Made by a program: the position numbers and the translations under genes. Positions 1 to 64,000 of a DNA stretch of 64,000 nt are shown one piece after another. How positions within the stretch are numbered: position 1 is the first letter of the stretch; each line of letters begins with the position of its first letter. The DNA is from Octopus vulgaris. Lineage: Eukaryota. Below the pieces are notes generated by a model. It was not told where the DNA came from and searched no databases. It worked only from the letters and a program-made list of their open reading frames with translations. The stretch lies in contig OX597831.1 of assembly GCA_951406725.2 (NCBI GenBank), forward strand, positions 49,476,001 through 49,540,000. The letters are read 5' to 3'.

Positions 1-591
1 TTGGCTTCAGCTTCTTGCAAATCGATCACGGTTGCTCATTCTTTGACTCGTTGGAGCTCTTATTGTTGGGTAGATGCTTGGAAACTAATATCGTTTTTTT
101 ATTGCTCTAGATAGAATCGGTGGCCATTACGCACACACACACACAAGCAATAATATTTATGGAGACGACTTAAGGAAAATGTAAACGGAAAGGAGAAACA
201 AAAGCAAAGACACTCACTATCAAATGAATGTTTCTTGTTTATGAAGTATCAGGGGATTATGAATAGGAAAAAAAATACGAACAAAGAGAAGAAAAGAAGA
301 GTTTTCTTTTAGATTGTGGTGAATGTTTGTTCAATATACCTGAGTGATTTTCGTTTATAATAATGGAAATGATTAAGCCATTTTTTTTTTTGCATCAGAG
401 AAATCGTTTCCATAAACACTACGAAAGACAACTTAGCAATAGACAACTGTGAACATGAAGACAAATACACTTATAAAATATTTATGCGTCCGCAAACTCA
501 TACTCACACATACTCTTAGACACACACATACTCTTAGACACACACATATTTATACACAAATATGCAGACACACACAAATATACAGATATAA

Positions 592-617
592 GTGTGTGAG
601 TGTATGTGTGTGTGTGT

Positions 618-655
<38 letters not shown>

Positions 656-960
656 GTGTGTGTGTGTGTGTGTTTGTGTGTCTGTGTGCATGTGTGTGTG
701 CGAACGTATTCCTTTTGCCATCTAATGCAAAAATATTTATATATTTATATGCCGAAATATTTCATATTACAAACTGACTTATGCCTCCCTCTCTCTATTT
801 CTCTCTCTCTCTCTCTCTTCCTCCTTTCTCTTTCTCTCACTTTCTGTCTCTCTCACCCATCTCTCTCTGTTCTCTCTCTCACCCTCTCTTTCTCACTTTT
901 TCTCTCTTTCCCCTCTCTCTTTTTCTCTCTCTCTTCCTCTCTCTCTTTCTCTCTGTTTTT

Positions 961-991
<31 letters not shown>

Positions 992-1156
992 GTTTTTCTC
1001 TCTCTCTCATACACGCAATATACACAAGCACCTATACACAGAAAAATACCAATGCATTTGCTTTTATCTCTTTTACTGTACGCGTACACCCTACAAATAT
1101 ACATATACAATCACACATACACAGGCACACATATACACGCTCACTCACACGTACAT

Positions 1157-1222
<66 letters not shown>
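592..1222. repeat. Compound microsatellite / low-complexity block: (TG)n, CT-rich tract, (CA)n
   Basis: (TG)n ~592-700, degenerate (CT)n ~790-1008, (CA)n ~1158-1222; explains the overlapping low-complexity ORFs. Confidence 0.95.
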
Positions 1223-1226
<4 letters not shown>

Positions 1227-2666
1227 CCGCTAATATGTTGCATGCACACGTGTGAGTATCAGTGCGTGTGTCTGTGTATGTGTGTTAGTGGTGGAAGAGT
1301 AAGCTAGATAGTTCGTTGGATGGACGGTTATTAAGAGCTGTAGAAAAGAAAAAGATGAAGAGGAGGAACGATAAGGAAACAAAGTGATATTTACGCATCC
1401 ATTCTCTCTCCTTTTATTTAGAGTGTCTTTCGTATCTAGCAATTTGTCAGAAGATCTAACAGTAAGAGCAAATGTCATCTAGGTTTCTTCACATTCTGGC
1501 AGTTTTATGAGGCAGAATCGATTCGATATTGTGCATTATCCATTTGTGCCTCGTCCTCAGCTTACCGCTCTGACGATAATGTCTACTTAAACTTCCGAGA
1601 GCAATTTTGTCTTGTTGATCTAAATGCATCGACAAAGAAACATTTAACGGAAAGATATTAGCCGCAGAGGAATTTCTCTCTATCTGGAGCCGCCAAAGAA
1701 GCTATGTAATCATTCGATTTGCTATAAATAGTCACCAAACAACCCTCAAATTAAATTATGCATTCAACATTCGTATCTACGTGTATTCTTGAGGATGAGG
1801 AGTTAATTTATTTGAAAAACATCTAAAACTAGATTATGTACTTTGTGAACAATAAGGCTATTGGTTATGGGGTTTCAAATGTCTAAACGTTGGCTCATTG
1901 GATTTCTGAGACGAGAGAGACACGTTTGTTGTGTGCATGTGTGTTTGCACCTTTGTGTGTGGGTGTGGATGTGCATGTGTGCGTGTGTCTGTGTGTGCGT
2001 ATGTGCGCTTGCAGACATGTGTGTGTGTGGAACATGGATGAAAAATCCTGAAGTGTGCTTGATAGGAAGTACTGGTTTATCAAACTTTCCCGCTGATGTA
2101 TATATCTCTGATCATTATTCCTCGGTAACCACTGCCATATGTGTGCGTACGATACGAAATCTATTGCCCCCAGAGACAGACAGGTGCAAGAATTTTCTCT
2201 CAAAAGTCTTTGGGGGACCCAAAGCATTGGCAGAAAACTCTGGATCAAATTCTCGCCCAATGGAATGCAATTATAGGTTACTTGATTAAGAAACGTGAAA
2301 CTCTTAACTGCATTTTTAAAACCTCTTCTGCTGATGTTGTTGCTTTGTGTACAGAGAGTGAAAGTTAAATAAATATCTCTGTCCGTCTGTGTAGACGATC
2401 CTTGTCAATCGTATTTTTCACCCGATAGAAATAATCGACATAGTTCACGACGAACCAATAAACTATTTGCTAATCATGCAATGCTACCCAGCAGCTTACG
2501 GTTTCAACTTCCGAGTTTAGTGGATGAAAGCCATTAAATAATTTAAATATGTTGACCAAGCGCATACTTTAGTTCCAGAAGGAGAACTGTCGAATTCTTT
2601 TCAGAGTGTAACAATATGCTATAAGCTGTAAAGCGTCTGACAAGAATTGCCTTCATTAGTCTAGAT

Positions 2667-2981
2667 CAGGAATACTCAACCATGTTTTATCCATGGACCC
2701 CCATCAATTACTATTTTATTCTGGTGGACCCCCGTAGCCATTTGATGTTTGAAAACTAGTTTTATAGAAACTTTTTTCAAATTTTCGTTTTTCACGCATT
2801 ATCTTGTGTAGGTTGAGCTATGTAAAATGTTAGAGAAAGAAACCTGGCTGTTTCTTGCAATACATACCAATAAATACATTTAAAACAAAATGTTTTTAGG
2901 GGCCCTTAAAATATTATTAAGGGTCCCCAATTTATTATCTTGTTGCAAAACCACCATATGTACGCTGGTCGAGAACCACTG
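2667..2981. mobile_element. Non-autonomous hAT (Charlie-like) MITE, copy 1
   Basis: Imperfect TIRs CAGGAATACTCAACC / GGTCGAGAACCACTG; exact 8-bp TSD GTCTAGAT at 2659-2666 and 2982-2989, matching the NTCTAGAN target typical of hAT-Charlie; homologous to 51327-52036. Confidence 0.85.
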
Positions 2982-3477
2982 GTCTAGATTCTCAGTATAA
3001 ATTGGGTCGATATTATCGTTGTCACTCAATAAAGGAGCCACTATGTTATTCCTTGGCCAACAAAATATAGCAGCCAAATAATTTCAAATTATATCATACT
3101 GTTTGAGGAAAACGGAAGGACGCTATAATGGGCAATGTTGACGTACTTACACTATAAGACGAAATGGTTACAGCTGCCTCGCCTTTGATTACAGAAACAC
3201 CCCAATGGAAGTTGACATGGGGCGAACCAATAACATGAAAGACTTCTTAGTCGGTAAACATGAACCTGTGACTTTCTGGTAATTACACAGATCCTGTAAC
3301 AAAATCTGAACTCAGGGTTACTCAAACAATATAATTACTTATAGTTTTTTTCTATAATTTCCTTCTCGCACATACATTCCCACACCAGTTCGCTTTCTCC
3401 CTATCAACAACCGTTTCTCTCGCTCTATCTTTTCAATATCATTTCTCCCGCTCTCTCATTCGATATTTTCATTTTCG

Positions 3478-3655
3478 TCTTCTTCTTCTTCTTCTTCTTC
3501 TTCTTCTTCTTCTTCTTCTTCTTCTTCTTCTTCTTCTTCTTCTTCTTCTTCTTCTTCTTCTTCTTCTTCTCCTCTCTCTCTCTCTCTCTCTCTCGCTCTC
3601 GCTCTCTCTCTCGCCCTCTCTCTCGCCCTCTCTCTCGCTCACTCTATCTCTCTCA
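3478..3655. repeat. (TTC)n followed by (CT)n microsatellite
   Basis: Seen directly. Confidence 0.95.
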
Positions 3656-4058
3656 TTCACGATGTATGTATGAATTATTTTATATTTTTTTTTTATTTAT
3701 TTTCCTCATAACATTTCGTTCATGTGTAATTTCCACTTAACGATTTCGCACAAATCTCAGTTAATTGCTGCTATAAATATTGTATTACACCCTTATGCAT
3801 TATGTATTACATCCTAATGCAACTATTATAAAACGTTTTCCTTTAAATTCGTTACACAACAATATATTAATTACTGGACACACCAAGAAAAATCTCATTA
3901 AAATTATGCAAGGTTAACTGTTGGTACATACATACTCACATACATATATACATACGTACATACACACATATATACATACATATAGACATACCTGTACACA
4001 TACATACATACATACATACATACATACATACATACATACATACATACATACATACATC

Positions 4059-4091
<33 letters not shown>

Positions 4092-4114
<23 letters not shown>

Positions 4115-5140
4115 CAAGAGAGTTAGAGGTTGTGAATCCAACCAACTAAGGGATAATATCTATCCAATATACTGCTGATAGAAAACCCAATTATTAATAC
4201 ATAAGTGTTTTTTCATTACATGGCAATTACTCGGCTGAATGTAATAAATGGGTCAGGGTAAAAAGGTTTTTTTACCCTTAATTTACAAAGCAATAAGAAA
4301 AGGAGGGGATCAAGAGTTGGTATTCATCAACTTTTAGACATTAAATTATGTCTATTTATTTATTTCATAACAAGACACTTATAACAATATAACAATATAC
4401 ACACGTGTGTAACATATTATGCTTTACATATGTAATATATAAAAATACCAGTAATTATTAAAATATATAACATAGAGCATAGAATGTAGGATAGTCTCTT
4501 ACAGCTGTTTCAGCCAAGAGGCCATAGTACCCCACTTTATTTCCATCCCTTCAGTGAACTGAAGTATTTGGTAGATAAGATTAAGGTACTTGAGTGTGTC
4601 TCTGGGCTTCGTCAGAGAGTTTAGAAGGTTCATAAGGTTAAGTTATAAATATAAATACATACATATACATACACTTTTACATATACATACATATACACTA
4701 ATATACATTAACACATATGTATATTCATATAAATATAAATATAAATAGAGTGACAGAGGGTACTGAGTAATCAAAGCATTGCTAGAAATAAGAGTCAAAA
4801 CAACTCAGTTGCCACAGGTTAATCCCATCAAATTACTAGTAAGCCACCCATATTATTTGTAGTTTTCATTTTTACCGGTCTTGAAATCAGCATATAAGTT
4901 CAACGGATATCTTATAAAATGACAAGGTGAGTTGAGTTTAACCCTTGGTGTAGTAAGAGCCACCGATGAGAATTATGATGCTCTGGCATCAAAATTCAAA
5001 ATCACCGCTGATCTGGTTATATCCATAGTTGTAGGGAGCTTGTATCCCTTGTCATTCATTAAGATGATGCTATCTGTGGCTATCGAGTTGTTTTGATTCT
5101 TATTTCTAGCAATGGGGGTACTACTTAGTATCCCCTGCCA
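4092..5140 (-). mobile_element. Probable Penelope-like element (PLE) terminal region with hammerhead and inverted arms
   Basis: Sits between microsatellites; 4092-4460 recurs (partly inverted) at 26403-26728; contains a hammerhead motif (4496-4619) and inverted arms 4750-4817/5074-5140. No ORF, so the PLE call is inferred from the ribozyme and inversion. Confidence 0.55.
4496..4619 (-). ncRNA. Type I hammerhead ribozyme motif with extended stem II
   Basis: Minus strand: CTCT-CTGACGA-AGCCCAGAG...CTCTTGGCT-GAAAC-AGCT-GTA|AGAG. Full CUGANGA/GAAA/GUH core, stem I CTCT:AGAG, stem III AC:GT around palindromic AGCT. Confidence 0.75.
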
Positions 5141-5166
5141 CTGTAGCGACGTCTATAATTTTGTCT

Positions 5167-5211
<45 letters not shown>

Positions 5212-5657
5212 CACACATACATACATGCATGCATACACATGCATACATGCATACATACATACATGCATACATCCATACATACGTACATACATACATACAT
5301 ACATACATACATACATACATACATACATACACATATACATACAAGAGACTGCGATCAGATTGGAGCTCTAGGAATTTAGTGTGAAGCTGGCTGAAGAGGC
5401 TCTGAGGAGGGAGGAGGTGTGACTCAGGGACAGAGATGGGGGGACGAGATGTACTGAAAGAGGTTTAATAGTGTTGAAAATACTTCATTGACGAGCCGGT
5501 ATATGTCAATGCTTAAAAGATTATTGAATTATCCTGCATATGTGTGTGCGTGTGTGTGTGACGAAGGCATTAAAGTTAAAACCTCAAAGTCATTGTCAAA
5601 CTTTTTCCCTGAAAAAATGTGTATACACACACACACACATACTTATATACCTATATA

Positions 5658-5775
<118 letters not shown>

Positions 5776-6229
5776 TATATACATATATATACACACACAT
5801 TAAATATATATATATAATATAAATACTTGCAGAGCATAAAATGGTCGCCATGATAGAGAGTCACGTCATTGATTTAATATAATTGTAGTTTTTGAATAGT
5901 GTTTACGAGATTCCATGTTATAATCAATTAGACTTTTTTCTTGGCTTTAAATGGCAATAATATGGTAAATGACCTCTTGAACGACAGATGAATGCATAAA
6001 CAAAGAATGAAAAGAAATGTTTATCTTCTCGTTGAATGACCTTGGTATCGCTGTGCGGTTATGAAGATTGCTTCGGAGGATCCACTTCGATTCCAGCTTC
6101 GATTTCATTCTGCGATCCTTGAACGAATGCCTTCTACGATAGCTTCGAATTAGCCAGCACTTTGCGAGTGGAATCTTATGGGCGGAAACCTTGCATATGT
6201 TTTATGTATATATTTTACACACGCACACA

Positions 6230-6301
<72 letters not shown>

Positions 6302-6311
6302 AAAACACATA

Positions 6312-6520
6312 CTCTTTTATTCTTTTTCCTTTTTAATTCTTTCAATCATTTGACTGCAGCCATGCTAGAGCACCCCTTTTAGCCGAACAAATCGACCCCG
6401 GGTCTTATTCTTTGTAAGCCTAGTACTTATTTTACCGGTCCGAGGCTATAGTAGAAGACACTTGCCCAAGGTGCTACGCAGTGGGACTGAACCCGGAACC
6501 ATGTGATTGGGAAGAAAACT
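6312..6520 (-). mobile_element. SINE family A copy with internal deletion
   Basis: Matches the tail and head of 10586-11008 but jumps from ...TTTACCGGTC to CGAGGCTATAG, losing the microsatellite-bearing middle. An older degraded head lies at ~6045-6200 (+). Confidence 0.8.
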
Positions 6521-6577
<57 letters not shown>

Positions 6578-6714
6578 CACTTACACATGCACACATCTAA
6601 ATGTCAAAGTCACTAACCCCTATCCACACGCACGCATTTTAACAATCACACATACACACACGTATTCGCTTCTTCATTTTAAGAGCAGCAGTACTTCTTC
6701 CCAACTCTCCTGTC

Positions 6715-6915
6715 TAACTATCTTTTTCCAACGAGTCGACATGACCGATCGCTAAATTCACAAGGTTTTTTATTCTCTCTGTTTATTTCATCGTGTTCCT
6801 GTCTGTTGAAGAGCGTAGACTCGAAACGTAAAATACTTTCTTACTTTCCCGAGCGTCAAACTAATACATGCTTGTTTCTACACCTCTCTTCGTCTTTTGT
6901 TTTTCCGTAAATTTC

Positions 6916-6918
<3 letters not shown>
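6715..6918 (+). mobile_element. PLE terminal-repeat fragment with variant hammerhead core
   Basis: Homologous to 40820-41055; contains CTGTTGAAGAGCGTAGACTCGAAACGTA (6803-6830); ends in (AT)n. Confidence 0.6.
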
Positions 6919-6966
<48 letters not shown>

Positions 6967-7286
6967 GGAGCACTCCGTCGGTTACGACGACGAGGGTCCC
7001 AGCTGATACGACCAACGGAACAGGTTGCTCGTGAAATTAACGTGCAAGTGACTGAGCAATCCACAGACACGCGTACCCCTAACGTAGTTCTCAGGGAGAT
7101 TCAGCGTGACACAGAGTGTGACAAAGCCGGCCCTTTGAAATACAGGTACAACTCATTTTTGCCAGCTGAGTGGACTGGAGCAACGTGAAATAAAGTGTCT
7201 TGCTCAAGGACACAACGTGTCGCCAGGAATTGAACTCACAACCTTACAATCGATAGCCGAATGCCTTAACCACTATGCCACGTGTC
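6967..7286 (-). mobile_element. tRNA-derived CORE-type SINE (body X, tail 1)
   Basis: Minus-strand A box (TGGCATAGTGG) and B box (GAGTTCAATTCC), CORE-like TGTGTCCTTGAGCAAGACACTT...CAGCTGGCAAAAATGAGT; near-identical to 30132-30440. Confidence 0.85.
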
Positions 7287-9354
7287 ATATATATTGATAT
7301 ACATGAAAGGATGCACGTATGTGTATAAAGTTTACAGGTATATAGGTAGCTTCTGTTGCTGATTCATATTGGCAAAGTCTCTAAACATCAGTGACAATTC
7401 AGAAAAAAATGACGCTTTCCGTATGACTAGTGACACACTTTCTTCTTTGCCAGTTTCCGTCAGAAATATTCTCAACCATTGATTGACCTTTTGGAACGCT
7501 GTTGTTTACTTTATACTTATATCTTCCATGAGGAACACATTGGTAAAATCTGCATGCTTGGATACGCAATAGGAGGTTTTTATTACAGTGAAGAATTTGG
7601 TGGTAGATTATAAAGCCGCTTAAAGTAGGTGATGCAACTATTTCAACTCAGTCTCAGTGTGGGTAAAATTAAGATTTTGAGATTACTGGTGGTAATATCG
7701 AGTCGTAAACTTGTAGAAAATCGGAGAATAAAAAAATAGTGATTGGAAAGTTGAATGATCTTGCGGAGTGGAGAATCTGACGATTTATTTTGAACTAATA
7801 ATCTTCATCTATGTATAAGGAAAAGAAACTGTTGCTCTGTTGATTTTTCAGGTATTTGTCCACCACTCTAGTAATTCTACCAATCGACTCGCCTTAAATG
7901 TCGGAACGTTAGACAAAATGTTATCCGGTTTCTTTCGCCTGCGTACTTTATGAGTTGAAATCTCTCTGAGATCAACTTGATCTTTCATCCTTCCGCTATC
8001 GAATAAATTATCTAACCTGGCGTCAATAAAGTTGTAATAAAGCTTAATGGAAGTTATTAGTCAAAGCAGGACAAAGTGTCCTGTATCTAGTTACGTCTCT
8101 ATACCTGTTGTTCAAACCAATCCATTGACGACAATGCGTTTTATACTTCCCGGAAGACGCTTTTATGGGGTTCAACGGCAGTTTTAGGTCAGCTGTATAA
8201 GCCTGTATGGGGTTGGAGAGCTAAGAATGGGACATCACACTCAAGGGTTGCTCTAACAGTAAATACTTCAGTTTTTTTTCCACAGGGAGTCCTATACTTC
8301 CAGCTTAATCACTTGAAAATCCGTATACTTCCCAGCCTCACATGTCATCAGACTCAAAGATGCTTAAATATTCTAAATTCAAATCCAGATATGGCGTCAA
8401 TTTCTCCATGATTGGATACGAATGAATTTATGATATGCTTGGCACTAATGCCATTGTTATTACTTTCTTCATTAAAAACAATTCACCCAATTCCTACGTC
8501 ATTATTTTCAGCAATAATTACACTATTTATTATATGGCAGCCTTAGTTTTATTATTCAATCATAATATTTCACAAATCAACGAAGACAGGCGATTTATCT
8601 CTATTCATTACGAACGTCCTTAAATTACTTTATCGTCAAATAACATCAGATTAGCATTCGCCATTGGTCCAACCCTTAATTCGTATTCTTATTAATTTGA
8701 GAGATGAAGTAGAAGAATTATATTTCCTTCCGTTTTCCCCTTTGGCTCATATTTATTTTTCTTCTCGTCTGACATTTCATCTTCTAAAAAAAAAAAAAAA
8801 GAAAGAAAAAAAACCTTCCATGCAATTTATGCTTTCCGATATTAACCTATTTAATATTTCATCTTTTTGAGCTATTTTATATCGCATCATTAAAGCTTTA
8901 TTCTATTATTTCATTATATTTTATTTTGTTTTATAAATCTAAAGTATTTTTTATATCCTTTTCTTGTTTTAATACTTTATCTAAAATTATCTTTGATTTA
9001 TTTGAAGCCGTATTTTTTAAATCTTAATTTTCTCAAATATCTTTGTAAAAACTTCATCATTTTCTTCGTATTTTAAAAATTTTCTTTCTCACTAATAATC
9101 AGCTGTTTCCATGTCGATGAATAGAGCGACTTTCGTAAATAATATCCCTGATGTTATTATGGAAGGCATTCTTTCTATTACAATTCCACGACTGAATGTC
9201 CATTAGCCGCCCACTTCTCAACAAAAAATGCCATAAATTTAATTTTTTACATGACGGAAATTATTCAAGCTTCACAATTTTCAACCCAACTTTATACTTT
9301 ACTCAATTGTCTAATTTGTTTTGTTTTGTTATCTACTATTCTTAGTTATTTTAA

Positions 9355-10570
9355 AGGCGGTCTAGATGGCAGAATCATTAGCACACCGGACAAAACGTTT
9401 AGTGGCATTTCGTCCGTGTACATTCAGAGTTAAAATCCCACCAACGTTGACGCTGCTTTTCATTCTTTCGAAATCAATATAATAGTTACCAGTTGAGCGC
9501 AGAGGTCAATCTAGTCGAATACCATTTTCCCTGCAAATTTTCGGTTTTGTGCCGATAATAGAAAAGATTATAATATATAGCAAAGGCAGCAAGCTGGCAG
9601 AAACGTTAGCACGCGGGCGAAATGCTTAGCGGTATTTCGTCTGCCGTTACGTTGTGAGTTTAAATTCCGTCGAGGTCGACTTTGCCTTTCATCTTTTCGG
9701 GGTCGAGTAAATAAGTACCAGTTACGCACTGGGGTCGATATAATCTACTTCATCTGTTTGTCTGTCCTTGTTTGTCCTCTCTGTGTTTATTCCCTTGTGG
9801 GTAGTAAAGAAATAGGTACTGGGATGAGATGTCGATTAGCCCCTCTTCTTCCCTTCAAAACTTCTAGCCTTGTACCTAAATAAGAAGTCTTTATTATTTA
9901 TAGCAGAATGAAGTGTTCATCCAAATACTTGGTGATATAGAACTTAAATACCTTCACGTTCTGTTAACATCAAATTTCTCCCTTTTTTAAAAATCCCTGT
10001 GGAGTCAACAAAATTAGTACCAATCATATACTGAGATTGATTTAAGCAACTTTATCATTCCCCACCCTCAAAATAATTCTATATTTACGCTAATGTTCGA
10101 AGACGTTGAACAAACCAATATAATCCAGAATGGTAGACTGGCAGAACCACTAGAGTGACGTACAGAATGATTTTCGGTAGTTAATTACATTGCTTTACGG
10201 GCGTTCTGGATTCAAATCCTTTCAGAGTCGATTTTGATTTTCATTGTTGTGGGTATAAGTAAAATAAATACCAACATCAAACACTGGAGTAGATTGAAAT
10301 GACATAGCCGTTACCAACATCTATGGCCCTGTACTATATTAGAAGTAATTATGATCCATCTGCAGGAGATGGTGGGTTGGTAGAATAGTTAAAGTGGCTA
10401 TAAAACCTTTTTGCCTTCATGTTCTGCGTTCAAAGCAAAGTCGACCAATTTAACTTTTCTTCTCTTTAAGTTCGATAAAATTATGAAGCAGTCAAGCAAT
10501 GTGGTCGATTCAATCCATTAACTTCCTTCTCGCAAGGTTACTATTATAATTTAGTGCCAACATTAGAAAC
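9355..10570 (+). mobile_element. Head-to-tail array of SINE family E units (about five, one young at 9584-9815)
   Basis: Recurring GGCAGAAnCGTTAG ... GAGTTCAAATTCC ... CTTTCATCCTT ... GGGGTCGAT motifs at ~200-bp spacing; the young unit matches 57337-57567. Confidence 0.75.
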
Positions 10571-10585
10571 AATTATTATCTAATA

Positions 10586-11008
10586 GGCGCGGGAGTGGCT
10601 GTGTGGTAAGTAGCTTGCTTACCAACCACATGGTTCCGGGTTCAGTTCCACTGCGTGGCACCTTGGGCAAGTGTCTTCTACTATAGCCTCGGGCCGACCA
10701 AAGCCTTGTGAGTGGATTTTGTAGACGGAAACTGAAAGAAGCCCGTCGTATATATGTATATGTATATATATGTATGTGTGTGTGTGTTTGTGTGTGTTTG
10801 TGTTTGTTCCCCCAAAACATCGCTTGACAACCGATGCTGGTGTGCTTACGTTCCCGTCACTTAGCGGTTCGGCAAAAGAGACCGATAGAATAAGTACTAG
10901 GCTTTCAAAGAATAAGTCCTGGGGTCGATTTGCTCGACTAAAGGCGGTGCTCCAGCATGGCCGCAATCAAATGACTGAAACAAGTAAAAGAGTAAAGAGT
11001 AAAGAGAG
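10586..11008 (+). mobile_element. SINE family A, full length, with internal (TA)n(TG)n microsatellite
   Basis: tRNA-like head with A box TGGCTGTGTGG and B box GGTTCAGTTCC, internal microsatellite, 3' CAGCATGGCCGCA..GACTGAAAC and (GTAAAAGA)n tail; at least 10 homologous pieces in the window. Confidence 0.9.
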
Positions 11009-11869
11009 TCCAAAGAAAACTTGGACAATATCATTAAAGAGCTGAAACAGTTGCTTTAAAGAGCTTAATGTGGCATTTCCCTGCTCTGAGTTTTGAAAAA
11101 ATATAATGCTCTCCAAACACATATTTATGGCATGAAATCAGTGCTAAACATTAAGTACTTTGAAACTCTAATATGTACACATTGTAACTGTCAAGCACTT
11201 TGTCGTTTCTCGACTGAATATATTTAACGTTCACCATCCATTTTTGTTGATACTGTGGTGTTGATGGCAGTGAGGATGTAGGCTCATGTTATCGTGTAGG
11301 CTTATGTTAAATGATATAGTTAATATAGCTACCTTAATAGGTGGAAAATCAACAATAAGGCGGTTATAATTATTTTCATAGCAAAAAAAAAAACAAAAAA
11401 AAAACAAGAAACAAAAAAGCAAGAAGGGCTCTCCGCCATTGCAGATATAATCACTGTGCTCTTATGGTTCAAAATATCTCAAACCAACTGGATAATCCCT
11501 GCTGTGATGGATAGTTACATTAAATATTTAATTTCAATTAGGACCGCTTGACATTATTAGGGCGTCAACTATGTTATGAAGGTTCAGTTGTATTTGCATG
11601 GAAGAATCAGCCTGTTTGCGCTTCCATTAAATGGTTTCTGTCAACAATTATCTGCTGGATTTAGGATGTTTGCTTGTGTTCTAGGTAGTTCTCCAATTAC
11701 CTTCTTTCACAACAGTGAAAGAGAAAAAAATGTCACGGAAGCCATTGTTACAATCAATATCCTTTTTTCCTATAAATCCCAGTTTTCCTGACTCTGTAAA
11801 AGCAATGTCCAATTTATCATTGCTATCGTTATCATCCTTATCATAACAATCATTATCATCATCGCTAAA

Positions 11870-12240
11870 TTGTTAGAGCGTTAAAAAAAGTATCTGTAAA
11901 ACCTTGCGTCATTCGTTCTTTCAGGCTGTTTACATTATGACTTCCAATTCAACTGGTGTCAACGTTTCTGTTCTTTCTACATGGTCGGTAAAATAAGCAA
12001 TCGTAAATCACAGGGGTCGGTTTAATCGATTGATCCCTCCAACAAACTTCTGACTTTGAGCCTGTTGTAGGAATTATAAAAGGAAGAATTATTACCGTGC
12101 CTGGTAAATGCATTGCAATGTTTGTCTTGGATATGCATTCTGAGATCTAATCCCGCCTCGGGCAACTCTGCCTTTCATCCCTACGGAATCAATACAATCA
12201 AGTACCAGTGAAGTACCGAGTGCAATGTTCACTCGACTTG
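11870..12240 (+). mobile_element. Two degraded SINE family E units
   Basis: Remnants such as GCCTTTCATCC, AAGTACCAGT, GGGGTCG. Confidence 0.5.
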
Positions 12241-12667
12241 CCAGTTGTAACAACGGATTCAATAAAATCATACTATCCTAGCTTAAATAAAGCAAGAACA
12301 CATATGCATAAATCTTTGAGACGGCCACAGTTTGGATGGCTTAGTCCGAAGTACTGTTGAATCAGAATGGAGCCCAGAGCTAAATATCAACAATATCGCA
12401 GAATAGCCTTCCATTTCTGAAATAACTGCTATCGCTATGCTATTTGTGTAGGGTGACCATTTTGTAAATGTTAGACTCAAAGCTACGTTTAGAGATATTA
12501 GGGTGCAGTAATATTGTAGCGGTTTTGACCCCAAGCAGTAACAATAACTGGACTATTTAAAAGAAGTTGTATGACGATGTGGATAGTATAATAGTTTAGC
12601 AGAATTCACCACTGTATTGGCATTCTAACAGCAAGAAAAAAAGACCAGACTTTAGACGCTGTGGAGT

Positions 12668-12720
<53 letters not shown>

Positions 12721-13116
12721 CACACACTCCTTTTCTCTTTTACTCTTTAATATGTTTCAGTCATTTGACTGTGGCTATGCTGGAGCACCGCCTTTAGTCG
12801 ATCGAGCAAATCGACCCCAGGACTTATTCTTTGTAAGCCTAGTACTTATTCTATCGGTCTCTTTTGCCGAACCGCTAAGTTACGGGGACGTAAACACACC
12901 AGCATCGGTTGTCAAGCGATGTTGGGAGGGGGGAAAACATATACTCGCACATACATATATATATATACATATATACGGCGGGCTTCTTTCTGTTTCCATC
13001 TACAAAATCCACTCACAAAACTTTGGTCGGCCCGAGGCTATAGTAGAAGACACTTGCCCAAGATGCCACGCAGTGGGACCGAACCCGGAACCATGTGGTT
13101 CGTAAGCAAGCTACTT

Positions 13117-15140
13117 TATTTCATCATATTTGCCATAAAGGCAGTATTTAGAGTATAGTAGCTTTGCGGGCTGGACAAGGACATTAATGAAATGAATGTT
13201 AACGAAACAAAGATGATAAGGATGGGAAATGACAAAAGCGTCCGCCGATTTTGCTTCTCTAAAACATTGTTCTTTGAAAACAAACACAAAACGAGGTATT
13301 AAACTTCTTACAGTTTTTACAATTTAAAAAAAATTTTGGACTTCACAGTCCATTACAAATAATGACATAGTTCACAAAACTGAATCATCCTCCCCGACCA
13401 GGCTGTACGCTACCCTTAGGCCTTGCTCCAGATCCAGGTCGGCGCCCCAGAATGCAAATCTGAATATGTCCTTCGAGAAGACGCCCATCACACTGAACAT
13501 ACCGACATCCTTCATAGTCACCTGCGAAGGCCAATCTTCGTCCCCTGTCCAGGGCATGGGTTCCTCTCCGGTCATCTAGCTTCTCTACGAAGCTCGGTAC
13601 TGCTCCTCCTTTCTGGAAAAAGATGACAAAATCATCTTTCCTCCTTCTGGAAGGGGCCGCTGTTTCCTCTGTCGCTTCCACACATCCCGCCGACAAAGTT
13701 TTCGGGCGTGCCTGCGATTCACCATCAACCGCCGGCAATGTCCTGTTCTTCTTCTTTTTACGTTTCTTCTTTTCCTTCACGACAGGAGGATGGAGTTCAT
13801 CCCTCTTGTCTGGAAGTCCTTCCATTCCTCCCGCCAACTCAGGATCCATTGGTGGGCAGCCATTGTTACCCACCTTCTTTCTTTTTCTCCCTTTCTTTTT
13901 CGATGGGGTTGCCTCCCCTCGACTTTCTCCCTCTCTCCCTCCCCTCCAATGGGGGAGCAGAGAGCTCTTCTATTAACTGTTCCAGGACCTTTGCTTGGTC
14001 CCGGCGGCAGTTTTTTTTTATGTGGTCAAATTCCAGACACAGGTGACACTGGGTGGGTGGGGCTTCCCTCAAGGATCACCGGGTACCTGGAACCGGCCAT
14101 TGTTAGAAAATCTGGCAAAACCAGATCATCGGCTGATTGGGTCCATAGGGCCAAAATTGCTTTTGATTCTACCCAATCAGCCGCAGGGAGAATTCTGACA
14201 TTCAAGAGCCTGGCAGTGCTTCCACCCAGACCCCGACGGATAGTGTCTTCTAACCATTCGGGTTCTATACCGGGTGGCAACCCACACACCCAAGCTCTTG
14301 TCAGTCTCCTCCCTTCATAAATGGGGAGAAGCAAAATTTCCTCCCCTTCTAATGGTCTGCTCGCGAAATCCCGAGCCTTTGCAGGAGTGCCAAACAACAC
14401 ACTGTCGTGTATTTAACACCCCTTTGGATAAACTTAATCATTGGCAGGCACTCCGCCAACTCTTTTTCAATGTCTGTCTGCGAGAACACAGTGATGGTGT
14501 CAAGAACCTTAGAATAGGTTCTTAACATCACCGTTCTCTCAGAAAAATTTTGCAACCACTGTTTGGGGGCCACTATTTGCCACCCCAAAAGAGTATTTTT
14601 TGTTGCCATATTAACGAAAAATATATAAAATGTAAAATGTTCAACACAAAAGTTAAAAAATTAAAATACAAAAAAGAATGGAAAGACAGAGGAGAGAAAC
14701 AGAGCGAAGGAAGACAGTTCAAATGGCAACACAATTCTGCTACTCAGGTAAGCCACCGTGTTCCAGCACAAAATTTCGATTTTGGTTTCTCACAATTAAG
14801 TGAGACACAAACACACACAAAAAAACAAAAAAAAAACAGTAATTTTCCTGGCCGTCCCGGTACTCCCGGTCAAAATGGTAATCCACGGGCACAAAAACAG
14901 TCAGAAATACCAGTCAAAAAATAACAGTTAAAATAACACAATTTTCAGGAGGGATACGCCTCCCAAAACAAACTTCCCAGAACTAAGTGAGACTTTAAGC
15001 GCGACCACTAGCAGACAAATGCATGGAACCTCTTGTTCGAAAAATTAAATAATACGAGCAACAGACCCCACTAGGCCCCCGACATACACCGACGTGACTT
15101 CCACTGCGACAAAAAAAAAACGCGTCCACTCTGTACTGAA
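13117..15140 (-). mobile_element. ORF1-only non-autonomous non-LTR retroelement (L1/Tx1-like or related), 2024 bp
   Basis: 15-bp TSD GTAAGCAAGCTACTT (13102-13116) / GTAAGCAAGATATTT (15141-15155); 5' end TTCAGT; 3' end ...GATGAAATAAA; one frameshifted gag-like ORF; no room for RT or endonuclease. Confidence 0.8.
13372..14609 (-). pseudogene. Frameshifted retroelement ORF1 / gag-like nucleic-acid-binding protein (~400 aa reconstructed)
   Basis: Track ORFs 14349-14609, 14026-14400, 13866-14072 and 13385-13873 join into one protein with an RRM-like segment (WVCGLPPGIEPEWL), a CX2CX4HX4C knuckle (CHLCLEFDHIKKNC) and a basic K/R tract. Confidence 0.75.
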
Positions 15141-15170
15141 GTAAGCAAGATATTTACCACACAGCCACTC

Positions 15171-15249
<79 letters not shown>

Positions 15250-15273
15250 AATGATATCCATATCTATCTATCC

Positions 15274-15339
<66 letters not shown>

Positions 15340-15747
15340 ATTTTTTTTTAATCGTTTACCCGTTTCAGTCATTTGACTTTGGTCATGCTGGGGTGCTGCT
15401 CTGAGAGGTTTTAGTTGAACAAATAGACTCTTGGACTTATTAATTTTGAAGCCTAGTACTTATTCCATATATATATATATACGCACATGTATATGTGTGT
15501 GTGTGCGCGCGCGCTAGAATGTTAGTTCTAATGTGAAGGTTGCAATCTCAATTTACGTGTAAAACATATTACTCTCCGGTAAGACTATTTTAAAATATGA
15601 GTCATTTGTTATGCACTTTCAGGTTTCAATGTCTATATTTATCAGATGTCACTGGTAAACCAAAAGCCCTACTCAGCTCCCATGTAACTATTCAAAGCTC
15701 CTTTTCCTTCATTGTCAGTTCAATGATAGCTAGATTAAAGGTAAGAG

Positions 15748-16010
15748 ATAAATAAAAATAAATGCGCCCTTTTAAAGCATAGCCAGGCTCATGGGCCCGG
15801 TTTCCCGGTTTCTATGGCGTATGTGTTCCCCAGCTGGACGGGACACCAGTCCATCGCAGCGTTACTCATTTTTGCCAGCTGAGTGAACTGGAGCAACGTG
15901 AAATGAAGTGTTTTGCTCAAGAACACAACGCGTCGCCCGGTCCAGGAATCGAAACCACAATCTTACGATTATGGTGCTGACACCCTAACCACTAAGCCAC
16001 GTTCCTCCAC
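15748..16010 (-). mobile_element. CORE-type SINE (body X, tail 2)
   Basis: tRNA head plus CORE-like body as in 6967-7286, but a different tail (GTCCCGTCCAGC..GAAACCGGGAAACCGGGCCCATGAGCC) and (TTTA)n end. Confidence 0.85.
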
Positions 16011-16705
16011 GATAAGATGTAGTAGTCTTCATTAAAGCCCAAAAAGTTTTTCTTCAATTCTATTTGTTAGCAAACAAAGGGATTTTTTCCAGGCAACGGA
16101 GTAAATAGATTTACTGAGCCATTGGAAGATATTTTTCAGAAACATCACATTTACAAATGTTCATGGAAGACAATACATCTTCGACTGGGATTATATACGA
16201 GCTAATATATTTCTAGAAGCAGGTACAAATGTGTCTCTAATCTGATTAAACCGTTTCAGAGATTTAGGCTTAATCTCTCAGCTAACATTATTAGTTGACA
16301 ACTGAACATAATTTGTTGCATGGGTTTATAATTAGATAGAATATTCATTAGAGCAGCGGATAACATGGTCAGAGTTTTGGATAATCATGTTCAGTAATCA
16401 CAAATTCGTGAATAACGATAGTGAATGAAATTAGCGACTAGAAATCTGGATGATTTAGATAAACATATGGACTGTGCAACTGAAGTACTGTGAATTATCC
16501 CTAAATTTGAAGATATCTGTTATAGAAAAATACAATAACATTTTCTACGATACACGAAAACTACAGGATTACAGATTTTCAACGAGTTCCTACGCGCTGA
16601 AGGCTTTAACATCTCTGCAATTCAATAACAGCCTTAATATTTTGATAATTTTAGTGTGGAAGACACATGATATTCATTCAAAAACATACGAAGAAGTTTA
16701 GCTTC

Positions 16706-16810
16706 AGTGTGTCTGTGTGGTAAGATGTAAGCTTACCAGCCACGTAATTCCGGGTTTGGTTCCCCTGTGAGCCGATTTCGTAGACCAGTAACTGAAAGAA
16801 ACCCGTCGTG
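16706..16810 (+). mobile_element. SINE family A 5' fragment, degraded
   Basis: CTGTGTGGTAAG...ACTGAAAGAAACCCGTCGT then microsatellite. Confidence 0.65.
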
Positions 16811-16812
16811 TC

Positions 16813-16894
<82 letters not shown>

Positions 16895-17131
16895 TAGGGT
16901 GAAATATAATTAATTTAATAAAATCAACAAATTTCACCTAGTAGTATTTCGGTATGGAAAAGGACCATATTCAGTAAAAATTAATATAATAATAATGATA
17001 AGGGTTTTTTGCAACAAGTTGCTTAAACCACATACCGAAAATATTAGAAATAGCAGCCAAAGGGTTACCATTTTACTACAAAAATAAGTCTCCACAGACA
17101 ACAATATTTGTATGTATATATATATATATAT

Positions 17132-17195
<64 letters not shown>

Positions 17196-17196
<1 letters not shown>

Positions 17197-17525
17197 AAGG
17201 CGCATGGCTCAGTGGTTAGAGCGTCGACCTTACGATCGTGAGGTTGTGAGCTCGAATCTCGGACCGGGCTGCGTGTTGTGTTCTTGAGCAAAGCACTTTA
17301 TTTCACGTTGCTCCAGTTCACTCAGCTGTAGAAATGAGTTGCGACGTCACTGGTGCCAAGCTGTATAGGCCTTTGTCTTTCCTTTGCATAACATCGGTGA
17401 CGTGGAAAGGGAGGCTGGTATGCATGGGCGACTGCTGGTCTTCCATAAACAACCTTGCCCGGACTTGTGTTTAGGGTAACTTTCTAGGTGCAATCCCATG
17501 CTCATTCATGACCGAAGTGGGGTCT
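17196..17525 (+). mobile_element. CORE-type SINE (body X, tail 3)
   Basis: A box TGGCTCAGTGG, B box GCTCGAATC, CORE-like body, then a third tail type (GCGACGTCACTGGTGCCAAG...). Confidence 0.85.
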
Positions 17526-17526
17526 A

Positions 17527-17619
17527 GAGAATCCAAACAAGAAAACACAAAGAAACACAGCAACGCGAGGACGTGGAACAAATAAAGTATTATTGGACGC
17601 TCAGGAAAGAAGGGAAGGA

Positions 17620-17676
<57 letters not shown>

Positions 17677-18020
17677 TATACACGAGTGTGCTTGCATGCG
17701 TCTTTGCTTTTGTCTGCAACCAGTATGTTCTTTCTTGTATGGAAAGGGTGGTAAGATTTAAAATCTAAATATTGGCGTGCGCCTATGTCTTTACAGAAGA
17801 GATCGTTTGTAACTGTCTCGTTTTCTTTAATTATTAGAATATCTAGAAAAGATGGTTCCGTTCCATTAATTTCCATATTGAACCGGATCGATTCATGAAT
17901 GCTTTTTATTAATTCAAGAAATCATGGAAGGTCATCGTTACTTTTGCTTCTAATGATAAAGCAGTCGTCCATGAAACGTGTCCACTTTCTTATTAAATAT
18001 ATTTGGAAATGAGGTTTAAA
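17527..18020 (-). mobile_element. Penelope-like element fragment: RT pseudogene piece (17725-18020) plus terminal repeat (17527-17625)
   Basis: Minus-strand [11 protein letters not shown]...FLDILI...DLFCK...QYLDFKSYHPFHTRKNI resembles the PLE RT core/thumb; 17527-17625 matches repeats at 31177 and 35486. Confidence 0.8.
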
Positions 18021-18074
<54 letters not shown>

Positions 18075-18089
18075 TACATACATACACAT

Positions 18090-18142
<53 letters not shown>

Positions 18143-18181
18143 CATACATACATATATATATATATACGTACACACATGTAT

Positions 18182-18270
18182 TAGTGGTTCTTAAACACTA
18201 CGCCGCATTACACTGACCGGTGCACCGCGACTAGAATTTCGATGTGCTGCGAAGAATTAAAAATAAGATG
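18182..18270 (+). mobile_element. Possible hAT-type terminal fragment
   Basis: TAGTGGTTCTTAAAC...GCCGC resembles a CAGTGGTTCTCAAAC TIR; no partner TIR or TSD found. Confidence 0.3.
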
Positions 18271-18703
18271 TTTTTAGACAAGTCATGATAACATATTTGA
18301 ATATTTTGAAATGTTATGCAATAGTTTGTTTTAACCTCTACTGTAAAACCGCTCATGTCTGCATTTTTAACTTTTAACACTATGTTTTGTCTTTAAAACA
18401 GTTTAGTTTTTTTTTTATTTTCCATGTGAAATGCGTCATTAATTTTTAACTTTCTAAAGCAAATGCACTAATAATTAAAATTTTGTTTTGATCTCAAATG
18501 TACCGCTCGACAGCAAGCTTAATTTATTTACAATTTATTTTAAGAAAAAAATAAACATGCATTACCAAAGAAAAAAATAAATATAAATAAATAAAATTAA
18601 AATTGCATTGAACTCCGTCGTTGTCGACCATGAGCATTCGGTTTTCCGATCAACCGAACTAAAATGTCATTGAATTATTTCATGAGATAGACATGTAAAT
18701 GCT

Positions 18704-18870
18704 TACGAAGGGGTACTGAAAAGTTCCTGGTTTTAAGGTTAACGGGAAAGGCCTGGCTGGAGGCTCACCATTCTGTGTTCTTTTGCAGGGCTTAGGAAAA
18801 CTGAAGTACCGCTGCAATAAATGTGTGAATCTGAGAGGTGGGTATGTTGAATAAAATCATAATCAACTTC
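18704..18870 (+). mobile_element. Internally deleted mariner-like element
   Basis: TA+CGAAGGGGTACTGAAAAGTTCC TIR-like start; 18786-18854 reads QGLGKLKYRCNKCVNLRGGYVE*, like mariner transposase C-termini. Confidence 0.65.
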
Positions 18871-19245
18871 TAGTAGAGAAGGCTCATGACCAGGTGATCA
18901 AGGTTTGGGCTCGCGATCAAATGTTGTGAGCTCCATTCCTGAAATGGGCATCACGTTGTGTCCTTGAGCAAGGCACTTCATTTTGCGCTGTTCCAGTTAA
19001 GTCAGCTGTAATGAGTACCAGCGAAGGGTTGGTGCAACTCTGCCTGCTTGACTAGCTGTCAGTATATCTGTCTGTCTGTCTAACACCATCTGTCATATCC
19101 TGAATGTTTTATTGAATCAAGAGTGAGCGGGGCGAGAGGATGCCCATATTTAACTACAACTACACCAACACAAGAAAAAGCAAAATAGAGTACGCATGCC
19201 CAAGCCATCCTAGTTTGCTAATAAAGGTTGATTACAATAGTTAGG

Positions 19246-19558
19246 GTGGAGGCACATGACCTAGTTGCTAGAGTAGCGGACTCGCGGTCGAGGGATTGCG
19301 GGTTCGAATCTCAGACCGGGCGATGTGTGTGTTTATGAGCGAAATACCTAAGCTCAACGCGGCTCCGGCAGAAAGTAATGGCGAACTTCTGCTGACTCTT
19401 TCGCCACAACTTTCTCTCACTCTTCCCTCTTGCATCTTGCAGCTCACCTGTAACGGACCGGTGTCTCGTCCAGCTGGGGAACCTATACGCCAAGCAAACC
19501 GGGAAACCGGCCCTTATGAGCCAGGCGTGGCTCGAGAAGGAACAAACAACAACAACAG
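19246..19558 (+). mobile_element. tRNA-derived SINE (body Y, tail 2)
   Basis: B box GGTTCGAATC; body GAGCGAAATACCTAAGCTC...CACAACTTTCTCTC; (AAC)n tail; exact 11-bp TSD CAATAGTTAGG (19235-19245, 19559-19569). Confidence 0.9.
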
Positions 19559-19836
19559 CAATAGTTAGGCGTGTCACAAAATTTTAAATTTAAATACAAG
19601 CACCCTCGGTCTCCTATTGTTGAATTAGGACTTTTCAGTGTTACGATACTGCTCTAATAGTGGTGTGTGATCGTTTCAATGTTATGATACACTCCAGTAA
19701 CGATGAACGTAAGCAGTACGGTACGATGACTTTGACACCCGTTTTTCTTTTTAAAGCAGAAAAAAAGATTTTATCCTTTATATATATATACTGTTCAGTA
19801 TCTATGCGTTGAATAAAACATATCTTTCTACTTGTT

Positions 19837-19890
<54 letters not shown>

Positions 19891-20531
19891 TATATAAATT
19901 TCTAATTCGACGTTTTGATTTATGTTGAGTTTATCTGTCCCTTGATATCTTATACGTTGATATCTTATGTTATACAGTCGGCAAGAAAACATAATGATGT
20001 CGTGTACTTAAACGGAATGGAAAGAGGATGGGAAAATCACTGAAATTTTGGAATCCTTCGGTCTATACAATCACTATCAGTACTTACATATCACATATCG
20101 TTATCCAAAAGAGCAAACTTTATTCCATGAATTTTTGCCGACTCAGGCAATTACTATTTTATAGGACGCTGGTTTCTAAGCACTTCGTTTACGATCGCTT
20201 CTCAGTTGTTATACAGACATTTATACAAAAATGAAAGGCCATTGTATCGTATTATGAAATCAATCAACATTTATCACTTCTAGCAAAAAAAAAAAAAAAA
20301 AAAGTGGGAGATTTAATAGCAACTGTTTAATAACCAACGAAACTGGTAAACGTAGGAACAATAACTGTGATAGTCCTGCTGAGGTCTATAAAACCCAAAT
20401 GATAGATTTTATAGACAAAAGATGAATATATTATATGTAACATTAGAAGGCAAAGAAACAGTAAAAATCTTATGTGCATTAACGAATGGCTGGTGAACGA
20501 CAAAATATTACTGAAGTAATTTCAAAGCTTG

Positions 20532-20587
<56 letters not shown>

Positions 20588-20965
20588 CTGGGTGCGATAG
20601 GTAAATTGTCGCCACATTATATACGTTTAATTTCGCGCATGCGTATTGTTTTTGATTTTTTCGACTATACAGTATGGTAGGGTCAGTTGGGCACCGTCTG
20701 TGCAAAAACAAAAACAAAACAGCACCACGACGTAATTCACTCTACCAGTAATTTGGAAACGACATGGTATCCACAAAGTTGCAGGGGATTCCGAAGTCGT
20801 CTGGAGGCCATGGATGAAGCCAATGGTGGTTTTATTGGATAAATTTACTCTTTAGTACTTCAAAATATTTCTATATAATTTTGGTAAATATATCAGTTAA
20901 AATGGGATGTCAGTGTTATGTTCATTTTTGCGTAATTTAGAGGACAGTTTAACCACCACACCCTG
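20588..20965 (+). mobile_element. Tc1/mariner-superfamily MITE retaining the transposase C-terminus
   Basis: Imperfect 23-bp TIRs (CTGGGTGCGATAGGTAAATTGTC vs CAGGGTGTGGTGGTTAAACTGTC, 17/23), TA on the left; 20780-20842 reads CRGFRSRLEAMDEANGGFIG*. Confidence 0.7.
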
Positions 20966-21237
20966 TGTGTGCGTGTGCGTATTAAAATACTAGTGTATTT
21001 ACATTGTTTTGTTTCTTTGCTATAACGTAGAAAAGAGTCTATCTATAGATTTTTTTAGTTAACACTATAATATCACGACGAATGTAAGCATTGTATTTAC
21101 ATGCAAATATGATATGCTTATCGATAGTAAAAGAAAGAACGGATGTACATCTCCGTTCTGTTTTGAATCTCGTCAGCAGTTGGGCACCTTTTTTAGTCTA
21201 CCACGAAGGCACTGCTTATCTATCCACCAATATTGAT

Positions 21238-21432
21238 TTAAAATTTTGCTACAAGGCAATCAATTTCGTTGGGGAGGGGCTAAGTCGACTATATCGTCCC
21301 CACTGCACAACTGATACTTATTTTATCGACCCCGAAAAGGATCGGCGGAATTTGAACACAGAATGTAAGGACAGTCGAAATGCTATTAACCATTTTCTCC
21401 TGCGCGGTAGCGATTCTGCTGAGCTTGCCGAC
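21238..21432 (-). mobile_element. SINE family E copy (old tail), degraded
   Basis: TTTATCGACCCCGAAAAGGAT, CGGCGGAATTTGAAC and CGATTCTGC motifs in reverse orientation. Confidence 0.7.
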
Positions 21433-22024
21433 TTATATATTTACTGATATTAGATAGAATATACTGGATACACCAATTTCCATATTTACCGCCTTCTTGG
21501 TAGCTTGATGGAATATAAATTACATGCAATCTCTTTTGTACATTATATCAACTAAACGAAACAGTGACATAATGTGAATTGATATGCGGCTTGCTATTAT
21601 TTAAATTCATATACTGTATAACTTACAGGTTCATTCTATAAAAGCATCTGCTTTTCTTTTTATTGATGATATATTTGTGTTACTTAAAAGTGGCCAATAT
21701 TCTATCAGTCTCACCTAAATGCAATGTTTTATATATTTTTGTCTCACCTTCAAGTGAGGAAGTTATATGATTTTTTGTCATGGGAATTCACCAATAATAG
21801 ATAATTTAACACCGTTAATTTCAGTGCTGGATATAGGATTCGTGAAGGTGGCTTACGAAAAGGTTGCTTATGTACTATTCACATAGATAATCAAATTCTT
21901 AAGTGCATTAGAAATATAAGTAAAGAACTCAGTGAAATTTTAGAAATATCAAAATTTGATCTCAGATTCGGGTTAGAAGAAATATTGGTCTGCAGTGTTT
22001 CCAAAATGAAAGTATTGCGAACAA

Positions 22025-22643
22025 GTTGTTGGCATCCTTTTTTGTCGCGGGAGACAATGGAGTTGCGCATAAAATAATCTAGTCCGGTTTTTACATTTCA
22101 TGTCCTAATACATCTCCTGCTGTGGCTGTGTAGTCCTATCCTGGACAAACACTCCCTCTGGCAGGTGCCGCAAATGTAGCAAAGACTTTGCCTGGCTGGT
22201 TGTAATGTCATAGTTTCTTGTTGACGTCTTTCTTGTCTTTCCATTTCTCCTCTCTCTCTCTCTGTCACTCCTTTGTGTTCCGGAAAATCCTTGGCATCAA
22301 ATGGCAGAATCATGTCCGCAACAAAGATGTCCTCAAGCAAGCAAGAATACCAAGCATGTTTGCATTCCTCACACAAAGACGTATGAGATGGCTTGGATAT
22401 GTTAGCCGTATGGAAGATGGCAGAATCCCCAAGGACACACTCTACGGAGAGCTTTCTAGGGGCACTAGGTCTGTGAGAAGACTGTTCTTACGATACAAGG
22501 ATGTTTGCAAAAAGGACACGAAGGCTTGCAACATCAATATTACCAACTGGGAAGCAGTTGCCAGCAACCGTGGAGATTGGCGACGTACCGTAAAAGAGGG
22601 AATACGAACAAGTAACGATTGAAGAAATAGGCTTTTAGAAGAA
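22025..22643 (-). mobile_element. 5'-truncated RTE-clade LINE with internal inversion
   Basis: Minus 22025-22260: C-terminal CxxC...HxxxC (CGTCQRECLSRIGLHSHSRRC), 3' UTR CCATTGTCTCCCG..GGATGCC and AACAAC end. Plus 22270-22643: the preceding segment RKILGIKWQ..RRMRWLGYVSRMEDGRIPK..LYGEL. Confidence 0.85.
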
Positions 22644-22904
22644 TCGGACTGTTTTTATTTGGTTTAATCAGATGAGGAGGGCAATGACCGTACCTTTTCA
22701 AGAAGGGAACAGGTTACTACTCTCAGAGCAGGCACGTGGTCCGAATGCTTGCAGCAGAGCGGATTCCACTAAAGACACCAAAGTCAGGAGCTGGCATTAA
22801 ATGGGGTAACCGCTGTCACATATGAGACGTAAGAATACCCAGCCGGAATAAGCTACTTAGTCCTCAATTTCTTATTACATGAATAGTCCAAGTCAACGAG
22901 CTAG

Positions 22905-23110
22905 CCTCTGCACGGTCGCTCGACCTGCTCTAAAATAATAGCACTATTTTCCTCAAATCAATCATTGCTATTTTCTAAATAAAGTGGGTCAAGTCACATT
23001 GGATAATGTGGCCATGCATACATGTTGAATTTTTAGAACATGTACGCGATTGTCATGGCTGGAAACCATTAGGTCGTAGATTTCGAGCAGGGCTAACTTA
23101 AAGCTAAAAG
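22905..23110 (+). repeat. Old unclassified interspersed repeat
   Basis: Degenerate similarity (TAGCAGCCAAAT/CCCTCAAATC/CATTGGATAATG-like motifs) to ~3065-3240 (+), ~53505-53670 (-) and ~55065-55270 (-). Confidence 0.4.
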
Positions 23111-23134
23111 ACAGTATCTATCATTTTTGGATGT

Positions 23135-23480
23135 GCTCCACCAGAGTCCTACAACTGTGATGTTTCCTTTGCCATTTTCGTCACTATTGTAATAGCCTGT
23201 TTCTTGGGGTAGGTTAGTCCCATGCCCCCAGCTAACAGAATCCTAGATCCACTCATCTTTCCACGCTCTTGTACCTCCGATATGACTTCAGTCTGTACTA
23301 ATCCTTATGCCCGTTTCTTTCTCCTCAGTGCGTCGGCACTGCGGAGTCACGTCCCTGCTCATGTGTTTCTTGCAAATATCGACCCGCAGCAGTTCAAACG
23401 GACTATTAGAAGTATCAGACTCCCTGCGCTCTAAGGGCCAGCGCTGCCACTGAGAAGTGTCCTTTCCTCAAGACTCAACA
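23135..23480 (+). mobile_element. 3' fragment of a CR1/L2/Jockey-group LINE
   Basis: TNPYARFFLLSASALRSHVPAHVFLANIDPQQFKRTI resembles the 'SFF.R...LWN.LP...FK' ORF2 C-terminus. Confidence 0.6.
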
Positions 23481-23484
23481 ACTA

Positions 23485-23585
<101 letters not shown>

Positions 23586-23591
23586 GATAGA

Positions 23592-24190
23592 TTATATTAA
23601 ATTAGAGACAAAACCACTATTAGGCAAATCATACAATGAAAAACTTAAGCCAATATATAAGATTATTTAATTTATATTATTTAAATATATAACAAAATTA
23701 TAAAAAAAATATAATTAATATAACACTACGATCGTTTCATGGCTGTTAATTTCTTTAAATTTTCGAGTTACAGTCATTCATCAGGTGGTTTAAATATTTA
23801 TCTTGGCGAGGTTTAAACAATGAGGTTTAAATATAGATAGATAGAAAGAGAAAGAGAGAAAGAGAGAGAAACTGAGAGCATACGTCTGTTCATCTACATT
23901 AGTGTGGTGAGTACCTGATTAGTGGCTGGAGGCCAACCAGCTCCGAAGCACAGAGACCACACAGACGTAGATAAATATAAAAAAAGATACGATTCATAAT
24001 TAAATATATGACTAAATAAGGAACCAATAACAAACAAGTCAATTAAATCAAAACAGTGATGGTATAAACGATAAAGTTTACTATCAAACTTCCCGTCTGA
24101 GAAGAATAGGAGAGAAGTAAATATAGATCCAAGCATAAAAGAAATAAGCAGAGATAGAACCAGACAAACAAAGATAGAGGAATACAATAA
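23592..24190 (-). mobile_element. Probable PLE terminal region
   Basis: Abuts a microsatellite and carries a canonical hammerhead; no ORF. Confidence 0.45.
23722..23790 (-). ncRNA. Type I hammerhead ribozyme motif
   Basis: Minus strand: CAC-CTGATGA-ATGACTGT..ACAGCCAT-GAAAC-GATC-GTA|GTG. Complete core; stem I CAC:GTG; stem II 7/8 pairs; stem III around palindromic GATC. Confidence 0.75.
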
Positions 24191-24422
24191 ATGTCATTCG
24201 CGATGGTAATTTCCATCCACTGAAGAATGATTACCGAAAACTGTAAAATTCAAAAATTCTTTTGATGTTTTGTGATTAACAACACTTCGTAGCGAATGAA
24301 TCGTAGAATTGTCAGCACAGTATAAACGTCAATGCGATAATTAGTGAATTAATTATAATTAATCACACCTTGTCAGACCAGGGTTGTAACTTTACTGTCT
24401 CTTCCCAGATATATATGTGTGT

Positions 24423-24457
<35 letters not shown>

Positions 24458-24528
24458 GTATGTGTATGTGTGTATGTGTGTGTATACATGTACATAGATA
24501 CACATATGTAAGATTATATATTTATATA

Positions 24529-24559
<31 letters not shown>

Positions 24560-24801
24560 TCATCAATGTATATATACGTATATATTTATACATGTGCGTA
24601 TATGAATATATATACACACACACACACACACAAACATATTGGCGGTGATCCAGCATGGCCACAACCTAAGGGCTGAAACGTATGAATAACAAAAGAATAA
24701 AAGAATATATACATACATACACTCACATGTCGCGCACACACACACATATATAAATATATATATATACATATATATACATATATATATGTATGTATGTATA
24801 A

Positions 24802-24855
<54 letters not shown>

Positions 24856-24895
24856 GTATATTTTTATATATGTATATGTATATATATATACATAT

Positions 24896-24993
24896 ACTGC
24901 GTGGCATCTTGGGCAAGTGTATTCTGCTATAGACCCGGGCCGACCAATGCCTTGTGAGTGGATTTGGTAGACGGAAACTGAAAGAAGCCTGTC

Positions 24994-25045
<52 letters not shown>

Positions 25046-25258
25046 TTGTGTGTCTGTGTTTGTCCCCCTAGCATTGCTTGACAACCGATGCTGGTGTGTT
25101 TACGTCCCCGTCACTTAGCGGTTCGGCAAAAGAGACCGATAGAATAAGTACTGGGCTTACAAAGAATAAGCCCCGGAGTCGATTTGCTCGACTAAAGGTG
25201 GTGCTCCAGCATGGCCGCAGTCAACTGACTAAAACAAGTAAAAGAGTAAAAGAGTAAA
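24896..25258 (+). mobile_element. SINE family A, 5'-truncated
   Basis: Matches 10586-11008 from ACTGCGTGGCA to the (GTAAAAGA)n tail. Confidence 0.9.
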
Positions 25259-25562
25259 GTGTATACACACACAAGTGCCGTTCTTTTAAAAATACATTGG
25301 TTGCTGAATCACACATATCTGAGTCTAAGAAGGGTCAAATAAGACATTGTAATGTAGCTCCTTTCTGTCAAATTCTACCCCAATTAAAGATATTCAATAT
25401 GGAAATTGAATTTATTTTAATTTGATTTCTCAAATTGAATTAGTTGAGCATGGAGATAATTGTTAGGTGCAATGGGTTTGATATTGTTCGGAATTGAAAA
25501 TGTTCTAATAAATTAACGTCTATATTTTAATTTCTCCTTTTTCTTTTCTTCCTATATATATT

Positions 25563-25796
25563 CTCTTTTACTCTCTCTTTTACTTGTTTCAGTCATTTGA
25601 CTGTGGCCATGGTGGAGCACCGCCTTTAGCCAAACAAATTGACCCCAGGACTTATTCTTTGTAAGCCTAGTACTTATTCTATCAGTATCTTTTGCTGAAC
25701 CGCTAAGTTACGGGGACGTAAACACACCAGCGTCGGTTGTCAAGTGATCTTGGTGGAACAAACACAGACACACAAACACAGACACAGACACACACA

Positions 25797-25839
<43 letters not shown>

Positions 25840-26057
25840 ACACACACACACACACACACACACTCATAGATAGATATATACACATACAGATATACGACGG
25901 GCTTCTTTTAGTTTCCGCCTACCAATTCCACTCACAAGGCTTTGGTCAGCCCGAGGCTATACTAGAAGACACTCGGCCAAGGTGCCACGCAGTGGAATTG
26001 AACTCAGAACAGTGTGGTTCGTAAGCAAGCTACTTACCACACAGTCACTCATGCGCC
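25563..26057 (-). mobile_element. SINE family A, full length, expanded internal microsatellite
   Basis: Reverse-complement match to 10586-11008. Confidence 0.9.
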
Positions 26058-26084
26058 TATTATTTCTGCAATGATAAAAACAAA

Positions 26085-26147
<63 letters not shown>

Positions 26148-26149
26148 GG

Positions 26150-26365
26150 GCGGCGTGTGTCTTTATGTGTGTTCTCCACCACCGCGTGACAACTGGTATT
26201 GGTGCCTTTAAGTTCTCGTAACTTAGCAATTCGACAAATGGGCCCAACGGAATAAGTAGTAGGCTTAGCAAAGGAGAAAAATAATGAGGTACTGAGGTCG
26301 ATTCATTCGACAAAAAATTCTTCAAGTTGGTGTCCCATACATGACTGAAACAAGTAAAAGATAAA
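26150..26365 (+). mobile_element. SINE family A 3' half, diverged
   Basis: TGACAACTGG..GTAACTTAGC..GAATAAGTA..ATGACTGAAACAAGTAAAAG. Confidence 0.7.
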
Positions 26366-26367
26366 GG

Positions 26368-26402
<35 letters not shown>

Positions 26403-26405
<3 letters not shown>

Positions 26406-26728
26406 TCCATGAAAGTTAGAGGTTGTGAATCCAACCAACTAAGGGATAATATCTATCCAATATACTGCTGGTAGAATACACAATTATTAATACACAAGTG
26501 CTTTTATTGCATTGCAATTACATTACCGAGGGTAGTGTTAAATTGTAATAATTACTGGTATCCTTTTATATATTAATATATTTTATATTTTATATGTAAA
26601 TCATAATATGTTATACATGTATGTATATTCTTGTATTTGTCAGTTTAGGAAATATATAAGTAAGTTGACATAATATAATGTCTAAAAGTAGATGAATCAC
26701 CTATTGATCTCCTCCATTTTCTTATCGC
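26403..26728. mobile_element. Second copy of the 4092 repeat with an inverted internal segment
   Basis: 26403-26540 is a direct match to 4092-4245; 26545-26728 is a reverse-complement match to ~4290-4462. Confidence 0.75.
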
Positions 26729-26732
26729 CCTT

Positions 26733-26802
<70 letters not shown>

Positions 26803-27041
26803 AACATATGCATATGAATATATGTGCATGTATATCAGTCTACGCGCGCAAACACACACATATTGCACAGATGCATATGGTGGTGAGTTCTCACCCAATA
26901 GACTGTCAGTTGCTGTTTCAGTTCTCATTTTGTAGCTGTCCGAATCGATTAACGTTGTCACTCTTCTAGTGAGTCTTGATTAATACCTTAGTTACAGTAA
27001 AAGAAAAAAGACGAAGAAGATAGGCACAACTCTCGGCTCAT

Positions 27042-27427
27042 ACTCTTTACTCTTTTACTTGTTTCAGTCATTTGACGGGCCATACTGGAGTACCGCTTTT
27101 AGTCGAGCAAATCGACCCCAGGACTTATTATTTGCAAGCCTAGTACTTATTCTATCGGTGTCTTTTGCCGAACTGCTAAGTTACGGGGACGTAAACACAT
27201 CAGCATCGGTTGACAAGCGATGTTGGGGGTCAAACACACATATATATATATATATATACATATATACGACGGGCATCTTTTCAGTTTCCGTCTAGCAAAT
27301 CCACTTACAAGGCTTTGGTCGGCCCGAGGCAATAGTAGAAGACACTTGCCCAAGGTGCCACGCAGTAGGACTGAACCCGGAACCATGTGGTTGATAAGCA
27401 AGCTACTTACCGCACAGCCACTCATGC
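27042..27427 (-). mobile_element. SINE family A, near full length
   Basis: Reverse-complement match to 10586-11008. Confidence 0.9.
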
Positions 27428-27825
27428 TGTACAAAAATGTACGAAAATGTACAAAAGTATCAGTGCTGGGAAGATAGAGATTTTGTCACGTTCACTCACC
27501 AGAAATTTAAGAAGTATAGTTGAACTCAGATTTGAACTGAGAACATAAAAAAAAACGTAACTCAACACTCCCCTCCGTGGAAATGAAATCGTGAGGCGCT
27601 TAACTGAATCAGCGATTCCACTGATCCCCCATGCGGGTATCAGATGAAAATTGAACGCACAAAATTCACTTACTCAGAGAATCTGTAGGGTCTAACAACG
27701 ATGTATATTTACTTCAGATCAGGTACGTCGAGCACATGATTCAATTTATGACGAATATCTATTTGATAAACAATATTCATGAAACACGCAGTAGGGACTC
27801 TATGCACCACTAATCGACAGAAAAG

Positions 27826-27869
<44 letters not shown>

Positions 27870-27910
27870 GTATCTAACTCTACATACATATATGTATACA
27901 CCTCACGCCC

Positions 27911-27952
<42 letters not shown>

Positions 27953-28092
27953 GTACATATATATATATGTATATATATGTATATATATATATATAAGTAC
28001 AGGCTTAGCAAAGAAAAAAATATATTTTGGATATATAAATATATCTATAGCTATATCTATATCTATATATGTGTACGTGTATATATACATAC

Positions 28093-28166
<74 letters not shown>

Positions 28167-28321
28167 ATATATATACACGTACACATATGTTATAGAGTGC
28201 TGATAATGATGCTCGAGGGAATATTGACTAATTGAATTCGTTGATATCAAGACCGTTATTTTATCTCGGTCTATCTAGTTATCTGTTTATTAATTTATCT
28301 TTCACATTATGTGTCAAAAGA

Positions 28322-28405
<84 letters not shown>

Positions 28406-29207
28406 GTCTGTCTGTGTGTCCCTTTGGCGGTATGACTATTTGTCAGTATGGATATACGTAGTGTATGTGATTGCTTACGTCCGCCCTTTTCCTGTTTCTA
28501 TTTTCCAGACATATGCACACGCATACCCAGACATATACACAGGCTGTCATAGACGTAAGTTTTACTAACCACCTGGCAAACACACACAAATATATATATA
28601 TATACTGCATGTTGTTTTCCAAAATTAATCTTATTAGTTTCATTTCGATATTTATTCCATGCAGGCATGGAAGAGCTGTAGTCCATGTTGTACTACCTTC
28701 TATAAGTATAATCAAACCTGTGTATTTTAACATTTAAGAATAAACATATCTTTAGAAAGATATGTGGTGACTGAAAATAGAACTATTTTGTCAGAAAACT
28801 TTGTAACAAAATCTGACCATTACGGATCTGTCACTATTAGTTGATAGGAGATGGCTTGTTTTTGCTTTTATTTTTAATATTAGATAACTTCATCAAGTAG
28901 CTATGGGTGTGACTAATATTAATGTTATATATATATATTTATAAAAGCAACATTGTAAGTCATGACACTTTAAACAAACTGTGTGAGTGAGACAGACATT
29001 TGATAATTTTCCTTGAATTTCCAGCAATGCTGGAAGATTACCAGTAGCGTTAAAACTTCTTGTAGTACTGAAAGTTTAGCTGAATTTTTGAGAAATGCCT
29101 TATACACTCATGTAATTTTTCCTAAATAGAACAAAGCCACACAAGAATATATCTCATTCTCTATGATCTATCTCTCAATTTGTATTTTTCTACATATTTA
29201 TATATAG

Positions 29208-30015
29208 CGGCGTCCGTACCCTCGTTGGGTTTATGTAAGTACATATTCCTGTAATTTGGTACGACTCTACACACTGTCTCTCTCTCCTACATTACTCTGC
29301 CTTTCACACTTTGCACTCTACTTTGATCTGTCCCCTTTTCTCTCTACTTCTCCTCCTTTTCTCTTTTCTTGCCTCTGATTCTTTGGTCTACTCTTCCCCC
29401 CACTCTCTCACATTCTCTGTCTTTCTCACTTTGCACTCACCAGCAAATCCTTGGCACGCATTCTTTCTTCTCCTCTCTTTAATTACTTCTTTCTCTCTCT
29501 TCTCTCCCCCCTTTGTTGCCTTCGTCCCTCTTTCTCTCTCTCTTTGTTTCCTATGCCCCCTTTCTTTTCTCTCTCTTCATCACGTGACCGCTGGTCAAAA
29601 TCAGCCTTTTGGCCTCCGACCACTGCCCTGAGAACATCTGTTGTCTTCGTCTGCCGGTAAAGGCATTATTTCCAAATACGTCAGCTAAACTTGTACTGTT
29701 TATTAGTCGTAAGACACCCGCTGTTTTTGTCCTGTTTTTACCATTATTGTTTTTTGTATTTTATATTCGTGTGGCATCGTCCGTTTTTCTGTCCCTGTTT
29801 CGTATACATTCGATCCTTCTTCCAAGAAATGTAATGATCGTAGCTTAGTTTTTCCTTGGGGCTGACCGAATCGGAGCGATCTCAAGATTTATCAGCCGAA
29901 ATTGCTAGGATGATGCGGTCCTTGACTGAAGATTGAAGGCTTCGAATGTCCCGTCCGTGTTTTTTGTATCGTCTTCTAAATGTTTTACGTTCTTGTCCCA
30001 GTTTGTATTTTTCTA
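29208..30015 (+). mobile_element. Unclassified ~0.8 kb insertion between (AT)n tracts
   Basis: Sharp change from TATATA to GCGGCGTCCGTACC, pyrimidine-rich + strand, ends TTTTTCTACA then (TA)n; GGCTGA...TCAGCC-GAAA hairpin near 29856-29900. Confidence 0.4.
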
Positions 30016-30131
30016 CATATATATATATATATATATATGCATATTGATATATCTATATACGTATGTCAGGTAATAACATACACGAATGTACATAAGCATA
30101 CACACACACATATATAAAATACTTATATATA

Positions 30132-30440
30132 CTTAGTGGTTAGGGCATTCGGCTCATGATCGTAAGGTTGTGAGTTCGATTCCCGGCGACGCGTTGTGTC
30201 CTTGGGCAAGACACTTTATTTCACGTTGCTCCAGTCCACTCAGCTGGCAAAAATGAGTTGTACTTGTATTTCAAAGGGTCAGCCTTGTCACTCTCTGTGT
30301 CACGCTGATTATCCCCGAGAACTACGTTAAGGGTACACGTGTCTGTGGAATGCTCAGCCATTTGCACGTTAATTTCACGAGCAAGCTGTTCCGTTGATCG
30401 TATCAGCTGGGACCCTCGTCGTCGTAACCGGCGGAGTCTT
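30132..30440 (+). mobile_element. CORE-type SINE (body X, tail 1)
   Basis: B box GAGTTCGATTCC, CORE-like body, tail ...CCCTCGTCGTCGTAACCGGCGGAGT; matches 6967-7286. Confidence 0.9.
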
Positions 30441-30659
30441 TTAAGAATGTATATATATATATATGTGTGTGTATGTGTGTATATGTGAGTGTGTATAGAT
30501 AGATATTGATATAGGTATCTATATGTATATACATATATACATACATATATATATATATACATATAATATATATATATATACATACATACATATATATATA
30601 TTTATATATATATATATGTATATATATGTATGTATACATATATATATATATATGTATGT

Positions 30660-30711
<52 letters not shown>

Positions 30712-30718
30712 AATCTCT

Positions 30719-31125
30719 CTCTCTTTTACTCTTTTACTTGTTTCAGTCATTTGACTGCGGCCATGCTGGAGCACCACCTTTAGTCGAGCAAATCGACCCC
30801 GGGACTTATTCTTTGTAAGCCCAGTACTTATTCTATCGGTGTCTTTTGCCGAACCGCTAAGTGACGGGGACGTAAACACACCAGCATCGGTGGTCAAGCA
30901 ATGCTAGGGGGACAAACACAAACACACACACACACACATACATATATATATATACATATATACGACAGGCTTCTTTCAGTTTCCGTCTACCAAATCCACT
31001 CAGAAGGCATTGGTCGGGTCCAGGGCTATAGCAGAAGACACTTGCCCAAGATGCCACGCAGTGGACTGAACCCGGAACCATGTGGTTGGTTAGCAAGCTA
31101 CTTACCACACAGCCACTCCTGCGCC
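30719..31125 (-). mobile_element. SINE family A, full length
   Basis: Reverse-complement match to 10586-11008. Confidence 0.9.
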
Positions 31126-31131
31126 TATATA

Positions 31132-31176
<45 letters not shown>

Positions 31177-31181
<5 letters not shown>

Positions 31182-31326
31182 TAATCCAAACAAGAAAACA
31201 AAAAAGACAACAACGCGAGGAGGTGGAACAATTAAAGTATTATTAGGCGCTCAGGAAAAAAGGGAAGAAGGAGGGTATGACGTTTCGAGCGGAGCTCTTC
31301 GTCGGAAACATAGGAGAAAGAAAGAT
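31177..31326 (-). mobile_element. PLE terminal-repeat fragment with variant hammerhead core
   Basis: Near-identical to 35486-35665; minus strand CCGACGAAGAGCTCCGCTCGAAACGTC; (AT)n on both sides. Confidence 0.65.
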
Positions 31327-31357
31327 ATATATATGTAAATATATATATGTCAATATA

Positions 31358-31417
<60 letters not shown>

Positions 31418-32235
31418 TGTACGTATGTATGCAAACATGTATTTATGCACGTACGCATGTATGTATATATGCATGTTTATTCAAACAGTAATACATACGA
31501 ATATATATGTGCGTGCGGAAATACATATAAAATTGGAATTTATTTAAATTTTAAAATATAAATATACATTTGACTGGTTTCACAATTTATTTCCAAAAGT
31601 CTATGGCAAATGGTGGTGTGCAGTAAATCGTACGTTTTCTCACCGCTGCTGTAAAAATTCATACCGGTATATTTTCATACCTACCAGAAAGAAACGTTGT
31701 TATGAAGCTGTGTGTCGTAAACCTCAAAGCTCCCTGAAGCTATTGCTTAAGACTCACACCTCCCCGCACAAAAACACGTGTGCGTATCTTAAGCAATAGC
31801 TTGAAAGAGTTTTAAGGTATACATTTTCCATATTTACATTGAAGTGTATATATTACGTTTGTTGTCTAGATTACTATCTGAGGTCTTCATGTTTGGAGTA
31901 TCAAATTCATAACAATATTATTCTACCTCTTTGTGCTCGAAACATAAATGCATTATGAGTTTGTGGTTAGGCGTGATACGTTTTAACACACCTTGTGCTT
32001 AGTATACTTTCGAATGTTGTTTTGTATGTTTTTTACTAGTTGCTGCTTTGGTTGTACCAACACACAAATACAGAACACGTAAAATATACCTTGAAATCTA
32101 ACAGAAGTTAAACACTTAAGAATTATAATCTAGCATTGTTGATTTTTTCCCACCATTATAACAATACACCTGACATGTTTACTTAATGATAATGCAAGCT
32201 GTATATATATATATGTATATATATATGTATATATA

Positions 32236-32271
<36 letters not shown>

Positions 32272-32419
32272 CTTATATATATTTGTATGTATGATGTATC
32301 TATGCATTCGCCCCACAAACAAACACACATATAACACACATGTAACACACACACACATATATATATACATACGTGTTTATATGTATGTATGTACTAATAT
32401 ATATGTGTGTGTGTTTATA

Positions 32420-32451
<32 letters not shown>

Positions 32452-32974
32452 CGCTTATATGTGTGTATGCAGATATGTGTGTGTGTGTATGTATGTGTGT
32501 ATCTATATACACACGCACATACATATACGTGCGCCCCAGCACATCCCATCACAAATATCTATTTACGCAATTGAAACACCATTAGATAAAAATAATAACG
32601 TATATAACATTTACAGTGATTATTCAAACACAAAAGACCACAAACAGTGATATTTTGTCCCTGCGAAACCTCTTACAAATATTTCTAAAGACAGCACTTG
32701 CTCAGAATGTCATCAGCAGAACATCGGACATTCTGTTTAGATTTCATTTGATCTTATTCCTTGACATTCTGAACAGAGCCGGAAAATATTCGTGCTGATA
32801 CACAAGTCGGTGTAGAAAACATTCACTGATTTGTGCGAAAGAAGGTTTGACTAGAAATAAATGAAAATACTGACTTGATACAATCTTTGATTAAGATGAC
32901 GATGCCTTCGGTATTATAATTTATTTACAAGTAAAGAATGGCACTAGATGTTATATTTTATCTCAAAGTAACTT

Positions 32975-33980
32975 TTCTACTTTAGGCACAAGGCCCATAT
33001 TTTGGGGGAGGGGCGCAGTTGATTAGATCGACACCAGTATGCAACTGGTACTTAATTTATCGACGCCGAAAGGATGAAACGCAAAGTCGACCTTGGCAGA
33101 ATTTGAACACAGAACATAAAGGCAGACGAAATACCTTTTTCCTTACTACCCACAAGGGGTTAAACACAGAGAGGACAAACAAGGACTGACAAACGGATTA
33201 AGTCGATTATATCGACCACAGTGCGTAACTGGTACTTATTTAGTCGACCCCGAAAAGATGAAAGGCAAAGTCAACCTCGGCGGAATTTGAACTTAGAACG
33301 TAGCGGCAGACGAAATACCGCTAGGTATTTCGCTCGGCGTGCTAACGTTTCTTATTTCTTTATTGCCACATAGAGGGGACAAACAAGGACAGACAAAGGG
33401 ATTAAGTCGATTACATCGACCCCAGTGCGTAACTGGTACTGAATTTATCGACCATGAAAGGATGAAAGGCAAAGTCGACCTCGGCGGAATTTGAACTCGG
33501 AACGTGAAAACAGACGAAATACTGCTAGGTATTTCGCCCAGTGTGCTAACGTTTCTGTCAGCTCGCTTCCTTAGATAAATTATTATAGCAGCTAGACACA
33601 GTCTACGCTTCTATATACAAAAGTTGAATTACTAATGCAACTTTCCCAAGGTCACCAGTTTGAGAGTGGTTTACATCGAATCGACCCTGGAAGATGAAAG
33701 GAAAATTTGTCGTCGGCGGTATTTAAACTGGGATGATAAAGAGCCGGACGAAATGCTATTGTACATGTTGTCCGACCTATCGATTCTGCCAGTTCGCCCC
33801 CTTAGATGATAATAAGGATTTCTAAATTTAGCACAGGCCAGCAGTTTTGAGGTGAGGAGCAAGTCGATTACATTGATCCTTATGCACTATTGTTATTTGA
33901 ACCTAGTATGTAAAGATTTAGAATAAATACCGCAAAGCATTTTTATCCAATGCTCTAACGTGTCTGCCAGCTCGCTGTCT
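32975..33980 (-). mobile_element. Head-to-tail / nested array of SINE family E (about five units)
   Basis: Repeated CGAAAGGATGAAAGGCAAAGTCGACCTCGGCGGAATTTGAAC motif; young-tail units joined to internal positions of neighbouring units. Confidence 0.85.
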
Positions 33981-34199
33981 TGGATGATAACAATAACGAG
34001 AATAAAATGATGGGATGAACATCCTCGATCAGAAAATCCCTGAGCTGGGACTAAACAAAAATGAAAACGTCTGACTGAGTGGAGCTGAGGTAAGATGTCT
34101 ATTCAATAACAACAAATAAGGAGGACGACCCTTTCCATCACCGCCACGAGCAGTAACAGCTCCATCAACTTTACCGTTATCACTTTTGCCACCACTGCG

Positions 34200-34614
34200 T
34201 TCTTCATTCACCACTGCTATCACCGCTACCACCGCTGCCACCTCCGCCACGACCATCAGTACAATCATCACCATATTCACCGCCACTACCATCTCTACCA
34301 CCACCACTGCCACCACCATCAGCACCACCGCCAGCACCGACACCACCGCCTCCGCCGCCACCGCCACCACCACCATTACCACCACCACCACCGCAATCTT
34401 TACCGTGCCACTGCAATCACTACCACCGACATCACCAGCACCGTAACCACATTCATCACCCCTACTATTATTATCATCGACGCCGCGGTAACCAGCTCCA
34501 CCGCCACCACCACCACCACCGCCGCCACCACCACTACCGCCGCCACCACCACCGCTACCACCACCGCCACCACCACCGCCAGCACCGCCAGCACCGACAC
34601 CACTGCCTCCTCCT

Positions 34615-34658
<44 letters not shown>

Positions 34659-34720
34659 ACCACCACCAACAACAACATCCACCACCACCACCACCACCAC
34701 CACAACAACAACAACATCCA
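34200..34720. repeat. Degenerate (CCA)n/(CCG)n/(CAA)n trinucleotide tract
   Basis: Seen directly; gives poly-G, poly-V and poly-T ORFs in several frames. Confidence 0.9.
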
Positions 34721-35169
34721 CTAATACTCTGTAAGAACACATACAATACAAATGCAGTGAATTTTAAGCAGATTTACTTTTTCTCTAGCTCTCCAACTAT
34801 TCAAATATCCAAATCTACTTGAACATTTCCCTATACAAATCCGGAAAACACTAACAAAATAAACAAATAATTCATAATTTAATTTAATTTAATTCATTAA
34901 CGCATAAAATACAATTATATATATAAAAAAACAGTAGATAATTACAATCAATAAATTCTTCGCATTGCAAATGATTTTCTCACTAACCTATTTTGGCATC
35001 ATTGTATATTACGGATTTAATAATTTATTTAGTTGTTAGTTTATGTTTCGAATGAGAAAAGGATTGCAGTGACTGTGATCATTTTTAAAGGGTCTCCGAC
35101 CCTTTAGAATTGGTAGGAAGGCAAGGAAAGAAGAGGAAGGAAAGTATGAAGAAAATTAAAGACATTTTT

Positions 35170-35395
35170 TTTCCAAAATGCTTGAGAGACATGCATGGTG
35201 TGGATATAGGTATCTTCAAACAAAACTGGATCTCCTGTCAAGGATTTCGGATGAGCCTACCTCACGGTAGGAATCAGATAAAGGCAGCAGCATCAGACTC
35301 CCTCTTTCAGCCAAATGCCACACATCAGAGGAGGTTTCATGTAGGGAAAATGTAGCAAAACCAAGGGTGGCCGCAACTCTCAAGCTGAACGTAGT
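35170..35395 (+). mobile_element. CR1-group LINE 3' end, degraded
   Basis: Homologous to the reverse complement of 62075-62300 (GATGAGCCTACCTCACGG...GGCCGCAACTCTCAAGCTGAAC). Confidence 0.7.
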
Positions 35396-35406
35396 TAAAG
35401 TGTTAT

Positions 35407-35485
<79 letters not shown>

Positions 35486-35487
<2 letters not shown>

Positions 35488-35665
35488 AAGTTAATCCAAA
35501 CAGAAAACAAAAAAGACATCAACGCAAGGAGGTGGAACAATTAAAGTATTATTAGGCGCTCAGGAAAAAAGGGAAGAAGGAGGGTATGACGTTTCGAGCG
35601 GAGCTCTTCGTCGGAAACATAGGAGAAAGAAAGATCCCGAAGTGGGAGGACAGAGGGAAAAATGC
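35486..35665 (-). mobile_element. PLE terminal-repeat fragment with variant hammerhead core
   Basis: Near-identical to 31177-31326; flanked by (AT)n. Confidence 0.65.
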
Positions 35666-35704
35666 AAATATATATATATATATATATATATCTATATATA
35701 CATG

Positions 35705-35930
35705 TGTGTGTGTGTTGCGATTGTGTCTGTTCCTCGCCACCACTTAATAGCCAGTGACGGTTTGTTCGTCACTATAAATTAGCGGTTCGACAAAAACCCT
35801 AACAGACTAAATGTTAACTTTTAAAAACATGCATAAATACAGGGGGAGATTTTTCCAACTAAATCATTCCAGGTAGTGCTCCAGCATTGTCGTAGTTCAA
35901 TGTCTGAAACAAGTGAAAAATAAAAGATAA
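35705..35930 (+). mobile_element. SINE family A 3' half, diverged
   Basis: TTAGCGGTTCGACAAAA...GTGCTCCAGCAT...CTGAAACAAGTGAAAA. Confidence 0.65.
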
Positions 35931-35964
35931 ATATGACATAATATTGCATTGAAAACAATACTAA

Positions 35965-36640
35965 GGCAGTGGTTTGGCAGAGCGAAGAATCTTAAAAGAA
36001 TTGGTTGGTTGACTAATTGAATTGCCTCTCTTGAAGTGGAGAAATCGAGATTTAGTTAGATTCCTTGGAGACTCTAAGCCGGGATCGACTTTGCCTTTTG
36101 ATCCTTCTGTGCTCGATAAAAGGAAGTACTAGCAATATAAAGATACTCAAATCAATTAAATATAACAACTCCACTATAAATAAAAGATTTGTTGCATCAT
36201 AAGGAACAGCATTATTGATACAAGTGTGAGTGAGGCGGGTTTGACGGAAAAGCTGAGTGTCGGAGAAAATTGCCTTTTGGGACTGAACAAAAAAAATAGC
36301 ATTATTTATACAGATGTAATGCAATCGTCTATGTCTTTTCCACAAAATATGATTCATTGACTCTTCAACCTATATTTACTATATTTTATTTCGACATAAA
36401 GAACAGTATTATTTGATACAGGTACGAGTGGGGTAAGTTTGTCAGAAAAGCTGAGAGTCGGAGAAAATTGCCTCATGATATTTGCTCCGACTCCTTTACG
36501 TTTAGAGCTGACATCCCACCAAGGACAACTTTACCTTTCAGGGGTCGATAAAATAAAATATTCGTAATGCACTGGGATCAATGTCATTTACTAACCTGCA
36601 TCTTATTATATTTTTGGCCTTACGTCTATGTTAGAAACAT
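35965..36640 (+). mobile_element. Degraded SINE family E array
   Basis: TCGACTTTGCCTTTTGATCC and GGGGTCGATAAAAT motifs; internal duplicated head. Confidence 0.55.
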
Positions 36641-37964
36641 TTATTGATAACGCTGTGATTTAAGAGAAACAACAGTTTCCAGACTAGCAGGTTTACAATA
36701 TTTGGTTTATTTAGCTTTTTTGCTCAGAGTTATAGAAAAATTAGGGAGTTAAATTTGCCTTGAACCTACAAGTTGAGACGCATTATCTTATCTGGATTTC
36801 TGAGGCGTTTAGGTGATTGAAAGCACATAAAATTCTCTTCCGAAAAGTACTTCAGTCATTTGCAGTTTAATTTTGATCGTCTCCGTTTTCTGCTGAGTGG
36901 ATTGGAGCGACGTGAATTAAAGTGTTTTCTTCAAAGGATCAATGAATTTCCGACCCTGAAATGGAAACCGCGATCTCACCGTCATGAAACCAGCATCCTC
37001 TCTACTAGCCCCCTTCACCTTCACACATGTGATACACTTTAGCATTTCTTTTGTAATTCTTTTGGGACTCAAAAATAAAACAAGCATTATTTATAGAAGT
37101 GTGATTCAACCGTCTCTGTCTTTTTCACTCATTGACTCTTTACACTGTATTTATTATATTTTATTTCTTTAGGAAATTGCCAAAGTTATGTCATAAACAA
37201 ACCGAATACAATCTTTCATATGAAAAGATATTTTTTTAAGAGAAAAATATATTTATTTTTCATTTTCACCCCCGCCAAAAAGAAACCAAAATTCAGCAGA
37301 AAACGTAACTAAATGCAAACACAAAGAAATAAAGACGCTTGTTAGACATTGATGGCAGAATAATCTCTATAATACTTATTTTATGTGATACACAGAGAAA
37401 TAAAGTTAAAGTATTACGTGCTTTTCAGAAATATTCGATGCTGAATGAATCAATAAACGAATGAACGAATTATTGAACAATACAACTAAAAGTGATACAA
37501 TCTTTTAACGTTAAGGAAGGCTGGATTATAGTACTACGAAAACACAATAGGTTATGTAATAGAATATTTGCAATGGAAATAAAACCGAGTCTTTTCATAA
37601 GTACATAAGCCGAATCATTGAATGTTGTGATATCGTGTAAAGAGCATTTGGTGATACAACAGATTTCCAAATAAATTCGCACAGGTAGCCATGCTTGTCA
37701 ATGCTATTTTGCACAGTTCAATGGCTGCGGTTTTCCATCTTTTTTTCGTTACAAATTTGATTTTATGTGAAAGAATTCAAGTAATTGGATAACATTGCAT
37801 CAACAACCACAGAATAAGCATCTTTAGTGTTATTGAATATTCAGTAGGTTGACTAATACGAAAAACTTTTCTGGTTTCGATAACTCCAGCTTCAGAAAAA
37901 TCATTTGGTTTGTCATCATTGTCAGAGAGTTAAAAATGAGCAACGTGCTTTTAACGTAATATTC

Positions 37965-38440
37965 TTTCTAATTTTCGCACAAGGCCAGCAATTTTGAAGC
38001 GAATATGGCAGTCGCTTATATCGATCCCAGTACTCAGCTAGTACTTATTTTATCGATCCCTAAAGGATCTATAGGAGGTATTTGAACTTAGAACGTAAAT
38101 AGCCGAAAGGATTGCTGCGAAGTGTTTTTCCGACATGTAGTCATTAAGTCAGCTTGCCGCATTTTATTGTATTATGATATAAATTTGATATAGTAGATGG
38201 TGGGACGGCCGTGTGTTGGCACAATCGTTTGCATGTTGGACAAAATGCTTCGCAGCAATTCTTTCGGCTTTACATTCTGGGGTCAAATTTTGCCGCCTAG
38301 GTTGTAGTTGCTGATAAAATATGTGACTGATAAAATATGTAACTGATTACGTGACTGATAAAATATGTAACAGTTGAGCACTAAAGGTTGATGTAACAGA
38401 ACTAGCCTCCTCCCACAAAATTTCAGGCCTTCTCTCTATA
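37965..38440. mobile_element. Two degraded SINE family E copies in divergent orientation
   Basis: 37965-38160 minus, 38210-38440 plus; includes a 16-bp tandem CTGATAAAATATGTRA at ~38311-38371. Confidence 0.55.
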
Positions 38441-39024
38441 GTACAAAAAATGTAATAAATGGTAAAACTTATCACACAGATGTTCTGAACATAAAATTAG
38501 AGATATTCCTGTAGCCATAAGGAGTTCCGGTTCTTTCACCATCAGATCTCCTTCACTGACTAACCTGGCTGGAATTGACAAAGTCTCTGATTGCATCCTA
38601 GCAACAACTAGCCAATGGTCTGCCTTCTTCCTCAAAAGCCATCTAATAACTGTTTCTGTAACTTCAGTTGTGGATTGTGTTACACACACACACGTATGTG
38701 TGTGTGTGTAATAGCAGTTTAATAACAAGTTTCGAACCCTGTAAACTATATTCTTTTTCAATCGAAAAAGGAAATTCTCTAAAGGAAATAACGGGACCAG
38801 AAGTTCACTTCCAATCCTGTTTATGAAACCCTTTTCAATACCTTTCCCTTTATTAAACTAAAAGCTTAAAACCTATTTTAATTTTCCTAATCGATTTATC
38901 ACAGAAATTAGACCTTCCTTAAAATTGTTTTTAATTCCATCAAAAGAAAGTGGGAGTAGCTTAAACAACGATGTTTTTTTTAAATCTTTTGCATCTTCAA
39001 TAATAATTACATCAAGTAAATAAT

Positions 39025-39525
39025 TGTTTCTAGTATAAGCACAAGGGCTGAAAGTTAGTCAACATCAGTCTCACTGCTAGACTAGTACTTTTATGTACCC
39101 CGAAAGGATGTCAACAAAGAAGTTTACCACGGCAGGATTTGAACTTAGAATGTAAAGAGCTAGGACAAATATTCTTTTCTACTCTAGGTACAATGTCCGA
39201 AATTTTTGGGGAGGGGCGCAGTCGATTAGATCGACCTCAGTACTCAACTGGTATTTAATTTATCGACCCCGAAAGGATGAAAGGCAAAGTCGACCTCGGC
39301 GGAATTTGAACTCAGAACGTAAAGACAAAGGAAATACCTATTTCTTTACTATCTACAAGGGGCTAAACACAGAGAGGACAAACAAGGACAGACAAACGGA
39401 TTAAGTCGATTATATCGACTCCAGTGAGTAACTGGTACTTACTTAATCGATCGAGAGGATGAAAGCCTTCAGAGTTGGGACAAATATTGCAAGACATTTT
39501 TTCTGATGTTTTAACGATTCCAGTC
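39025..39525 (-). mobile_element. Nested SINE family E array
   Basis: Conserved TCGACCCCGAAAGGATGAAAGGCAAAGTCGACC unit; young tail joined at GAAATACC|TATTTCTT (~39338). Confidence 0.8.
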
Positions 39526-39598
39526 GAGTAAATAATATTCCTTATTTGAGATTTACTTGCCACGCTGTTGTGACAGATACCCTGCAACAAATAAGTAC

Positions 39599-39666
<68 letters not shown>

Positions 39667-40063
39667 GTTCATAGATATACTTGGCGATTGCTACTTCTTT
39701 ACAGAAGACCATCTTTTGAGTTAGTGAATGCCATCGTTATTTTCAAGTTCGGCTTTGGACAAACAAACCTTACTGCAGACGTTACCAGCATGTTTAGGCC
39801 AAAGCGTGTTTGGGACTGAGGTCATGTCCTGTTTACAAAGTGCTCGTTTTAAGATTGAATGTTCGATCCTCCACGTTTCAAATGCTCTACAGCAATCATC
39901 GGCCATTTTGTTTCAAACCGATCGATCTTCCATCATCAGTTCTCTGTCTTCAACATCAACGCTAGAATACGTAAAGTTGTTTTTGACGACATCCCTAAAA
40001 CCTTTCTTAGGTTTATGTCTTGAACATTTACCACGTTGCAACTCTCGCTATCATCATGTGATG

Positions 40064-40474
40064 TTTACTCTTTTACTCTTTTACTTGTTTCAGTCATTTG
40101 ACTGCGGTCATGCTGGAGCACCGCCTTTAGTAGAGCAAATCGACTCCAGAACTTATTCTTTGGAAGCCTAGTACTTATTCTATCGGTCACATTTGCCGAA
40201 CCGCTAAGTTACGGGGACGTAAACACACCACTATCGGTTGACAAGCGATGCTAGGGGGACAAACATAGACACACAAACATATACACACACATACATATAT
40301 ATTCATATATACGACGGGCTTCTTTCAGTTTCCGTCTACCAAATCCACTCACAAGGCTTTGGTCGGCCCGAGGTTGTAGTAGAAGACACTTGCCCAAGGT
40401 GCCACGCAGTGGGAATGAACTCGGAACCATGTGGTTGGTAAGCAAGCTACTTACCACACAGCCACTCCTGCGCC
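40064..40474 (-). mobile_element. SINE family A, full length
   Basis: Reverse-complement match to 10586-11008; inserted in a degraded RTE-like remnant. Confidence 0.9.
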
Positions 40475-40819
40475 TTTAAGATCTTCTTGAGCCAACTTCA
40501 ATCCAATCTCTCCAATGATTTGATGTGACTACGATAATACTATCCGCGTCTCAGAAGAGTATGAAAAGGAAGATAAGAGACACGATTAACGAACACTGAA
40601 CTTGGTTCTAACGGTGCTGCATCTCTCATATTTCATACAAATTCCCGATTCTTCCTAAGGCTTTACTGGTTTTTTCCATCCTCAGATTTATTTCAGAATT
40701 AAGGAATTAATCTCCAGTGAGAGCACTGCCAAGGTAGAAGAGTCCATCACATCTAGTCTGTAGAAGACACGGCATTTCAATTTTCGAGTAGTTCATAGGA
40801 CAAATGAACAGTTATCATT

Positions 40820-41053
40820 GAAACTAAAGCGAGATTCTTCAGCTCGCCATGTTGAATCGCTAGCTTCTGCACGCATTTTTTTTCTATCCTTGTTTCTCTC
40901 CGTGTTTCTTTTCTGTGTATCTTTCTGTTGAAGAGCGTAGGCTCGAAACGTAAAAGACTTGTTTTATTTGTATTCCTCAGCGCCATACTAATACAATTGT
41001 TTGTTTGTACTCCACCTGCCTTCGTCTTTTGTTTATTTTCATAAAGCTTCCCG

Positions 41054-41055
<2 letters not shown>
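40820..41055 (+). mobile_element. PLE terminal-repeat fragment with variant hammerhead (40920-40957)
   Basis: Homologous to 6715-6918; TCTTT-CTGTTGAA-GAGC-GTAG-GCTC-GAAACGTA|AAAGA; ends in (AT)n. Confidence 0.65.
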
Positions 41056-41107
<52 letters not shown>

Positions 41108-42021
41108 GCCCGAGGGAGTACAATGAGAATGAATGCTCATCACTGCATTGGTTGATAAAGTTTTTTGTCGATTAAGGCTACGATTGGTTTCATATAAAGG
41201 AAGTTCTCAAAAATGATCGAACCTTTTACATGAAACATTGGAGCATAGATTAATATAAAGTGGTGACAAATAATGCTATTCCGTATGATAGGTTTGATAA
41301 TTGCTAAGAACGTCCTTAGCATGAAACAATGGTAGCCTTAACCACAAATAAAGTATATATATAAATACATGTGAGTGTGTGCGCGCGCATGCGCGGGTGC
41401 GTGCTTCTGTGTGTGTGCGTGCGTGTGCACTTTATATAAGGGTGCATCATCGTACACAGACACAGACACGCGCATATAGTATGAATGCACGAAATGGGAA
41501 GGATCAATATAAAGATGTGCGCATTTATTTCAAACTCTCTTTCGAACACTATAACTACATGAAATTAATCCGAAGCAAAATTTTTGTCAGATCATTTGTG
41601 TATGTTTGAAATTTGCATCTTCGCCGGATTTTAAAAATATTCTATCGCTATAAATATATGTCAAACCGTATCTCAATTTTTATATCAATATGACTCTGTG
41701 TGTGTGTGTGTGTGTGATGTGTATGTGTGTATGTGTGACCGTGTTTTAATATTAAGTCAATCATCTTGGCACATCGGTATCTTCCGTATTATCCAAATAG
41801 CTTTATCTAAATGTCAATTGATTTTATAATAATTACCAACCGTAACTTAATTTTCACACTCCAACTCTGATGACGCTAATCACAACTCTATATTGATGAG
41901 TACAGTGGCACATTCAACGATGAGAAAATAATTTAGCATTAACAAACATCTGCCTATCCTGTTCACCTGCATGCTGGGTGATCAGGTAGCTGACTGGTTT
42001 CCTGAAGTTAATGTTGCAAAT

Positions 42022-42339
42022 GTGGAGGCGCATGGCCTAGTGGTTTGAGCAGCGGAGTCGCGGTCGAGGGATCGCGGGTTCGAATCTCAGACCGGGTGAT
42101 GGGTGTGTTTATGAGCGAAACACATAAGCTCCACGCGGTTCTGGCAGCAGGTAATGGCGAAATTCTGCTGACTCTTTCGCCACAACTTTCTCTTGTTCTT
42201 TCCTCCTGCATCTTGCAGCTCACCTGCGACGAACCGGCGTCCCGTCCAGGTGGAGAACCTATATGCCAAGGAACCTATATGCCAAGGAAACCGGGAGACC
42301 GGCCCTTATGAGCCAGGCATGGCTCGACAAGGAACAAAC
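42022..42339 (+). mobile_element. tRNA-derived SINE (body Y, tail 2)
   Basis: Near-identical to 19246-19558; 12-bp TSD AATGTTGCAAAT / AATGTTGCGAAT (42010-42021, 42340-42351). Confidence 0.9.
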
Positions 42340-42561
42340 AATGTTGCGAATAGTTAGGTCATTTAAATCATAGAACGTAAAGAGTATCGATCCCTCTTCG
42401 TTTTGTCTACCCTTAAAATAGTACCTATACGCATTGGAATATCCTCTGTATTGTTGTCCAATATATCCGTTGAAAATACCAACTCAGACTTTTTCCTATC
42501 GTTCAATTTCTGGTTGTGCACCTTATGTAAGAAAATATTATTACTAAAGAGGATTAAAAGG

Positions 42562-43395
42562 CAGGGAGATGACAGAATCGTTAGTGCTTTGGAAAAAATG
42601 ATTAACAGCATCCCCGACCCTGACCGTCTGAGTTCAAATTTAGCCGTGTCGAATTGGCAGTTCATTCTTACGAAGTCGATAAAATAAGTATCAGTTGAAC
42701 CCTGCTGTTGACCTAATTGATTCACTCCCTCCTTTGAAATTCTTGTCTTGTACCTAAATGAGAAACCCTTATCAAAAGGAAGAAGAAGGCGGCGAGTTGG
42801 CACAATCGTTAGCAAGCCGAGCAAATTCTTAGCGGCAGTTCTTTTACGGTCTGCGTTCAAATTCCGTCAAGGTCGATTTCGCCTTTCATTATTTCGGGGT
42901 CGATATAATCGACTTACTGCTTCCATAACATTACTGGTTTTGTGCCTAAATTTGAAACCATTATTAAAAGGGAGGCGAACAGGCAGAATTGTCTAAGTGA
43001 CAGACAAATTATCTTCTAACTCTACGTTCCGAGTTCAAACGCGTCGAGGTGAACTGTGCCTTTCATCCTTCTGGGGTTGATAAACTAAAATAGAGTAACA
43101 AGACAAATCCTTGAATCGATGGAGTTGAATAGCCTTTTCCATCGAAATTGCTGGTCCTGTTTCCAAAATACAAACAATTTAATGTGTCGATCTAGCGGAA
43201 TAGTTACAGAACTGGAAAAAACAATCCCCTACTGTATTTGTTTCCGTCGTTTATGCTCTGTGATCAAATCCAACTGAGGCCAACGTTTTCTCTCATACCT
43301 CCAGAGTAGATATAGACTAAGGCTCTAGTCAATTACTTGCTCCATATAATCAACTAACCTCATTCTTTGAAAGTACCTGGCATTGTGCCTAAATT
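42562..43395 (+). mobile_element. Head-to-tail array of four degraded SINE family E units
   Basis: Heads near 42562, 42788, 42972 and 43190 (CAGAATCGTTAG-like), each ending in TTGTGCCTAAA-like old tails. Confidence 0.75.
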
Positions 43396-43495
43396 ATTAA
43401 AAAAAAATATTATTGATGCTGTTGCTGTTGCTTTTGATGTTGCTAGTAATATTAGTTGAGGTGGCAGTAGTAGTAGTAGTAGTAGTAGTGTCAAA

Positions 43496-43548
<53 letters not shown>

Positions 43549-43583
43549 CATTATTATTATTATTATCATTATTATTATTATTA

Positions 43584-43656
<73 letters not shown>

Positions 43657-43694
43657 TATTATCATCATCCTCATTATTATTATTATTATTATTA

Positions 43695-43728
<34 letters not shown>

Positions 43729-43756
43729 CATTATTATTATTATTATTATCATTATT

Positions 43757-43818
<62 letters not shown>

Positions 43819-43829
43819 CATCATCCTCA

Positions 43830-43920
<91 letters not shown>

Positions 43921-43942
43921 CATCATCATTATTATTATTATT
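43496..43942. repeat. Long (ATT)n/(ATC)n microsatellite
   Basis: ~450 bp; a variant block (ATCATCATCCTC) occurs twice, implying a higher-order duplication. Confidence 0.95.
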
Positions 43943-44148
43943 TGTAGTTGTGATCTTTGCGAAAGCGCTATCAAATCGGCTACCATAGTTGATACACAGA
44001 CATAACCAGTACGGCAGTAACAGAAACAACTTTAACAGCAACAGCAGTAGGAATAGACATAGACGTACGATGGTGGCTCCATTACAATAACAATATTTGT
44101 GACTACTGTGCATGTTTTACCTCATTCTTGCTGATGATATCATTGTTG

Positions 44149-50386
<6,238 letters not shown>

Positions 50387-50387
50387 T

Positions 50388-50805
<418 letters not shown>

Positions 50806-51326
50806 ACAACAGTAACGATAATATCAAGAAGGATGAGATAAAACATCCCCATATATGTGTTGTTGCTGGCGGTACTGCTCGTTAGTTGACATTTTGTTGT
50901 TGTTGCTGCTGGTGTTTGTGGTGGTTTCTGATGGCGAGGGCGGTGGTGTTCGTGCACAATGAGGACTTATTACTGTGGGACCCAAGAGAGAAAATATCTG
51001 TCTGTATATACGAGAAATTTCATGCTTGAGAGATTACTATCAGATGGAACTGGTTATTCGTGTATTGTATAGGTATTATATTTGTGTGCATAGTGCTGTT
51101 TGTATATTTTTGTGTCTAGGTCTGTGTATAGTTTTATCGCTGCTTTTATATTTCCTCATCATCATTGCTATTGTTGTTGTTGTTGTTGTCGTTTGTTAAA
51201 GGTATTCTCATGAGAGATTCGCGAAGGAAGTAATTTTTAACCGGATTACTTTATGAAAACAAAAAAACCCAAAAGTTCTTAATTACGAGTTGTTTAAGGG
51301 TGTAACGAAATATTTGGCGGGTAGAA

Positions 51327-52036
51327 CAGTGATTCTTATCCATCTTTTACCAATATGTTATTATGGTGGACCATCAAAGCCATTCGATATTTAAAGACTG
51401 GTTTTATAGATACTTTTAAAATTCCTATTATGTTCATCACACATTCACTGGGGTGAACTATGTAAAATGTTTGAGAAAGAAACTGAGCTGTTTCTTGCAA
51501 TAAATACTTCTAATGCGTGGAGGCGCAATGACCCAGTGATTAGGGCAGCGGACTCGCAGTCATAGGATCGCGGTTTCGATTCCCAGACCGGGCGTTGTGA
51601 GTGTTTATTGAGCGAAAACACCTAAAGTTCCACGCGGCTCCGGCAGGGGATGGTGGTGATCCCTGCTGTACTCTTTCACCACAACTTTCTCTCACTCTTA
51701 CTTCCTGTTTCTGTTGTACCTGTATTTCAAAGGGCCGGTCTTGTCACTATCTATGTCACGCTGAATATCCCCAAGAACTACGTTAAGGGTACACGTGTCT
51801 GTGGAGTGCTCAGCCACTTACACGTCAATTTCACGAGCAGGCTGTTCCGTTGATTCAGATCAACCGGAACCCTCGTCGTCGTAACCGACGGAGTGCTTCC
51901 ACTTCTAAAGCAAAATCTTTTCATGGATTCTTAAAATACTAGCATAGGTATCCAATTTACTATTTTGCTTCCATGGACACCCCATAATCTTATATGGACC
52001 CTCGGTGGTCACACGAAACCCAGTTGAGAATCCCTG
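51327..52036. mobile_element. hAT MITE copy 2, interrupted by a SINE
   Basis: CAGTGATTCTTATCC ... AGTTGAGAATCCCTG; internal match to 2667-2981 (TATGTAAAATGTT..GCTGTTTCTTGCAATA); degenerate 8-bp TSD GGGTAGAA/AGATAGAA. Confidence 0.75.
51517..51900 (+). mobile_element. tRNA-derived SINE (body Y, tail 1)
   Basis: Head and body like 19246/42022, tail like 30132/6967; 11-bp TSD ACTTCTAATGC / ACTTCTAAAGC (51506-51516, 51901-51911). Confidence 0.9.
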
Positions 52037-52304
52037 AGATAGAAGATAGATTTGTCTTTATACATTTGAAGCGATTTACACATTTTCGCCAAAAACATAT
52101 TCATAGTATAAAAAGGAGCTGGAAGAGGATTTTATCAGAGAGATGAAATGTATTCAGGACTCAGAGGCAGTGATGAGGACCGAAAATTGTGGCGGATAGA
52201 CTTTGTTGTTGTGGCCCCGGTTGGAACCCGGCCATAATAAAAAAAAGCATAATAATATAAGAGATTCTGAGAAATGTCCGGAAAACCGGCGTTGTGGCTT
52301 GGAT

Positions 52305-52475
52305 CTCCGTCGGTTACGACGACGAGTGTTTCAGTTGTTTTGATAAACCGAACAACATGCTCATGAAATTAACGTTCACGTGAAAGAGCACACCATAGTA
52401 ACGCATACCCAGTAAAGTAGTTGTCAGGGAGATGATACATAATATGACAAGGCAGACATTTTGAAATACAGGTGT
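52305..52475 (-). mobile_element. Degraded SINE tail-1 fragment
   Basis: CTCCGTCGGTTACGACGACGAG...TTTGAAATACAGGT. Confidence 0.7.
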
Positions 52476-52906
52476 GAGTCGGTGTTGTAGTTGCAGTTGC
52501 GACCGATAGATAGTATCAGGAATTGAAAAACAGAAATGGTAATTAAGTTTCCATGGTTTCGCCAGAAAAAGTCAGTTACAACAGTAGGTATGCAGAATTA
52601 TATTTTAGAATATTTTTTCGATATTTTTATGATGATAGTAAAAGATCTGAGGGAAGATTTGGCACCTGTCGAGCTTCCTTACTAAACTTACGACTGCATC
52701 CAGTTTTCAAACGTGATCGTTTGAATAAAAACTTCCCTTCTACTTTTTCTTCACCTTTCTCGTCGAACCCCTACTTATCCAACCCCGCCTTTTGTATTCG
52801 TTCCTTACCTCCCAATCTACCATTCTCTTCCCCTCCTCCTATGATGGTGTTGTACAGTATGAAATGAACGAAAGTGACAAAAGATTAATATTTATACATA
52901 AAGTTG

Positions 52907-53490
52907 AGGTGGCGAGCTAGTAGAATCGTTAGCACGCCGGGCGAAATGCTTAGCAGTATTTCGTCTGCCGCTACGTTCTGAGTTCAAATTCTGCCGAGGT
53001 CGACTTTGCCTTTAATACTATCGAGGTCGATTAAATAAGTACCAGTTACGCACTGGGGCCGATGTAATCGACTTAATACCTATGTCTGTCCTTGTTTGCC
53101 CCCTCTATGTTTAGCCCCTTGTGGGTAATAAAGAAATAGTTATTTCGTCTGTCTTTACGTTCTGAGTTCAAATTCCGCCGAGGTCCACTTTGCCTTTCAT
53201 CCTTTCCAGGTCGATTAAATAAGTACTGGGGTCGATGTAATCGACTTAATCCATTTGTCTGTCCTTATTTGTCCCCTCTATGTTTAGCCCCCTGAGGGCA
53301 ATATAGAAATAAATACTTAGCGGCATTCCATCGGTCTTTACGTTCTGAGTTCAAATTCTGCTGAGGTCGACTTTGCCTTCGATCCTTTCTTGGCTCGAGA
53401 AAAAAAGTACCAGTTGAACACTGGGGTCGATGTAATCGACTTATCCCCTCTCCCGAATTTGATGGCCCCGAGTCAAAATTTGAAACCAGT
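52907..53490 (+). mobile_element. Three nested SINE family E units sharing one head
   Basis: Head 52907; young tail ends 53138 and restarts internally; second young tail ends ~53310 and restarts at AATACTTAGCGG; final old-type tail. Confidence 0.9.
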
Positions 53491-53957
53491 ATTTATGCAT
53501 GAAGAGTTATTTAACACCAGGCCTGCACCGATCACGTGGACCTATGATTATAAGCAATCCACTACGGACCACCTTGTCTTGTTTTTAGATATAGTGTACC
53601 TAAAACGTGAATTAGGAGGAAAATTTGGCTGCTATTATTATTTCTTGGCTGCTCGAACGACCGCTTACAAGCCTGCTGTTTTTGATTTGATATTTGTGTG
53701 AGCGAGTAAAGACAGAGAGGCGGAAGTGAAGTGTGGTAGGGAAAGGTGGTCACTGATTACTTTTTACCTCTTATTCTATAATCCCTACGATGTCCAAAGC
53801 AGATTCCAACAAAGATTTTATCGAAGAACAGTTCCTCCTCAGTGCCAAATGTGGCTTGCTTTTTCTCTGATTGGAAATTATATGATTGCCTCGGGAGATC
53901 GGTTTCAATTTTGTATCAGCTTATGTACATGTATACATGCTTAAACAAGCACACCAA

Positions 53958-54035
<78 letters not shown>

Positions 54036-54049
54036 TATGCAATTTTATA

Positions 54050-54082
<33 letters not shown>

Positions 54083-54093
54083 CTATCTATCTA

Positions 54094-54130
<37 letters not shown>

Positions 54131-54739
54131 ATATATATGTATATATACAGACATACAAACGTACACACATATATATGTGTATATGTGTATACACACACAT
54201 ATATAGATATATATACATACATACACACACACGCATATATATATATACAGACACACAAAAACACTAACACACACACACGCACAACACGCAAGCATACGCC
54301 CTCGCACAGACAAATACACATCTGTCAATCGCGATCCACTACATACAACATACATTCCTACACACATATATATTTACACATGCATACACCCCACATTCAT
54401 TTATATACGCATACACATACAATTTTTGCAATATAATCTGATTCTTCTAGTATTATCTGCTTTCTGCACAAGACAGAAATATAGGCATTCTTGCGATTAA
54501 CCTGTATGAAATGACACTGAATCTCACAGAAGACGGAAATTACTGCGCAATGTTGGTGGAATATGAGTCGCAAAGATATTTACTGCTTTTCTTTTTTTTA
54601 TATATGGCAATACTATCCGTAGATCGCTTGAGAGCTAAGTAACTGAAAACAACTGGCTTATATCTTTTTCACTGATAATATATTCTTCAAACGTTTCAAT
54701 ATACAACTGCAACATGCATTACTTGGACATGTCGTCAAT

Positions 54740-55045
54740 ATTGCAGCCTGACATCATTCTAGAGTTTCGAGTCTTACAACATCCAGTCAATCCGACTCAG
54801 ATTGATCATGTCTATGTATTGTGTCCAAGTGGCACTCTGCCGACCCGATCAATGTCCTATTTACTGCACTCTCTAGATTGTCTTTGAAGGCTCTACTTCT
54901 ATCCACTCATCTAATACCCATGATCCCATAGACTTTATTCAGAGTACAACAAGCGAATCTATGACTACCAACCTCCAAATGCAAGAACACAGTTCTCTAT
55001 TTATTATAACAGTCCTGGTACTTAGCTCTCATGCACCGCCATCAT
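54740..55045 (-). mobile_element. Possible highly degraded RTE-like LINE 3' fragment
   Basis: Only weak resemblance to the RTE ORF C-terminus. Confidence 0.3.
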
Positions 55046-55454
55046 TCTCTTTTCTCTTCGTACAGTTATTAACCCTAGGCCAGGTCTAATTTAACAGAGC
55101 TATGATGGAGGGAATTTCGACCGTGCCGATCCAGTTTTTTCTTTAGTCACAACGTAGCAAGAGTTACATTTGTTCAATAGGTGTTCCCTTTTTAAAAAGA
55201 TATTTGGAGTATGCCGTTTGGAGGAGAGTTTGACATCTAATTTTAGCTTGTTAAGCGAATACGTACAAGATTATTTGCTTGCCCAAAACCACGAGCATTA
55301 TTTCAAATCCTTATTTATCTAGTTTTATATTATCATCAAAGATAAATAGCAACAAACAAGCAAATAAGGGCAGGCAAAGCCTTGTGAAGAATTTTGCTTC
55401 TCAAACTACGTGCTTCCATCCATCCATCGATACATACATACATACATACAATTA

Positions 55455-55537
<83 letters not shown>

Positions 55538-55547
55538 ATACACACAT

Positions 55548-55584
<37 letters not shown>

Positions 55585-55600
55585 CAAACATATGTCTATC

Positions 55601-55637
<37 letters not shown>

Positions 55638-56944
55638 ATGAGAGTATGACTCACTGAAAGTCAGGCGTGTGTATCTAGGGGAGTCGCAATAAATAGTCAT
55701 ACACAATTATATATACCACTCGAGATACGATTTCGTATATACGTAAGAAGTTTAAAGTGAAGAAAGGAAAAACAATGTACAAATATCTGATACACCATAT
55801 AACAGAAATACACGTGCTACTCCTCTCTAACAGCTCTCTTCGGTGATACACATTGGGTTTTATAATCATTTATTTCATCAGGCCGGATCGGAAAGGCAAT
55901 ATGAAGAGTATATGGCAGTCAATCACGTTAGTATAGACTGAAAAAAAGAGAGGAATTCTGGGACGAACTAATGCATCGACGTATGTGTGGGTTAATATCC
56001 GGTGGCTCAAATATTGCGTTTCTAAAGAGTAAATATTTCCCAAAGTCTTCCACATAGATATAAATTCATACTGGTACTATATACACACATACACACGCGC
56101 ACACACATGTGTATGTATGTATATATATGTGTGTGTGTGTCTGTGGGTGTGTTAGTGTCCGTGCTCGGGTAATGTTTGTCGGTGCATAATCGCTGTCAAT
56201 GCATAACTTGGAAGTTCTGAGAGAGATCGATAAAACATGTACTATAATGAGATAAGTATCTAGATTCATATCAATTACTGTATATTGCAGTCCTATGAGT
56301 GAACACAGTAAAAGAGGTGGGGGGGGGGGCAAAAAGCAAATTAGAATCCAAGTGAACTCCTGGTGATCAACGTCTGTTAGAAGTAGCTAATAACTGTAGT
56401 AAATTAAGATAAGTGCATGTACAGAGAAGAGATATAGCGTCAGACGCTTGCAACATAAAGGCCCCAGCGGAGTCAGTTAACTCGGTAATGATTTGTGAAA
56501 GCTATCTGATTTATATTGGAGCACAAAGGATTTTACATATTTTGTAAACTAAATATTCCTGCTTTAAAAAAATGTTGTTACTGCATGGTCATCAATCTTC
56601 GTTTAAGAATATATAACTCTTGGAGTGGAATTAAGTTTCATTTCAGCTAAGAAGCCCATAACGACAGTTTATGTAGCAATCTCTGGAGAAGGGAATGGAA
56701 AACGTGTGCAGTATTTGATGCTTTGAATCACTGCATGGTCACGAAAAGTCATATTCCTAGAATTCAATGCCTTAAAGGATCATTTATCAAAATGTCTATA
56801 GTAATACAAACACTGTAAAACATAAATCTATAGATATACAAAGGCCAAAAGTAAGCATCATAGTATCAATTGTTAAAATGCTGTTTTCCTCCCAATGTTT
56901 TCAGTACTATAGCTGGATATCAATATATCCACTAACCGTATAGT

Positions 56945-57290
56945 TACTTAGGCCCTTTGCTCTATATGGAATTTAGGCCATCGATGACTTTCCGCCAGTG
57001 TACTTGAATTTAGGCTGTTTTTGTTTCCTTCAGACGTGATCTGTCCACCCCTTCTGAGTAAAGGTCTTCCTATTATATGTATTGTTTGTTTTCAGCTGTC
57101 AACAGTTGCCTTTTTAAGTAGGGGTAATGGCCTTACGAAAACCCTTTTTCTTCCTCTGAGGAGAGGTGATCTATATTAGTCTGGCTTCTATTATTTGACC
57201 TGCCCAGCATGGAAGGCCCACACTAGTGGTTATGATCCGCTGGTTTAGCTTTCATGGTCATTGAGATACACAAACACGTGGCTACAGAAG
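56945..57290 (-). mobile_element. Probable internally deleted RTE element (5' UTR joined to 3' end)
   Basis: 57110-57290 resembles the reverse complement of RTE 5' UTRs (TTTGACCTGCCCAGCATGG..TAGCTTTCATGGTCATTGAGA); 56945-57005 reads WRKVIDGL.. with a TAAG-type end. Confidence 0.45.
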
Positions 57291-57336
57291 AGGCTGAACC
57301 CTGTGGTGGACTGATAATGATATCAATTTCCATAAA

Positions 57337-57567
57337 AGCGGCGAGCTGGCAGAATCGTTAGCACGCCGAGCGAAATGCTTAGCGATATTTCGTCTGCCGC
57401 TACGATCTGAGTTCAAATTCCGCCGAGGTCGACTTTGCCTTTCATCCTTTCGGGGTCGATAAATTAAGAACCAGTTACTCACTGGGGTCAATATAATCGA
57501 CTTAATCCGTTTGTCTGTCCTTGTTTGTCCTCTCTGTGTTTAGCCCCTTGTAGGTAGTAAAGAAATA
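57337..57567 (+). mobile_element. SINE family E, young solitary copy
   Basis: A-box-like TGGCAGAATCG, B box GAGTTCAAATTCC, central GCCTTTCATCCTTTCGGGGTCGATAAA, tail ..GTAAAGAAATA; 18-bp TSD GATATCAATTTCCATAAA / GATATCAATTTCTGTAAA. Confidence 0.9.
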
Positions 57568-58756
57568 GATATCAATTTCTGTAAACCGCTTAAATTTAAG
57601 CTCCACCTCGAATCTCACCTACGACACTCGTCCCACTGTCCTATGTTTCACTCTTTTCTCTCTCACTGTAATCGTTTGTTTCCATAATCTTCCTGGGGTT
57701 GCTGAAGTGATGACAATAATTATCAGTTAACCGGATTAGAAAGCATACCTTTCTTGTAAATAAAACAAACTCACAAATACATGTTTCTATTGACTGGCTT
57801 GGATAAAACCTTGAAGAGAAAATATTGAAGAGTTTGGTGTGGGCAGAAATTGGAAGGCAAAACAAGGGGCATCATAACTATCAGTTGACTTGTTGGGATA
57901 TTTATGATGGTGCATGCTGGTAATATAAATGGGTGTAAAGAAGGAATGCATGCAGGAATTACAGGGAAACTCTCAGAGAATACGGTAGATTTATCTGTGG
58001 AAATTCAACTTGGATGTTTGTCTTTGTCGTGAAGCATCGAGTTGACGGTCAATGGTGAGTTTATAGCGGTCTTTTTAGGTAAGTATCAGGAGGTCCTCTT
58101 ACACTTTCAAAAGTTCTGAGTTAGAAGTACGAAAGAGATGTCAAGAATATTTGAGGTTCGAAGTCTCTGCTACTCGTTGATGTTGGTGGACGATGTTAGC
58201 AATTCATTTGGTTTCTGCACCAAATAGAAGCATAGCTGAAGAGGGTAAAGGCTGGATTCACAATCTTAATCTATGTACTGAAATCACCATACACAATGTC
58301 CATATGAAATCATCGTAGATAATATTAAAGAAAGCTGAATTGAGATAGATGATCTCAATGTCACATTAGATTGATCAATTATCTGTAGTTATCTACACAA
58401 GTATGCATGTGTGTGAGTATGTAATTTTGTGAGAGCGTGTATATTTGTGGTTGTTTCTTGGGGTTATTAAATGTTGTCAACTCTATGCACTTGTTTATTA
58501 TACAAAGTGCAAATGCTAATTAATCGCATAGCAATAAATTAATCGAATTTATTTCCATTACGCAAGATATTTATTCCCTTTCATCGATACACATATCTCA
58601 CTCGAACAGTATGTTACCAGTATTGATTCTTGAAGGTGTTTCAAAACATTTTAGATGCAATGACTTCAAAGTTTCGTTAAATGATTAGAATAAACAGTAA
58701 ACTCAGAGAAATTGTCGACAAAATTGATATAAATATTACACTCTACACAGGAATTA

Positions 58757-59020
58757 AGGTAAAGGTAAAGATAAAGTTATCTTCTCGTGTCACGTCGGCT
58801 CATAAGGTCCGGTTTCCCGGTTTCCACGGCGTACAAATTCCCCACCTGGTTGGGATGCCAGTCCATCACAGGATTACTCATTTTTGCCAGCCGAGTGGAC
58901 TGGAGGATCCTGAAATAAAGTGTTGTGCTCAAAAACACAACGCGTCACCCGGTCAAGGAATCGAAACCACAAACTTTCGATCATGAGTCCAACACCCTAC
59001 CGAGTAAGCCACGCGCCTCC
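58757..59020 (-). mobile_element. CORE-type SINE (body X, tail 2 variant)
   Basis: Homologous to 15748-16010; (CTTTAC)n end. Confidence 0.8.
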
Positions 59021-59169
59021 TTATAGGTATTGATTCCCTCATTCTGTGAAAGTTTGCTGCCTTTAGGCATATTAGAAGTATTTATAAGCTCTCTCTCACT
59101 CGCCGTATATGTGTACATATATACATACACATATATATTAAAATATGTACATATACAAAATATGTACGT

Positions 59170-60420
59170 ATCAAAAAAAGGGTGAAGAATGCGTTGAAAT
59201 CCAACCTGAATGCCAAAACTTTGATTATCCTAACGAATATCTGGGCAGTTGCGGTGGTCAGATATAGTGCGTCCACCCTCAAATGGACTAACGAAGAAAT
59301 ATCAACACTGGATAAAAGGACGAGAAAGTTGTTGACGCTGCATGGGGCGCTACACCCTACGGCAAACGTAAACAGACTATACACGAAAAGAAAGAATGGT
59401 GGCAGAGGACTAATTAGTATAGACCATTGTATAAAGAGTGAAAGGGGAATGCTTGCGAGTATTTGATAAATAGTAATGAAGATCTGCTGCAATATGCTGC
59501 GAAAGATATGGGTGTACATGCAGATGAAATGATGGACAAGGAAGAGTTTAACTAAAAAGCTGAGGAGTAGAGAAAATACCTTCTTATTATGAGAATGCAC
59601 GGACAGTTTGAAAGGAATACACAAGACGTTAAGAATAATTTCAGTATCGAGGACATGGCTTGAGCGAGGTGATGTGAAGCGTACCACTGAAAGCCTGATC
59701 CTTGCTGCACAAGACCAGACTCTCGCTACCAAGTCAGTGAAGTATAACATCTATAAAACTTCTGATACCCAGACATGCAGACTCTGTGGAAAGAGTGTGG
59801 AAAATGTGACCCACTTGGTAAGTGGATGTGAGATCCTTGCACAAAAAGAATACAAGCTCCGCCACGAAAATGTGTGAGTGTGTATCTTCATTGGCTCTTA
59901 TGCCGTGAATACCAATATGAAGTAACAGAGAACTGGTATGAGCATGTACTAAGTAAAGTTATGCAGGAGGGTAGAAAAGTAACGATACTCTGGGACTATG
60001 TTTTTAAGACGGATCGTGTAATCGAACACCATCGGCCGGATATTGTCATATGGAATAAGAGAGACAAATACTGTCAGATCATTGATGTAACTATACCAAA
60101 TGACATGAATTTTGTGAGTATAGAGGTTGAAAAAATCACCAAGTACTCCGAATTGAAAGTGGAAATGCCAAGACTGTATGGATTGCGAAAGGGTAATGTA
60201 AAAGTGATACCATTGGTGATCGGAGCGTTGGGCTCAATCCCATTGAAACTTCAGAACTTCTTAAGGCAAATGGAAATCCCATGCAAGATCGATGTCTTGC
60301 AAAAAGCAGCCTTATTGAGCAGAGCGCACATCTTAAGGAAAGTATTATATGACTGAGGTCCTTGTTGTGACTTGACATATGACTAAGGACTCCGGTGCAT
60401 TTTCACCTACACTGTGTTAC
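59170..60420 (+). mobile_element. R4/Dong-clade non-LTR retrotransposon, 5'-truncated pseudogene (post-RT, CCHC, restriction-like endonuclease)
   Basis: RLYTKRKNGGRGL, AAQDQ, CRLCGKSVENVTHLVSGC, RHENV, RPDIV, IIDV, KITKY, PLVIGALG; several stops and frameshifts; followed by (AAT)/(AAC)n. Confidence 0.85.
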
Positions 60421-60458
60421 GAAGGAATAATAATAGTGATTGTAACAACAACAACAGC

Positions 60459-60546
<88 letters not shown>

Positions 60547-60553
60547 ACAGCAG

Positions 60554-60584
<31 letters not shown>

Positions 60585-60596
60585 AATAATAATGAT

Positions 60597-60815
60597 AAGG
60601 GCTTTGAAAAACATATTAAGAGTATTAGAGCAGCTGACAGGCTCGAGGTGATCCAGAAGACAGCACTGTTGGGTACAGCTCGCTTTCTAAGGAGATTATT
60701 GCCTGTTTGAGTTACAGGAGAATGTACTACTTGAAACCTTTGGCAATTTGTTATTGCTTGCTTTCAAGTAAAGAATAACCGGTAATTAAGAACTATCCGA
60801 GAGTCTTTCAGAATA
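60597..60815 (+). mobile_element. Second, divergent R4/Dong 3' end
   Basis: IQKTALLGTARFLRRLL*, homologous to LQKAALLSRAHILRKVL of the upstream copy; (AAT)n on both sides. Confidence 0.75.
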
Positions 60816-60830
60816 GCTGTAGTAGTAGTT

Positions 60831-60882
<52 letters not shown>

Positions 60883-60883
60883 A

Positions 60884-61555
60884 CCTAAATATATTTGGTA
60901 CACAATCCCTTATGCAATGAATATGAAGACAAAATTAATTAGACAAATATATAGATTAATTGATAGTCATTTCAATATGAATAATAAATATAGGGAAATA
61001 ATTAATACTAGTAATATCAGGATTGGTCATAACTTAACTAAAAATTTATTTCGAATAATTTCATATTTAAATAACAGAAAACGCGACAGCTTCTATAGTA
61101 AAAGAAATAACAACAACAACAACAATAATAAATTCTGTAATTGAACTGGAGGCCAACTTACATATCTTTGTATGGAAGATAAAATTAGATATAAATGTGA
61201 GATTGATGCACTTAATAATAAATATACATACATTGGATGAACATCTAATACATCTAATAAATTTAAAACTCGCTTCTTTAAGCGCTTATATAGCTTTAAG
61301 GATTGGAAAAAGATTAACTGAACAGGTCTAAGTAAATTCATACAGGGGCTTAAAGACATTAAAATAAATTTTAAACTGGACTGCAATATTATTAGCCATG
61401 CTAAATTTCATAATATCGCTAACAAAAGATGTGAGTTATGCACTGAAGAGTTATATCAAATATTTATTTCTCGTAAGTTACTTTTTAATACACTATCTGA
61501 AAAAAATTTAGCCTGTACCTATACGAATAAATTTCTTTTTGCAAAATATAAGTAG
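60884..61555 (+). pseudogene. Penelope-like element linker + GIY-YIG endonuclease, with in-frame stops
   Basis: One frame reads IWYTIPY..KTKLIRQIYRLIDSHF..IRYKC..YTYIG*T..FKTR..TGLSKFI..LK..RCELCTEE. Confidence 0.8.
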
Positions 61556-61757
61556 ATTTCTAATATTTCGTTAGTATTGATAAACAATAAATTTGACTGA
61601 ATTTAAAATTTATTTATTAAGTTGATATTAATATATCATTAATATATCTTTAATATTAATATTTACGCAGATCATATAACTTAGATGTGGGATAGACATT
61701 GTATAGAATAAATTATTTTTGACATAAATTGCTATAAATATGGAAGATATTTTATTA

Positions 61758-61831
<74 letters not shown>

Positions 61832-62024
61832 AATATCAACATTTTTATATATATCTATGTATTTATTTTTATATATATGTATGTATTTATCTGTTCATAT
61901 GTTTGTATTTATTTATTGATCTATTTATTTATTCATTTATATATTTGTTTTTTAGATGTATGTGCACTCTTATCAATCTATATATGTGTATATGTATGCA
62001 TATATGTGTATATGTATGTACATT

Positions 62025-62061
<37 letters not shown>

Positions 62062-62066
62062 GTAAT

Positions 62067-62775
62067 TTTTTTTTTCTAGTTTCAGCTCAGAGGTGCGGCC
62101 ATGCTGATGCACTGCCGTTTTGTGCTACACTGTTATTGCGACGAACCTCGTCTAATATGTGGCACTTGGTGAAGAATGGAGTTTGATACAGCTACTCTCA
62201 TTTGCACCTCTTGCCGTGAGGTAGGTTCATCTGGGACTCTTGAAAGATGTCCAACTTTGATTTAAAAACCGCTACATCTACTTTGTGCAAGTTCCTCAGA
62301 CTCTTTGGGAGAATATTAAAAAGCTGTGGGCCCTTGAAACCCAGGCTGTAGCAGAAGCTGGTCCTGAAGCGTGATGGCATTGCTGGGATCTTTGGCACTA
62401 TGCAGTGTCGTCCCGTTCTAGCATTGGTGTAGCTTACAATGCCAAAATTTGGCACAATTCCTTCCAGGATCTTCCAGACATATATTACTGCATACCTCTC
62501 CCGTCTTCTATCCAGGGAGTAGAGTCTTAGCTGTTTCAACCTTTCCCAGTAGCTGAGCTGTTGCAAAGAGACGATCTTCTTTGTGAATCTTCTCTGGATT
62601 GCTTCAAGGTCCGCTGTTAATTTTACACTGGTGGGTGACCATAGCTGTGAGCAGTAATCCAGGCGACTGAGGACGAATGTCCGCCAGAGGACCATCATGG
62701 TTTCCTTATCTCTGGTTCTGAATGTTCTTCGGATCCACCCAGCCAGTCGTCTGCACTTTGTCGCCATCCTGGTAA
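62067..62775 (-). mobile_element. CR1-clade LINE, 5'-truncated (ORF2 C-terminus, 3' UTR, A-rich tail)
   Basis: ORF 62198-62782: SRLDYCSQLWSP, LEAIQRRFTK, LSYWERLKQLRLYSLDRRRER, FNILP; 3' end CAGCATGGCCGCACCTCTGAGCTGAAACTAG(A)n. Confidence 0.9.
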
Positions 62776-63128
62776 TGTGCATTATATATCTTTTATCCTT
62801 ATGTTTTATGTTTATATATATCTTTTATCCTTATGTTTTATGTTTATATATTTATATCCAAATTTTTATATATTGTTTTTATATATTTTATATATTTTTA
62901 TATATATGCTTATATATATTTTTGATTTTAACTTTTTCTTTATCCATATGATTATATATCTTTATCTACCTCTTAGTGTATATGGACATATGATGTGTAT
63001 ATAAGCAAATGGATTTATATGTGGGAGTATTTTTTTATATGTATAAAAATGTCTATCATTTAGTGTGTAATTGCGTAGTATGCAAATATACGTATGTATA
63101 TATTTGTATATGTGTGTATATGGGTATG

Positions 63129-63208
<80 letters not shown>

Positions 63209-64000
63209 TACATATATATATATACATGGATATTTATGTATGTGTATATCTATATATATATATATATGTTTACCTGTAGGTATGGGAATATACATAACTC
63301 TTTGTTCAATCAGTTATTAAATAGATTAAATAACTTAATTTATGATTAATGCAATTTTCATTCCCTTTCGATTTTTTCTTCATCTACGTACAGGTATATG
63401 TGTAGATGTGTGTCTGTGCGAATGTGTATTTATGTTTATGTATACATATGTATCTATGTGTGTGTCTCTGTGCGTATTTCCATATATGTTTATGTATATG
63501 TAAGTGTGTGTGTGTATGGGTATGCAGAATAATACGTATATATACAGGTATGTATAGTTAACATTTTAACATTTAAAAGGTACAAATAAGAAGTTTCCTT
63601 CATTAATTATTTTCTGTCTTATCTTCATTTATTCCAAACATCACTTAATAATTTATCATATATTTTTTGTTGTGTATTCATCCGCGTCTAACTTTTCCCC
63701 TCCTTTTATCTGAATTTTTGTATGGTTGCGTATTGGTGTATGAACTCATATATTACCCGTTTTTTCTATTTTCTCTTAATATTTCCTCTTAATTCATTCT
63801 AAATATCGTAGCATCACTTAAGTCTTCATATTTTCACTCTTTATCTTGTAATTAATTGATAATTTTAATTAATTTACTTAAGGTAGTAAAACAACGATAC
63901 TTAGTTTTATATCTGTGTATGTGTGAGTATATATTAATATAGATATATGTGTGTGTGTGTTTGTGTATATGTGAGTGTGTATGTGAGTGTTTGTACATGT

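Follow-up and report, generated by a model that had tools for sequence, protein, structure and literature searches.

An old ORF1-only retrotransposon lineage at one site in the head of an octopus SINE, and the L1/Tx1-type LINE that likely copies it in trans

An insert of about 2 kb in the genome of Octopus vulgaris (GCA_951406725.2, contig OX597831.1, forward-strand positions 49,476,001 to 49,540,000, a stretch of 64,000 nucleotides here called the window) encodes an ORF1/gag-like protein and neither an endonuclease nor a reverse transcriptase. The locus raises the question of whether such an insert is the product of a one-off deletion or belongs to a family that lacks ORF2 altogether, and which enzyme would copy it in the latter case. 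The insert and its surroundings comprise the following features (window coordinates):

13117..15140, minus strand: full-length but decayed copy of an ORF1-only non-autonomous non-LTR retrotransposon, 2024 nt; the closest other copy is 83% identical
13372..14609, minus strand: ORF1, about 412 codons with four frame changes, from the ATG at 14609 to the stop at 13372
14060..14570, minus strand: region coding for two predicted tandem RRM domains; approximate bounds, mapped by alignment from an intact relative
14007..14048, minus strand: single CCHC zinc knuckle, CX2CX4HX4C, read from the sequence; the Pfam zf-CCHC match is weak in relatives
13372..13640, minus strand: folded C-terminal domain of ~85 aa, variable between subfamilies, predicted in an intact relative (pLDDT 76-89 over residues 331-415)
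14610..15140, minus strand: 5' leader, 531 nt; 5' ends differ among subfamilies
13117..13371, minus strand: 3' UTR, 255 nt, without poly(A)
13131..13143, minus strand: hairpin with a 4-bp stem and a 5-nt loop, common to the tail of the autonomous LINE; two-sided changes at 4 of 4 pairs among 25 tails
13157..13164, minus strand: 8-nt tail motif complementary to the target, of putative role
13102..13116, minus strand: 3' copy of the target 15-mer, which is original SINE sequence
15141..15155, minus strand: 5' copy of the apparent target site duplication (TSD), with about 10 nt of duplicated target (15155-15146) and 5 nt probably encoded by the element (15145-15141)
15156..15173, minus strand: 5' part of the host SINE head, A-box-like
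12733..13101, minus strand: rest of the host SINE, with a B-box-like motif, body and tail

An earlier note, made from the letters of this DNA alone, had described a complete 2-kb element with one frameshifted ORF of ~400 aa, a CCHC knuckle and a K/R tract. This description was borne out for the minus-strand insert, whose ORF1 consists of five frame blocks with changes near 14400, 14063, 13940-13870 and 13566, and no sequence similar to an endonuclease or reverse transcriptase was found downstream of it. Some details had to be corrected. The RRM-like segment is real, but two RRMs are predicted on the intact relative instead of one. An AATAAA is present at the end, but its last letters come from the start of the flanking repeat, and no poly(A) tail follows. 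The proposed 15-bp TSD is a genuine direct repeat (13102-13116 and 15141-15155, identical at 13 of 15 positions), but the last 5 nt on its 5' side are most likely the element's own. Likewise, the TTCAGT that had been read as an Inr-like 5' end exists, but judging from young relatives it is probably not the start of the RNA, and the true 5' end of the window copy would lie at about 15145. The two flanks of the insert are the two halves of one SINE head; this sequence-specific target, along with the arrays and the hybrid TSD described below, had been overlooked. An LTR or proviral origin was rejected, with terminal repeats absent and copies 5'-truncated.

A DNA search of the octopus genome, in which 40 of 3072 candidates were scored, gave 77 matches. 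Among the 30 loci retrieved, several were full length at 75-83% identity and many were 5'-truncated with the same 3' end, and many copies shared the junction of ORF1 and 3' UTR. The 113 best matches of a protein search included a young subfamily whose ORFs, 409-418 aa long, are intact. ORF2 followed ORF1 in none of 68 non-redundant ORF1 copies examined, 10 of which had been recruited via the junction pattern and are hence ORF1-only by construction, the remaining 58 not. Tail and target terminated 62 of the 68; three had a tail-like motif with another flank, two were tail-less, and one locus was too short. The family shows the hallmarks of target-primed reverse transcription (TPRT), namely a fixed 3' end, 5' truncation, target duplication and no LTR. 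The insert is thus one decayed copy of a large, old ORF1-only retrotransposon lineage with intact young copies elsewhere, and the suggestion that a non-autonomous family supplies its own ORF1 protein gains support from the family itself, from selection on ORF1 (see below) and from the consistent lack of ORF2.

In a tree of 30 ORF1 cores, the window lineage formed a single clade with support 100/100 and a stem length of 1.69 changes per site, separate from every autonomous ORF1 sampled; deeper branching was poorly supported. Two other ORF1-only elements formed a second group (support 93/92), so that ORF2 was probably lost at least twice. This second lineage is represented by L143 (G000:C4:80136000-80145999) and L144:1775-2998 (minus strand), with ORFs of 472 aa and 408 aa; the L144 copy sits at the same SINE target, and L143 is a tandem array with a period of about 1755 nt and a different junction sequence. 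At least eight subfamilies with unrelated 5' ends occupy the same target, and they are mosaic: subfamilies A and B differ by a dS of 1.27 in the core and of 0.07-0.18 in the 3' half. A comparison of L093 with L080 likewise revealed chimeric subfamilies, with unrelated-looking 5' halves on nearly identical 3' halves. Very short derivatives occur at the same target as well (L202, L034 and L057), one internally deleted so that its 5' and 3' ends meet, one consisting of the tail alone, and one whose 5' part is inverted. Named protein relatives of ORF1 came from O. sinensis, O. vulgaris and O. bimaculoides; one member of the ORF1-only clade (P0001) is annotated as the Octopus sinensis gene LOC115225585 with three protein accessions. 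The young subfamily was also found in sequencing runs of four organism codes, none of them listed as RNA; contigs of one run guessed to be RNA cover it, which is no measure of expression.

The ORF1 protein is predicted to consist of two RRMs and one CCHC knuckle. AlphaFold2 modelled the ORF1 core from 77 sequences with a pLDDT of 91, and the best Foldseek matches of this model were the tandem-RRM proteins hnRNP A2/B1 and A1 (E about 1e-4). Using VIA-align, core residues 14-103 were superimposed on a single RRM with a best Z of 8.6 (rmsd 2.8, 80 residues) and residues 100-186 with a Z of 7.6 (rmsd 3.0, 79 residues). The combination of RRM and CCHC corresponds to the type I ORF1 described for Tx1-type elements in the accessible part of PMC5203782. 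When the whole ORF1 of an intact relative was modelled, the N-terminal half had a pLDDT <50 and residues 331-415 reached 76-89; for this C-terminal domain, Foldseek gave no match at E 0.001, the best VIA Z was 4.3 and the ESM Atlas yielded nothing, which says neither that it is novel nor that a counterpart is absent. Pfam scans returned no significant match for the window ORF fragments and no Transposase_22 in these fragments or in the relatives. In protein comparisons, ORF1 matched a LINE ORF1 at 25% identity over 200 aa (E 2e-16).

The ratio dN/dS (Nei-Gojobori, first 205 codons) was well under 1, at 0.08-0.39 in 28 of 28 pairs of eight subfamily representatives, many with dS >1; in close pairs the values are biased downwards by the choice of intact ORFs for their openness. 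For the window copy the ratio was 0.16-0.25 in comparisons with four other subfamilies and 0.70 in one with a decayed member of its own, which is what one would expect of selection that works on source elements and not after insertion. Far weaker constraint than in the core was seen in the linker (0.39-1.51) and, inconsistently, in the C-terminal domain (0.17-1.88). These substitution patterns indicate that the ORF1 core is under purifying selection.

Where the elements insert is sharply defined. Among the 3' ends recovered by the DNA search, 22 of 25 were followed by AAGTAGCTTGCTTAC within three mismatches (chance about 7e-4 per end); three were off target, and one of these, L016, is flanked by a separate 16-nt duplication at a sequence resembling the target. 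In a pattern search for 5' ends, all 15 family ends were preceded by the target 15-mer, and 2 more matches were due to chance. The 15-mer belongs to the head of a SINE, where it presumably lies between A-box-like and B-box-like motifs, as judged by eye; Rfam found no tRNA match in this head. Genome-wide, 72,498 exact empty sites were counted. Exact junctions of tail and target numbered 730 and 366 for two SINE variants, with 0 for reversed controls, and about 1.5% of the sites overall are filled. The ORF1-only element is therefore site-specific for one base in the head of an abundant SINE. No similarity was found between the SINE copy in the window and the 3' UTRs of the LINE or the ORF1-only elements, which gives no support for the SINE as the LINE's own passenger. 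Just past microsatellites, window positions 15345-15470 hold part of another, older copy of this SINE tail. Elsewhere in the window, positions 45202-50264 (plus strand) hold a nearly intact Helitron with one break between two open frames, one of 775 aa (Helitron_like_N, E 5.5e-52, with STPR repeats) and one of 891 aa (PIF1, E 1.5e-63), and open frames at 59832-60356 (plus strand) and 62198-62824 (minus strand) resemble, by eye, C-terminal fragments of other LINE reverse transcriptases.

The earlier note had proposed to look for an autonomous LINE that shares the 3' end; such a LINE occupies the same SINE site. The end of an ORF2 was found at 4 of the first 30 junction loci, and the full partner element measures 5.44 kb, with an ORF1 of 467 aa and an ORF2 of 1133 aa, both open in locus L153. 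Its ORF2 contains an endonuclease (PF03372), a reverse transcriptase (PF00078) and a zf-RVT domain (PF13966); among solved structures human L1 ORF2p was closest (E 8e-67), compared with E 6e-20 for R2. Partner 3' ends were detected in 49 of 50 loci, 48 of which had been chosen by endonuclease identity, and 49 of 49 adjoined the target. ORF2 remnants at the same target site were 68-84% identical, and in two samples of 30 junctions, ORF1-only elements outnumbered ORF2 elements by 18:4 and 18:9. By its N-terminal APE endonuclease, reverse transcriptase and C-terminal zinc-binding domain, and by its closeness to L1 ORF2p, the partner belongs to the L1 clade in the wide sense. The label Tx1 is likely, given a type I ORF1 (RRM and CCHC) and target-specific insertion, both traits in the accessible descriptions of PMC5203782 and PMC3747384; the homologue searches gave no sequence named Tx1 as a reference. 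The first 30 nt of the partner hold a second, imperfect copy of the right part of the target (L061:3048-3090, plus strand). Two further 3' ends (L158 and L161) belong to another autonomous family, with about 65% ORF2 identity, whose tail folds alike; what follows them is identical in both copies but is not the SINE 15-mer, which suggests that this family has a fixed target of its own.

Partner and ORF1-only elements have only their last 27-44 nt in common (78-84%), the UTRs being otherwise unrelated, and their ORF1 proteins are 25-29% identical. Within the shared tail, two-sided changes occurred at the four pairs of the hairpin in 2, 4, 3 and 1 of 25 tails, which are related and not independent. 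Stem-loops of this kind at the 3' end are a mark of stringent LINE recognition in the accessible text of PMC3747384. A motif of 8-9 nt complementary to the target was present in most tails including the partner's, and was absent in the second ORF1-only lineage. Shared tail and target suggest that the ORF1-only elements are mobilised in trans by the ORF2p of the partner. Since the window subfamily is old (83% to its nearest copy) and the intact partner young, the actual helper of the window copy was probably an older relative.

To characterize the junctions, both copies of the 15-mer were compared in 43 full-length partner copies (7 of 50 were dropped with an end missing), that is, in young relatives and not in the window subfamily. 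The 5' copy ended in CTAAC, the element's variant, in 43 of 43 cases, whereas in 6 of them the 3' copy carried the alternative; at position 13, every one of these 6 discordant copies followed the element (p 0.03). An extra T around positions 9-11 was seen in 12 of 43 5' copies versus 0 of 43 3' copies (Fisher p 2e-4), with 31 of 43 5' junctions lacking an extra base. Extra-base variants occurred in ORF1-only families as well and marked filled sites, in 9 of 15 (first 15 of 80 matches) and 16 of 20 cases (of 21 matches) versus about 1.5%; of 20 loci chosen from the 80, all but one were filled, and 18 of these 19 had no extra base at the next 3' junction. Private target mutations (positions 4, 8 and 10) were present on both sides in three copies (L102, L247 and L008). 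In L245, position 8 differed between the sides, so the boundary between target-derived and RNA-derived sequence is not sharp, and truncated copies matched the target at their 5' ends over 0-16 nt, several over 7-11, so that the position of the top-strand cut must vary. These junctions are most simply read as about 9-10 nt of genuine duplication, with 5 nt or more contributed by the RNA, a reading extended to the window copy by analogy with its relatives. As the 5-nt end of the 5' repeat follows the element and not the target, insertion likely rebuilds the site. The RNA may start at position 10-11 of the 15-mer, or further upstream with annealing to the overhang; the DNA fits either.

Five array regions were mapped, one of which consists of seven ORF1-only units ahead of a full LINE; in others, up to five families occur together. 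Array units are parted by the 15-mer, and the SINE halves stand at the outer ends. Units within one array were 98.8-99.9% identical, compared with 99.1-99.7% to a copy on another chromosome, and two neighbour pairs in one array reached 99.9% and 99.7%. With identity within an array close to that between chromosomes, sequential insertion and some local duplication are both possible.

We interpret these observations as an old ORF1-only lineage fixed on one SINE base, likely copied in trans by an L1/Tx1-type LINE residing there and likely rebuilding its target, and assign this reading a probability of roughly 0.85. The element would make its own two-RRM/CCHC RNA-binding protein, which would bind its own RNA, and the partner ORF2p would bind the 3' hairpin tail. 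ORF2p would then nick the bottom strand at the SINE site and prime reverse transcription, with the top-strand cut about 9-10 nt further on. The RNA would begin with the final 5 nt or more of the target 15-mer; because it would carry this end, the new 5' junction would read as a full target, later copies would land in front, and arrays would grow at their 5' side. A broader picture, which we offer tentatively and with slightly less than even odds, is that of a self-renewing landing pad: the LINE and several independently derived ORF1-only parasites would start their RNA inside their own target, each insertion writing a fresh target ahead, so that the SINE base would be the interstitial counterpart of the Drosophila HeT-A/TART telomere array. 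The parasites would outnumber the helper, swap protein modules, and have retained a divergent Gag, to which a further domain has been added, as a means of competing for the enzyme of the helper.

Could the copies instead be recent internal-deletion products of the local autonomous LINE, with ORF1 as passive baggage? The common target, the shared last ~40 nt and the homology of ORF1 would fit, but an ORF1 so diverged from the partner's, its place in a separate long-stem clade, purifying selection between subfamilies at dS >1, and UTRs that are otherwise unrelated have already largely refuted this explanation, and we regard it as very unlikely. The flanking of nearly all copies by the same SINE sequence might also mean that the element rides in the SINE and that the composite is retrotransposed as a unit, the site preference being only apparent. 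Such a composite has a very slim chance of being right: 5'-truncated copies stop at varied points yet abut the same base, at least eight subfamilies with unrelated 5' ends share the site with an autonomous LINE, private mutations distinguish the flanking SINE copies and are in some cases mirrored in the duplication (L102, L247 and L008), and the off-target copy L016 has a duplication of its own.

More consideration is due to a version that accepts family and helper but takes the 15-mer as an ordinary TSD, the arrays as the result of unequal crossing-over or assembly error, and the 5' variants as repair noise. The 31 full-length partner junctions without an extra base and the two nearly identical array neighbour pairs speak for it; the discordant position-13 cases, all toward the element, the concentration of extra-base variants at filled sites with their absence from the next 3' junction, and the mixing of unrelated families within arrays speak against it, and on balance we consider it unlikely. 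A processed pseudogene of a host gene for an RNA-binding protein, a possibility the earlier note had raised, is next to impossible: the tandem-RRM fold does resemble hnRNP A1/A2 and the annotation of Octopus sinensis lists one relative as a gene, but poly(A) is absent, the target is fixed, junctions number in the hundreds, the nearest proteins are LINE ORF1s with host RRMs only 9-21% identical, and no intron-containing single-copy parent gene was present among the best 113 matches.

The preferred reading, a trans-copied ORF1-only lineage on a SINE target, extends the small number of LINE groups from which ORF1-only parasites have sprung, and places these in a sequence-specific context. With an intact helper and several parasite subfamilies side by side, the question of what makes such parasites retain ORF1 can be approached directly, through cis-preference and ORF1 swapping. 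The asymmetry of the junctions offers a genomic handle on 5'-end joining in site-specific LINEs, and targeted gene insertion could profit from an intact sequence-specific endonuclease/reverse transcriptase whose 15-nt target is defined.

ORF1-only LINEs and transposon-targeting Tx1 elements are each known; their combination was not found in print, in that a search of largely open-access literature, without Repbase and Dfam, turned up no description of an ORF1-only element of this group that is directed to a SINE. A recent annotation of O. vulgaris lists 13 recently active L1-Tx1 families; the words ORF1, target and non-autonomous do not occur in its main text, and its repeat library may already hold the present families as L1-Tx1 entries (PMC13282606). 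According to the accessible parts of PMC5786205 and PMC5753468, ORF1-present non-autonomous LINEs are known in the Jockey, L1 and CR1 clades. The octopus family belongs with this type, as exemplified by HAL1, HeT-A and Ag-Sponge, in that lack of ORF2 is a family trait, TPRT features are present and a LINE-like ORF1 is under selection; it is not HAL1 proper, which implies mammalian L1 descent and a Transposase_22-type ORF1. Like HAL1 of mammals, as far as these two sources describe it, it is an ORF1p-only derivative of an L1-clade LINE with several independent origins, here at least two. HAL1 differs by its mammalian coiled-coil/RRM/CTD ORF1, whereas the octopus element, in a mollusc host, has the type I arrangement RRM-RRM-CCHC; unlike HAL1, it also has a stem-loop tail without poly(A), a sequence-specific target and arrays. 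Ag-Sponge (CR1 clade, Anopheles) is likewise an ORF1-present non-autonomous LINE but belongs to another clade, and target specificity goes unmentioned in the accessible text of PMC5786205.

HeT-A and other ORF1-only Jockey elements of Drosophila also need the ORF2 of a co-located partner, share head-to-tail arrays with it and have founded new ORF1-only families, with repeated origins reported for the telomeric elements (accessible text of PMC5786205 and bioRxiv 10.1101/2025.06.09.658640). They differ in belonging to the Jockey clade and residing at chromosome ends, whereas the octopus elements are L1/Tx1-type, interstitial and directed to SINE sites defined by DNA sequence. Among Tx1 elements, too, insertion into other transposons has been described, together with passengers and tandem insertions: the accessible part of PMC4494074 describes Xenopus Tx1 in Tx1D, crocodilian Tx1-Mar with SINEU-3 in Mariner-N4_AMi, and Keno in U2 genes. 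As in octopus, an APE-type LINE inserts in another repeat, non-autonomous passengers share its target, and tandem insertions arise around the TSD. The targets named there are DNA transposons, LTR elements, RNA genes and microsatellites, whereas the octopus target is the head of a SINE, and the Tx1 passengers described are non-coding SINEs, whereas those of the octopus encode an ORF1 under selection.
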